Assembly (NCBI RefSeq): GCF_000143415.4
Contig: NW_003314429.1
Coordinates: 62,001-126,000, forward strand
Direction: 5' to 3'
Origin: Selaginella moellendorffii
Lineage: Eukaryota > Plantae > Lycopodiophyta
Length of the DNA stretch: 64,000 nucleotides
The translations under genes and the position numbers were made by a program. Position 1 is the stretch's first letter. Each line of letters starts with the position of its first letter. The notes beneath the pieces are model-generated. The model saw only the letters and a program-made list of their open reading frames with translations. It was not told the DNA's origin and searched no databases. This document shows, in pieces, positions 1 to 64,000 of this stretch.

Positions 1-921
1 CTAAACACCAGACAGTCATCAACATTCCCACAGCAATTCCAGAACGTAAGGCTGTTTCAGCCAAGCCCAGTCCTCCCAGGTCGGCTACTCCAACTCCCAC
101 ATCCGCTGGCCTTGCTCCCCCTGGAAATGGACCTGACGAGCTCCAGAAGAAACTCGAGCTGTCACGGCAAGAGGTTCTACATTTGAAGACGCAGGTGCGG
201 GCGTGGTACACGTTTGCTTTTTGTTTTCTCGCTTCTAATCATAACTTAATTCTCTCTCCCGAGCAGATTAGCACGCTGACGAGTAAATATGAACAACGTG
301 AAAGGGAGCTGCGACGAGGTGCTCAAAAGGTGCAAGAAGCTGTGCTTCTTGCTGGAGAAGAAACTGCCAAATGCAGAGCAGCTAAAGAGGTTATCAAGTC
401 TCTCACAGTTGAGGTACGTTTGTAACTTGTGCACACACTCGGACAAGCTTCTCCTGACGCACATTTGCAGCTCAAGGAGCTTGCAGAGCGAATGCCAAGT
501 GCACGTCGGCAGCAGCAAAGACAAGAAGTGCCAAATGGTCGGCACTTCCCAGCACCAGAAGCAGAGATCGACTTGAGACTCCAGACGAGTCCGACGTCTT
601 CCAACAGCGCCACGGATACAACGGTAGACAAACTTGTTCTTGGTTCTGGTCCCGAAGAATGGGTGGAGCAAGACCAGGCAGGAGTTTACATAACCTTGGC
701 CTTAGCTCCCGGCGGTGGAAGGGATTTGAAGCGCGTGAGATTCAGGTATACATACAATCTTTTGTACAAAGGTGAAGACTGAGTCTGTGTTCATGTCGAC
801 TGCCAGTCGTAGGCGCTTCAGCGAGAAGGAAGCCGAGCAATGGTGGCAAGACAACCGAGTGAGAGTTCATCAGCAGTACAGCATCATAAGAACCTCCAAC
901 ACCTCGAAGAACCCGACGTGA
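1..921 (+). CDS. 3' part of a PRAF/RLD-family protein (PH-RCC1-FYVE with C-terminal BRX domain); 5' end lies outside the window
   Basis: Exons about <1-194, 267-413, 471-745 and 807-921 with GT-AG introns. They encode KPSPPRSATPTPT, a coiled coil (EETAKCRAAKEVIKSLTVELKELAER) and the BRX domain EEWVEQDQAGVYITL...[33 protein letters not shown]. TGA at 919-921. Confidence 0.88.
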
Positions 922-934
922 GTCCCGGAGCAGC

Positions 935-2551
935 TTAAGCAGCAGCACCCGTGAGAACCTCAAGAGACGGTGAGCTCCCGCGGGGCTGCTTCAAAAAGGA
1001 ACTGAGCCGGTCGCCAGCGCGAGCTCCCTGGAAGAAATTCCGATGGAGCTGACAACTCCCGAGCAGGCTTCCCCACTCGATCCCAGACGGCAGGAAAGGC
1101 ATGGTGTCCGTGAGCTCCTCGGCTTCCTTGAGCCTCCCAGATCGACCCAGGATATCAACCAAGCAGCAGTAGTGCTCCTTCCGTGGCACCACGCCGTAGT
1201 CGTGCTCCATGGTTCGAAAGCAGCCCCACGCCTGCTCCGTCAAGCCACCGTGACTACATCCGACGAGCAGGCTCATGAACACGACACCGTCCGGGGTCAT
1301 TCCGAGAGCAATCATCTCCCGAAACAAGGCCTCGCACTGGTGCTTCAGGCCGAAGTGAGCGTACGAGGCAACCATGGAAGTCCAAGCAACGACGTCGTCT
1401 TGCCTCCCGGGCATGGAGTCGAAAGTGGCCTTCGCTCCATGCACACTTCCGATCTGAGTGTACGTTGCGATCATGGCAGTCCAGACGATAACATCTCCAT
1501 TGCAGATGGCGGAGAAGAACGAGCGAGCTCTCTCGAGATCGCCCGCCTGCCTGAAAGCCTCGAGCATCGACACCCACGACACGGAGCTCCACTCGGGCAT
1601 TGCGTGAAACAATCCAGCTGCGAGCTCGACGTGACCAACCTGGGCATAGGCAAGGAGCATCGCGTTCCAGGAGACGATGTCTCTCCCGGGCATCGCATCG
1701 AAGAGACACTTTGCGCCCTCGACGTCGCCATTGTCCGAGTGACCTTGCACCACCGCAGTCCACGAGACGAGATCTCTCTCGGGCATACACTCGAACAAGC
1801 CTCGACACTTTTCCATACGCCCCGCTTGGGCATATGCTGTTAGCATGCACGTCCACGACGGGACGTTCCATGCGGGCATGGACTTAAACACCGAGTTTGC
1901 CACTTCCAATTGCCCGGACTCGGCGAAAGCTTGCAACATTGTGTTCCAGGACACGAGGTTTCGCTCGGGCATTGCGTCGAAGATCCGCTTGGCATCGTCC
2001 AGATGCCCGTGGTGGGCATATCCAGAGAGCATCGCCGTCCAAGAGACGAGGTTCTTCTCCGGCATGGAGTTGAACGCGCTGGTAGCTCTGTCGAGGAAAC
2101 CGTGAAGGGCATTTGCGATGAGGATCGCCGTCCAGGAGACCACATCCCATCTGGGCATTCGATCGAACACCAGCCTCGCTTCTAGCAGATGCCCGTTCTG
2201 GGCATATGCTGTCACCATTGTGTTCCAGGCGACGATGTTCCTATTGGGCATGATGTCGAAGACGTGCTTGGCGGCCTCGAGGTCGCCGTTGTGGGCGTAG
2301 ACGGTGATGAGCATCGTCCATGAGAAAACATTGGGTGAGAGCATCACATCAAACACGCGTTGGGCAGTCACCACGTCCCCGCACTTGCCATACATTTGCA
2401 CTAGCAGATTTGCCACAAAGGTGTCCTCCGCCACCATGCCTTGCGCGATGGTGGCGTGGAGCTGCCTGCCCATGCACAGATCCTTGGCATCGCCGCACGT
2501 CTTGAGAAGCGCGAGGAGTTTGCTCCGGCTAGACGAATTCTCCATTCCCAT
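935..2551 (-). CDS. PLS-class pentatricopeptide repeat protein with partial E domain, no DYW
   Basis: Intronless 538-aa ORF with tandem ~31-aa repeats (F..MP.RNxVSWxAMxxAYAQ.G), then HYCCLVDILGRSGRL and WGSLLGSCQLH. Confidence 0.92.
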   Translation of the reverse strand: MGMENSSSRSKLLALLKTCGDAKDLCMGRQLHATIAQGMVAEDTFVANLLVQMYGKCGDVVTAQRVFDVMLSPNVFSWTMLITVYAHNGDLEAAKHVFDIMPNRNIVAWNTMVTAYAQNGHLLEARLVFDRMPRWDVVSWTAILIANALHGFLDRATSAFNSMPEKNLVSWTAMLSGYAHHGHLDDAKRIFDAMPERNLVSWNTMLQAFAESGQLEVANSVFKSMPAWNVPSWTCMLTAYAQAGRMEKCRGLFECMPERDLVSWTAVVQGHSDNGDVEGAKCLFDAMPGRDIVSWNAMLLAYAQVGHVELAAGLFHAMPEWSSVSWVSMLEAFRQAGDLERARSFFSAICNGDVIVWTAMIATYTQIGSVHGAKATFDSMPGRQDDVVAWTSMVASYAHFGLKHQCEALFREMIALGMTPDGVVFMSLLVGCSHGGLTEQAWGCFRTMEHDYGVVPRKEHYCCLVDILGRSGRLKEAEELTDTMPFLPSGIEWGSLLGSCQLHRNFFQGARAGDRLSSFLKQPRGSSPSLEVLTGAAA

Positions 2552-3026
2552 CCATACAAATAGTAAGTAGCTACATTCTTTCTAGGCCAAGAGCAGAATT
2601 TTGGATAGATCAAATCTGGCGAGGAAATGCGTTATCCGGGGTCGTCACGTAAGAGTGTGGACTCTCGACTCTCGACTACGTATGGCGGAGCTTCCCGGAG
2701 AGTTACACGGTTGAGTTGCACGAGCTGGAACGTCCTGGCATGCTCAGGAGCTACCTTCTGCATGGTGGGAGCCAGACCACCGGTGGATCGGCTGCGAGAG
2801 AAAGCCGTCGCGCGATTGGGTCAAGCTCGTACAAATTCCTCCCTACAGTGGTCGCGCTGACGACTGTTGGCTTGTGCGTGGAAGTCGAAGCCCTTGCAAG
2901 AAGTCCGGCGACGGCTGGATCGTGGAAGCCCGGCAGTGAGCACACGGCAACTTCGATAAACACGGAGCTCTCGCAATAAGAGTCCAAATCAGCGCTCGAG
3001 AGCTCGAGGCGTGGCGTTGGCGTGCG

Positions 3027-5027
3027 ATGGGGGGCGAGGCCGAGAAGATTGAGGGCGCTGAGGTAGGTGACTCCTCCAACGCCCGGCTTATCGATTTGCT
3101 GGATGGCGCGGACTTCCCTACGCTAACCAGCCACCTTCGCCGGCGAATTGTCTACGATGTTGCCCGCTCGCTCAAGAAGACCGTGCCGCTGGGCTCCATC
3201 GGCCCTGGCCAGGTGGTGCTCGACTTTGGGCTCCGAGCGAGCCTGGCGGTCGCAGAAGTGGGAGAAATCCTCAACAAGGAAGAAATCCTCAAGGACTTGA
3301 ATGGACACCTCGGGTTGCTCTGCTATCACGGAATCGACCAGATCGAGTACGATTACCAGACAGGGAGCGTCTACTGTTGCGAGGCTCCGGGAGACTTGGA
3401 CGACGAGGCCGACGCGTTGAACGTGGCTTACCTCTGGTCAGCGTTCGTCAAAGGTGAGAATCCCGCCTTGACTAAAGTCCGCAAGCGCTTGTATGGGATG
3501 CTGCTCAGCGGGGAGTCGACCGGCGACATCTTGGCGCTCATCGCCCAGCTCCAGCACTCTTCGGTGAAGCAACTCTTCCTTGGCGTGGTTCTCCTCGAGG
3601 GACTGGGATGCGAGGCAAACCCGGAGGTGGCGGAGCAGCATTTCGAGTTGGCGCTCTCCATGAGCTTGGACTGCGATCGCAGGCTCAGGGCTCTAGCGAC
3701 GTACTTCATTGCCAGGATCAAGGTGGAGAGGGGGCAAGCCGTGGCCAGGGGATGCATGCTTGCCTTGGCCAACGAGGGGAATCCATTTGCTCAGGTGTTC
3801 GTCTCTCGGGCTTTCGCCAGCAGGCCGGTACTGGGGAGCTACCCGGACATGCAGTTCAACGAGCTCGCGTATTTTGTGAGCCTGGCCAGCACCGGGTATG
3901 GCGTCTCACAGGCTCTCGCGCCACTCTACTCCGTGCTCTTGAACGACAATGAGAAGAAGCTGCTCGCTCGGCACTCGGAGGAGCTTCCCAAGCAGCTCCG
4001 GAAGCTGGCCAAGCGGAGCGCGGAGAGTGGCAACAAACTGGGGCGATCTCTGTGGGGCTTACACGCATACCTGGACTTCATCGAGGCCGACGAGTGCCTA
4101 CTGTCTGGAGCTCTGTGCTGCCTTTGCAACAAGATGGACCACGCGGAGATGTGGTTCCAGAGAGCGGGCAAGGACATGGGCTTGGCTTTCTTCAACTTGG
4201 TGAATGAGACCGACCCCTACGCAAAAGCCTCGTGGCTCACTTGCATGGACTAGTGCTGCGAGTTCGAGACCGCAAACAGCGTCTGGATTGAGCTGGTTCG
4301 CCACAAGGTGGTCCAGGACAAGCTCTCCTTCTCTCTCCTTGCCGCGGGGCTGGATGAGGCGGACGTTCTGAATTCCATCGATTTCACAAGGCTGCGATCG
4401 ATCGAGCTGGTGCTGGAGGCGAGCCGCTACATGCCCAGCCCGGCCGCGGACGAGCTCATGCAGCGTTTCTGTAAGAGGTACGTGGAAAGCGTTGACGGGC
4501 TTCGGTTCTTGGCCGGACTGTACAGGCGTCGAGGCAAGCTCGAGGCTGCCATGGAATGCTACGTCGCGGCGGCAAAGTACGAGGGCGGAAGCGATGCTAT
4601 GGTTGACATCAGTGTCATGTTTCTCGAGGGTGGCGACGTCGTCAAGGCCGAGGTGTGGGGAAGGAAAGCCGAGCTTGCGGCTGAGATGCTTGTGAGTGGA
4701 ATGCTGGCGCTCCAAGAGCAGGATGTGCACCAGGCGTTGGAATGCTTCAAGGTGGCGGCCGATGCCGACGATCCGAGAGCAATGTGGCTCATCGGGGAGA
4801 TTATGCGGTCCGAGGAATGGCTCGGCAAGGCAGCTCGATTTGGCTTCTGCCACGCGTTTGATTCGCTGGGGGAGATGAAGAAGTACACAAAGGATGTGGA
4901 TGGCTTCTGGGAGTGTAAGAGACTCAAGGAAGAGTACTGCAAGACGAGCTGGAGGTTTACAAGGAGGGATGCTTTCTCAGATTCCAGGATTGTGGCTACA
5001 TTTCAAAAGTGGAGAATAAACCTGTGA
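3027..5027 (+). pseudogene. Intronless Sel1-like/TPR-repeat protein gene interrupted by one in-frame TAG (4251-4253); N-terminus weakly resembles a degenerate kinase segment
   Basis: ORFs 3027-4253 and 4308-5027 are in the same frame with no other stop between them. Sel1-like motifs include LGVVLLEGLGCEANPEVAEQHFELA, AEMWFQRAG, LAGLYRRRGKLEAAMECYVAAA and DVHQALECFKVAADADDPRAMWLIG. Confidence 0.6.
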
Positions 5028-5029
5028 TT

Positions 5030-8000
5030 TTTGGTCAAGAAACTATGTTGGGAGGTTCATAAGCCAGTTGGGAAAAAAAACTTATCACCTCCTTTAATGA
5101 GTGTATTTTTTGTTTTCGCTTTACTAAGACATATAAATACAAAAGATTCTGTAGTAGAGCAGCTTGAAAACTATTATGTATTATTTTCTTATTATGCTTA
5201 TTTTTCTCTCAAGAGTATATCCTTTTACTATTGATGCTGGTGATTTAGATATCTTAGATCGAGATACAACTCATGCAATTTTAAATGCCATCAGTGCTAT
5301 GATTGCACATATTCCTAATGGTTTAATTCCAAGGGGCCAAAGACAAGATGGTACTCTTGATATACTGCATAGTGATGGAACAAAAATGATAATTGCTACT
5401 ACTTGGGTTTACAGTCTTCTTTTGCACGGTGTGCTGTAAATGCTGGAGAGGGCACAGAACAAGGATCTGTTATTAGGGGTGAGTTAGGTACACTTTTAAC
5501 AGATGCTTATGATGATATTATGGAGTTTGGTGCTTCATATCTCACTGTAATTGCTGAACATGCTTTTCAATATATGATTAGAAACTATTGTTCACAAAGA
5601 CCTCAACTTAAAACTAACATAAGGACAAGGAAATGTAATTTTTTCCAAGTATATTAATAGGTGGATATTTAAACATGCCACATCAATATCTATCAGAGAC
5701 ACATTTCTTAATTTCCTTCAACTGTAAAGCACATATATATTTAAACATTTTTTGTGAGCTGATACTATATAGTAAAAATAGGATATTATGGTCAGTAAAA
5801 ACATTAAAAAAATGATTTAATTGCGTCTTAAGATTGCAAGAGGATGGAAATTTAGTATTGTATTCTGGTAATAAAACAAATTGTAGAAAACTTTATTGTT
5901 ACATTAATAAGCATTTGGTTATGGAAGATAATTGTAATTTAGTTTTATATGTAAATTATCAAAAACAATTTAGTACTAATCCAATATCATATATTTAGTC
6001 GAAGACTGGGATATTTTGTGAATATTTATAATATAAATATTTTTCAAACTCTAATAAAACCTTTGAGCAGTGACAGTTTTAATAGCTCAATTTCTTTGGG
6101 TTATTATATATTTCTGTTTTAAATTAATTACTCAAAATTATGTTATTTTCTATAACTATTAGTCCAATTTGGGCTTTACCAACTCCTCATATAATTTCAT
6201 TGGAAGTTGATAAAACTTTCTATTATTTAATTCTGTAGGAAGAGAAATATAATCTTTATATTTAGTACTAGTCAATTTATGATATAAAATAAAGCTGAAA
6301 GAAACTTTGCACAGATAATCTGATTTTGGTATCAACTTTGCTAGCTCCAGTGGCCATGACTAGTGATCCCAAAACCCTATGTGTGTTGATCATATCTAAT
6401 TTGTACCGAGATATCACATCTGGACCTTTTGTGCATTCTTAGCTCATGGGATTTGTGGAATGCAAAAACCCCTCTAACATTGAGACAAATGCAATGGAGA
6501 TGGTAGTGGACATGGTGGAAGTGTAAAAGATTTAGCCACCTGTGACTGTTGCTTATAACTTCTCACCAAAAATTTAAATATACTTTATATTCAAAAATTA
6601 AACCTTAGTTACAAAGAAAATGAATAGAAGCAGTCATTAGGGGAGGATGGCTCAGAGGAACTTGAGTTGGAGAAACCTGGATTGAAGGAACACATCTACT
6701 TAATTAACCAAAACCTCATGGATTTCTTTCCAAATATAAAGATGTTTTCTTTAATCAAGAATGGAAGTTCGCGGATAGAATACAATTAGATACCATACTA
6801 GTCTTAATCATAAACATTTTTAATCGCCTAGCTACAGGTTAGTAGTTAACACTCGTAAGTACCTAATTGCATCACGACTTCCATATGTTTTCTACTTATC
6901 TTTTAGCAGAATATTAAATTTCACTTTTAGCAATACTAATAAAAAAATTATTATTATTATTCATTTAACCTTTAAAAACATATAAATATTAATAGATTTA
7001 GAAGGTATGCAAATATTCACATATTTCTTATCACTTTGTAGTATATTTTGCCATCATTACTTACAAAAACTTAACCTAAAATCCCTATTCCCAATATTTG
7101 AACACATATCATGCACATGCATGGTTCCCAGGTTGCTATGGGATTGCTAGTAGCAGAAGTTAACGTGAGCACTATGTGTGAACTTGGCTCTGGTTAGGTA
7201 TTTAGGATTTTTATAGACCCATTCCTAAATTATTTTGGATTAACTTGAAGTTTGACTAGATTCACTATAAAAGTAAGGTTTATACTAGTTTTTATTTATT
7301 CAGTAAGACTCCATCCATCTCTTGCTTATAGTTTCTATAAGTATAACAAACTCAAGGAAGAGTACTATAAGATGAGCCAAATTTACATGAAGGGATGCTG
7401 TCTTAGGAGATTTCGCACCCACCATTAAATGAATATGTTTAATGGTAATCATTCACACCACCACACTATTATATTAGATTTTGTAAATTCTAATTTAATA
7501 GTTAAATTTAATGGTAATATCTTTACACCAGAAATTAACATTAAAGTAAGCAAATGCTACCATTAGCATTTCTTTAGCATTTTTTGCTAAAATTCCTTTT
7601 GTAACATTAGGATTAAAATATCCATAAATATTCCATAGGGCTTTCACTTGGGTTTATTTGGGTGGTGTTGCTGTTTACAAGCAGCAGTGATGCCCATGTA
7701 GCAGTGAGGCATGGTGCTGGCAAGCATACCATGGAAGAGGTGAGGTAAGAGATCAATATGACATAAGTCCAAAATATCATCATATACATTTTCTAAAGGA
7801 CCACCTGACTCAAAAAAAAATCCTTATTCTCTGCTCCCTTCAACATTTACAGCACACTATGCAAAAGAAATTTCAGTTAGATTATAAACCAAAGAAATTA
7901 TCATTCTTGTTCCATCACCACTTGGTCTATCAATAGTACTATCTTGTTATTGGCCCCTTCGAATTAAGCCATTAAGAATAACTACAGTCATACCACTAAT

Positions 8001-8900
8001 AACACTTAAAATTGCACAACTTACATCCTCATATAAGATTTCTAAATCTCTAGTATCAAAGTACTCTTAAAAGTAAAATATGTATAATAAGAAAATAAAA
8101 CATTTGTAGTTTGAACTGCTCAGAAAATCAATTTGTACTTAAAATTAAAAGCTTGTTAATCTTTGTTTTTTCTTTTCATTAGAGTTTCAATGTTCACAAG
8201 TTTAAGGTCCTGCCAACCCCCAGTGCAAAATTTTCGACCATGCAATTCCAGATTTCAGTGGTTCCTTGCAGCTGGGAAGACACTAAGGAGGATCTTCCAC
8301 TTCTGAAATGCAGCCACAATCCTTAGAATCTAAGAGGAACCATTAACTTTAAATTAGAGGATTTTAACCTAATTTAAAATTTTAATGTTATTCTTAATAG
8401 CATTAGTCATAGCTAATTTAATTATGCTTTGTTCACACTAGCCATTAAATTAAACCTAACATGCTCAAATTCTTGCCAGAAACACTCTCCTCACAACTCA
8501 TTGGTGATGATAGTAATAGCAGTGGCACTATCTAGTTCAAGTGCCTGCATTTTGTTCTTTTCCACTGAGATCCTATATAACTATAGAATGTGCTAGAAAT
8601 GCTAATTATATAACATTTGGATTAGAGGGCATAGGGATTTCATTTTTTTTTAATTCCAAATTCTTCACTCTTCATTAGATTTGCATTTGTTTTTTGTTAG
8701 ATCCAGCTTTTCTAGCTTTTTTTGTGCTTAGATCTAGTTGGAGGCTGTGATATACTTAACAACTAATATAAGAACTTCAATCCTAAAATGTAAGAAGTCT
8801 TGAAGTTTAAATTTCAAAATGTCAATATTAAATCAAAGTGTATATGAGATTTGTGTGAAACATTTATGAAAGTGAAACAAAATTCACAATTAACCTTGCT
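5030..8900. other. AT-rich, gene-poor island containing decayed sequence fragments
   Basis: Abrupt drop in GC and CpG relative to the flanks. The ORF track lists nothing between 5657 and 8851. Recognisable degenerate fragments are present (see findings). Confidence 0.7.
6741..6815 (+). pseudogene. Degenerate 75-nt fragment of eukaryotic 18S rRNA
   Basis: GATGTTTTCTTTAATCAAGAATGGAAGTTCGCGGATAGAATACAATTAGATACCATACTAGTCTTAATCATAAAC aligns without gaps to the plant 18S segment GATGTTTTCATTAATCAAGAACGAAAGTT...AGATACCGTCCTAGTCTCAACCATAAAC as recalled from memory, about 61/75 identical by hand. Confidence 0.8.
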
Positions 8901-10845
8901 GGTGATGCTGATTTACGTCACAGGAAGACAGAACTCCAACAAGGACTTCTATTTAGAAACGTTGCCACTTCTCACTTTGAGAACAATAACAACGAACTTT
9001 CTGAACATCCGAACTCTATATATGTGTGTAAATTCTTGGTGTTTGTGATTCCTGCATCGGCTAGCTTTCCGGAATTTGTCAAAGATCTTGACTTGTGTCC
9101 TACCCGCTTCCGTGTAAGCTCGGCCTTCTCGAGCTCTCCAACAAATGAGGTCGCCAGCTATAAGATGTAACATTGCTAAAGGTTACGTGTTTGATTTATT
9201 TCATGGCAAATAACTGTATACGTGTTGTTTGTAGTGTAAGAAAAATATAAAGCTGACAGAGGCACCATGAGGCTGTTGTTTAATGTTTTGTTCGACTTGG
9301 TTGCTTTGCGAACACATTGATCAGTCAAAGGTCTGTGGAACCCCACGTCGTGCAAAGCTGGAGCATCGCTCTTTTTCTTGCTTGCATTGCAATGGCGGTG
9401 AGATTCTGCATTCCACTCGAGCTCTGCGACAAGGAAAACTCTGCGTTCATGCATAAGTCATGATGGATCGAACGAACTAAAGACAGAACAATAAACAAAC
9501 TGGCTTCCGGGGATGATTTCTGTTGAGAGGAGCCCATCGACACGAGGATGATCTCCTGGACGTACTGCTGCTCTGGATATCTCTCTAATCGATTCGAGAG
9601 ATCCATTTTGAGATCGTCGCGAGCGAACGCTCTCCAAGCATGAGTGCTTTTGGGAGGCTTCGCTTGCAATTTCATTTAGGTTGTGGGGCCACAGTGTGGA
9701 CAGGGATGAGATCGCGACATCTCTTTCGTCCGCAAGTGCCCCAAGAGCCACATTTCTCTGATGGATATTCTCGGCTGAAACACATTGCGTAGTACGAATT
9801 AAAACCGAGCTTTTAAATTGTCGTTGTTTATGTTCTTCTAGAGAATGAACTTCTAAGCCGTGATTGGAATTGATTGAAGCCCAGCAAACCTTTGTAACAC
9901 TTGATCTCATTAGAAGCAGGACAAGAGCATTACATGCCTCTCATGCTTGTACTGTTTAAAATCTTGTGTGCAGGTGCTTGTTTTGTCTGCAGGCCTCCAT
10001 GTGCCTGGTCTCTCTCGCTCCAGAACCTTTTATTGTTTTCTGAGCCCAGTTAAATCTAGAGCATCCATCCATCCATCCGTGTCCAGATGGATTGTAGATC
10101 AAACCGTTGTGCGACGGGACACCACACCACCTTCTGGACGCTACCCAGGAACTGGTAGAATCGAATTGAAACTTCTTAATGGCACGAAGATTCGTGCGTC
10201 TGTTGAGGATATCAAGCTCGCTTCAAAGACATGCAGCGCTGTAGCTTGGGGTTCAAGTTCAAGCAGGGCAGACGGTGAAATCTTGCCTTGCATTTCATCC
10301 AAAGTTTAACCAAACCAAACAATCTCTTATCACACATCTATGAAACGTACATGCATCGCTGAGAAAAGGTGCCCATGCACGTACGACACTCACCAAACAG
10401 GCCAGAGAGAAAAAGCAAAGCTTGATCAGAAGAAGGAGAAGGAGAAGAAGAAGTTCGTCTACTCCCCTCAGTGCAGTTCGTACAGCAGTGTCTGCAGTGC
10501 GGTGCGGTGCAGGGCAGCCACGATCAAATTTCACGTCAGTCCGTTTTCAACACTGGCTGGCCTGGCTGGACGAGCGTTTTCTCCCTCATTTAACTCTGAC
10601 CACGAGAATTTACCGGCCCTGTGCTGGGATTCAACTGACAGTTTTTAACCTCACAAAGATGTGGTGAGTTCAGACATTGACACGGGAGATGCGGCAGCCG
10701 GCAACAGGAAACACACGACTCCTCTGTGAAACATGAATTCATGGGTTAAACCGCACATAATTTACAAGAACTAGAATTCATTCACCAGCTGCAGTTATTG
10801 CGACCAAGGTCGTGAACATGTCACCGGTTTACGTTTTTGTTTACT

Positions 10846-10848
10846 TGC

Positions 10849-10881
<33 letters not shown>

Positions 10882-10896
10882 TGCTTCTGCTGCTGC
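10846..10896. repeat. Imperfect (CTG)n microsatellite
   Basis: Run of tgc/ctg units with two ctt interruptions. Confidence 0.9.
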
Positions 10897-11861
10897 CCCA
10901 TCCGGTCCAGGCTCACATCATGCTTGGCAAAGTAACTGCAACCCCTCACCTCAGCCCATTCAATTTCCGGGGTTGGTCACAACTAACTTTCTCTTCTTCC
11001 GAGCTGGAAGAAAGCAGGAAAAAAACATAAGAAAAGAAAAGTCCCTGTTGCTAACACACAAATTAGAGCTGGCTTAGCAGGATAATCAGAGAAACAAAAA
11101 CAGTAGACACTTTGGACATGCTGAATTGGAGCGCACCCAGCGCAAAAGCAGGGCCTATGGACATGTCTCACAAAATTGCAAAGTAAAGCAAAGCTTTTGT
11201 CCGTGCCACAAAACATCAAAAGCAAGACAACAAAACGCATCTTGAACGGGAGCATATTCCACAGCCCCTAAAGATGGGGATTACTAAAGTCTCGAGGGAG
11301 CAATAGCCAGTAAGCAATGCTGGTCCAGCAATGCCAGCTGTGAGATAACAGGAACCAAGAAGAAAATTCCCCAACTACAACATCACAAAGAAAGAAAAAA
11401 TGGCCATGCACTGAAAGAGGCAGTATAAGACCCTATTCGCTTTGCTCACTCTCTCACTTGTGAAATTCGTCTGCTCCATCCTCTCCTCTCTCCCTCCATT
11501 GAGGAAGGGAAAAGGGAAAGGACCTTGGCAGACCATCCACAGCTCCCCAGCTCTTAGTTCCAGGCTGATAAGAGCGCCGAATCTTTTCCATCTCCGGACA
11601 CGCCTTCTCACACGCAGCAGAGGCAGTAAGACTCGATTCCACTTTCTTTACTCCGCGATCTACTCCCTCCCTGCTCTGCATTGCCTGCTTTTGGTCTGCC
11701 AAGTGCAAGATTTCGCGTTTGCTCTGCTTTCCTGGCATTCAACACTAGAATCCCTCTTTTGTTTTTCTCAGGTGGCCTTTTGTCTTGATCGCAGGTGGAA
11801 CCATTCCAAGCATTCTAGGATTGAATTCCAGGGGACTAGCTGAGGGCTCGATTCTGTCAGA

Positions 11862-14800
11862 ATGGCAGCCAGGAGTGGAGGCACTCGGCTCCACTGGCTC
11901 GCGGTGATTCAATTCGTGGCTTTGGTGGCAACCGTGGGCAATGCTGCAACGCCCGCACTAGCAGAAGCTGAAGGAGGCGCTGAAACCAAGACTTACACTT
12001 ACAGCTCTCCACCACCGCCATCACCGGTTTACGAGTACAAGTCTCCCCCTCCGCCGGTCTATGAGTACAAATCGCCGCCCCCCCCTCCGCCGGTTTACAA
12101 GTACAAATCGCCGCCACCTCCTCCGCCTTACTACTACAAATCTCCGCCTCCGCCTCCTCCCTACAAGTATGAATCGCCGCCTCCGCCTCCCTACAAGTAC
12201 GAGTCGCCGCCTCCACCACCGTACTACTACAAATCACCTCCGCCGCCCCCATACAAGTATGAATCGCCGCCGCCACCACCATACAAGTATGAATCGCCGC
12301 CGCCACCACCATACAAGTATGAATCGCCTCCTCCACCACCATATAAGTACGAATCGCCACCGCCACCACCATACAAGTACGAGTCGCCTCCTCCACCTCC
12401 GTACAAGTATGAATCGCCTCCTCCCCCACCATACTACTACAAATCACCACCACCACCTCCTTACAAGTATGAATCTCCCCCTCCACCTCCATATTACTAC
12501 AAATCTCCACCCCCGCCACCACCTTACTACTACAAATCACCACCACCACCTTCTCCTGTCTACAAATATAAATCTCCACCACCACCACCTTACAAGTACG
12601 AATCTCCTCCTCCACCTCCATACTATTACAAGTCTCCACCACCACCGCCGTATTACTACAAGTCTCCACCACCACCACCTCCAGTTTACAAATACAAATC
12701 TCCTCCTCCGCCACCATATTACTACAAATCACCACCTCCTCCATCACCAGTATATTACTACAAATCTCCTCCTCCACCAGCGTATTACTACAAATCTCCC
12801 CCACCGCCTGTCTACTATTACAAATCCCCGCCACCTCCAGCTTACCACTACCAATCGCCACCCCCACCAAGTTACAAGCTGGTAGTGGTCACGGGCAAGG
12901 TCTATTGCAACAGATGCTGGAACACCACAAGCAGATACCTTCAGGCATCACCACATGGGTCTGCTAGGTACATTCTCAATTGCATTGTATTCGATATTGT
13001 TCTCCTCACTCATTTCCTCTTGATACTGTGTGCAATAATGCAGGTGGCAAAGTGAAGATCACATGTGGCGAATCTTACTACTACGGCTACACCAACAAGC
13101 ATGGAATCTTTAGAATTGAGCTCCCGCACCAATCCTGGGAAGAAGCAAGCAGCTGCAAGGCCAAGATTATCAAGAGCAGCTACATCAAGTCGTCATGCAA
13201 TGTCATCACGGACTACAGGTCTGGTGCAACAGGGGCCAAGCTCAAGTTCAAATCGAAAACAGAGAAGGAGCTCGTCTTGACAGCCGGTCCTTTCATCTAT
13301 GCAACTCCAGAGCCATCGTCAGTCTGCTTCTACACATCACCTCCCTATGAGTACAAGTCACCTCCGCCACCAACACCGGTCTACCATTACGCCTCTCCGC
13401 CACCTCCGGTCTACTACTACAAATCGCCACCTCCTCCTTCACCGGTTTACTACTACAAATCCCCTCCTCCTCCTTCGCCGGTCTACTATTACAAATCCCC
13501 GCCTCCACCACCATACTATTACAAGTCCCCACCTCCACCTCCGCCTAAGTATTACTACAAGTCGCCCCCACCACCGTCTCCATACTATTACAAATCCCCG
13601 CCCCCTCCACCGTACTATTACAAATCCCCACCACCACCTCCCTACAAATACGAATCGCCGCCGCCTCCTCCTTACAAATACGAGTCCCCACCTCCACCAC
13701 CTTACTATTACAAGTCCCCACCACCACCTCCATACAAATATGAATCCCCGCCACCTCCAGTCTACAAATATGAGTCTCCGCCACCCCCAGTTTACAAATA
13801 CAAGTCGCCACCACCACCATACAAGTACGAGTCACCACCACCACCTCCATACAAGTATGAATCCCCGCCACCTCCACCTTATTACTACAAGTCCCCTCCA
13901 CCACCACCATACAAGTACGAGTCGCCACCACCTCCTCCGTACAAGTATGAATCTCCACCACCACCAGTTTACAAATACAAGTCACCTCCGCCGCCACCTT
14001 ATTACTACAAATCCCCACCGCCACCTCCATACAAGTACGAGTCTCCACCTCCTCCTCCGTACAAGTATGAATCTCCACCACCACCACCTTATTACTACAA
14101 ATCCCCCCCGCCACCTCCATACAAGTACGAGTCACCGCCTCCTCCTCCGTACAAGTATGAATCTCCACCACCGCCAGTTTACAAATACAAGTCACCCCCG
14201 CCACCACCTTATTACTACAAATCCCCGCCACCACCTCCATACAAGTACGAGTCTCCACCTCCTCCTCCGTACAAGTATGAATCTCCACCACCACCTCCTT
14301 ATTACTACAAATCCCCGCCGCCACCTCCCTACAAGTATGAATCCCCGCCACCACCTCCCTACAAATACGAGTCACCTCCACCACCACCTTACTATTACAA
14401 ATCTCCTCCACCGCCTCCATACAAGTATGAGTCGCCACCACCACCAGTCTACAAATACGAGTCTCCGCCACCCCCAGTTTACAAATACAAGTCGCCCCCT
14501 CCACCTTATTACTACAAGTCTCCGCCACCCCCGCCATACAAATATGAATCCCCACCTCCACCTCCCTACAAGTATGAATCGCCTCCTCCTCCACCTTACT
14601 ACTACAAGTCCCCTCCACCACCTCCCTACAAATATGAATCCCCGCCACCACCTCCCTATAAATACGAGTCACCACCACCACCACCTTACTATTACAAATC
14701 TCCTCCACCGCCTCCATACAAGTATGAGTCGCCACCACCACCTCCCTACAAATACGAGTCACCACCACCACCACCTTACAAGTATGAATCCCCACCTCCA

Positions 14801-14977
14801 CCTCCGTACAAGTATGAATCACCTCCACCGCCTCCATACAAGTATGAATCCCCTCCTCCACCTCCCTACAAATACGAGTCACCACCCCCACCACCTTATT
14901 ACTACAAATCGCCTCCGCCACCGGAGTATCAATCACCTCCTTACGTGTATAAATCTCCACCTCCACCCTCGTACTAG
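11862..14977 (+). CDS. Chimeric extensin: signal peptide, Ser-Pro4/5 Tyr-rich repeats, Pollen Ole e 1 domain, second extensin array
   Basis: Hydrophobic N-terminus; repeated SPPPPPYKYE, SPPPPPYYYK and SPPPPVYKYK; central VVTGKVYCNRC...KVKITC...TNKHGIFRIEL...CKAKII...C. One intron ends at the AG at 13043; its donor is ambiguous (see findings). Confidence 0.88.
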
Positions 14978-15708
14978 GAGCTAAGGAGCATTTGATTTTC
15001 AGGTGAGAAATCTATAGAACCACAGTTCCTAGTTTTAACAAGTTTTCAAATTCATCAGGTTGTAAGAAGAGGACGTCGAAGTAGATACGGATGTGTAGAT
15101 TGGGATCTCGTTGGCTTTGAGTAGCAATTTGTTTCCACCATCGAAGTCTTCTCTCCGCAATCTTCTCAAGGCGCTCACAAAGCGCTCAGGGGCAGTTTTG
15201 AAGTGCAGCGGGACCCCTGCAAAATAAGCACAGGCTTGTTGAGGAAGTTTGAGAGCTTTTGTTGGTTGCCAATAAACACAGGGAATTAGCGCATATGTGC
15301 GCCCTCCTGGCTTCCAGTTGTGAACGATTCTGAAGTAAATAATTTGATTCTGCGACTAGAAAGCATGCTGGACCATTCTGGAAGTGTCTCCAGGACTGCC
15401 AAAAGGCTAAATCCAAGATTTTCAAAAGGATCCGTCTTTCTTCTAAGAAGATCGATCTTCTTAGAAGATCTTGACGTCGCAAGCAAGACCTGAGATCAAG
15501 GTTCACAATGTAGGAGTCGATTGCGGGCATTGAATGAACGAAAGGAAATCCTGGCCAGTCTCTCCTTTTCTAGCTCGACACCCGGCAATCCAGAAGAAAA
15601 GGCTGCTCGATCGTATTTTCCATACGAGGACTTTTATGCCGCATTGATCGTTGCTGCTCACCACTTTGACAATGAAAGGTTTGAAACTCAAGACTAGTTC
15701 CTGTGTAG

Positions 15709-15778
15709 AAAATGCCAAAAGAAAATCCACATCATAGAAATGTAAAAAATGCCAAAAGAAAACCACATCATAGAAATG
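15709..15778. repeat. Short direct duplication (2 x ~34 nt)
   Basis: aaaatgccaaaagaaaa(t)ccacatcatagaaatg occurs twice in tandem. Confidence 0.8.
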
Positions 15779-16050
15779 AGCTCGTGGCCAAAAGAAATGG
15801 AGATGAGGGGCATCGATCCCCTTACCTATCGCATGCGAAGCGATCGCTCTACCATCTGAGCTACATCCCCGTTTGATCTTACCAGCCGCTGATACCAGGC
15901 ATATTCTCCGATCGCCGACTTCCTTGCAGGTTCCAATGGGCGGAAAAGAACACTTCTCGAGGGAGACATGGAAGCCTGGAATCGCAAAGGAGAGGGTAGG
16001 GTTCCTTGCTTTTTTCGCCCACCAGGTAGCTATCTCTAATTCTGCCAAGG

Positions 16051-17050
16051 ATGCCTAGAAGAAAGCTTGTGGAGATCGATGTCACGTCGGATACGGTGTG
16101 CCCCTGGTGCTACATCGGGAAGAAGAACTTGGAGCGGGCAATCGAGGCCTCGGCAGACGAATACGACTTCGAGGTAACTGGTTGGATTCATTCCTCCTCT
16201 CGAGTCTTAGAACGCTTCGATCCAATCACGCAGGTTCGATGGCGTCCCTACTTGCTGAATCCCAGCGCCCCCGTCGAGGGTGTTGATAAGCTTGCTTATT
16301 ACAAGTCCAAGTTTGGAGAAGGTCGATTTTCTTCTATCGTGGGCCGATTGAGCAAGGTTTTTTTTACTGTGATGATCTAGCAAATGCTTATTAGTAAGTC
16401 TAAGATGATAAATTGGTTCTCAGGTGTTTGAGGATGTTGGACTCGAAATCAACTTTGGCGGCCTCACGTAAAGATCATCACGCTTTAATCTTTGTGTGTG
16501 TGTTAACTTTGTGGGATTTCCACAGGGGAAACACTCTGGACAGCCACAGGCTTATCGAACTGGCTGGACGTCAAGGCTATGACAAGCAGAACGCGCTTGT
16601 CGAGGAGCTCTTCCTCAACTATTTGACTCAAGAGAAATACATCGGTGACAGGTTTCTCTTCTTCTCCCTCGGCGAAGATTTGTGAGATCTCGGTTGAGCT
16701 GACATGGTCTCGTTTGATCAGGCAAGTTCTGGTGGATGCCGCGGACAAAGTTGGAGTCACGGGGGCCAGCGAGTTTCTCGCTGATCCTAATGCCGGCCTC
16801 AAGGAGGTTTGTTTGTTTCTTTTATCTCCAAGGCTTCAGCGTCGCGATGTTCTACTGTTGCGCAGGTCCTGGAACAACTCAAAAAATATGGCACTGGAGT
16901 GAATGGTGTCCCGCATTTTCTAGTAAGCACAACTCTAAACTTTGATGGTGATCACTAAACTTTCGTCGTCCTCTACAGGTGAATGGCAAGTATCAACTCT
17001 CTGGCGCCCAGCCACCCAGCTCCTTTATCGAAGTTTTCAAGAAGAGCTAG
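16051..17050 (+). CDS. DsbA/FrnE-type thioredoxin-fold oxidoreductase, multi-exon
   Basis: IDVTSDTVCPWCYIGKKNL (CxxC), VRWRPYLLNP, GNTLDSHRLI, YGTGVNGVPHF, and last exon VNGKYQLSGAQPPSSFIEVFKKS* (TAG 17048-17050). Confidence 0.9.
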
Positions 17051-17090
17051 CTAGACTTATGGTCTCTTTACATCTTCTAGTGTGAAAGAA

Positions 17091-17121
17091 TCTCTCTCTC
17101 TCTCTCTCTCTCTCCCTCTCC
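17091..17121. repeat. (CT)n microsatellite between the DsbA stop and the PPR start
   Basis: Direct read of tctctctc... run. Confidence 0.9.
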
Positions 17122-17127
17122 AGACTT

Positions 17128-19041
17128 ATGGAAGCCAGCGAGTGCCTGGCACTGCTCGATCGTTGCAAGACACTGTCCGTGGCCAAGGACATCCATTCCC
17201 GCATCCAAGGAAACGTCCACAGCTCCGCGGCCATCGCCAACAAGCTGATCGAGGTCTACGGCCGGTGTGGGAGCATCGACGATGCACGCAGGGTGTTCGA
17301 TGCCACCAATGCCAAAGACGCGGTTTCGTGGGTCGCGATGCTCTCTGTCTACACTCGCAACGGGCATCCAGAAGACGCCAAGCGCATGTTTGAGAACATG
17401 CCAGATCGATCTCCAGCGTCCTGGAATGTCATGTTGCTTGTCTACGTCCAAGCTGGGAATCTACAAGCTGCAAGGCAACTGTTTGAAGAGATGCCGGAAC
17501 AGACTCTAGTGTCCTGGAACACTATGCTCTCTGCATATGCCAAAGCCGGGCATCTTGACACAGCGAAAGAGTTGTTTGATGCAATGCCGCATCACAACAT
17601 CATCTCTTTCTCAGCTATCCTTCCCGCGTTTGTGGAGAATGGGCTCCTTGACGATGCCAGGATCTTGTTCGATTCCATGCAAGAGAGCAACCTCGTGTGC
17701 TGGAACACTCTCCTGTCGGCCTACACGCGGCACGGGCACCTCCAGGAAGCGGCTCTCCTCTTCGCCGACATGCCGGCACGGGACATTGTCTCCTACACCG
17801 CACTCTTGTCGGCTCTCTCGCAGCACAGCCGGCTAGAATATTCTAAGATCCTCTTCGAGGAGATGCCAGAGAGAAGCATCGTGTCGTGGACCGCGATGCT
17901 GACTGCATATGCCCAAAACGGGTGTCTGGCGGAAGCGAAGGAGATATTCGACAAGATGCCGGAGCGTGACTTTGTGTCATGTACTGCTATTCTTGCGGCG
18001 TACAGCGAAGCCGGGATGGTTGACAGGGCAAGGTTTTGTTTCGATCGGATGCCAGAGCGAAACATGGTTACTTGGACTACCATGCTTGCTGCATATGCCC
18101 AGCGTGGGCTTGTTGACGCCGTCGCCAAGTTGTTCCAGAAAATGCCCCAGAGTGATCTCATAGCTTGCAACACCATGGTGAGCGCATACGGTCAAAGCGG
18201 GCGGCTGGACGAGGCTGTACAGGTGTTTGAAGTGATGCCGGTGCGAAGCCTGGTGACATGGAATGCTATGCTAGCTGCTTATGCCCAAAACTGTCATCTT
18301 GAGAGCGCAAAGAAGGTATTTGATTCAATGCCTATGAAGGATCTCGTTGCCTGGACGGAAATGCTCGTAGCTTATGCCCACGCTGGTCATTTGGAAGAAG
18401 CTAAGTGTGTCTTTGACAAAATGGCACAGAGGGATGTGGTTTCCTGGAATGTAATGGTTACTGCGTTTGGCCAAAACGGCTACCTGGTTGAGGCCCAGCG
18501 GTTGTTTGAATCCATGCCATTTCACAGTGTGATGTCTTGGAACTCCATTCTGGTTGCAAACAGCCAATTTGGTGGATTGCAGGGCTCGAGATTAGTTTTT
18601 GATGAGATGCCATGCCGTGATACTGCTTCCTGGAGTGCATTGCTCTTCGCTTATGCCCAACATGGACTTGACCAGAAATGCAAGTTTCTATTCGATAGAA
18701 TGCCAGAGAAGTCTGTTGTCTCATGGAACTCCATGTTAGCCGCATACACATACAGTGGTAACTCTGTAGCAGCGATGGAGCTGTTTAGTCTCATGAAGAT
18801 GAATGAATTGCCTAACGAGACATCTTTTCATCTGGTTTTAATCGTGTGCAGCCGCAGAAGAAGCGCATCTGAAGGGAGGAGACAATTCCTTTCAATGTAC
18901 GCGGACTTTGGGATATATCAAGGAAAACAGCATTTTCACCTCGTCCTCGATCACTGGACCGAAGCCAAGGATGGATTTCCATCTGAGCCAAGCAATGCAG
19001 CTCTGGCGAAGAACCAGGTGACAGAAAACTTTCATAGTTGA
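17128..19041 (+). CDS. PLS-class PPR protein with degenerate or truncated C-terminal S2/E region
   Basis: Intronless 637 aa, about 17 PPR repeats. The tail (HFHLVLDHWTEAKDGFPSEP) departs from the HYxCxVDLLGRAG/E consensus. Confidence 0.9.
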   Translation: MEASECLALLDRCKTLSVAKDIHSRIQGNVHSSAAIANKLIEVYGRCGSIDDARRVFDATNAKDAVSWVAMLSVYTRNGHPEDAKRMFENMPDRSPASWNVMLLVYVQAGNLQAARQLFEEMPEQTLVSWNTMLSAYAKAGHLDTAKELFDAMPHHNIISFSAILPAFVENGLLDDARILFDSMQESNLVCWNTLLSAYTRHGHLQEAALLFADMPARDIVSYTALLSALSQHSRLEYSKILFEEMPERSIVSWTAMLTAYAQNGCLAEAKEIFDKMPERDFVSCTAILAAYSEAGMVDRARFCFDRMPERNMVTWTTMLAAYAQRGLVDAVAKLFQKMPQSDLIACNTMVSAYGQSGRLDEAVQVFEVMPVRSLVTWNAMLAAYAQNCHLESAKKVFDSMPMKDLVAWTEMLVAYAHAGHLEEAKCVFDKMAQRDVVSWNVMVTAFGQNGYLVEAQRLFESMPFHSVMSWNSILVANSQFGGLQGSRLVFDEMPCRDTASWSALLFAYAQHGLDQKCKFLFDRMPEKSVVSWNSMLAAYTYSGNSVAAMELFSLMKMNELPNETSFHLVLIVCSRRRSASEGRRQFLSMYADFGIYQGKQHFHLVLDHWTEAKDGFPSEPSNAALAKNQVTENFHS

Positions 19042-20891
19042 CATACTCTTTTCAAGGCATTTGACAGGAGAATGTATGGCAACCGGTTTTGCTCATCGAC
19101 TCCGACGGCATTCCTTGCAGCAGCCGCTCCCTGCTGCGTGTCACCATGGATATCACACGCAGAGAGGAGAGTGGCCCAATTCTTGAGCTCTGGAACGTAT
19201 GGCATGCTCTCGATCAGCCCTTTAGCCTCGTCAAGCTGCCCAGCTCGAGCAAGAAGATCGACAATGCAGCGGAAATGGCTGGCTCGGGCATCCAAGCCGT
19301 AATCCAGGTCCATGAACACGAAGTGCCGCCATGCCAAACCGAAGAATCCCTCGTGTCCCAAGGCCGAGATGAGACTGAGCAGTGTGATCTCGTTGGGATC
19401 CCAGCCGTCCAGCTTCATCAACTGGAAGAGCTCAAGAACACACCTCACGCGCTTCAAACTCCGCTCCCTGCGTCGCTGCTGCTCCTGCGGCCGACTGGAA
19501 TCCTCTCGTCGCGTGTAGACCTGCAGCATCATGTTCCATGCCACCACCGTGCGCTCCGGCATCATTCGAAAGAGCTTCCTGGCCTCAGTGTGATGCCCGC
19601 TTCGAGAATACGCAGTTATCATGGATGACCATGAAATGCTGTCTTTTACGTGCATGCTATCAAAAACTTTCCTTGAAACGTCTAAGAATCCCGCTTGGAT
19701 GTAAGCGAAGTTCATAGCGTTACACGCTGCCAGACTTTGACACGGCATTTCTACAAATAAACTCCTGGCTTCCTCTACATGCCCGACTTGGGCATATGCC
19801 GCCAGCATGGTAGTCCACGTCACTTGGTCACGGACGGGCATGGAGTCAAAGATGTCTCGGGCTTGTTCCACGTGTCCGTGGTCGCAGTAGCCTGCCACCA
19901 GGGACGTCCACGTCACTATATCCCTGGCGGGCATGCTGTCAAACAGCGTCATGGCAGCTCCAAGGTGGTTGTTCTTCGCGTAGCCTTCAACCATTGCATT
20001 GCAAGCAATGCCATTCCACACGGGCATTCGATCAAACAGCGCCTTGGCATCATCTAGCTTGCTGCTTCTCAACAGAATTACTAGCATTGTAGTGAAAGAC
20101 ACCTCGTCCCTCTCTGGCATCATTTCGAAAAACTCAATCGCTTCATTCAGCCTCCTGTCGCCATCGCCATCTTGCGAATGTGCCGCAAGCATGCTGTTCC
20201 AGGCTATTAGATCCTGCTCTGGCATCTCACTAAAGATCTGCTTCGCAATGTCGAAATGCCCACTTGCGGCATTTGCTGTGATAATGGCATTCCATGCGAC
20301 GGTACCATGTTCGGGCATTTTCTCAAAAGTATCCCTTGCCTTTGAAATCTCTTTGTTTAGTGTGTAGCCTTGCAGCATTGCGTTGTACGTTATTTCATTC
20401 CGAACAGGCATTGAATCAAACAGAAGTTTTGCGTTTTCCAGATCCTCGCCTTTGGCATATGCTAAAACCATGGCAGTCCATGATACAACATCCCTCTCCG
20501 GCATGTCCTTAAACAGCGTGCTTGCTTGATCAAAGTTTCCAATGTCAGCATACGCGGCTATAATAGTATTCCAAGAAACAAGATCTCTTTGAGGCATCGA
20601 ATCAAACATAGACCTCGCTTGTCCCAAATGCCCATTCTGGGCAAGTGCAGACATCATGATGTTCCAGGAGAAAACGTTGGGCTTGTAAAGTTGGTGAAAC
20701 ACCAGCCATGCTTGCTCGAGCTGCCCACACCTTCCATACATGTCTACCAAAAGATTTCCGAGGTATCTGTTTGATCTGTGCTCGCTAGCATTGATCTGTG
20801 CGTGAACACATCGTCCTCGGTCGAGGTCCTTGGAATTGCCGCATGATCTGACAAGGGACCCAAACCTCGCGAGCTCCTCGATGGATTGCAT
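19032..20891 (-). CDS. PLS-E class PPR protein
   Basis: Intronless ORF; first ATG at 20891 (the track start at 20930 is TTG). PPR repeats, then HFRCIVDLLARAGQL, WATLLSACDIHG and PYILLSN. Confidence 0.92.
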   Translation of the reverse strand: MQSIEELARFGSLVRSCGNSKDLDRGRCVHAQINASEHRSNRYLGNLLVDMYGRCGQLEQAWLVFHQLYKPNVFSWNIMMSALAQNGHLGQARSMFDSMPQRDLVSWNTIIAAYADIGNFDQASTLFKDMPERDVVSWTAMVLAYAKGEDLENAKLLFDSMPVRNEITYNAMLQGYTLNKEISKARDTFEKMPEHGTVAWNAIITANAASGHFDIAKQIFSEMPEQDLIAWNSMLAAHSQDGDGDRRLNEAIEFFEMMPERDEVSFTTMLVILLRSSKLDDAKALFDRMPVWNGIACNAMVEGYAKNNHLGAAMTLFDSMPARDIVTWTSLVAGYCDHGHVEQARDIFDSMPVRDQVTWTTMLAAYAQVGHVEEARSLFVEMPCQSLAACNAMNFAYIQAGFLDVSRKVFDSMHVKDSISWSSMITAYSRSGHHTEARKLFRMMPERTVVAWNMMLQVYTRREDSSRPQEQQRRRERSLKRVRCVLELFQLMKLDGWDPNEITLLSLISALGHEGFFGLAWRHFVFMDLDYGLDARASHFRCIVDLLARAGQLDEAKGLIESMPYVPELKNWATLLSACDIHGDTQQGAAAARNAVGVDEQNRLPYILLSNALKRVCQL

Positions 20892-20988
20892 TGTTTCTCT
20901 CGAGCGCGTGGGCGATAGCGATTCATCCAAGAATGGTGGATGCCTCTCGCAATCTCTTGTGCCATATACTAAGATATGATTGTGTCAA

Positions 20989-22500
20989 ATGCTTGCGAGG
21001 CAAGAGCGCATCGAGCACTATGCATCGCTCATCCGATCTTGCCAAGATACACGCCAGGGGAGACAACTCCACGAGCGCGTCCTGGGCAGCGAGTTTCGGA
21101 GGAACAGATACTTGGGCAATTTGTTGGTAGAGATGTATGGCAAATGCGGGGATGTAGAGAGCGCAAGGCAGGCGTTCCGAGAGGTCTATGAGCCCAACAC
21201 AATCTCGTGGAATATAATGATCGCGGCGCTCTCCGATAACGGCTACGTTGAGGACGCTCGTGCCGTGTTTGATCAAACGCCTTACAAAGATGGTGTCTCC
21301 TGGAACACCATTCTTGCAGCATATGCCCAAGCGGGGCATATTGTAGAGGCGCGTAAAATCTTTGAGGAAATGCCAGCGAAAGACGAGGCATCCTTTACCG
21401 CTTTGATTTCGGCTCTTGGGAGGATTGGAGAGGTGAGGGCTGCCAAGACCATCTTTGATGGCATGCCGGTGTGGAACACCATGTCGTGGAACACCATGCT
21501 CCAGGTATTTTCGACGAATTCTTATGTAGAAGAAGCGGAGAAGATGTTTGAAACGCTGCTGGAGAAGAATGTTGTGTCGTGGACTGCTATGATCGCCGCG
21601 TGTGGTGAGCAAGGAAACCCGGAGAAAGCCAGGGGATACTTTGACACGATGCCTCTCTTTGATCTTGTAGCTTGGTGTAGCATTGTCACCGCATATGCCC
21701 AAAATGCGCATGCTGGAGAGGCCAAGTTTTTGTTCGACATGATGCCTGAGCACAACCTGGTCGTCTTTAATGTCATGGTTCTGGCTTACGCACAAAACGG
21801 AAACTTTGATGAAGCACGCAGCATGTTTGAGCAAATGCCGTTCCGGGACTCAGTCTCTTGGACTGCCATGGGAACGGCATATGCGCAAAATGGGCATCTC
21901 CAAGAAGCATGGAAAGTGTTTGAGGTCATGCCGGAGAAGAACTTGGTATCTTGGAACGCTATGATACAAGCCGTCTCGCAAATCGGAAGGCTGGATGCGA
22001 TGGCCGAGCTGGGATACTCTCGGCTGCTCAACGATCGTAATAGAAACCAATGGAGGACTCTGAGAGACAAGAGCGTAGCGGAGGCTCTTGGCCACCTCTA
22101 TCTCATGCTTCTCGATGGCTGGGAGCCAAACGAGGTGACATACTTGAGCTTGGTTTCCGCTTGCGGTCACGCAGGGATGCTGAAAGACGCATTGTCCCAC
22201 TTCAAGGCAATGACTTTCGACCACCGCCTGCGTCCTCAAGCCGGCCACTTCAGGTCCATTCTGGATCTCCTGAGCCGCGCAGGGAGACTGGCCGAGGCCA
22301 AGGATCTCATCCAAAACATGCCGTTTGTCCCGGAGACTCCTGCGTGGGCGACGCTACTTTCGGCTTGTGGAACACAAGGTGACTCGAGACAGGAAAGTTC
22401 TAGCGTTGCACAGAGTGTGCTCGAGATGAGGTCCGGGAGCTGTGGATCCTACGTTCTCATCTCCAATCTATACTCCGCAAAGAAGTACGCAAGACAGTGA
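20989..22500 (+). CDS. PLS-E class PPR protein
   Basis: First ATG at 20989. PPR repeats, then HFRSILDLLSRAGRL, WATLLSACG and SYVLISNLYS. Confidence 0.92.
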   Translation: MLARQERIEHYASLIRSCQDTRQGRQLHERVLGSEFRRNRYLGNLLVEMYGKCGDVESARQAFREVYEPNTISWNIMIAALSDNGYVEDARAVFDQTPYKDGVSWNTILAAYAQAGHIVEARKIFEEMPAKDEASFTALISALGRIGEVRAAKTIFDGMPVWNTMSWNTMLQVFSTNSYVEEAEKMFETLLEKNVVSWTAMIAACGEQGNPEKARGYFDTMPLFDLVAWCSIVTAYAQNAHAGEAKFLFDMMPEHNLVVFNVMVLAYAQNGNFDEARSMFEQMPFRDSVSWTAMGTAYAQNGHLQEAWKVFEVMPEKNLVSWNAMIQAVSQIGRLDAMAELGYSRLLNDRNRNQWRTLRDKSVAEALGHLYLMLLDGWEPNEVTYLSLVSACGHAGMLKDALSHFKAMTFDHRLRPQAGHFRSILDLLSRAGRLAEAKDLIQNMPFVPETPAWATLLSACGTQGDSRQESSSVAQSVLEMRSGSCGSYVLISNLYSAKKYARQ

Positions 22501-23022
22501 ATCGCTCTCTGGCGAAGCGACGAACTTAGAGAGCCAAAGTTGCATCTCTTCCATGGAAGGACGCCAAAGGAAGGACGGCATAGACAAAATGCCAAACTTC
22601 TGTGCGTCTCGGTCCGAGGTAGTGACGCTGGCAAGAGACAAGAGGGAAGGCTCAAGCTTAAAGATCCAAGGACAAGCTCTCCGGTGGGATTCGAGCGGGA
22701 GAGAAGTAGGCCAGCAGCATCGAAACAAGAGCACACGCCAAAACCATCGCTCGAATCAGTAAGATCATTAAGAGAACACTAAGTGAAAAGACACAAAGTA
22801 GAAGAAAAGAAAAGCCTCCATTTTTATTTACAAACGCAAAGTCCCACTAGTACTACGATCAATCGTTTTATCATGAGCAGCACCCAGCTTTCTTTTTTGT
22901 TCTTGGATCCTCACAGTGATGGGCGATGCGATCGGCGAGGAAAGAGGCAGTTCATCACCATCACGTACTGTCGAGAAAGGGAAGCTTGGCGAGGAGCCAC
23001 ATATATAAATATACCATCGCGA

Positions 23023-24114
23023 TCATGTCAAAGCTGGCGACGCTCGGGGAGCGATGGCGCTGGAGCGGATGAATTGGAGCACCTCGGGCATGAACACGTA
23101 GCTCACGGTTCCATCGGGCGTGACGAATCCATGCGTCGCGTCCGGATACTCTACGAGCTTCACCTCCACGCCGCTCTCGCGCAAGAAATCCGCGTAGGCG
23201 ACCTGGCGGTCGTGGAGCAAGTCTCGCCCGCCCACGATCACCAGCGCCGGCGGGAGATTGCATGGCAGCGGCTGCGCGGCCGCGAGAGGATCGCAGAAGG
23301 GATGGTCGCGCGACGCGCCATCCGGGAGCGCAAGGCTCCACAGCTGGTCGCTCATGGCGAGCGTGAGGATGGGGCCGTCGGAGAGGCGGAGCTCCGAGGC
23401 GGTCCTGTGCGCGCCACCAAAGAATGGCTGGAGGAGGATCTGGGCGGCGAAGCTGAGAGGAGGGAGGAGCGCGCGCTTGCTCTTGGACGACTCGAGCACC
23501 ATGAGGAGCGCGTTGTGGACAATGTTGCCGCCAGAGCTTCCGCCCATGAAGATCAAGCTGGAGAAGTCGGCATACGAGGCTAGCCAGGGATCCCTTTGAG
23601 GAAGATGGTGGTCGCCACCATCGCGCAAGCTCGTGATCTGGTGGTGGTGATCATGACTATCACCATTGCCATCCACAGTAGCGCTGGCAGCATCGCCACC
23701 ATCGCCATCGCTGGTGGAGAGAAGAGCTTGGGCTCGGAGCCAGTGGAGCGCCGAGACGAGGTCTTGGTAGGCGGCGGGGAGGCACGAGGCCGGCGCCAAT
23801 CTGTGGTTGAGCGAGACAACAAGAGCAGTGGCATCAGTGGCTACCTTCTTGCAGAAATCGTGGTACGAGGACGTGGCGGCGCTGAATCGGACGAATCCTC
23901 CGCCGTGGACATGGACCACAATGGGGAGCTTGCGCTTGGAATTGATCTGGAGCGCCGCCGCGGGGAGATAGAGCCTGACCCACACACGACCATCGCCACC
24001 GCCGAGCTTGACATCCCGCGACGCCACACCATCCGCGAAGCTGGAATCCGCGGCAACCTCGGGGATTTCCCAGCTCTGCGCGGACGCTGGCGGCCCTGTG
24101 GAATCGCCCATCAT
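23023..24114 (-). CDS. Carboxylesterase (CXE / GID1-like, hormone-sensitive-lipase family alpha/beta hydrolase)
   Basis: HGGGF oxyanion motif, nucleophile motif GGSSGGN (GxSxG), GGRDLLHD (Asp) and ATHGF (His); intronless. Confidence 0.9.
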   Translation of the reverse strand: MMGDSTGPPASAQSWEIPEVAADSSFADGVASRDVKLGGGDGRVWVRLYLPAAALQINSKRKLPIVVHVHGGGFVRFSAATSSYHDFCKKVATDATALVVSLNHRLAPASCLPAAYQDLVSALHWLRAQALLSTSDGDGGDAASATVDGNGDSHDHHHQITSLRDGGDHHLPQRDPWLASYADFSSLIFMGGSSGGNIVHNALLMVLESSKSKRALLPPLSFAAQILLQPFFGGAHRTASELRLSDGPILTLAMSDQLWSLALPDGASRDHPFCDPLAAAQPLPCNLPPALVIVGGRDLLHDRQVAYADFLRESGVEVKLVEYPDATHGFVTPDGTVSYVFMPEVLQFIRSSAIAPRASPALT

Positions 24115-24135
24115 GCTCTAGCTCTCTCGCGCTCC

Positions 24136-24138
<3 letters not shown>

Positions 24139-24168
<30 letters not shown>
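24139..24168. repeat. (GA)n microsatellite just upstream of the CXE start
   Basis: Direct read. Confidence 0.9.
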
Positions 24169-24171
<3 letters not shown>

Positions 24172-25098
24172 CGGCGCGGTGAAAGAATCAAAGAAATAAC
24201 TCGTAGAAAACGCGGAGCAAATCCTGCGCTCCTCCAATCCAATCCTGCGCAGCGCTTCTTCCTTCTCCAGGTTTTGTAGCTCTCGCTCCTCTCCGCTCTA
24301 GCTACGCGGCCCAAGAGCTTGATTAGCCACATTCTTCTTTTTCCATTGTTTAAGCTTTGCCATGGACCCTCTCTTGACAATGCTTCACCAACAATCACGA
24401 AAGTGAAAGGCGCGCATAAATATTCCTCTAATCGCTCTCTCCTCGCTGCAGATCTCCCTTGCGGGGTGGATCTAGAGGATGATCTATGCGTAAGTTATTT
24501 GCACCACACGAGAGGGTGATTGATTGATTATCAAATCGCGATTTGATAAACCCCGCGGTATAGCTGTTCCTCATATGCGAATTATATCCATGCGAGCGTG
24601 GTCTCGCCTTGGCGATCTCGCTGTCCACGAGCATCCGGATGCTCCACCCCTCGCAAGCAATTCGCTCTCGATCGAGTGTAACTCTCTCGCTTTTCCCGCT
24701 TAGCAGACAATGTAAACAATCGATCGATCGCTCTCGTGCTCTTTGGTTGCTCGAGAATGCTGACAAGAGTTCGCTCTGTGGCATAGATTATCTAAGCAAA
24801 GTCTGCGAGTGTGGCGAAGGAGATCTCCCAGCGACACTTGCTAAAAAAAAAAAAATCTTGTGCAAAGCACTCGCGGCCAAGGGTGGGAGTGATGCGTCCA
24901 TTGCGAATGATTGGCATATGAGTTATCGCGGGTGTATGATGAGATAATCACAAACCACACTCAAACAAACCAAACAACCTCAACCTTATAGAATCGCAAA
25001 CATTATTCCTGGTGGGAATCCTGGCAAAGACTTTGAAATTTCTGCCACCACCCGCCCTACCTAGTCTATGATCCGAGCGAGCGAACGCGGCAAAACAA

Positions 25099-25275
25099 AG
25101 AGAGAGAGAGAGAGAGAGGAAGAGAAAAAAAAAAGCAAGAAAGAGAGAGCGGAAGATTCCTTTTTCTCTCAACAAAAGCCGAGAGAGAGAGAGAGAGAAG
25201 AAGAGAAAAAAAAGCAAGAAAGAGAGAGCGAGAGAGCGGAAGATTCTTTTTTCTCTCAACAAAAGCCGAGAGATT
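25099..25275. repeat. Tandem duplication (2 x ~85-90 nt) containing GA and A runs
   Basis: (GA)n-gaagagaaaaaaaagcaagaaagagagagc..ggaagattc(c/t)tttttctctcaacaaaagccgagaga occurs twice. Confidence 0.85.
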
Positions 25276-26401
25276 CCTTTATTTCAACCAAAGCTACCTA
25301 TATTATTCGATATTCGCTTTCTTTCTTCACGGGTGTGACCACTCAACTCCTTGATTCATAGGCAAGGTGATAGAAACTTTAGTTTTTCCTCCAGCGAAAC
25401 AACGTGGTGGCTGATGCTCTGACTTGATCCAAAACATATAATCGATCGTGCCACCAGATTTACGAGGAAGCATACATCCTCCATAGCCGCAAGCCAAGAC
25501 AAGCGACCAAGCGAGCCAAGACGCAAGCTAGCAATCAAGCAAAGCAGCACAGACACATGATCTCATTCATCGCATCATCGTGCTCAGCGCTTGGGTGATC
25601 TCATCCTGCAGCGCAAGATTTGGGATTGTCGCAGATTCCTTTGGTTGAATCCACAACTTGGTCCTGTCGATCATGTCCTGGATTCGTTAATTCACGCTCT
25701 CATACAGCCCAGTCACAGCTCACTTTCTTCCTTCCCAGAGTGGAAGCAAAGCAAATCACACCGAGGGAGAGACGAAGAAAAGCGCCGAGACAAAATCCAA
25801 ACCACAAGACGTATGCTTCCGTGTGGCAGAGCCGTAGCTCCACCATGAAGCCAAAAAAAAAAAAAAAGGAAAAATAGTCGAAGAAAAGAGTACGAGAAAG
25901 AAAAGGAAGAAATATACCTACGTGCTACGTACAAACAAATGCATGAGACGCGACAAAGCATGAATGGGAGAGAGAGAGGCCGAGGAAAAAAAAAAAAAAA
26001 ACTGATAGAAGAGATGGAAAAACTATTCTTTGTTTCTAGGAGGCATCTGAAAAGGGAGTAATACCTCTGTGTCCACTGAAGCGATGTCCTTGCTTTTCTC
26101 GCCGCGGCCTTGCTTCAATTCAAGCCTTGGGTCTGAGTCTTGCTTCTCTCTCGCTCTCTCGTACTGCTCGTCTCGTCTGGAGAGATTCCAGTTGTTTAGT
26201 ATTCCAAAATCAAGCACTTAAGTACCTCCTTCTCTTTCTCCTGGAGTCCGAGCCATTTACTCGGAAGGCTTGGAGGGGTCGCTCTTTGATAGCCTTCCGT
26301 AGCACGGGATGTAAGTTGTAATTTAGACTGGGATGGTTCCTGCCTGGCAAGCTTGTATAGTTTCAAACCAAAAAGAAAAGGAGAAAGTTGCTTACGAAGG
26401 T

Positions 26402-28490
26402 TTACGTCTGATCTTTCCAGATGATGTCTTTGAGTCCCGTTGTGAACGACTGGTGGAACTGCGCAGCGACAGCATATTGTTAATGTTGATGGCGAGGAAG
26501 AGAAATAAAGAAGAGTCAAACAGTTGCCTTGTGATACTCGAGTGTATCGCCACCAGATTTCCGTAGCTCCACCACGTAAAAAGACGGTGCAACTTCGAAG
26601 ACCTGAGAGCAGAGCTTTTGTACGAGAGAATGAGAACCAAAACGCTTTACCTCCGTGCACACCGAAAGATGGCCTTTCCTACCTCGCTTTGACCCTTGCA
26701 GCGTCATCTGAAGGAAAGTGCTTGTCCAACTCATGCAATCCTTTTTAGAACTATACCTTGTAGTTCCTCTTCTGGATATGGAACCCCAGCGGTCTCGCAG
26801 TTTCTTCTATTGTTCTCACAATCTCTTTCGCAGGATGTTTCGATGTGAACCGTGACTCGCGTTCCACCTCCTACAACAAGTTACGCGATCGTGAGCATCT
26901 CTATAGAGAGGAAAGATAAATGCTTGAGGATACTTACACGATGCTCGAAAAGGCCTGACAAGTTGAATCCTCGCGACATCGATATGATCTCAAAAGCATT
27001 CATGGTGACTGGTTGTGGCTCCTCTTTCTCCGCCACAAGATGATCCTGCAAGAAAATTTCAGTTCTCTTTCATGTCAATTTGCCAGACACGCCGTCCTAC
27101 CTCAGAGCCATTAAACACCGCATCAATGTCGTCAAGGTTGGGACTTTGTTCCTTTCCAAGTGTCATTGGTTTGTGTTCGACTTGAAACCACTCATTGTCC
27201 ATTATCCTGGAGATGGATATGCGCTGACGCACAAATTCGGAAAAGGGCGAGAGAGAGACCAGCACAAGCAAATATTACTACATCAATGATGCCAATTTAA
27301 TTCTTACTGATTTCGGATTTGGATCCAGTATCTTTTGTACAAGCTTTCGGGAGCCCCTTGAAAACCAATGCGGAAATGTAAAATCTGCGCGATGCATCTA
27401 ATTCGCATTTAATTCATGTCAGCTGAACAGGAAAAACAACCAAACAGATGTTTTCATACCTTCTTGTACAGTGCCACCAGATTAGGCTCGTCAAATGGCA
27501 AGTATCCAGCCAAGAGGACGTATAAAACAATTCCGCAAGACCAGATATCGGCTTTGAAACCGTCGTAGCCTTTGTCACTGATGACCTGTAGAACGATAAG
27601 TTCACACAAGCTAAAACAACAAGCAACGCAGTTACCTCGGGAGCTACGTAGTTTGGCGTTCCACACGTTGTATGAAGAAGGCCATCCGACTGTAAAATCA
27701 TTCACTAATTTAATGAGCGAGTTCTCTTATGGTGAACTTAACTCGGCACTGTTGAGGAAGGGCACTTAGACCGAAGTCTGAGATTTTCAAGTTTCCATCT
27801 GAATCCAATAGCAAGTTCTCTGGCTGCCAAAACAAACGCTTCTAAGTCGAGAGCTCTACAAATATCAGTTCGTTTCTTTCGAGAATCACCTTTAAGTCAC
27901 GGTGGCAGACACCCCTGCTGTGACAATAATCCACAGCATCGATCAGTTGCTGGAAATATATTCGGGCTTTACGTTCATCTTGCTTTCCCTCTCGCGCCTG
28001 GACGAAAAAGAAATAAAAAGAAATCTATGTCATTCTTTAATGAAAAACTGTCAGATGCCTTACGATCTTGTCAAACATTTCTCCACCTGTGACATATTCC
28101 ATAACCATATAAATCTTGGTCTTGCTGCCTATAACCTGTAAAGGAAAGTCTCACCACCAAAAAAGAAGAGCTTTGGGAAATGGTTGAAATATAAGCTTAC
28201 TTACCTCAAACAGCTGAATGACGTTGGGATGTCTCACCAGCTTCATTGTAGAAATTTCGCGTTTGATCTGTAAAGTTCGTCAAGATGACCAGCAATGAAA
28301 GCGAGCTCGACCATTTCTGCTTTACCTGATCGACCATCTTGTGCTTCAAAATCTTCTCCTTGTCCAAGATCTTAATCGCGACGCTCTCGTTCGTCTCCAA
28401 GTTCCTGGCGTACTTGACCTTGGCAAAAGTACCTTCTCCAAGTGTCCGTCCCAGCTCATACTTCCCAACGCGAGTTCTCCGGTAGCTCAT
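26402..28490 (-). CDS. CIPK: CBL-interacting protein kinase (SnRK3), intron-rich clade
   Basis: [51 protein letters not shown] motif [38 protein letters not shown], and last exon [18 protein letters not shown]. Confidence 0.95.
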
Positions 28491-28874
28491 TCCTTCCCCC
28501 TCTGGATGGAATTCCTAATCCTCAAGAGCGACACAACGCATTTGATCCCAGTCACAGGCTCGAGGAGATCGCCGAGGGAAACAAGATCCAGGCCGGAAGA
28601 TCAAGCGTGCCGAGTGGAAATGCAGCTGCGAACAAGCCAAGAGAAAGTGATGGGTGGATCCATGCAATGCGCGCGGGCTGGCGAGCGAGACATTGATTAC
28701 CTGCCGTGCCCACCGAGAAACCCTAAGTCGCGAGTCGCAAGAAGCCGCGCACTGTTCCATCGGCGAGGAAGAAGAGAAGGAGCCGCCTCGTTGGAACAGG
28801 GGGGCGGGCCGTACACGTCACGACGCGGCGGCGTACGGACGTGGTCCAGAAAGACAGGAACTAATTAGGGCAAC

Positions 28875-29940
28875 GGTGGCGCCACCAAAAGAGCATTGGG
28901 GGCGTGGTTTTCGCTCGCCGCGATTCGAGACAATCTTTGGATGTGCCACCAACCTTGTGTGCATTATACACATAAAAATCATACAATTGTTGTAAATGTG
29001 GGTGCTGGTTTTCCAACAAAAGATTTGATAGAGAGCATCGAATCATATCGCACCGCCAAAACACTTTGTCCGTCCATTGTCTCCTCTAGAGCGCTTATTC
29101 GCGGGCTAGAGTCGTGGTAAAAACCGCGGTGAAAAAAACCGGGCGCGGTAAAACAGCGGCGACAATTTGGTGGCGCCAACTTCCTAGAAAGCTTGCAAAT
29201 CCACCTAGGGCCTGTGGCGACGCCAAATTTAAGAAAGATTTACCAAAATTACCACACCACCCGTGCGTTTTTCACCTTTGACCACGGACCAGGGCATATT
29301 CCCCGCCCGGGAATCCTTGGCTTCGCTGGAGGGGAGATCCGGAATCGTTTAGTTTTCTTGTTTCGTGGGTGCCGGCTGGCGCAAACGGGAGGAGTGAGGA
29401 ACACTTGACAAACACAATGTCAAATCCAGATTGAATACCAATTTGGCGAATATCCCCCCAATCTCCATATTTGTAAAGTAGAGAAGCGAGAGATTTGTTT
29501 GGCGCCGGGATCATGATCATATGCCAAGATCTCTGCGCAAATCTTTCCAACAGTGCCAAGGTCATGCTCATGCGCAACAATTGGAGCGAGTCGAGAAGAG
29601 ACACTCCGCAGCCGTGATTTTTGTATGGATTCTTCGTGACGAAAGTGGGGTCAAATGGGTTTTGTATTGTTATGCTTGGGCCACATTGACCAGCTCTCTA
29701 ATTTCCGCCACGCACAACCATATCCCAAATCTTTGAAAAAACAAAAGCGAAAAGGCAAAATCTTTGCGCAACAAAAGGTGGCGGACCAAACTAGACATCT
29801 AAATTTTTCTAAGCTTCTCGTTTCCGATCATACAGCTTAGGTACCTGCCTAGTGTTTGAAGCCAGGCGAAAATCAATCAATGTAACTCCCGGCTTTTCAC
29901 TTTTGACCGCGCGGTAAGAAACCGTGTTTTTACCCAGTCG
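28875..29940. mobile_element. Possible remnant(s) of non-autonomous DNA element(s)
   Basis: 13-nt perfect inverted pair at 28877-28889 / 29166-29178 and an imperfect inverted pair at about 29116-29154 / 29901-29934. No transposase motif or target-site duplication identified. Confidence 0.25.
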
Positions 29941-30462
29941 TGGTGGACGAGATTCGCCAGGATCTCGCCGGAGGTTGTTTGCCGGCGCCGGGACCTCAGC
30001 AAATCCGCCAAAGATTTTATAGCGCCCAGCAAATAATTTAAAAACCATGGAAATTTCAGCGAATCATATCTCCATCCTGGGGGCTCGTCAATCTGACAGA
30101 GCCAAACCGACGACCGACGGCTGCGGTCACGACACGTGTCAGAGGAGCGTTTACCGGACAGAATACGTCAGTCTAATCAGTCAGTGTGATGGCTTTGCTT
30201 TGGCATTCATTCGTTTGTTTGTTCATTCTTTCTTCTCTTTTCTCTCGCGTCGCATCGACAGCTCCTCATCTACGGCGTCAAGGATTCCATCGATCGATCG
30301 ATCCATCCGCCAGGTCGTCAATCGCGCGGCGCTCGCGGCAGTCGCGGCGCGGCTCGATCGGCGGCACGGAAAGAGGTATGTGGATTTGGGCGAAATCGCG
30401 GAGATTTTCTGGCATGGGAAGCGGCAGCAAGGGCGGGATCGAAGCGGAAGAAGCTGCCTGTG

Positions 30463-33022
30463 ATGCGTGACGCAATGCTCGCGCGGAGCATTGGAGCTCT
30501 CCTCTCCATCGCCGATGATGTCCTGTCGAGCCTGGTGGATTATCGGAGCAGCAATCGTCTAGGATTGGAATTGGAGCAGGGAGGAGGAGGAGCGATCCAT
30601 AATCTGGCCAGGGCGGGTGTAATGCAGGAGGGATCGCCGAGTCCGGCCGTGGAGACAGGGAAGCTCTTCAAGGAGGTATCCAGGGCATTTAGCGGTAGCA
30701 ACCAAAAGGATGAATTCCTGGTCGCGTCCACCACTAGCACGACGAGCAGCTCCTCGTCGCCTCATGCATTGCTCGCGTCCAGCGCGCAGCAGCTCAAGCA
30801 CAGATTCAAGACGTCACACAAGAGATCTCGCCTCGAGGAGCTCCTCATCGAGTCCACGCACTCGGAGAAATTGGGATCGTCTCACACGGCGCTCCCAGGG
30901 TCAGGGACAGGGACAGGGCTGGACAAGCTAGTCGTGACTTTGGCACTGCTTTTATCCTCGGCCATCTTGCTCGTGTGGTACTTGACGCCGGCCGCGGTAC
31001 TGGTTTGGGCCGTCCCGGCAGCGATGGTGTCACTGGCGATTTGGACGAGATTTGTTCGCTGCGATCCGCCGAGTTCCAGGGAGATTTGCGTGCAAGGGCA
31101 GTGTTCCGGGTGTAGAGTAGTGAGCCAGGACAAGCAAGAGGAGGAGGAGCAGCAGCTGGCCCAGCGAGCTCATCGTGCCAAGCAACAATTCATGGCTTAT
31201 GTGTTCCATAACATAAGAGGTGAGTTCGTTGCTAGGCTAGAAGTTTCTTTTTCTTTCGCTCTTCCGTATAGATGGTGCGAGAACTATTTCGTGATTTTCT
31301 GACGTACCTTTGGCTTCTCCGTGCAGTCCCTTTCAATGCGATCGTCCTGGGATTGGGTCACATGCGTGCTTCAGCGTCCGGGGATGACTCCAGTTCCGGG
31401 GAGCTAGACTTGGTGCAACTAATGCTAGACTGCGCCGAGACAATGACAAACGTGCTTGATGATGTTACTGATATGGGTAAGGTGTCCATGTCTCGACTCG
31501 AGTCTCGACTTTTACTTATGATTGTTCTCGACATAACTAACGAATGATCGGTCATCCACAGGAAACTGGGAGGAGGGGCGCATTGAGCTTCACCGAGATG
31601 TGTTCGACTTACTGGCGGTGGTGAAGTTCCTGGCGTGGGGTTTGAAAGATTTGCTCGAGCAGAAACAAATATCTCTCAACATTGATATCGATCCGGTCGC
31701 CAGCAAGATTTTGAAGTCCCACAACATTGTCGGTGACAAGCACCGGACTGTACAGACGCTAGGTAATCAAACTCCTCCACGTCTGACTCTCACTCACGCT
31801 CTGCGCAAGCAGGCAATTTTCTCAGTAATGCCGTCAAGTTCACGCCTACCGGGGGAAAGCTCGACCTGGAGATCAAGTGTCAAGAGCTCGACGGGGTCCC
31901 GGTCTCAAACTCCAAAGGCTTTGAGACCGACGAGTTAGAGCACAAGTCCCTGGAGCTCTTTATTGCCGTCAATGACTCTGGCGCAGGTAACGTTTCTTTC
32001 TTCGCGATCGCGATGCTTTGTTTTGTTCTGACTTGAAAGTCTGGTGCTCGGACAGGAATTTCCTTAGATGACCAAGACAGACTCTTCGAAGCGGACTCTT
32101 TCATATCGTCTCCTTGGGTCCAGAAAGCTGGTGTTTCCGGCCTGGGCTTAAGTGTTGCGAAACGCTTCATCGAACAGATTGGTGGTCAGATCGGGGTACG
32201 CTCGCGGGACCAAGGAAGTACGTTCTTCTTCTCCGCTCCATTTCTGCTGGTTCCGATACAAAAGCGCACGAACTCGTCAGTCCCGGCCTCTGGGATCTTC
32301 TATAACATGAGGTCTACAGACTCCGTAAGCAAAGAGAAGCGAAAGTTGGAACGCCTCAGTGACCTTGACGCCCAACTCAAGTGTTCGCCGGGTGCTGTGC
32401 TGCCACAAGACGCCTCTCCGTGCAGGAGAAAGGTGCTGCTAGTGGAAGACACGCGGATAAACAGAGTAAGTCTCGTCTTTGGCTATATCGGTGCGCATTT
32501 TACTTACCATCATCTTGGCTGTACGTACAGATTATCTTGCGGAAGGTTCTTCAGAACCTCAATCTCCAATGCGACGAGGCAGAGAACGGCCAGATTGCTG
32601 TCGACCTGCACAGGCAGGGCAAGTCCTACGATCTGGTGTTGATGGACAAGGAAATGCCTGTCATGGACGGACACGAGGTAAGAGTTCTTAGAACTGAGTT
32701 TTCCTTTCTCTCCAAAGTATGCTAACGTAAGTTCCTGGCAGGCAACTAGAGCTCTGAGGATGATGGGTGTGAAGACTCCAATCGTGGCCTTAACTGGCAA
32801 TGCTTTGCAGTCGGACAAGGAGCTCTTTTTCGAAGCCGGGGTGAATGAGTTTCAAACAAAGGTATGGAAGGAAACGTAAATGCTCGTGGACAGACAGGAG
32901 TGCTGATGCTCTCGCTTTTGCCGTGGCAGCCTTTGTCTAGAGACAAACTTATCCAGCTCCTGGCAAGATACGGAGTTGAGAGCTCATCGCCACCGGTGGC
33001 TTTGCAACTTTGTCGCGAGTAA
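30463..33022 (+). CDS. Hybrid histidine kinase (TM region, HisKA, HATPase, receiver), multi-exon
   Basis: Spliced H-box QQFMAYVFHNIRVPFNAIVLGL; N-box GDKHRTVQTLGNFLSNAVKFTP; G1 VNDSGAGIS; G2 GVSGLGLSVAKRFIE; receiver VLLVEDTRINR...DLVLMDKEMPVMDG...PIVALTGNA...KP. TAA at 33020-33022. Start codon uncertain. Confidence 0.9.
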
Positions 33023-33309
33023 GCTGCCCAGCGACGAGCGATCAAGGAGCGACAACATACAGAGTTTTCAAGGGATTGTCTTTTTGGCGGGACAGGCAAG
33101 CCCGGTTGGGAAATTTGTATAGACTCACTCTATTATGTACAGCTTTTTAGTGGAGCATAGGAATCAAAGAGAGGGACGAGAGAAAAGAAAGATAGAAAGA
33201 GAGAAGAAGAAAAAAACCATGGAAGCTCCATTCAGCTGAAACAAATGGAAAGAAGGAACTTAGAATTTTTCAGTGCGCTATGTCTGGAAAGGAAGATCTT
33301 GGAGCTGTT

Positions 33310-34340
33310 TCAATACATCCCGGCTCTGAGATGGCGGTCAAGTCTCTCGGCATTGAAAGTTCCCGGAATCTCGTGAAAATCATCGTTGAAGATTGAGTAG
33401 GCACTGCACGGCACGTATCCTTGTGATCTGGAATGGAATGGAAGAAGTCTTCGTACCTGATGTCGCCCTCTTGCCGCTTTCCCAGATTCCAAACGATGAG
33501 ACAAAAGATCGTTGCGATTATCTGCGACAGTGGTGTTAGTAGTAAAGAACACACAAAACAGCACTGTTTCTTACGTAGAGATGGCCCAAGTCCCACGAAA
33601 TGGCGTAGCCAGCGACGATGAGCCAGAGCAGGACCATCATCCATCTTCTGAAACCAAAAGAGAAGATGATCATCAGCACGAAGTCTGCTCAGAGAAAAAA
33701 TCACACCAGTGTCCATGCTCACGCTTGATGTATGATAAAAAAGGACAAGCTACCTGGAAACTTGAGCTTGTGCTTCAAGAACTGTACGAGTCTTCTCTCG
33801 AGCGGGGATGCGGTCGCGGGAAGCTTGAATCTCTGGACACACACAAAACACACTTAAAACCAACAAGAAGATTGCTCAAAGGAAAAAAAACAAGAAAAAC
33901 TCTCGTACCAAGTCATCATCCTCGTCTTCGTTTTTGCTCTGCGAGTGCACCGAAGGCGCCTTGGGTGGAAGAAGCACCAGCAACGAGTCTAAAAGGAAGA
34001 AGAAGAAGAAAAAAACGATGAATTCCACTCAAGAAAGAAACAAGAGTTAAAAAATGTCCATAGTCTCACCTCCAGCTCGAATGTCGACAGTGGAGTAATC
34101 ATCAGCAGCACCGAGAGCCTTGCCTCTAAACACGAGCTTCAGTCGATTCACTTGAGAATCCTCCACTAGGCCAAGCTCCTGGCTCACCAATCTCCGCAAC
34201 ACACCGATCTAGTAGAAATCCCGCTCATCAATCGGATCGATTGGATCAATCGATCGGCCACTCACCTCGCATAGCGGCTCCACCTGGATCACCCGGCGCC
34301 GCCGCGCGAATCCAGCGACCTTGAGCTCCAGCGGCACCAT
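33310..34340 (-). CDS. Ubiquitin-like domain plus SAYSvFN domain membrane protein (SAYSD1-like)
   Basis: Exons give MVPLELKVAG..., LKLVFRGKAL, RFKLP, hydrophobic WMMVLLWLIVAGYAISWDLGHLYIIATIFCLIVWNLGKRQEGDI, and SAYSIFNDDFHEIPGTFNAERLDRHLRAGMY*. Confidence 0.88.
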
Positions 34341-34456
34341 CCCCGGCGAGAAACCCTAGAGGTAGCGCTTTCGAAATTTCCCGTTTAACGGGGGGGCTTT
34401 GTTCTTGGCTCTATTTCATTGCTCCAGCCAAAATGGGAAGAGCTACTGCGTGAGCG

Positions 34457-36050
34457 ATGAAGGATTCCGCCAAAAGGTTTCTCCTCCTCCCTTTCTCCGG
34501 CCTCCTGCCATCGTCAATCTGCGTCCTCCTCGCCGCCGCGCTCGTCTTCTTGGCAGCTCTCACGATCCCAAACCTGGGACTGGGATTCTCACCGCCGCTG
34601 GAGCTCCTCCTCATCCATCCCTACGCGCCGATCGCTCAATCGCCTGGGAATCTCTCCACCGCCGCGCCACCGAGCGATCCAGGTAGCCGATCGGTGCCAA
34701 ATCTTGCTCAAAATATTTCGGTGCCAGCTCGAGGAGGAGGAGGAAGAGGAGGAGGAGGAGGAGGAGGGGATTCCATCGATCGCGAGGCGCGAGTGTGCGA
34801 TCTCTACACAGGCAAGTGGATGCCGGATCCGCGCGGTCCCCTGTACCGCAACGATGCGTGCCCCATTCTTTCGCAGGCACAGAACTGTCAAGGGAATGGA
34901 AGGCCGGACAGAGATTACGAGTCTTGGAGATGGGTGCCCGATGGCTGCGGCCTTGCGCGCTTCAACGCCACCGAGTTCTTGCGCATCATGCGAGGCAAGG
35001 TCCTGGGATTCGTGGGCGATTCCGTGGCCAGGAACCAGATGGAATCGCTCATGTGTATCCTAATGCAGGTAAGAGGATCGTTCTAGCTCTTCTTGCTTCT
35101 CGCTTTCCTGGATTGATCTAGCTAGTTCTCATTTGCTTGCTCTCCTAGGTAGCCAGTCTCGATCGCGATCAATGTAGGTACTCTTTTTCCTGATCGGAGT
35201 AGTAGATGCTAGATGGTTTTTTTTCCTCTCTTTCTCTCGATCGCGGACTAACTGTGAGCTTCGATTACCACACCAGGTGGAGAACCCCGTGAACAAAGGC
35301 AATAAGAGGATGCAACGCTGGTTTTTCCGCTCGAGCAAGGTCACCATCGTCCGGATCTGGTCGTCATGGCTGGTGAAATCCACACCCGGCGACGCCTCGG
35401 TGAAGAGCGCAACGAGAATTCACATCGATCAACCCGACGCCAACTTCATGGACTTCCTTCCCAGCGTGGACGTGCTCGTCATCTCGTCCGGCCACTGGTT
35501 CGTGAAGAAGTCGGCGTTCATGCGGGGTGGCCAGGTGGTGGGAACTCAGGGGTGGCACAGGCCGAACGCGACCATGACCACCAGCAAAGCCTTCGCAGCG
35601 TCCATGACCACGGCCCTCACCGCCATCGCCGCCAGCCGGAACTACAAGGGACTCACGGTTTTTCGGACGTTCTCGCCGGATCACTACATCGGGGGGTCGT
35701 GGAACACGGGAGGGTCGTGCACGGGGATCACGAAGCCTCTCACGGACAACGAGGTGAAAAGGATTGGCAGCAGCGTCTTCACGAGCGAGATGAGGCGGAT
35801 CCAACTCGAGGCGTTCGCGGAGGCGAAGAGGAACGCGAGCGGAGGAGGAGCCAGGCTCGTGCTCATGGACGTGACTCGGGTGTTTGAGTACCGGGCAGAC
35901 GGGCACCCGGGATCGTTTCGAAGCAAAGATCCCAGCGGCAAGGTGGCGGCGCAGGACTGTCTCCACTGGTGCATGCCTGGACCTGTCGATACGTGGAACG
36001 AGTTTTTGCTCCACATCATCGTCACGCACAAGATCAACACGGCGGCTTGA
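34457..36050 (+). CDS. Trichome birefringence-like (TBL) polysaccharide O-acetyltransferase, TBL17/18-like
   Basis: Exons 34457-35068 and 35277-36050. N-terminal TM, CDLYTGKW, QNCQGNGRPD, FVGDSVARNQ, DGHPG and DCLHWCMPGPVDTWN. Confidence 0.92.
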
Positions 36051-36124
36051 TCCATCATCCATTCTTTCGGGAAGCTCTCCAATCCATCTGTAAGTTTTGA
36101 TTCTTTGCAAGGGAAAGAAAGTTG

Positions 36125-37999
36125 CTACGAGACGATGCTGGCGAGCATCATGTAAGGTGCTGAATTCCCCGGCTCTAGCTCCGATGCGTTCTCGGCTGCT
36201 CGAGCTGCGAGCTCGGCCTCGCGGTGGAGCTTGCAAGCGCTGAGCATCGTCTTCCACGAGACGGCCTCGGGAAGAAAAGGCATGGTTTCTACGAGCTCCT
36301 GTGCGTCGTCAAGCCGGCCCGATCGACCGAGAGCGTCCACCATGCATCGATACTGCTCCCTCGTCGCCTCGATTCCATAGTCGCTCGCCATGGACAGGAA
36401 GAAGCTCCGGCTCTCCTCCACCATTCCCAAGTGGCTGCGCGCTGCCAGGACGATCGTGGCTGCGACCTCGTCGATCTCCCAGCCTTCGTGGCTCATGATC
36501 TGGAAGAAGCCCATTGCCCTCTTCCTATCGACGCTGTAGCCAGTGAGCATTGCGTTCCAGGAGATGGTGTCGCGAGCAGGCATTGTGTCGAAGATCCAAC
36601 GCGCTTCGTCCAGATGCCCCTTTTGGGCATTCACTGCGATCATGGCGTTCCAGGCTATAAGATCTGTGGCTGGCATTTTCTGGAAGAGATCTCTAGCCTC
36701 GACAAGCTTCTCGTGGCGAGCGTATCCAGTGACCATGATATTCCAAGCTAGAATGTCCCTGAACTCCATCGAATCGAAGAGTTTTCTGGATTCTAGCAAA
36801 TGCCCTCTCTCGGCATATGCAGAGATCATCAAAGTCTGGATCACAACGTCCAAATGCTGCATCGAATCCATAATGTTTTGAGCCTCCTCGAGAATCCCGT
36901 GCTGGACGTAGCATTTGATCATCTCGGTTTGCGAGAGCATGTCGTGCTCGTCGCGCTGGATGGAATCGAAGACCAGCTTTGCTTGCTGGATCATCCCGGC
37001 TTGCGAGTAGGCCGCGATCATCAGGGTCTTAGCAATCACGTCCCTCTCGGGCATCGCATCAAACGCCTCCTTGGCGTCGGCGAGGCTGCCATCGCGGACA
37101 AGGGCGTGGAAGAGGGCATTCCACGTCACCGTGTGTCGCTGTGGCATTTTTGCAAAGACAAGCCTGGCTGTGCCGAGGTGGCTCGCCGCGTCAGCTAGCG
37201 CTTGAAAGAGAGCCGTCCACGTCACTACGTTTCTCTCCGGCATGGAGTCAAACTCCTGCTTGGCCTCGTCCAGGTGACCGTTGGCGGCCAGTCCCGACAT
37301 GAGGCTCGTCCATGTCACTATGCTTACGAGAGGCATCTTGTGGAACGTGGCGCGGGCACCAGCCAGCTGTCCCTCTCGTGCGTAGCCAAAGAGTATAATA
37401 TTCCACGTCACTAAGCCACGTCCGCGTGGCATCTCATCGAACAAGCTTTTAGCACGATCAAAATGACCAGACTGGGCATATGCTGAGATCATAGTGTTCC
37501 AAGAACGCTCATTGTAACAATCTAGACTGTCATACGAATAATTGCCATAAGTTGTTAGGGCACTGGAGTTAGAGCTAGTGATATGATCTGATATGGACCT
37601 TTGGCCTTTCTCAAGCAAAACGTTGAAGAGTTTTTCGGCTTCCTCAAGATGCCCAGCTTGGGCATTTGCTGAGAGAAAAGCGTTCCACACGACTGTGTCG
37701 TGTTGTGGCATTCTAAAGAATGTGGCAGTGGCGGAAACAAGGTCTCGGTTCTCTGAGAATGACTGAAGCAAGATGTTCCAGGAATAAGAATTGCGTTGCG
37801 GGGTGGACTCGAAAACTTGGAATGCCTCCGCTGGGCGATTGCAGCGTCCATACATGAGGACGAGGAGATTGGCGAGGAAGGTGTTGGAGCTGTGGCGGCT
37901 GTGGATGATAGCGGCGTGGGCTTCTCTCCCGCGCAAGAGATCCCGGGCATCGATGCAGCTCCTCACTGCCTGGGCGAGTCGATCCTTCTCGCCCACCAT
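36125..37999 (-). CDS. PLS-E class PPR protein
   Basis: Intronless 624 aa; PPR repeats, then QYRCMVDALGRSGRL, WKTMLSACKLH and APYMMLASI. Confidence 0.92.
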   Translation of the reverse strand: MVGEKDRLAQAVRSCIDARDLLRGREAHAAIIHSRHSSNTFLANLLVLMYGRCNRPAEAFQVFESTPQRNSYSWNILLQSFSENRDLVSATATFFRMPQHDTVVWNAFLSANAQAGHLEEAEKLFNVLLEKGQRSISDHITSSNSSALTTYGNYSYDSLDCYNERSWNTMISAYAQSGHFDRAKSLFDEMPRGRGLVTWNIILFGYAREGQLAGARATFHKMPLVSIVTWTSLMSGLAANGHLDEAKQEFDSMPERNVVTWTALFQALADAASHLGTARLVFAKMPQRHTVTWNALFHALVRDGSLADAKEAFDAMPERDVIAKTLMIAAYSQAGMIQQAKLVFDSIQRDEHDMLSQTEMIKCYVQHGILEEAQNIMDSMQHLDVVIQTLMISAYAERGHLLESRKLFDSMEFRDILAWNIMVTGYARHEKLVEARDLFQKMPATDLIAWNAMIAVNAQKGHLDEARWIFDTMPARDTISWNAMLTGYSVDRKRAMGFFQIMSHEGWEIDEVAATIVLAARSHLGMVEESRSFFLSMASDYGIEATREQYRCMVDALGRSGRLDDAQELVETMPFLPEAVSWKTMLSACKLHREAELAARAAENASELEPGNSAPYMMLASIVS

Positions 38000-38100
38000 G
38001 GTGGAGATTAAAAAAAACGAGCAGAGAATATGCGACGCATCGCTCTGGGCCTAGGTTTTGGTTTTGATGCGTGGCGGAGCTGGGAGGTGGAGCGTCTGGA

Positions 38101-39705
38101 ATGCAGGGCATGCTGCGCCACGATCTTCTCGCCGGCACTGATGTCACAACAGCTGCTCCTGGCGATTTCCTCCATTTCAAGGCTCACGTCCCTCTGCGAC
38201 ATATCTGGGTACGCAATCGATCGATCACTCCATCCCTATTCATCCATGATTCTCGATCGAAATCTCCTCTCACAGGTGGGAAACAAGCACTGGCGGTACT
38301 ACCAGTCGGGACCAAAGCTCTTGCCGCCTTTGGTGTGCCTGGGAGGGACTTCCTCCACTGCCGAGGTCTTCTACAAGATTATTCTCTCCCTCTCCGCCAA
38401 GGTATTGCTCTTCCTTCGTTCTTCTTCCTTTTGTTCATGCATTTTGTTGTTTAGAGACGTTGTAAACGTATTTTTCGATTCTTCTTTCAGGGCTATCACG
38501 TAATTGCTGCTGATGCTCCTCCCGTGTGGAGTCACCAGGAATGGATCGCTTCGTTCGAGAAGTTTTTGGATCAAATTGGTGCACACCATGTAAGTATGAT
38601 ACAAGGTGTGCTTCCGGAATTTTTCTAATGTTTCTCTCTTTGGTTTTTGTTAAGGTTCACTTGTATGGTACTTCTCTCGGTGGGTATTTGTCGCAGCTAT
38701 TTGCTCAGCAGCGTCCGAGGAGAGTAAAATCGCTACTTCTCTCAAATACGTTCTTGGAAACACACACTTTTGCTTCAAAAACTTCTTGGAAACCATTGTG
38801 AGTAAGAACTTTCTGCTGTTTTTGATCAAAGACTTCGCTTCTTACAGGATAAGTTGGACGCCCGAGTTCATGCTAAAGCGATACATCCTCTCAGGAATTC
38901 ATGAGGGGCCGCAAGAACCTCTCATTGCCGATTCAATAGATTTCGTGGTCTCCCAGGTATGTGCCTCATTTTGAGGAACTTCATATCCTACGTTTCGATT
39001 CCCGACAGTTCGAGACCCTTTCCCGCGAAGATCTCGCATCACGCTTGACACTCAACACGTCTCCTGCTGCAGTAGGCCAGATCACACTCCCGGACTCGTG
39101 CATCACCATCATGGACGTAAGCATTCCCGCCTTTCGAGACATTTACTAAAGCTTAACTTACAGACGAATGACTACTGTGCCATCCCGCAGTCTCTCAAGG
39201 ACCAAGTGGCTGCCAGATATCCCACCGCCCGAAGAGCCATGCTAAAGTCCGGTGGAGATTTCCCCTTCCTCTCTCGAGCAGCCGAAGTTTCACTTCACGT
39301 ACAGGTAGCAGCGATCTCGTCTTTTCCCCTGATCCTCGTAACTTTGCCTCGCAGCTCCATTTGAGGAGAGTGGGAGTGGAAGGCGTTCCCGACGCTCGTC
39401 CAATCCCATCCCCTGGGAGTGGTGGAAGCGGGGACTCCGCCGGCGACGATCAATACCAAGGCCGGAGCCCCGACGGAGACCGAAGCTCTGCCGCGAGAGA
39501 CGAGCCATCTTCGAGCAGTCCAGCAGCCACCGACCGGAGCTTCTCTCCAAACGCCACGGACTCGTTCAAGCGACTCGGTCTCGCAAATCACCTCCAGGCC
39601 GACTTGCAAATCTCTCACCTCTTTTCTTTGCTGTGTTTGTTAGCCGCTGTACAAGAATTTTGGTTTTGTTCGCCAGTAGCTACTTGTCCGAGCTTGAAAG
39701 TTTGA
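38101..39705 (+). CDS. Maspardin-like alpha/beta-hydrolase-fold protein, multi-exon
   Basis: APGDFLHFKAHVPL, KHWRYY.SGPK..PPLVCL, VHLYGTSLGGYLSQLFAQQRP, SWTPEFMLKRY and LKSGGDFPFLSR. Confidence 0.85.
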
Positions 39706-39732
39706 TCGTTTTCTTTGTTCTTGTAATTTACA

Positions 39733-39892
39733 ACCACCTTTTTTTTCTACCAATCACAAGTTGGTTTTAGTAACCCTACCACCTTTTTTTCATGCGTACC
39801 TACCTTTATCCTGCCACCTTTTTTTCATGCGTACCTATCTTTACCCTACCACCTTTTTGCCCAAGCCCTACCACCTTTTTACCACCTTTTTA
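39733..39892. repeat. Minisatellite-like array of (A)CCACCTTTTT motifs, including 2 x ~35-nt units
   Basis: Six copies of ccaccttttt; catgcgtaccta(c/t)cttta occurs twice. Confidence 0.8.
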
Positions 39893-40115
39893 TGACACGA
39901 AACGTGCCCTTTGTCGCAACGCTATGACATTGCACATGTTAAAGAGCGTGGAAAGTTTCAATACTCAATCAAATCCGTGTTGTGCACTACTTGCAAAATT
40001 CTTTCCTCATCGTCAAGTGACGTTACAATGGAAAATCGTTGTTAAAAAAGAATACTCGCGTGTCGGGTTAGCGGCCAAGACTTGGAAGAATAGGAGGGAA
40101 CGCGACGATTTCCCG

Positions 40116-41027
40116 TCAACACCAAACCGTTGGAATTGCTGGTGGCGGTGTTCTTGAGCTAGATCTCTGCTGTTCTTCCACCAGATTCAAGGCCTGGAGC
40201 AGCTTGGGCCAGCTCTCGCTCACGCCCCCGCGAACATCAAAATTGACCAGCTTCCCCTGCTTGCGGTAGAAATCCTCCACTGGTTTGCTCTCCTCGTCGT
40301 AAACCTGGAGCCTCTTCTGGATGCTCTGCTCGGAATCGTCCTTCCTCGTCACCATCTTGTCCAGGCACTGGATCGGCGGAGGAATCGCTGGCATCCTCAG
40401 ATCGCCCACTGAAACATCGGCCATGCTGAACACTCGCCCACACTCTCCACACACCCTCCGGCCCAGGCACTTCTGGATCAACACCTCGCGCTCCTGGGCG
40501 AAGTTCACAGCTACGTGAACGTCCGCTATCTTGTCTAGCACGATCGCCTGGTTCACCGTCCTGGGGAATCCGTCCAGGATGAATCCCTTGTCGCCCCTGG
40601 CAGCCCCCGCCTGGAGCCGCGAGTGGAGCAATTCGAACACCTCCTCGTCGCCCAGGAGCTTCCCCTTGCTCACAACCTCGGCGATGCGCCGGGACATGGA
40701 GCTCACCTTCTTCATCTCCTCGCGGATCAAATCGCCAGTGGAGATGTGAGGAACGTCGAGCAGCGCCGCGAGCTTGATCCCAAACGTCCCCTTGCCGGCT
40801 CCCGGCCTCCCCAGCAACACCAAATTGAGCTCTCGCTGCTTCCGCGGCTCCTCCTCCATCGCCTTGCAAATCTCCGGCATCAAACCTTGGTGGTGATCCT
40901 CCTGCGAGATCGGTGGCAGTGGAAGCGGATCCACGATCGTCTTCTTCTTCTGGCAGTGGCCCATCCCGGACAACCTGTTAGCTATCCCAGAGATCTGGGG
41001 CATTGCTCGTCTCCCTGCTAGCGCCAT
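40116..41027 (-). CDS. ADK: Adenylate kinase with N-terminal extension (probably organellar), intronless
   Basis: P-loop LLGRPGAGKGT, HISTGDLIR, GFILDGFPRT, LID region GRRVCGECG and RKDD. Confidence 0.93.
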   Translation of the reverse strand: MALAGRRAMPQISGIANRLSGMGHCQKKKTIVDPLPLPPISQEDHHQGLMPEICKAMEEEPRKQRELNLVLLGRPGAGKGTFGIKLAALLDVPHISTGDLIREEMKKVSSMSRRIAEVVSKGKLLGDEEVFELLHSRLQAGAARGDKGFILDGFPRTVNQAIVLDKIADVHVAVNFAQEREVLIQKCLGRRVCGECGRVFSMADVSVGDLRMPAIPPPIQCLDKMVTRKDDSEQSIQKRLQVYDEESKPVEDFYRKQGKLVNFDVRGGVSESWPKLLQALNLVEEQQRSSSRTPPPAIPTVWC

Positions 41028-41212
41028 TGTGTCTCTTCCTTTTCCGATTAGGCCACAAGAAAGCCCTCTCTCTCATATACACGGAAAAAGGGCAGTAAAG
41101 GAATATCCCGCGTGGCTTGACCGGTCAACAGTCGGCGGGGGGTCAACCATCATTCGCGGTCAAAAGCGCGCGCGTGGAAGAGAAACGTGGAAAGTGCTTT
41201 TACCACTAGAAG

Positions 41213-42632
41213 TTACCAGTGACGTCGTAGTCTCACCCACGCCACGGCACCGACCACCGCGCCGCCCAGATGGCCTACGTGGCTTATGGTGGATGCCACC
41301 TGGCAAGCAGACAAACAAGCAAGCCATTAGAGAACGCTTCCCAAAACTTTGGAAGAAACCACGCAAGAGAACTTACATCGGAAACTCCCCACAAATCCTT
41401 GAGGATCATGTAAGCTCCCTGTGGAGTGAGCGATCGCGTCAAATTCTCACAGCATTGGAATGGGAAAAACAAAAACTTAGGAAAGATCGATCGCTTACAA
41501 ACAGGGCAGCTGGGACTGGGAAGAGGAAATCGACCAAGATGACGCGCGTTGGATTGAGCATGATGTTGAGGACCACCAGCGCGTTGATGGCTCCACTGGC
41601 GCCCTGTGGAAAAAACGTGTCGCGCATCAAACAGCACGCGAGAGATAGAGGAAGATCACGCTTTTCTCTCGACTCACCAGCGCTGGTGGGACAAATCGGG
41701 CCACAAAGGTGCTGTGACGAAGCCCCTGGGAAAACCAAAAAATGTGAATGACGATACGAGGATCCAGAAGAAGAATCGCTGCGCTTTTATCGAACCTTGA
41801 GCCAGGGATAGATGTAATAGCTATAAGCCAAGTGTCCGAAGGAGCTAACGAGGCCACCCGCAAAGTAGATCATGTAGAGCCTTTTGCTGCCGAATCTATA
41901 AGCGATCTGCGAAGCGGAGTGAGCACGCGAGAGAGAGCGAAGATCCGGATCGAAAGAGAACAGGAGAGATCACAAGACCTCGGTGCCAAAAAAGTATAGG
42001 CCGAGTAAGTTGGATGCCAAGTGCCAGAACTCGTTGTGGCTGAAGAAGTTTGTGACGAGAGTGTGGAGTCGGCCACTCAACACGTTGTGCATGGAGATCT
42101 GAGTGTCACAATTGTCACGAGAGAATTTCTAGCAAAAGAAAAAGAGAGAAAGAAACCGACCGTGAAATGCTCGGTCATGAAAACCGGGTCGAAAACCTTC
42201 CACAGGAAGAACACCGAAACGTTGGCACCGATCAAAGTCCACAAAGCAACATCGGGTCGAGCGTATCCTCCACCCCTGATAGAGTTCCAAGAAAAATAAA
42301 CATCACCCTCGAAGAAGATCATAGAAGATCATAGCATAGGAAAAAAACGATCTTTGTTACCCTGGCAAGCGGCCGAGGCTGGAGTATCTCCAGCGCTGCG
42401 AGAAGCGATTCACAAGCCGGTTCCATTCTCGCACGGCGGGCTGCAACTCGGCTGGGATCTTGAGCTTGCTTCCCTGGAAACTTGTCCGAAACTGGCTGCT
42501 GCTCGTCCGCGTCGCGTGAATCCAGCAAGTGAGAGGCCGCCATTCGGTGCTCGTGGCGATCTTTGATGTGCCCAAGAAACCACTCACGCTCGTCTTACCA
42601 GCGGTCGCACAGATTCTGCGCACTGCCGCCAT
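41213..42632 (-). CDS. Rhomboid-like intramembrane serine protease (PARL/RBL12-like, probably mitochondrial)
   Basis: LIGANVSVFFLW, FMTEHFT, catalytic GASGA, and last exon ISHVGHLGGAVVGAVAW...RRHW*. The N-terminus is basic and presequence-like. Confidence 0.85.
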
Positions 42633-43050
42633 TTCCACCCTAAACGAAGACCAAGCTTTTGGAATTCCAGGAAACCTTTGTATTGTTTTGCAGTCTCGAG
42701 AGAACGAGAGTTCGCTCCAAATTCCACCATTTCGTTTCCTCTCCCGCGGAATTGGAGAGCGAAAAGAATCTGAAAGGTTGGCACCGATTAGAAAAACTGG
42801 CTTTTTGGTTCGAGGAAGCCTCACACGCTATGAGATAGATCGAGAGATGTCCGCTGTTCCTTCCAGAAACTTAGATTTTGGAGAGAAGAACAATGCAAGT
42901 GGAGAACTTCTTGTGCTGGATCATTGCTTTCGAATTCGCGCTTTTTATTTACATCGATTTGGCGAAGAACATCATGGGAGGATTGGATTCGTGTTGTTGG
43001 TGGAGTGGCATTGGATTTGGAGTGACGAGACGAGGAGCTTGTGTGTTTTC

Positions 43051-43252
43051 CTAGCCCTGATCGCTTCGCGTCCCAGTGTTCGTGGAGGCCGATCTTCTCC
43101 TGTGCCTTCCGCGTCTACGCCTCTGCGAAAAAAGAGATTTTTGAGTCAAGTTCCACTGGACGATTGGGTGATCTTACTCCTCGCCCTCGGCGCCGCCTCC
43201 GCCGGCGCATCAAAGAGGGGCTTGTCGACGCTGTTCTTGCGGGTCGCACCAT
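43051..43252 (-). CDS. Putative 48-aa arginine-rich, protamine-like peptide (two exons)
   Basis: Exon 1 43252-43178, 55-nt intron (GTAAGA...TCTCTTTTTTCGCAG, 43177-43123), exon 2 43122-43051. Product MVRPARTASTSPSLMRRRRRRRGRG/RRRRGRHRRRSASTNTGTRSDQG*, 19/48 Arg. Confidence 0.55.
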
Positions 43253-43340
43253 TTCTCCTGTCCTCCCAAACTCTAGCAATGCTTCGCCATAGTTTTCTCC
43301 AGCAATGTATATCCCCGGAACAGCCGCGACCCTTGGATCT

Positions 43341-43393
43341 GCCACGTCACTGATTAGATCAGCCACGTCAGCGATCCCCGGAACAAAACCCTA
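43341..43393. promoter_or_regulatory. Two GCCACGTCA boxes, the second resembling the plant histone type I element, plus a telo-box
   Basis: gccacgtca at 43341 and 43362. CCACGTCAGCGATCCCCG versus consensus CCACGTCANCGATCCGCG (one mismatch). AAACCCTA at 43386-43393. Confidence 0.5.
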
Positions 43394-43465
43394 GGCTCGT
43401 ACGGAGCTTATTAACTGGAGTTTTAAACTCTTTTGGGCGAGGGAGGAGCGAGGAATAGATTCGGC

Positions 43466-44682
43466 ATGGGGAGCGCGCGGCGGCCCAAGAATCCCATCCA
43501 GGCGCTCGTCTGGAGGATCCAGCGCCAGAATCCCCGCGTCAAGGCCGCGCTCCTGGCGCTGGCGGCAGTGATTGGGATCGTCTTCCTCAGGTATGTCGTC
43601 AAGGATCACGACACCCTCTTCGTCGCCTCCGAGTGCGTCCACGCCCTGGGGATCGTCATTCTCATCTACAAGCTCCAGAAGGAGAAGAATTGCGCCGGTA
43701 AGGATCCATGGAGCGATCGATCGATTCGATCGCTCATTAGCTACAGCTAGGGCCGCGTCAAATCACTTAAATAACTTTCTTACAAGTGTGTGTTTCTCGT
43801 GTTTCTTAGGTGTGTCTTTGCGATCGCAGGAGCTTACAGCGATTTTTCTTCTCGTCCGGCTCTACTGCTCCACTTTCATGGAGCAAAACATCCACACTTT
43901 CCTCGACACGGCCACGCTCCTCGTCACGGCCTGGGTGATTTATATGATCCGGACCAATCTCAAGGCAACTTATGTCCAGGAACTCGATAACATGCCACTC
44001 TACTATGTGGTAAGCTTTGTTTTTCTCGTCCGGGACTTGAGTTCTATCACTCCTTTTTGGTTTTCCTTTCAGCTGGCTCCATGCGCAGTGCTCGCTATCC
44101 TGGTTCATCCTCTCATCCGGTACCACCTTATCAACAGAGTTTTGTGGGCGTTTTGTGTGTATTTGGAGGCCGTCTCCGTGCTGCCTCAGCTTCGGGTGAT
44201 GCAAAAGGCTAAGGTAGGCCAATTCTCTATGTTTCTTCGCTCACTTATCTTGGATTTGATCCACAGCTTATAGAACCCTTTACTGCGCTCTACGTTTTCG
44301 CCCTTGGGGTTGCAAGATTTATCAACTGTGCGCATTGGCTGCTCCAGGTATGAATCTCATTGCAAGACAAGAGGAAGGTCATGTAAAAAAACGCATTTTT
44401 CTTCTCCTTTTGCAGCTGATAGATGGACGTGGCTACCTCTTCTACACGCTGGGAACGCAGCTCAAACACCGGAGCTTGATTCCTTATGGCTTGTGGCCTG
44501 CCATGGTTGTGGTCGCCGAGATTGTCCAGACATTCATCCTTGCCGATTTCTGCTACTACTACGTAAAGAGGTATGGATCAAAAGAAGAAAAAAGCCATTT
44601 TTTCCATGAAATTTACGATTTCTTTGTTTGTGACAGTGTGGCGGAGGGCCAGATGATGATCCGGTTGCCTTCAAGTGTCTAG
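43466..44682 (+). CDS. ERD2-related (ER lumen protein-retaining receptor family) membrane protein
   Basis: LIYKLQKEKNCAGVSLRSQELTAIFL, LWAFCVYLEAVSVLPQL and VAEIVQTFILADFCYYYVK. Confidence 0.9.
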
Positions 44683-44802
44683 AATTTCATTTGGTTGTAC
44701 AAGTCTTTTCTCCTCCTTTAAACTTTCTTAAGTTAACTTAAAATGGCCGATTAAAAGAGTACCTTTAGGGCTAGCTAGCTAGGGCAATTTGGATTGAGCG
44801 CC

Positions 44803-46654
44803 ATGGAAGACAAGCAGCTGTTGCTGGCGCAGTTCATGGAGGTGGTAGGCGAGCCTGCCGATCGCTGCCACCAGTTCCTCGAGGTTTGATCCCTCCCTGA
44901 TCGCTCTTCTTGAAGGAAATGCCGAGTGATTTTGTGTAGGCGACGAACTGGCAGCTCGAGGAAGCGATTCAGCTCTTTTTCGCTGGCGGAGGTGTCGAGA
45001 TTGGAGCTCCGCCTTTAGCAGCGGAGCCCCCGCCAATGAGCAAGCCTGTCCATGCGGAGCCACCTCCAGTAGTGCTCCCTTCTCCAAGGTGAGAGTTTTC
45101 CTTCGTTCTTTCTCGTTCCTGGATGAAAAGAAAGGATTTTTTTCCTCTCAGTGGGGGAGATGACTACGTTCGTCCACCACTGCCTGTGAAACGCGAGGCC
45201 TTGTACGAGGATATCTTCCAATACAGGTAAGAAAACGAAGATCACCATCTCCTTTTCTCATTCTCTTTGGATGGTTTTCCAGAGCACAAAGAAGGGCGCA
45301 AGCAGGTCCCGTCCAGCCGACTCCTGTGGATGCTTTCCGGAACTTCGAGGACGAGTTTAACTCCAGAATCGCCAAGCCCTCCCCTGGGAGCTCTCCCGTG
45401 GGTGCCAAAGCTCCAACGCTTGCGTCCCTGTACCGTCCGCCACTGGAGCTCAACTTCGAGGGAAGCTTCGAACAGGTACGAAGGACGCCACTTTTCCCAG
45501 ACGAGACCATCTTTCTCCGCATGTTTAGGCGAAAGCAGAAGCAGCCAAGCAAGGAAAATGGTTGCTCATCAACTTGCAATCCCATACAGAGTTTGCGAGT
45601 CATATGGTATGATTATAGCTCCACAAGTAAGCTTGCAAACTGTGTTTTCTCATCTACGAGCTGATGCTTTCTGTGTAGCTGAACAGAGACACCTGGGCAC
45701 ACGAGGCCGTCAAGGACACGGTGAGGATAACCTTCGTCTTCTGGCAGGTATTTGTGATGTTTGATAGCATTCGTGGCCTCACTTCTTCTTTGCTGGTTTT
45801 AGATCTACGATGACACCGAGGAAGGAAAGAAGGTGTGCACGTACTACCGCTTGAATACCATGCCTACCATTCTGGTGCTGGATCCTTTAACTGGCCAGAA
45901 GATGAGATCCTGGGAGGGTATGGTAGGCGCGGAGAGACTGCTCGAGGTATATGTTTTATTCACCACTTTCTATAGAGAGTTTTCTATAGAGACTTACAAC
46001 ACTTTCAGGATCTTGTCCAATTCATGGATAGAGGTCCCATGGAGAACCACACTCAAAAGCGACCACGAGATGTGGAACAACAGCAACAGCAACAGCAACA
46101 GCAGCAGCAGCAGCAGCAACCACAACAGCAGCTGGATCAAGGTAGAGCTCGACGCTGAGTTGCCAGCAATCTTTTCACTTTGTTCTTGGCAGGCCCGGCT
46201 GATACCGACGAAGACAAGGAACTCCAGCGGGCCTTGGCAGCTTCGTTGGAGAGCCAAACCGAGCCTTCTTCGGCGGCGGAGCATGTCAAGGCCCGCGGCA
46301 GCAAGCATCCAGCGCTGCCGGACGAGCCCAAGCCCGAAGAGCCAGAAACTTGCCGCGTTGGAGTGCGTTTTCCCGATGGCAAGAGGGGCCAGCGGAGGTA
46401 CTTTCGATCCGATCCACTAACTGTAAGTGGAAAACCAGCGATGTTCTTCCTTTCTCGCTTCTCATGTTGGTCGTATCGTGTATGAGCAGTACCTCTGGTC
46501 GTATTGCTGCTTGAACGTGGAGGAGGCCGCCAGCGGCAGAAAGTTTCGCCTCACGCTCACCATTCCTGGTGGGAGGTCTCTCGAGTACGATCCCAGCATC
46601 ACCATCGATGAAGCAGGTGTTGCCAACGCCATACTGAACATGGCATGGGATTGA
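44803..46654 (+). CDS. Plant UBX-domain protein, PUX7-like (UBA-like, UAS, UIM, UBX) with polyQ tract
   Basis: FLEATNWQLEEAIQLFF, LASLYRPP, WLLINLQ...EF...LNRDTW, EDKELQRALAASLE, CRVGVRFPDGKRGQR. CAG/CAA run at about 46078-46131. Confidence 0.88.
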
Positions 46655-46956
46655 TCGCTAGTTTTCTTTTCTCCTTCGCCTGTATCTGGCAATCATCTCA
46701 ACGCGTAGTCAGTCGTAAGAACTCTTTCAATCAAAACATGATTTTTAAGGCTTTTGTTTTGCAAACCTGGTAATCATTCTGTCCGAGGACGAGCGCCCCG
46801 TGAGTCGGCAGTCATGAGTCGACAGTCAGACACAGATAGCTCCAAAAGATACCTGAAACTCCAGACACGATAAATTCCTCTGCAAAGCTGCTACCAACGC
46901 GCTCTGGTTCTTCTGTATATTTCAATGTAGCCAGCAAAGAACTTCCAGGTTTGGCG

Positions 46957-48264
46957 ATGGAGAAGGTCCCGCTGCTGCTGCTTGTAGCGATGGTGGTGCT
47001 AGCAGCAGCAGCACTTCCGGTTCTGGGACAAGAAGTAGAAGCTGAAAACGAGGCGTTCGATCCAAACGACGACTTCGAGTTCCAGATGAAGAAGCCGAAA
47101 ATTCTCGTCAAAGGCCATGTTGTCTGTGATCGATGCTGGCACGGACGTGTTGGCAACATGAGCCTCCCTCTCCATGGTACGCAAGAAAACCATCTTTGGT
47201 AGAAGTTTGAGAGAAGTTCTTCGTTCTTGTGTCGAGCAGACGCCGAGGTAGGCATCAAATGCGTGGACCTGTATGGATTCGTGACCTTCTCCGGCGTTGG
47301 ATACACCAACACTCACGGCGTCTTCACCATTCCCATGGACGAGATTCCAGCCATCTTCGGCGTTAAGGGATGCAAAGCCAAGCTTCTGCGAGGCCCAAGC
47401 ACCGGCGACTGCGATGAGGTGAGCTCCATGGGAGATGGTCACACGGGAGCTCCGCTTCTACTCGTCCACAAATCCCTGCGAGAGGTCGTGTTTACTTCCG
47501 GTCCCTTCGCGTGCCGGCCTCTCAAACGTCCGGGAGCTTGCAAAACCGCCGCTGCTCCTCCTCTTCCTCCTCCGCCAGTTTACAAGTACTCGTCACCACC
47601 GCCACCGTTCAAGCACGTCCCAAACCATCATCCACCCCCGCCAAGCGTTCCCAGCTACCATTCTCACACTCCTCCGCCTGTTTCTCACCATCCGCCACCA
47701 CCATCTCCACGACCAGTTGCTCCTCCAGTTTCTAAGTCGCCGTTCAATCCATACATTTACAAGTCCCCACCCCCACCACCTCCAGCTCCTGTGAAATACC
47801 ATCATCCACCTCCGGCTCCAATCTACTTCCGCAAAACTCCACCTCCGCAGATCCATCCTTCACCACCTCCTGTAACTTCTCACAAGTATCCGCCTCCAAT
47901 GGCACCTCAGAAGCCATTACCACCACCTCCTGTAACTTCTCACAAGTATCCGCCTCCAATGGCACCTAAGAAGCCATCGCCACCACCAAGTAGCAAGCCG
48001 CCACCTCCAAAATCATCACCTGGGCCTGTTACAAAGCTTCCACCTCCACTTTTCTACCACTCTCCTCCACCACCACCTACGTATCATAATCGATCTCCAC
48101 CACCTGTTCCTGCCAAGTCTCCTGTTCAAGTGCCACCTCCTCATGCCTACAAGTACTCTTCGCCTCCGCCGCCACCGAGAAGCATCACCTGGGATTTCGG
48201 AGTCAAGCGAGGAAAGTTAGCCATAGATGCCTCTGAATTGCCAGAGGAAGATATAAACGACTGA
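46957..48264 (+). CDS. Secreted Pollen Ole e 1 domain plus proline-rich/extensin-like protein
   Basis: Signal peptide, ILVKGHVVCDRC, phase-1 intron (about 47178-47239), EVGIKC, TNTHGVFTI, CKAKLL, then SPPPP/VYKY repeats. Confidence 0.88.
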
Positions 48265-48514
48265 AGTACCTCGAAAGATGACCCCGGCTTGGAGTAAGCT
48301 ATGCACAGCTGAGAGGCCAAGAACACCGATAAAAATTTAGTTCTTTGGAGTTTGATAAGGCTTTGAACAAAATGCTTGTTCAAAGACTTGCGTACCTCTG
48401 CAACTGTGAGACACTTGAATTATTTACAAATGCTTCCTACATCCTACCTATCCCGGGAACTTACAGATCACAAAAACAAAATGTTGTGACGCATTTTATC
48501 GCCGTCCGCAGCCA

Positions 48515-51500
48515 TCACTTGAGGCGAGAGACGAACTGACCAAGATTATACTCCTCGTGGTATAGTGACTGGTCCCAGAGATCCTCCAAAGAGCTTAGCA
48601 TCGACTTGAGTCCTTTGCCGCCTTTCGAGCCACTCGATCCTGCAGCCTCTTCCTCCTTATCCTTGCTCGTACCTGGGACATTAGCCTGGACATATACAAA
48701 CCAGAGATGTTAGTAGTCAGTGACTGGAAGCCTGTGTGTCTGGATACCTTCTTCCCGTCAAAGGTAAACAAGTCGAGAAGCTGGCCTGTGTCCATACTGC
48801 TAATGCTCGCGTTGTCCGCATTGATAACCGTGTTCGCAATGGAAAGCTTGAAGCGTTGAAGGTTCATGACCTTCTCCTCTAAAGTTCCACGCATTATCAG
48901 TCTATGCACGTTAACCACCCGCCGTTGTCCAAGCCTGTGAGATCTGTCCATAGCCTGTAGAAAGAACATTGATATCGACACTGTTGCATCTCTGATCAAG
49001 TTACCTGTAAATCACGCATAGGATTCCAGTCATGCTCCATAAATACAACCGTGTCTGCTGCTGTAAGGTTTAATCCCAAGCCACCCACTTCACAATGAAT
49101 AACCATCAGGCCCCGAGAACAAGTAAAATGCCGACGCTGTACCATGTGTAGTGAGAAGAAGCACGTCTATTGTTGGATCAGAATTGAAAGCCTTCACAAT
49201 CTCAAAACGCTTGCTAACGTCAACGGAGCCATCGAGCCTCATGTATGTCACACTGAATATAAAAACAAGCGCTAGTTAGCCGGAGCTGAAAGAACACACT
49301 AACCTTTTCATGTGTGTTTGAAACAAATCCTTTTCAATAATGTCAAGAAAACCCTGCCAAATCGATGATAAGCACTTACGCCTCTTCATTTACCTTTACC
49401 TTTAGTTGTGCAAAGATCAAAACACGATGTTGTCCCCCGGCAGTAGAATTATCGCCGTTGCATTGACCGATGCCACATTCTTCGAGAATATCTCGCAAGG
49501 CCAGAAGCTTTGGCGAGTTTTGAATATCATGTATATCCATGCTGCCATTCTCCTCATTGACGTTCTCTGACAGAGGTCCGTCTAGGACAAGAACAGGATG
49601 ACTGCAAACTTTTCGCAGGTATTGCAGAGCCTGAGAAAAAGAAAATAGAAGATCAACTACACGCTAGTGAAGCACAATAAAAAAAAGACCTGAAAGACGT
49701 GCGTAGGAGCTGACGTGTTTCCTCGGTCATCAGCATTTCCACCGTACGCCTCAACCATGGTGGCCACATTCTTCTTGGCTTGAGAAAAGGCAAACTTTTC
49801 ATAAAGTTTCAGCTGAAGCGGACTCAAGTCACAGTAACGGTCTTGAATAATTTTGGGAGGTAAATCCGCTAGCACTTCATCTTTTGTCCGGCGCAACAGA
49901 AAAGGCATGACCTGAGTTATAACAGGATGAGCGAACGTAGTGACAAGGACGAAATGTACCTGCTTGTGCAAGGCCTCCATGGCTAACACCCCGGCCTCAG
50001 CTTCTTTCGCGGAACATTTCGGATCTCTTGCAGCTTGCAACGGTTTCCCATAGCTACCATGGAACTGGAACAAGATGCCGTCAAACACAAGAAAAACAAT
50101 TATACGTCAGCTAAACCTGGCGTTCAGTTCCAAGGAAACCCGGCATAAGAAAATCAAACAATGACCATAGTTCTAGTACATTGTTCTGAAATCAGAGCTT
50201 GGATTAGTTGCGTTTAAGAAGCAGCGTCGACATTTACCTGAATAGGAGTACCGCTGAGAATTAATCTGTGCTCGGCTTGAATTCTCTTTACAGCCAGAGT
50301 GATTTTGGACTTCCCGCTTTTGATGATGTGTCCTTCATCTAGGATGCAGAAGTTCCACTGTATTTGGCTCAGATGCTCGATGTCCTTTCGAAGCACATCG
50401 TAAGATGTGATTATAATACTGTGAGCCGAGAACTGATTGCGCAAGTATAACCGATCCTGAGGTTGCCCCACATACTGCAAAGGTTTCAGAAGTTCGGCCG
50501 GTATGAACTTCTCAATCTCGTATATCCAGTGACCCACTAATGTTGGTGGGCATACTATCAAAGATAACGTCGACTCTTTCCCCTGGCCAGCAGCAATACG
50601 CTCAGCCATATCTGAAGCAACAATCGCAGAAGCTTGAAGGGTCTTTCCCAGACCCATGTCATCGCACAAAACACCATGGAGCTTAAAACGCTTTAAGAAA
50701 GCTAGCCAGTTGATACCTTCTTGTTGATACCTGGTTAAAAGGACATCGGTCAGTACAACCAACGAAAGCGAGCTAGGAGACAAGTACCTGCGTAGCGGAG
50801 TTTTTAAATCAAACGCCAGCTTATAGTCGTCGACGCGACTATTATCCAGTAATTGTTCCAAAAACCTGGCATCGTCTGAGTTACTTAGAGAGGAGATACC
50901 TTCTGGCTGTGGTACCCCTCGAGCAAGTGGAAGAAGTGGAACCAAGGCGGCAAAACTGTGAGTCACGCTTTGCCTGACAACCTGGTTGCTGTCACCCATG
51001 CAGCCCAGCAACGGAACGATGAGAAACGGAGCGTATCCTACGAGTTCCATTCCCATGCCTTCGACAAGAAACGTCACCAGCATCCCTGCTCCTTGTCTTG
51101 CCTCCATAGATGTACCATCAGTAAGCATTGGCATGGCTTTTGCTAGGACAGCAGTCATGATCGTCTCTTTCAAGGTTCGGGCCATCGCTGTGATACATCT
51201 TGACGCACCACACCTTACAGCCGCATGACGATGTCGAACGCAGCCAAATATTGCAGGGAGGAGTGTTAATATCCTCGATTGCATGGCATTTTTTAGGAAA
51301 GGAGCAGTAACGCGTATAAGCTGCAGGTTGGTTTAGAGCGTCATCAGGAGAAAAGGGAATGAGAAAACAAAGATAAGCATACCTGCAGGTTGTTAACAAG
51401 CGCTTGAGGATCGGCAACTGGTTCTACTAGAAACGCATCATGAATATGACCAGGATCGGAAGGCTTGATTACTTCAGTTAGGCAGTCCCAGAGCCTCGGA

Positions 51501-54500
51501 AGCTTTTCGAAAAGAGAATCACCAAACCTCTGGCAAAGCGCCTTAAGTGCCAGTTCTGCACCACGTCTCGTAATTATTCCTTCAACCTTTGCTTTGTCGT
51601 CAATGGAAGCAACTTCCATCTTTCGTAACGCAGTCGATGAAGATTTCAATGAATAGTCACCATCATCGAAGGTCCAGGACGAGTTCGCTTCAGTCGCCAA
51701 TGGAGTTTCAAGCTGATCAGCACATGCCATGGTAGACAGGTTTTTGATAAGCTTGTCATTAGGACACGGTTTCCGACCAACACAGTGTCCAATCACTTCT
51801 GCCAAAGCTTCTCCTGCGCACTGCTGCAGTACTTCCTCCTATAAAAACAATTAAACAAGTTGCAAATTACTCTGAAGAAGCTTCCGTATTCACCTGTTCA
51901 CGCTTGACGGAGCCCATCAAAGGTTGGATGATAGGATTCAGCTTCGACGGTAGCTCGCCCATCCATACGACCACACTAGCCATCAAAGCCAAAACTGTGC
52001 CATGCAGATTAACCTGAGGCAAGAATATAGCCATCAGCAACTGAATGCAACATAGTGACCAAAAGTTACCTGAACACATTTTAGATAGCCTGCGGTAGCA
52101 AGAAGACGCTGTCGAGCAGACTCCATCATGTCTCGAGCGGAGCAAGTTTTCTCATCGGAAACTGCTCCATTGCATTCCTCCAAAGGAATAAACTTCATTG
52201 CAGCGTCTATAGCAGCTTCTACGGACATGTTTTCCACTGGTTGCAAGTCCACTGGTAATCCAAAGTTCGAAGCCTCAGCATGCTTAACGAGTGCGGCAAC
52301 TTCCGCCCTCATCTTAGCGTAAGTCCTCGAAAGTTCCGCGTAAGGCAAAGAAGAGTCCGGAGTCGGATGCGAAGGCTCAATTTGTAAAAGGAGCACTTGT
52401 AAATATGATGTTAGAGGTCGAAAAGCAGAAATCACCGGCGCCTTCTTCTCAACAGGAAAGGATCTTACTTCCTTGAAGCATGATATAAGAACCATGGATG
52501 CGACCTGTGAAATAAAGATTAATGAAAGGTGATCGACAAAACCTTGAATAAACTATACACACCTGTCTCTGGATACCTGAGGGTGAATGTAAAGCTTGGT
52601 TTAGAGCCTGAAATATAAGGTCCAGCATTGAACCAGGTACGTTCCCAGCCAAAACTCCCAAGGCAGATGTAGTGGCAATCCTCATATATACAGCAGAATT
52701 CTCTCCGTCAGCACCAACAACTACTTTCGGAACCACGTCAGAATGTTTTTGGGCTTCTGGACCATGCGAGTGAGACTCTCCTCGGCTTATAAGTTTAGAT
52801 GCACTTAGCTTAGCCACCACTTTAGAACGGCTTCCTTTTGGTAGAGACGTGGGCGAAAACATATTCGAGGCTTCCAAAGAAGCACCAGCCGCGGTGCTGG
52901 CAAGCTTCAGCCACGTTGGAAAGAAGGATAGCGTCGATGGTTGCAAATGCGAATGTGAACACTGCAAGCATATGTTAAACAATAGTAATATTTATAATCA
53001 GAAAACAAAAGTACTACCTGAATCAATAGACGCCAGACGCGCCCAGAACACTGCAGAATTTCTTCGTTTGATTCCATAAGCAAATTCTGAAAGACCATGC
53101 GCAGCATATCGTCAAGGATGCGTAGAGCCCAACATGTCGATCCCGACTCCAGTAATTGCTCCTAACACAGAAGTTATACCAGCAATTACGAAATCTTGCG
53201 AAGAACGTACCAGAGTTCGAATAGCAGCATATCTCACAGATGAAATATTATGCCGCATAAAAGGCCAAAGCCGGGGGGCTAAGACAGATAAATCATCCAA
53301 ATCCTGTTGTTGCTCGTCCAGAGCCATGTCCGCATTCAAGTCAATCGAAGAGGTAGAATTCAGTGGAAGTAACGCTTCAGGCTGTGAATAAAGCTCAGCC
53401 AGAAGATGCATTACACTGCAGAGACAATACATTAGTCTCAAGCGTAAACATCTTTTACTAGACCAACCTGTTAGTCGAAGGACTCAAGTCATCCAGATCA
53501 AGTAGAATATCCCACAGCAAGATCAGGATAGTTTTTACCAGATGACTCGCATGAGTCACAATTGCGCGGGCAGCTGGAAACAAAGCGTCTGCTGCAACTG
53601 ATCTCACGTCGTCATCAGGATCTTCAAGTCCAGCTATACAGGCAGGTAAAACCCGAGGAAGAAGTTCACCTATCATTTCCTGCATGTAGCAGCAACAAAA
53701 CTTTCAAAATAAATAAAACCCCTTATGAAAACACTTAAAACGTAGAAAACAAAGACTACCTGTCGGACTGCCACCAGGTACTTGATGCCCAATAAACTGC
53801 CATGTCTGACCTCCCACTCTGAACGCCGCTGTAAATAGCTTATACGGACAAGCATTGTCAAAATCAGTATGAAAATTCAGGTATGAGTTGCACCGTGAGA
53901 TTACCTGCATCTGAAGAAGGATACTGAAAGTTTCATGAACTAGTGGCGAATGCATTTGCTTGAGCACCGCACCCAGAACTTGAGCACAAGTTTCTCGCAC
54001 AGGCGCAACCACTTGGTCCGAAACAAAGTCACCAAATCTAAAAACCAAAAAACAAAATATAAATAAATAAATAAATAAAAAGATACACGCGATGACTTAC
54101 CGATCAAGAGAAAAGATACAAATAAGCCGAATAGTGCAATCTTGAAGAAACTCCGAGTTTGCTCGCCATGCTTCTTGTGCAGCAGCCACTTCTTTAGAGA
54201 TACATGCCGCTTTCGGGTCATTCTCTGTTGAGGCGACCCCTTTGACCTCTGGAACGTCTTGGTTGAGATCTAGCTCCCCTTTGACAGCAATATCCTTCCG
54301 GTCATTCGTGTTCTCCATTTCCTGTTCCTCAGTCTTCGGCTGGTCAGATACAATCTCCTCTGCTTCGCTTTTCCCGTCGAAAACTAGTTCCATCTTCTCT
54401 GCATCACGCTCCATCTTGTCTCCGCCCTTCTGTTCCTCCTTTTTAACGTCGGAAACTAGTTCGTTCTTTTGCTCCACCTTTGTTTCCTGAGAAGGCTCCA

Positions 54501-56001
54501 ATTTAGTATCAACAACTGCCTCCTGGCCTTTGGTCTCCACTCTGTTTGCTGTAAATGTTGAAGATGTTTCAGGAGCAGTTACGGCAGCAGAAGCTGCTTG
54601 TGAGCTTAATATTTCTCTAAGCGCCATGATACTACCATGGCGAATTTCCCAGACTGCGTATGACAAAAACCAAAATGGTCATTGACGCTCCCAAAATTGC
54701 AGACACACAAATTACCAGGATCGAAAATATCATGCATGAGAGCCTCCACAAAGCGGGAAAATGGCCAGCGACCGTCGGCAAAAATGTCCTGACCGTCCTC
54801 CTCTAGCACAGAATCTAACACGAGCTGCGAAAGCACCGGTTAGCTACAAACAACGAAGCGCTATAGAATACCTTATCAGTTTGTTGTTGTGATTGCTCAT
54901 TCACAACAGATTTAGGACGCTTGTTACTAGGCTCTTCTAGCTCCGCTTCCTCCTTCGATCCATCTTTGACAAAAAATTTAGCTTTGCGTTTAAGCATGTT
55001 CTTCTCTCTCGCACTTAGTGTCCTTGGAAGGACACCCGGAACCATGTTGGCAACCAATTGTTGAACTTCCTGCCGCTGGTACACATGATTGTGAATGCTA
55101 CTATCGCCAACTGGTGTTCTCTGCATCATGAGATCCTCGTCACGAATCATGTCATTAACATCGACGAACTCGTCTAGTCCTGACCAAAAGAAAAGACATA
55201 TTAAGTCGGCCTTTCTCCGACGATACAAGTAAAGCTTTTACCCAGTCGGCGACGCAGATTTTGCTTTTGGTGTGCCAGCCTTTCCACTGAAGTCTTTGTA
55301 CTGTCGAGCGAAACATCAAATTCCTAGTATGTACAAAGCGTCGGCCAAAGGACTAAACAACACAAAAACTTCTAAAGATGCCAACCTGACCACCGGATGC
55401 AAGCAATAGCCGGCCCGACTCCAAAACCTTGTGAACATCAAACCTGGCGATAAAACCACCGTTAGGCGCAGCGCAAACACGATGTCGGAGAAATGTACCT
55501 ACTGAACGCCAGGCCTGGCGATGGCTGCTTCTCCCCGCTAGCCGTCAAGACATTCTCTAGATTCAAAGTGGTGCACCCCATCCTTTGGATGTTCTTCTGT
55601 GCTCTAGCGACAAGCTCCCTCACAGTTACATGACTCACATTCTCGGCGATGGATCCAATTGCATGAGCGGCGGCCACACGCGTTTCCCAGCTCTTGCTTC
55701 GGAGGAAGTGCCCAACCTGTCACAAAGCCAAGTTTGTAGCGCGCATGAATGGAAAAGGCAGAAACAAACACACTCTTTTCAGGAGAGCTTGCAATTCAGT
55801 GGGGTGCTGCTTCGCAATCTCGCCAATCTGCTTCGCAGCAGTGAGCCTCGTCGCGGAAGTGGATCCAGCTGCGAAATTCCATTCACAAACACAAAGAGAT
55901 CGGCAAAAAAGTACGAAAGAGGGACGAATTCACGTACTGTCGAGGAGCGTCAGCAGCCGATTCAACCGAGACGATTGCTGCTGCTGCTGCTGCTGAGCCA
56001 T
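48515..56001 (-). CDS. BTAF1: TBP-associated SNF2 ATPase BTAF1/MOT1, many exons
   Basis: [46 protein letters not shown]...[39 protein letters not shown], and terminal [21 protein letters not shown]. Confidence 0.95.
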
Positions 56002-56140
56002 GCCGCCCCACCCTAGTCCGCTCCAATCGTCAAGAGCTGCCGATGGCGTCGCCTAGCCCAGCGGCACAAGCGCGCTGCCCTGCCCTGCCATCGCTGGAAG
56101 AAGCCCTAACCCTAGCCAAGCACCAATTAAATTTAACTCG

Positions 56141-58738
56141 TCATTCAAACGATCTTCCAATGTTCGCGAGGAGCACGAAGGGCCCAGCCTCGCCGGGAGG
56201 ATCGAGCTCAAACATTCTATCGGCCGCACGCGCAGCGCGATCGAGATCGGGGTGGATATGGCACGCCGCCAGGAGCGTTCCCCAGGCGATGGAATCGGGG
56301 GCGTGTGGCATCTGGGCGATCATCCCCTCGGCCTCTTCCAGCTCCCCGGCGCGGCCGAGGAGATCGATCAAGCAGCAAAAATGCTCTCGCAGTGGCGCGA
56401 CCTGGTAGTCGGCGATCATCGCCACGAAATGCTGGCATCCATCGCGGACGAGACCGGCGTGGTTGCATCCGCTCAAGATGCTCCCAAACGCGAGCTCGGT
56501 GGGCTGGAAGCCCTCCTGGACCATCGCACGGAAGAACTCCATCGCCAATCCGCAATGCCCATTGTGGGCATAGCCGCCAACGATGGAGTTCCAGGAGACT
56601 ACGTCCCGCAGCGGCATGGAATCGAAGATCTCGAGCGCTCGATCCACCAAACCGTGATGAGAGAAAGCGCCCAGGATTGCGTTCCAGGATATCGTGTCGC
56701 GGCAAGGCATGAGATCGAAGCTCCTTCTCGCATCCCGCAAGAAGCCATTGAGAGCAAATGCATCGATAAGAGCATTCCAGGCAGCGGGATTCCTCTCCGG
56801 GATGCGATCAAACGCCGATTTCACCTCGTCGATTCGCAGCAGCTGTGCGAGCGCATGGATCCGCGACACCCAAGACGCGAGATTGTGATTTGGAGCGCGC
56901 TCAAACGCGATCAGTGAGTGCTCCAGCTCGCCATTGGAAACCAATGCCGCTGTCACCGTGTTCCAGCTCCCAGCATCCCTCGCCGGCATTCTCTCGAACA
57001 TCTCCTTCGCTCCCGCCACACTGTCGCTCACTGCGATCATCGCATTCCAAGACACCACGTCGAGCGCCTCCATCTTCTCCAAGAACATCGATCGCGCAGT
57101 CTCGCGGCAGCCATTCTGGGCGAGCGCGACGATCATCGCAGTCCAGCACACGGCATTGTGCTCGGGCATTCGATCAAAAACTTCTCTCGCATCATCCAAG
57201 CTCTCGCTCTGCGCATGCGCCTGGATCATCGTCGTCCAAGTAACGATGTTCCGCGACACCGTCTCTTGGAAGATTTTCCTCGAATCGCCCACATACCCGG
57301 CCTGGGCATACCCCTGGCACAAGGCAGTCCAAGTGACAACGTCATGCTCTGGCATCATCTCGATCACTCTCTTTGCTCGATCCAAATGCCCACTCTCGGC
57401 CAGTCCCTGGATCACTGATGTCCAAGAGACAATGTTCCTCTGGATCAATCCCCCAAAGATCTCCCATGCTTGCTCGATCTGCCCGGCCTGGGCATATCCA
57501 GCAACGAGGCAGTTCCACACGGCCGTGACGACGATGCCACATGTGCGTGCCATCTTGTCCAGCATGGCGCTTGCCTCCCCGAGATATCCTAGGTGACAGT
57601 AGACGTGGACGAGCGTCGTCCACGTCACAACGTCGTGGTGTGGCATAAGATCGAATGTTCTTTCCGCCTCGCTGCAATCTCCAGATTGGGCATTTGCTGC
57701 AAGCCAGGTGTTCCATGAGACTACGTTTCTCACCGGCATAAAATCAAACAAGTTCTTCGCTTCATGCAACCGGTTGTGTTGCGCCATTGCTCCCATTGCG
57801 GTGTTCCAGGAAATCACATTCTTCTCCGGAAGCTTTGCGAATTCTTCTTTCAAAAGATCGACATCTCCCTGTTGGGCATACGCCAGGATCATAGTGTTCA
57901 GCGACACAATGTTCCATTTCGCCATTCGACCATAGGATTCCTTCGATTCATTCAAGCAGCCGTTTTGTGTGTAAGCTTGCATTATATAATTCCAGGTCAC
58001 CACGTCTCTCTCGGGCATAGAATTAAAGACACTTCTCGCGTTCTCCAAATCCCCGGTTTGGGCATATGCCTGGATCATCGTCGTCTGCGACACTAAATCC
58101 CAGTGATTCATTCTGTTATACAAATCACTGGCTTGGTCGCAGTACCCATGCCGGGCATATCCAGTGAGAATGGCATTCCATGTAACACCGTCTCGGTGCC
58201 CTGCTAGATCAAACAAGTTCTTCGCTTCCTCCAAATGGCCTCGAAAGGCCATTGCTGTGATCATCGCATTCCACGAGAAAACATTCCACTGCGGAGTGCG
58301 ATCAAAGCAAGATTTCGCGTCCTCGAGATGGGAGCCTTGCACAAATGCCGCTGTGAGGCAATTCCAAGACACGGAATCGCGCTCTTCCATCTGGAGAAAG
58401 ATCTTCCTTGCCGAATCAATATGCCCATTCTCGGCATACGCCTGGAGGTAGATGTTCCACGAGAACTGGTTGGGCTGATCGATGCCGCTAAACACCTCCG
58501 CTGCGTCCTCCACGCAGCCGCATTTCCCATACATCTGGACCAGGAGGTTTGCGAGGAATTTGTTGCGCTTGCAGTGATCGATGCCCAAGATCTGGCTGTG
58601 CGCTCTCCTCCCGCGCTCCAAATCCCTGGCATTCCCACAATCTCGGAGGATCCGCGCAAGAGCATCCTGCTCGTCACGCTCGCAAGCCCTAATTCCACTC
58701 GAGAATCTTCTAACTGCAACGTGGAAGCTCGTGAGCAT
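56141..58738 (-). CDS. PLS-E class PPR protein with likely mitochondrial presequence
   Basis: Intronless 865 aa starting MLTSFHVAVRRFSS. More than 20 PPR repeats, then HFCCLIDLLGRAGEL, WGTLLAACHIH and PFVLLANI. Confidence 0.93.
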   Translation of the reverse strand: MLTSFHVAVRRFSSGIRACERDEQDALARILRDCGNARDLERGRRAHSQILGIDHCKRNKFLANLLVQMYGKCGCVEDAAEVFSGIDQPNQFSWNIYLQAYAENGHIDSARKIFLQMEERDSVSWNCLTAAFVQGSHLEDAKSCFDRTPQWNVFSWNAMITAMAFRGHLEEAKNLFDLAGHRDGVTWNAILTGYARHGYCDQASDLYNRMNHWDLVSQTTMIQAYAQTGDLENARSVFNSMPERDVVTWNYIMQAYTQNGCLNESKESYGRMAKWNIVSLNTMILAYAQQGDVDLLKEEFAKLPEKNVISWNTAMGAMAQHNRLHEAKNLFDFMPVRNVVSWNTWLAANAQSGDCSEAERTFDLMPHHDVVTWTTLVHVYCHLGYLGEASAMLDKMARTCGIVVTAVWNCLVAGYAQAGQIEQAWEIFGGLIQRNIVSWTSVIQGLAESGHLDRAKRVIEMMPEHDVVTWTALCQGYAQAGYVGDSRKIFQETVSRNIVTWTTMIQAHAQSESLDDAREVFDRMPEHNAVCWTAMIVALAQNGCRETARSMFLEKMEALDVVSWNAMIAVSDSVAGAKEMFERMPARDAGSWNTVTAALVSNGELEHSLIAFERAPNHNLASWVSRIHALAQLLRIDEVKSAFDRIPERNPAAWNALIDAFALNGFLRDARRSFDLMPCRDTISWNAILGAFSHHGLVDRALEIFDSMPLRDVVSWNSIVGGYAHNGHCGLAMEFFRAMVQEGFQPTELAFGSILSGCNHAGLVRDGCQHFVAMIADYQVAPLREHFCCLIDLLGRAGELEEAEGMIAQMPHAPDSIAWGTLLAACHIHPDLDRAARAADRMFELDPPGEAGPFVLLANIGRSFE

Positions 58739-58787
58739 AGCCCGATTAGCATTCGAGCGGCATTTAATTCAACGGTGGAAACGCTGT

Positions 58788-58807
58788 CCACGTGGCAGAA
58801 AGATAAG
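58788..58807 (+). promoter_or_regulatory. G-box plus I-box light-response module upstream of ferredoxin
   Basis: CCACGTGGC at 58788-58796 and GATAAG at 58802-58807; TATA-like ctataa at about 58966. Confidence 0.5.
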
Positions 58808-59028
58808 CCCGCGAAGCGACGCTATTGGCCAGAAGCCCGTGTGTGGCGCGCACCGGCCCGTCAGGCGACGGCCGCAGCACAAGTTCCACCACAACAATAC
58901 CCGTCACGCTCGTCCCCGCCCGTCACTCTCTATCTTCAAGAACCAAGGTGCGCTCTTTCTCTCCTCTATAACGCGGGCTCCTTTCTCCTTTCTCTCTTTG
59001 TAGCACCGACGAGCTTCCTTCGATCCCA

Positions 59029-59484
59029 ATGGCGTCGATTCTCGCCGCAACGTCGTCGGCAGCGTCCGCTGTGCGTCTACCAATCGTCGCGGCATCGCCC
59101 ACCAAGATCTCCACCAAATCCCTGTCCCCGGCACCGATCTCACTCGCCAAGAAGTTTGGTCTGTCCAGCAGCAGAGCTAGAGTAGTCGCCATGGCCAAGT
59201 ACAAAGTCACGCTCAAGCTCGAGGATGGCAGCGAGAAAACATTCCAGTGTCCCGACGACGTCTACATTCTCGACGAGGCGGAGGAGCAATCCATCGACTT
59301 GCCAAGCTCTTGCCGTGCCGGCTCCTGCTCTTCGTGTGCAGGAAAGGTCGTCAGCGGCAGCGTGGATCAAACGGACCAGAACTTCTTGGACGACGATCAG
59401 ATCGGGAGTGGATTCGTTCTCACTTGCGTTGCGAGGCCAACCAGCGACGTTGTCATCTTGACCCACCAGGAGGATAACATCTAG
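59029..59484 (+). CDS. petF: Plastid [2Fe-2S] ferredoxin with transit peptide, intronless
   Basis: [26 protein letters not shown]...[15 protein letters not shown]. Confidence 0.96.
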
Positions 59485-59662
59485 AGAAGGAAAAGTAATT
59501 TTTTCCTTCCTCTGGCTGTTCGTTCTGGGAGATCTGTCGTCGCTACTCTTTGCTGTATGATTTTATCTGTAGCCTTTGCAAAACGAAACGATCCTCACTT
59601 AGCTTATGATTCCGAATTCCCCAATGAATTGAATCCTTACCACCCGTGTAACTAGACTTCTC

Positions 59663-60675
59663 TCAGTCCTTTGCAACGTTGTTTACAGCGGCCTCCTTCT
59701 CTTTCACTGGCGTCGTCTCTAGGACCTCTGAAGGAGCTGGAGAGGGAGTCGTCTCTACCTCTGAAGGAGCTGGAGAGGGAGGCGTATCATCTCCCGACGA
59801 TGAAGCAACGACCACAGAGCTGGGATTCACCTCTTCTGGCTTCGTCTCTTGCGCGTCTGCATTCTCCTTCTCTTGTTGCATAAGATTGAGCTGGGCTGTG
59901 AGCTCGTCCACCACAAAGTTCTCATTAACCGGTGGTGGTGCTCGTTTAGGCGCTGTTGAATAAGAGTAGCATTGCAACTTAGAAAACGATGTCTCAGAAG
60001 AACTTACACTCCGCGGGTTTCTTCAGCTCGTCCAGACCAATTTCCTTTTCCAAAGTTTGCTTGAATTCTTTCGAAACCTCCTGCAATTTACAAATCAATG
60101 AGCTCACATTTCTTTCTATCGTTCACCACACACGAACCTGGAGCTCCCGTATAGTTGGCTGAAATGCTCGCAATGACTGTCCCAGCGACCGGGCAATCTA
60201 CACACACTGCTCCCGGCTTAGCGGGCTAAACATCCCCCAAAAGAAAGAACTCATACCTCAGCCAGGCCTTTCGGTCCGAACACGAGAAGCGCCACCACGG
60301 CAATGACGATAACTTCCGGAGCTCCAACACCAAGCAACGAAGATCTCACAACACCTCTGTAGGGCCGATTGGAGGATCTGTATCTAGCTACAAAGACGCG
60401 AAGAACATCAATGCCAGATATTTCATGATTTCCAGCGACGACCGACCTCTTGAGAGCAGCAACGAGCAATCCAGCTTATTTTGATGAACCCAGGAGCTCC
60501 AAGTGCTTGTGTAGCAGAGACCGGCCCTTGGAAAGATCAGCTTCGAGCAGCAAGCCCTGGCGCCTCCGCCACGACCCCTGGAGCTATGAATCGCTAGCCG
60601 GAACCCATTCCTAGAATGCTGCTCCGTCAAGGCAGCTCCAGCGCCAGCCAGCGGCGCCATCGCCACGGAGATCAT
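59663..60675 (-). CDS. HCF106: Thylakoid Tat translocase subunit HCF106 (TatB)
   Basis: SSLLGVGAPEVIVIAVVALLVFGPKGLAE, followed by exons IARSLGQSLRAFQPTIRELQ and EVSKEFKQTLEKEIGLDEL; acidic tail with a 33-nt duplication. Confidence 0.88.
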
Positions 60676-60726
60676 GTTCTCCGTCCAGCCCAGGAACCCT
60701 AACTACAGGATGTAAGATTAAAATCT

Positions 60727-60736
60727 GCCACGTGGC
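60727..60736. promoter_or_regulatory. Perfect palindromic G-box in the 79-nt divergent gap between HCF106 and the PPR gene
   Basis: GCCACGTGGC. Confidence 0.45.
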
Positions 60737-60754
60737 ATTGAGATCAATCTATCG

Positions 60755-63205
60755 ATGCCAAATCATGACACGTGGCTAGCTCTCCTGCGTCAGTGTGTTC
60801 TTGGAAGAACGCTGCTCGAAGGTCGACAACTCCACGCGCGGCTCGCCGATCTCGGTCTCGATCGAGATGCGCTGTTTGGAAATCTGCTCGTCCGATTGTA
60901 TGGCAGCTGCGGATGCCCGGATGAATCGCTCCAGGCCTTCGATGCGATCGCCATCGGCAAGAATGTCTTCTCCTGGAATATGGCGCTGGCTTCTCTCGCT
61001 CGCAACGATCCATCCCTCGATCGAGCGCGGCGGGTCTTCGATCACATCCCGCAGCGCAGCATCGCGAGCTGGAACACGCTCTTGGCGGCGGTTGTGGATT
61101 CCAGGGATTTGCACGGCGCGGCGCTCCTGTTCGATGAAATCCCCGAGCCGGATCTCTTCTCCTGGACGACGATGCTCACGGCGCTGGGCGGCCATGGCGA
61201 TCTCGATCGAGTGATGTGCTTCTTCGATTCCATGCCGGAGCGCGGGATCGTTTCCTGGAATGTGGTGCTCCAAGAACAGGCACTCAATGGGCAACTGGAA
61301 ATCGCCGAGCAAGCGTTTGCCAAGATGCCACAGCACAGCGCCATATCTTGGAACTCGATGATCACAGCATTCTCCAAGAGCGGCTATCCCCTGGAATCCA
61401 AGATTCTGTTCGATGATCTTCCATGCCGCAATTCAGTTTCTTGGGGCGCTGCGATCACCGCATTTGCCGAGAATGGGCATCTGCTACAGGCATCGGAGAT
61501 ATTCTCCAAGATGCCGCAGTGGGACGTCTTTGCCTCCAACGTGATCATCCAGGGCCTCGCGGATTTCGGCGAGGACAATCGCGATCTCCACCAGTTCTTC
61601 CAGAAAATGCCCCACCGTGACATCGTCTCTTGGAACGCAATGGTCTCGGCCAGTGCCCAGCGCGGCGATTCCCTCCAGGCAGAGCTTTTCTTCGATCGAA
61701 TGCCGCAGCACGATTCAATCTCCTGGAGCTCGATGCTCCAGGCGCACGTCGAATCCGGCAACATCGACGCGGCGCAGGTGGTATTCGATCGATCGCCCCA
61801 CCGCGGCCTGGTGTCCTGGTCGGCGCTCGTCACGATCTACGCCCAGGCCGGGCTCCTGGGCGAGGCCACGCGCCGGTTCCACGCCATGCCCCAGCGCAAT
61901 CTCATCGCCTGGAACGTCTTGATCCAGGCGCACTCCCACGCCGGCGATCTCCACAGCGCGGCCGCCGTCTTCGATCGAATGCCCCGCCACAGCACCGCCT
62001 CCTGGAACGCGATGATCGCCGCCGCCACTGCCCAGCTCCAGATCGCCGAGTCCCTCTTCCTCCATCTCCCCCAGTGCAACGTCGTCTCCTGGAACTCGAT
62101 CATCGCGAGCTTCGTCCACAACGATCGCCTCGACCGAGCGCTGGAAGCGTTCGAGCGCCTCGCAGCTCGCGACGTGGTCACTTGGACGGTGCTGGTGACG
62201 GGGCACTGCCAGCTCGGCAGCGTACGGGACGCCCACTCCACCTTCCGTGCAATGCCGTGCCGTACGGTCGTGGCCTGGAACTCTCTCCTCCAGGGCTATG
62301 TCTCTTGCGGGCTTTTGGACGAGGCAAGCAAGAGCTTCGATCGAATGCCCGCCAGGAACTTGGTGTCCTGGACGGGGATCATCTCCGGGTATGCCCATCT
62401 CGGCTATATCGATCGAGCAAAGGAGACCTTTGATCGAGCGCCGGAGAGGGACGTGATCTGCTGGAACGCCTTGATCACAGCCTACGCCATGAATGGCTAC
62501 AGCATCACGGCGCTCAAGCTCCTGCCGGTGATGGATTCCGATGGAGTCGAGCCCAATGCCGTGACTTTCATGGTGCTCATTGATGCCTGCTCCACTCTCG
62601 CGTCTCTGGCCGATAGCAAGATGGTTCACAGCTGCGTGAGGGACGATTCACGGCTGCTCGAGGGTGATGTTCTCCTGCAAACTTCGCTCGTCAACATGTA
62701 TGGAAAGTGTGGCCACCTTGACGCTGCGAGGGAGATGTTTGATGATTTCCCGGACAAGTGCTTGGCGCTGTGGAACACGATGCTGTGCGTCTATGCCCAG
62801 AACGGGCATACCGATCAAGCCATGGATTTGTTCCAGCTGCTGCTCGTCGAGGGAGTGGAGCCCGACAGGATAACTTACGTTGGCATTCTCTCGGCGTGGA
62901 GCCATGCCGGGGTGGTGTGGTACGAGTTCCTGCGGTCACTAGAGCCTGACTTTGGTGTCACTCCCCCGCTGGATTTCTACGTGTGCGTGATTGATATCCT
63001 GGCACGCACGGGTCAGCTGGAACTTGCCGAGGATCTCATCTTCAACATGCCTTACGAGCCGAATGAAGTCGCGTGGACTTCGCTCCTCGGGGCATGTCGT
63101 AGCTACGTCGATCGCGATCGAGCAGCTCGGGTTGCCGAGAGGATGAACTCGTACAATCCGGCAACGTACTTGCTGCTCTCCAATCTCCACTCCCTTCCTC
63201 CTTGA
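60755..63205 (+). CDS. PLS-E class PPR protein
   Basis: Intronless 816 aa; PPR repeats, then FYVCVIDILARTGQL, WTSLLGACRSY and TYLLLSNL. Confidence 0.93.
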   Translation: MPNHDTWLALLRQCVLGRTLLEGRQLHARLADLGLDRDALFGNLLVRLYGSCGCPDESLQAFDAIAIGKNVFSWNMALASLARNDPSLDRARRVFDHIPQRSIASWNTLLAAVVDSRDLHGAALLFDEIPEPDLFSWTTMLTALGGHGDLDRVMCFFDSMPERGIVSWNVVLQEQALNGQLEIAEQAFAKMPQHSAISWNSMITAFSKSGYPLESKILFDDLPCRNSVSWGAAITAFAENGHLLQASEIFSKMPQWDVFASNVIIQGLADFGEDNRDLHQFFQKMPHRDIVSWNAMVSASAQRGDSLQAELFFDRMPQHDSISWSSMLQAHVESGNIDAAQVVFDRSPHRGLVSWSALVTIYAQAGLLGEATRRFHAMPQRNLIAWNVLIQAHSHAGDLHSAAAVFDRMPRHSTASWNAMIAAATAQLQIAESLFLHLPQCNVVSWNSIIASFVHNDRLDRALEAFERLAARDVVTWTVLVTGHCQLGSVRDAHSTFRAMPCRTVVAWNSLLQGYVSCGLLDEASKSFDRMPARNLVSWTGIISGYAHLGYIDRAKETFDRAPERDVICWNALITAYAMNGYSITALKLLPVMDSDGVEPNAVTFMVLIDACSTLASLADSKMVHSCVRDDSRLLEGDVLLQTSLVNMYGKCGHLDAAREMFDDFPDKCLALWNTMLCVYAQNGHTDQAMDLFQLLLVEGVEPDRITYVGILSAWSHAGVVWYEFLRSLEPDFGVTPPLDFYVCVIDILARTGQLELAEDLIFNMPYEPNEVAWTSLLGACRSYVDRDRAARVAERMNSYNPATYLLLSNLHSLPP

Positions 63206-63269
63206 TCATCGAACCAAGGAAGGACGAAGAATGGAGGTGGAGGAACTTCGAAACTTTGATAGTAGCTCC

Positions 63270-64000
63270 TCAGCCAGCAGCAGCAGCCATCTCGTCAAGT
63301 TCTTCGCTCACGTAAACGTTGCACAGAACAACGTATGGCGACGAGTCGCCCGGAGTGAGCTCTATCGATCCTTGCGCCGCTCTCTCGGCGCGGTGGATGT
63401 CGCCATGGATCTTACACGAGCCGAGCAGCGTCATCCACTTCTTGTCATCGGGATAAAACGGCATCGTCCTCACGTACTCCTCGGCGAAGTCGAGCCATCC
63501 AACTCTGGCCAGCAGATCGAGGATGCATCCACAGTGCTGGAACCGACACTCGATGCCAAAGTCGAGGAGCATGGAGACGTAGAACTGGTGTCCGTCAGCC
63601 AGCATCCCGGCGGAGTTGCAAGCGAAGAGAACTCCCACGAAAGTTATCGCGTCGGGGTAGACACCCTCGAGCTGCATGGCGAAGAAGAGCTCCAGCGTCG
63701 ACGAGCTCTCGCTAAACTGCGAGAAAGATCCGATGAGCGAGTTCCAAGTCGCCTTGTCCTTCTCGAGCATCTGATCAAACACCGACTTGGCAACCGCGAG
63801 GTTCCCACAGGTGCCATACATGTCGACGAGCGCGTTTCCAACGTTGAGATTGATCTCCTGGAATCCACTCTGCGTGATCTTCTCGTGGATGAATCGCCCC
63901 TCTCGGAGATCCGTGAGGCTGGCGCAGGCGTTGAGACAGATCAAACAGGTGACGCAGTTGGGCTTCACTCCATCCAGTTGCATCATCCGGAAGAGCCGCA
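63270..64000 (-). CDS. PLS-E class PPR protein, 3' part; continues beyond the window
   Basis: VGNALVDMYGTCG, HCGCILDLLARVGWL, WMTLLGSCKIHG and SPYVVLCNVY. Confidence 0.9.
   Translation of the reverse strand, partial: RLFRMMQLDGVKPNCVTCLICLNACASLTDLREGRFIHEKITQSGFQEINLNVGNALVDMYGTCGNLAVAKSVFDQMLEKDKATWNSLIGSFSQFSESSSTLELFFAMQLEGVYPDAITFVGVLFACNSAGMLADGHQFYVSMLLDFGIECRFQHCGCILDLLARVGWLDFAEEYVRTMPFYPDDKKWMTLLGSCKIHGDIHRAERAAQGSIELTPGDSSPYVVLCNVYVSEELDEMAAAAG

Follow-up and report, generated by a model that had tools for sequence, protein, structure and literature searches.

An unannotated two-exon gene between an ERD2-like gene and a rhomboid gene of Selaginella moellendorffii, most likely encoding a tiny arginine-rich micro-protein

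Whether a short, extremely arginine-rich reading frame is a gene or a by-product of base composition is the question raised by the minus strand of one intergenic interval in the lycophyte Selaginella moellendorffii. A sequence-only reading of the window, by which we mean the whole 64,000-nucleotide stretch of DNA that was analyzed, had proposed that a minus-strand ATG at 43252 opens 25 codons ending at a GGA/GTAAGA donor, and that a 55-nt intron and a phase-0 exon follow. It had offered two roles for this arrangement, namely a stand-alone sperm nuclear basic protein gene or an Arg-rich upstream open reading frame (uORF) in the leader of the rhomboid gene. The matter therefore comes down to whether the predicted RNA exists, whether its frame is coding, what kind of peptide it would specify, and whether the transcript is its own or merely the beginning of a longer one.

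The unit lies on scaffold GL377733.1 (GCA_000143415.2) at about 105,051-105,340 on the minus strand, the scaffold coordinate being the window coordinate plus 62,000. On one side is the ERD2-like gene, read from the plus strand (ATG 43466; gene call of 284 aa), which matches the Pfam model ER_lumen_recept with an E value of 1.6e-24, and on the other is the rhomboid gene, read from the minus strand (ATG 42632; gene call of 299 aa), which matches the Pfam model Rhomboid with an E value of 5.4e-6. The annotation of GL377733.1 has no protein-coding call in the interval between these two genes, and neither the exact 48-aa peptide, nor its 34-aa form, nor the unspliced ORF is found in a collection of 15 billion proteins, so that the unit stands without protein-coding annotation. 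The list of open reading frames for the window likewise holds the unspliced read-through only, at 83 aa, as the earlier reading had remarked.

Contigs from four public sequencing runs were placed on positions 41500-44500, and three of these runs, from three studies, are RNA-like (X10 from study P2, X4 from P1 and X3 from P3). Read again with these contigs at hand, the sequence agrees with the proposed two-exon structure, which comprises the following parts.

43253 to 43340, minus strand: 5′ leader of the micro-transcript; spliced contigs extend to 43340 (X4) and 43317 (X10), which is a minimum extent, the true start lying perhaps slightly further upstream
43178 to 43252, minus strand: coding exon 1, 25 codons, MVRPARTASTSPSLMRRRRRRRGRG; from translation, with the end set by the RNA joint
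43123 to 43177, minus strand: intron of 55 nt, GT..AG, phase 0; skipped in the X10, X4 and X3 contigs
43051 to 43122, minus strand: coding exon 2, 23 codons plus TAG, RRRRGRHRRRSASTNTGTRSDQG and stop; from translation, with the start set by the RNA joint
42920 to 43050, minus strand: 3′ UTR; RNA contigs run down to 42975 and AATAAA lies at 42949-42944, the probable end being near 42920

The start codon (43252-43250) sits in the context GAGAAATGG, which is favorable in having A at -3 and G at +4. The last codon of exon 1 is the GGA at 43178, the intron (43177-43123) reads GTAAGA...TTTTTTCGCAG, and the frame closes at the TAG at 43053-43051, about 100 nt 5′ of the AATAAA. Translation of the spliced frame returns the peptide that had been proposed: it is 48 aa long, 19 of its 48 residues are Arg (40%), and the proportion rises to 17 of 34 when counting begins at the second Met. 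Each of the six Arg codons occurs (CGA 4, AGA 4, AGG 4, CGC 3, CGG 3, CGT 1). The predicted product would weigh 5.7 kDa and carry a net charge of about +18; it lacks both Lys and Cys. An intron of 55 nt is typical here, the introns of the neighboring genes being 53-112 nt in size. The branch-like TTGAC motif that had been pointed out within it is indeed there in the window haplotype; it is polymorphic, reading CTCGAC in the other haplotype, and so the motif holds for one haplotype of the two. The leader contains a uORF of 5 codons, MAKHC, which runs from an ATG at 43290 to a TAG at 43273 in a strong context (AAAACTATGG). Its stop lies 20 nt before the main ATG, and a strong uORF placed this close upstream means that initiation at the main ATG should drop.

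The first question, that of the RNA, has a clear answer. Every intron of both neighboring genes is spliced out in X10, X4 and X3, and these runs are therefore RNA in practice; the fourth run, X17, contributes one unspliced contig (42564-43212, depth 2) and is DNA-like. In all three RNA runs, and hence in three studies, contigs join 43122 directly to 43178, skipping 55 nt bounded by CT..AC on the plus strand, which is the exact splice that had been predicted. Since CT..AC on the plus strand is GT..AG on the minus strand, the transcript strand is fixed as minus. The depth in the bin 43116-43216 equals that expected of fully spliced contigs, so the intron is without coverage, and unspliced forms of the transcript were not seen in X10, X4 or X3. 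The spliced contigs span from 43340 to at least 42975, and three SNPs in the 3′ UTR (43006, 43025 and 43038) reveal that both alleles are expressed at roughly equal depth, with allelic contigs reaching 42975. Contigs of this kind do not give transcript ends, tell strand only through the splice dinucleotides and are unreliable as to expression level; it is with this in mind that the depth of the micro-transcript in X3, 68.8, should be set beside the 32-50 and about 105-150 of neighboring genes, contig depth being a poor measure of expression. About 20 public runs, drawn from at least 7 studies, contain part of a 311-nt stretch around the ORF. The micro-gene is thus a real, separately transcribed and spliced RNA of Selaginella moellendorffii.

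Whether this RNA encodes anything can be approached through the second assembled haplotype. The allelic locus on GL377705.1 (L003) has the same gene order, and the whole interval between the start codons of the two neighbors was aligned for this one haplotype pair. The differences between haplotypes are distributed as follows.

Micro-gene coding exons: 0 of 147 nt (exon 1, 0 of 75; exon 2, 0 of 72), 0%
Micro-gene intron: 4 of 55 nt, including a 1-nt indel, with the splice sites kept, 7.3%
Micro-gene 5′ leader: 4 of 88 nt, 4.5%
Micro-gene 3′ UTR: 5 of 131 nt, 3.8%
Promoter: 5 of 125 nt, 4.0%
Gap to the rhomboid ATG: 6 of 287 nt, 2.1%
Coding exons of the neighbors: 10 of 1318 nt, 0.6-0.9%
Introns of the neighbors: 24 of 659 nt, 2.4-4.7%

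With the UTRs together differing at 9 of 219 positions and the non-coding part of the transcript at 13 of 274, the absence of any difference in the 147 nt of coding sequence is significant by Fisher test in two comparisons, one with the rest of the transcript (p = 0.0034) and one with the entire intergenic region (p = 0.0088). Within the unit, the longest runs free of differences are 43039-43142 and 43166-43256, which correspond to the coding exons, their splice signals and the 4 nt that precede the ATG. The closest differences on the upstream side are at 5 and 8 nt from the ATG, and the closest on the downstream side is 13 nt past the stop. Because these runs track the boundaries of the ORF, the constraint follows the ORF and not the exons as such, which is what coding sequence predicts and what is hard to explain if the ORF is a by-product. 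On this one haplotype pair the micro-ORF thus appears to be under purifying selection. A coding region with zero differences yields no dN/dS and does not separate synonymous from non-synonymous change, so that the constraint could also act on the RNA, for example on splicing enhancers. The leader uORF is retained in the other haplotype as MATHC, its TAG being present despite a 2-nt deletion there, and the leader is otherwise variable.

Two observations on the neighboring genes are worth recording in their own right. A 2-nt indel between the haplotypes at 42693-42694 places an upstream ATG of the rhomboid gene (~42730, minus strand) in frame with the coding sequence in GL377705.1 (a 331-aa model; L003 4328-5824); in the window haplotype, with its 299-aa model, this ATG begins an ORF in another frame, overlapping the start. 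The rhomboid RNA in X3 comes from the 2-nt-deleted allele, and its contig ends at 42716, short of the ATG at ~42730. Over intron 1 of the ERD2-like gene (43697-43808, plus strand), X3 has a contig, 43670-43822, which is unspliced, carries 3 SNPs and is covered less deeply than the spliced exons; it may reflect a retained intron or else pre-mRNA from the other allele.

Composition provides a second line of evidence on coding, and here the individual signals have to be sorted with care. The 48-codon frame is the longest ATG ORF of the micro-transcript, and ORF length was set aside as evidence of coding once ATG ORFs of at least 48 codons proved to occur in 849 of 2000 dinucleotide-shuffled versions of the transcript (42%). 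Density of arginine, unlike length, is more than chance: the Arg core has 16 Arg in 20 codons, and no other frame in the 64 kb exceeds 13 in 20. Within the core, 19 of 20 codons have G at position 2, and position 3 is mixed (G 8, A 7, C 4, T 1), and the Arg frames of exons 1 and 2 coincide only once the 55-nt intron has been removed. Arg-rich frames as such are plentiful in the window, which has about 21 tracts where Arg fills 9 or more of 20 codons, and they are common because they arise as by-products of GC- and purine-rich DNA. The second-richest of them, at 13 of 20 (34702-34812, plus strand), is an off-frame of an (AGG)7 microsatellite, which in its true frame specifies a run of Gly within exon 1 of a PMR5N/PC-esterase (TBL-like) gene. 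This tract is the best look-alike in the window, where no paralogue of the micro-gene was found. A microsatellite origin for the Arg run of the micro-ORF was considered and rejected, Tandem Repeats Finder having reported no tandem repeat at that site. The sequence-only reading had argued the same from the use of all six Arg codons; codon diversity by itself does not discriminate, given that other 5-codon Arg runs use 3-4 codon types. A separate observation concerns the minus-strand frames at ~12030-14600 of the window, where periodic Arg-rich or RRRR-F/V-V/L-V frames extend over about 2.5 kb and suggest a minisatellite-like tandem array.

Searches for relatives were uniformly negative. When the 48-aa peptide was scanned against Pfam-A with hmmscan at E ≤ 10, the sole model to appear was Spem1 (E = 7.9), whose 6.3 bits lie below its cut-off of 27 and amount to noise, and a word-indexed search with the same peptide gave nothing at E ≤ 0.1. 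In a phmmer search of 1.84 billion representatives, the unspliced 45-aa ORF had a single match, an 888-aa tandem-repeat ORF aligned over 12 weak stretches, which was judged spurious as a homologue. Two neighboring genes were used to look for the syntenic interval in other species. For the exon-1 ORF of the ERD2-like gene, no relatives were found within the length range searched. An intronless neighbor on GL377733.1, annotated as “adenylate kinase [Selaginella moellendorffii]”, retrieved S. moellendorffii itself, followed by plants at about 50% identity, with no other Selaginella species among them. If the micro-gene is coding, then the lack of detectable relatives makes it an orphan micro-protein gene.

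The strongest competitor to a coding reading, one that we regard as possible but doubtful, is that the ERD2-like promoter fires in both directions and gives rise to a short, spliced, polyadenylated long non-coding RNA (lncRNA) in which the Arg ORF is a by-product, the constraint on the exons acting on RNA or DNA through splicing enhancers or promoter-proximal elements. This account draws on the spacing of the two transcription units, whose contig 5′ ends (43340 for the micro-transcript and 43441 for the ERD2-like mRNA) are only about 100 nt apart, as well as on the non-significant ORF length, the strong uORF just upstream, the absence of a homologue and the frequency of by-product Arg frames in the window; moreover, 4422 lncRNAs have been reported for S. 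moellendorffii (PMC5310277). It fits less well with the pattern of haplotype differences, since the difference-free stretches match the boundaries of the ORF rather than those of the exons, and the exonic leader and 3′ UTR vary like introns. A non-coding RNA would also not be expected to carry a period-3 Arg core that stays in phase across a splice. Nor does the RNA look like a structural one: the spliced transcript has no significant secondary structure (MFE z = -0.16), and Rfam gives no match at E ≤ 1 on either strand of 42600-43500. Finally, the micro-transcript in X3 is comparable in order of depth to the neighboring genes, rough as this measure is. Weighing these points, we hold with moderate confidence that the locus is an unannotated stand-alone two-exon gene, most likely encoding a tiny and very basic Arg-rich micro-protein.

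If the product is a micro-protein, one may ask whether it is the sperm protein that had been envisaged. Fish protamines are about two thirds Arg, and liverwort protamines are described as H1-derived. The proposal of a stand-alone sperm nuclear basic protein of protamine type, condensing chromatin in the flagellated sperm of a lycophyte, has some appeal in that the peptide is short, with Arg clusters, Gly spacers and Ser/Thr-rich flanks, and is encoded with one small intron as in fish and mammalian protamines, and in that the gene appears real and constrained. There is also a precedent in Marchantia, a land plant with motile sperm, in which sperm chromatin is packed by protamines (PMC8566409). 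Against this, a true protamine would be expected to be germline-restricted, and yet the RNA occurs in all three RNA runs, with parts of it in the about 20 runs mentioned above. Two published RNA-seq papers for S. moellendorffii sampled roots, stems, leaves, strobili and similar sporophyte organs and make no mention of sperm or antheridia (PMC5310277; bioRxiv 10.1101/744326), the runs used here being not matched to these papers. The 48-aa peptide matches no protamine or linker-histone Pfam model at E ≤ 10, and its 40% Arg falls short of the fish proteins. An origin from an H1-type precursor does not describe the locus either, for the 48-codon ORF is bounded by its own ATG and TAG within a transcript of ~0.35 kb and has no H1/H5 globular domain. 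A role as a sperm nuclear basic protein or protamine is accordingly unlikely, and it has no support, because the RNA turns up in runs from at least 7 studies and there is no similarity to protamines or H1; judged from the sequence, what the peptide shares with protamines is no more than its composition. We consider the protamine proposal extremely improbable. A variant in which a genuine protamine-type protein, standing alone and with no H1 ancestry, packs lycophyte sperm chromatin while its transcript is stored or leaky in the sporophyte is very unlikely too, and if it were true, the peptide would represent an independent origin of protamines in vascular plants.

There remains the relation of the micro-transcript to the rhomboid gene, whose ATG had been placed about 420 nt downstream and in fact lies 419 nt from the micro-ORF stop, on the same strand. 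The three RNA runs have a coverage hole in common, with zero coverage at 42813-42913 and essentially none at 42717-42812. A coverage hole by itself proves nothing, and this one carries weight because the same hole recurs in three studies and the DNA is covered in another run, the DNA-like X17 contig extending across this region. On the far side of the hole, the rhomboid RNA contigs end at 42638, 42655 and 42716, and ends that vary in this way fit a transcription start and not a splice site. None of the three RNA runs has a contig, joint or loose end bridging the micro-transcript (42975) and the rhomboid unit (42716). Taken together, the shared hole, the rhomboid contig ends and the lack of a linking contig indicate that the transcript is separate and is not a rhomboid leader, and the evidence that it is a unit of its own, about 0.35 kb long, is good. 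The suggestion that the transcript might stand alone and end before 42632 finds support in RNA contigs that run down to 42975, in the hole at 42717-42913 and in the AATAAA that follows the micro-ORF. The alternative, that the micro-ORF is an Arg-rich and possibly stalling uORF in a long rhomboid mRNA leader, had its strand and its distance from the rhomboid ATG to recommend it, is already largely refuted by the three observations just given, fares no better for a micro-transcript to rhomboid depth ratio that ranges from about 0.1 to more than 1 across runs (by rough contig depths), and now deserves next to no credence.

What survives of the earlier reading is therefore its structural part, that is, the splice and the separate transcript, to which a difference-free ORF can be added. 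An independent, processed transcript with an ORF of fewer than 100 codons is one mark of a short ORF (sORF) or micro-protein gene, and that mark is present here.

Under the micro-protein gene reading, the following picture emerges. A short minus-strand RNA of ~0.35 kb starts about 100 nt from the divergent ERD2-like start, is fully spliced at 43178/43122 and is not joined to the rhomboid mRNA, all of which is shown by the contigs. Its 48-codon ORF would be translated, at a level that the 5-codon uORF probably damps, into a 5.7-kDa peptide with a net charge of about +18, which would be kept by purifying selection. To judge from its composition alone, the peptide would most likely bind RNA or DNA in the nucleus or nucleolus, as other Arg-rich peptides do. 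Expression is seen in ordinary, probably sporophytic, RNA samples and would not be confined to sperm.

The regulation of such a gene would presumably begin in the ~100-nt interval 43340-43441, which we take to be a shared bidirectional promoter. Two sites in it stand out from the window motif count and the haplotype alignment.

43341 to 43349, minus strand: first TGACGTGGC box
43362 to 43370, minus strand: second TGACGTGGC box, 21 nt from the first

These are the only two copies of TGACGTGGC in the 64-kb window, where 0.36 would be expected by chance. The boxes are UPRE-like with an ACGT core; their cores are identical in both haplotypes, and the dinucleotides directly 5′ of each core differ. 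The plant unfolded-protein-response element contains the complementary CCACGTCA. The mammalian UPRE has been given as TGACGTGG/A (PMC3645738). On the strength of these motifs the boxes may place the KDEL-receptor-like gene and its divergent partner under unfolded-protein-response control, which we regard as a lead, and a translated poly-Arg micro-protein might be co-regulated with a KDEL-receptor-like gene through two UPRE-like boxes. A 13-nt insertion/deletion between the haplotypes lies at ~43380, just upstream of the boxes and inside the shared promoter.

The wider meaning of the locus is partly methodological. An unannotated two-exon gene was predicted from raw sequence, its exact splice was confirmed by public RNA, and constraint was found to be confined to the 48-codon frame; the annotation of S. 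moellendorffii misses spliced micro-genes, and the two assembled haplotypes amount to a ready-made constraint test for candidates of this kind. Long poly-Arg runs are known to be translated poorly, which is a point against the coding reading. If the frame is translated, the locus would offer a compact model for the translation and tolerance of poly-Arg peptides, and for the origin of orphan genes beside bidirectional promoters.

Several known systems can be set beside the Selaginella unit. The resemblance to protamines (vertebrate P1, salmine and clupeine) extends to short length, Gly-broken Arg clusters, Ser/Thr-rich flanks and one small intron, whereas the Selaginella peptide has no match to a Pfam family, no Cys and a lower Arg fraction, and its RNA is found in the ordinary samples of many studies. 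The protamine-like proteins of Marchantia, described as coming from a male-germline H1, are likewise Arg-rich, basic and found in a land plant with flagellated sperm; the Selaginella ORF differs in having neither an H1 globular domain nor a larger precursor, being a complete unit of 48 codons.

A different kind of parallel is provided by eL41, a tiny ribosomal protein of 25 aa that is mostly Arg and Lys. By analogy, both would be very short, extremely basic and ubiquitously expressed, encoded by a tiny gene of the sort that is often missed, and presumably RNA-binding. The two share no sequence similarity, however, and the Selaginella peptide has no Lys, has Gly residues that would break any long helix and has no link to the ribosome. 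Divergent lncRNAs share with the Selaginella transcript a start about 100 nt from an opposite coding gene, a short length and splicing; they differ from it in that the Selaginella constraint follows the ORF and not the whole exons and that the contig depth in one run is near that of neighboring mRNAs.

The closest comparison is with the sORF micro-proteins of plants, of which translated examples have been catalogued in the moss Physcomitrella (PMC6724668). As in those cases, an ORF of fewer than 100 codons resides on its own short transcript, was missed by annotation, has no homologues and came to light through transcript evidence combined with constraint. The predicted Selaginella product is more extreme than they are and, if translated, would be an extreme case within the plant micro-proteome: a peptide that is 40% Arg, with a charge of about +18, encoded by a tiny gene of its own.
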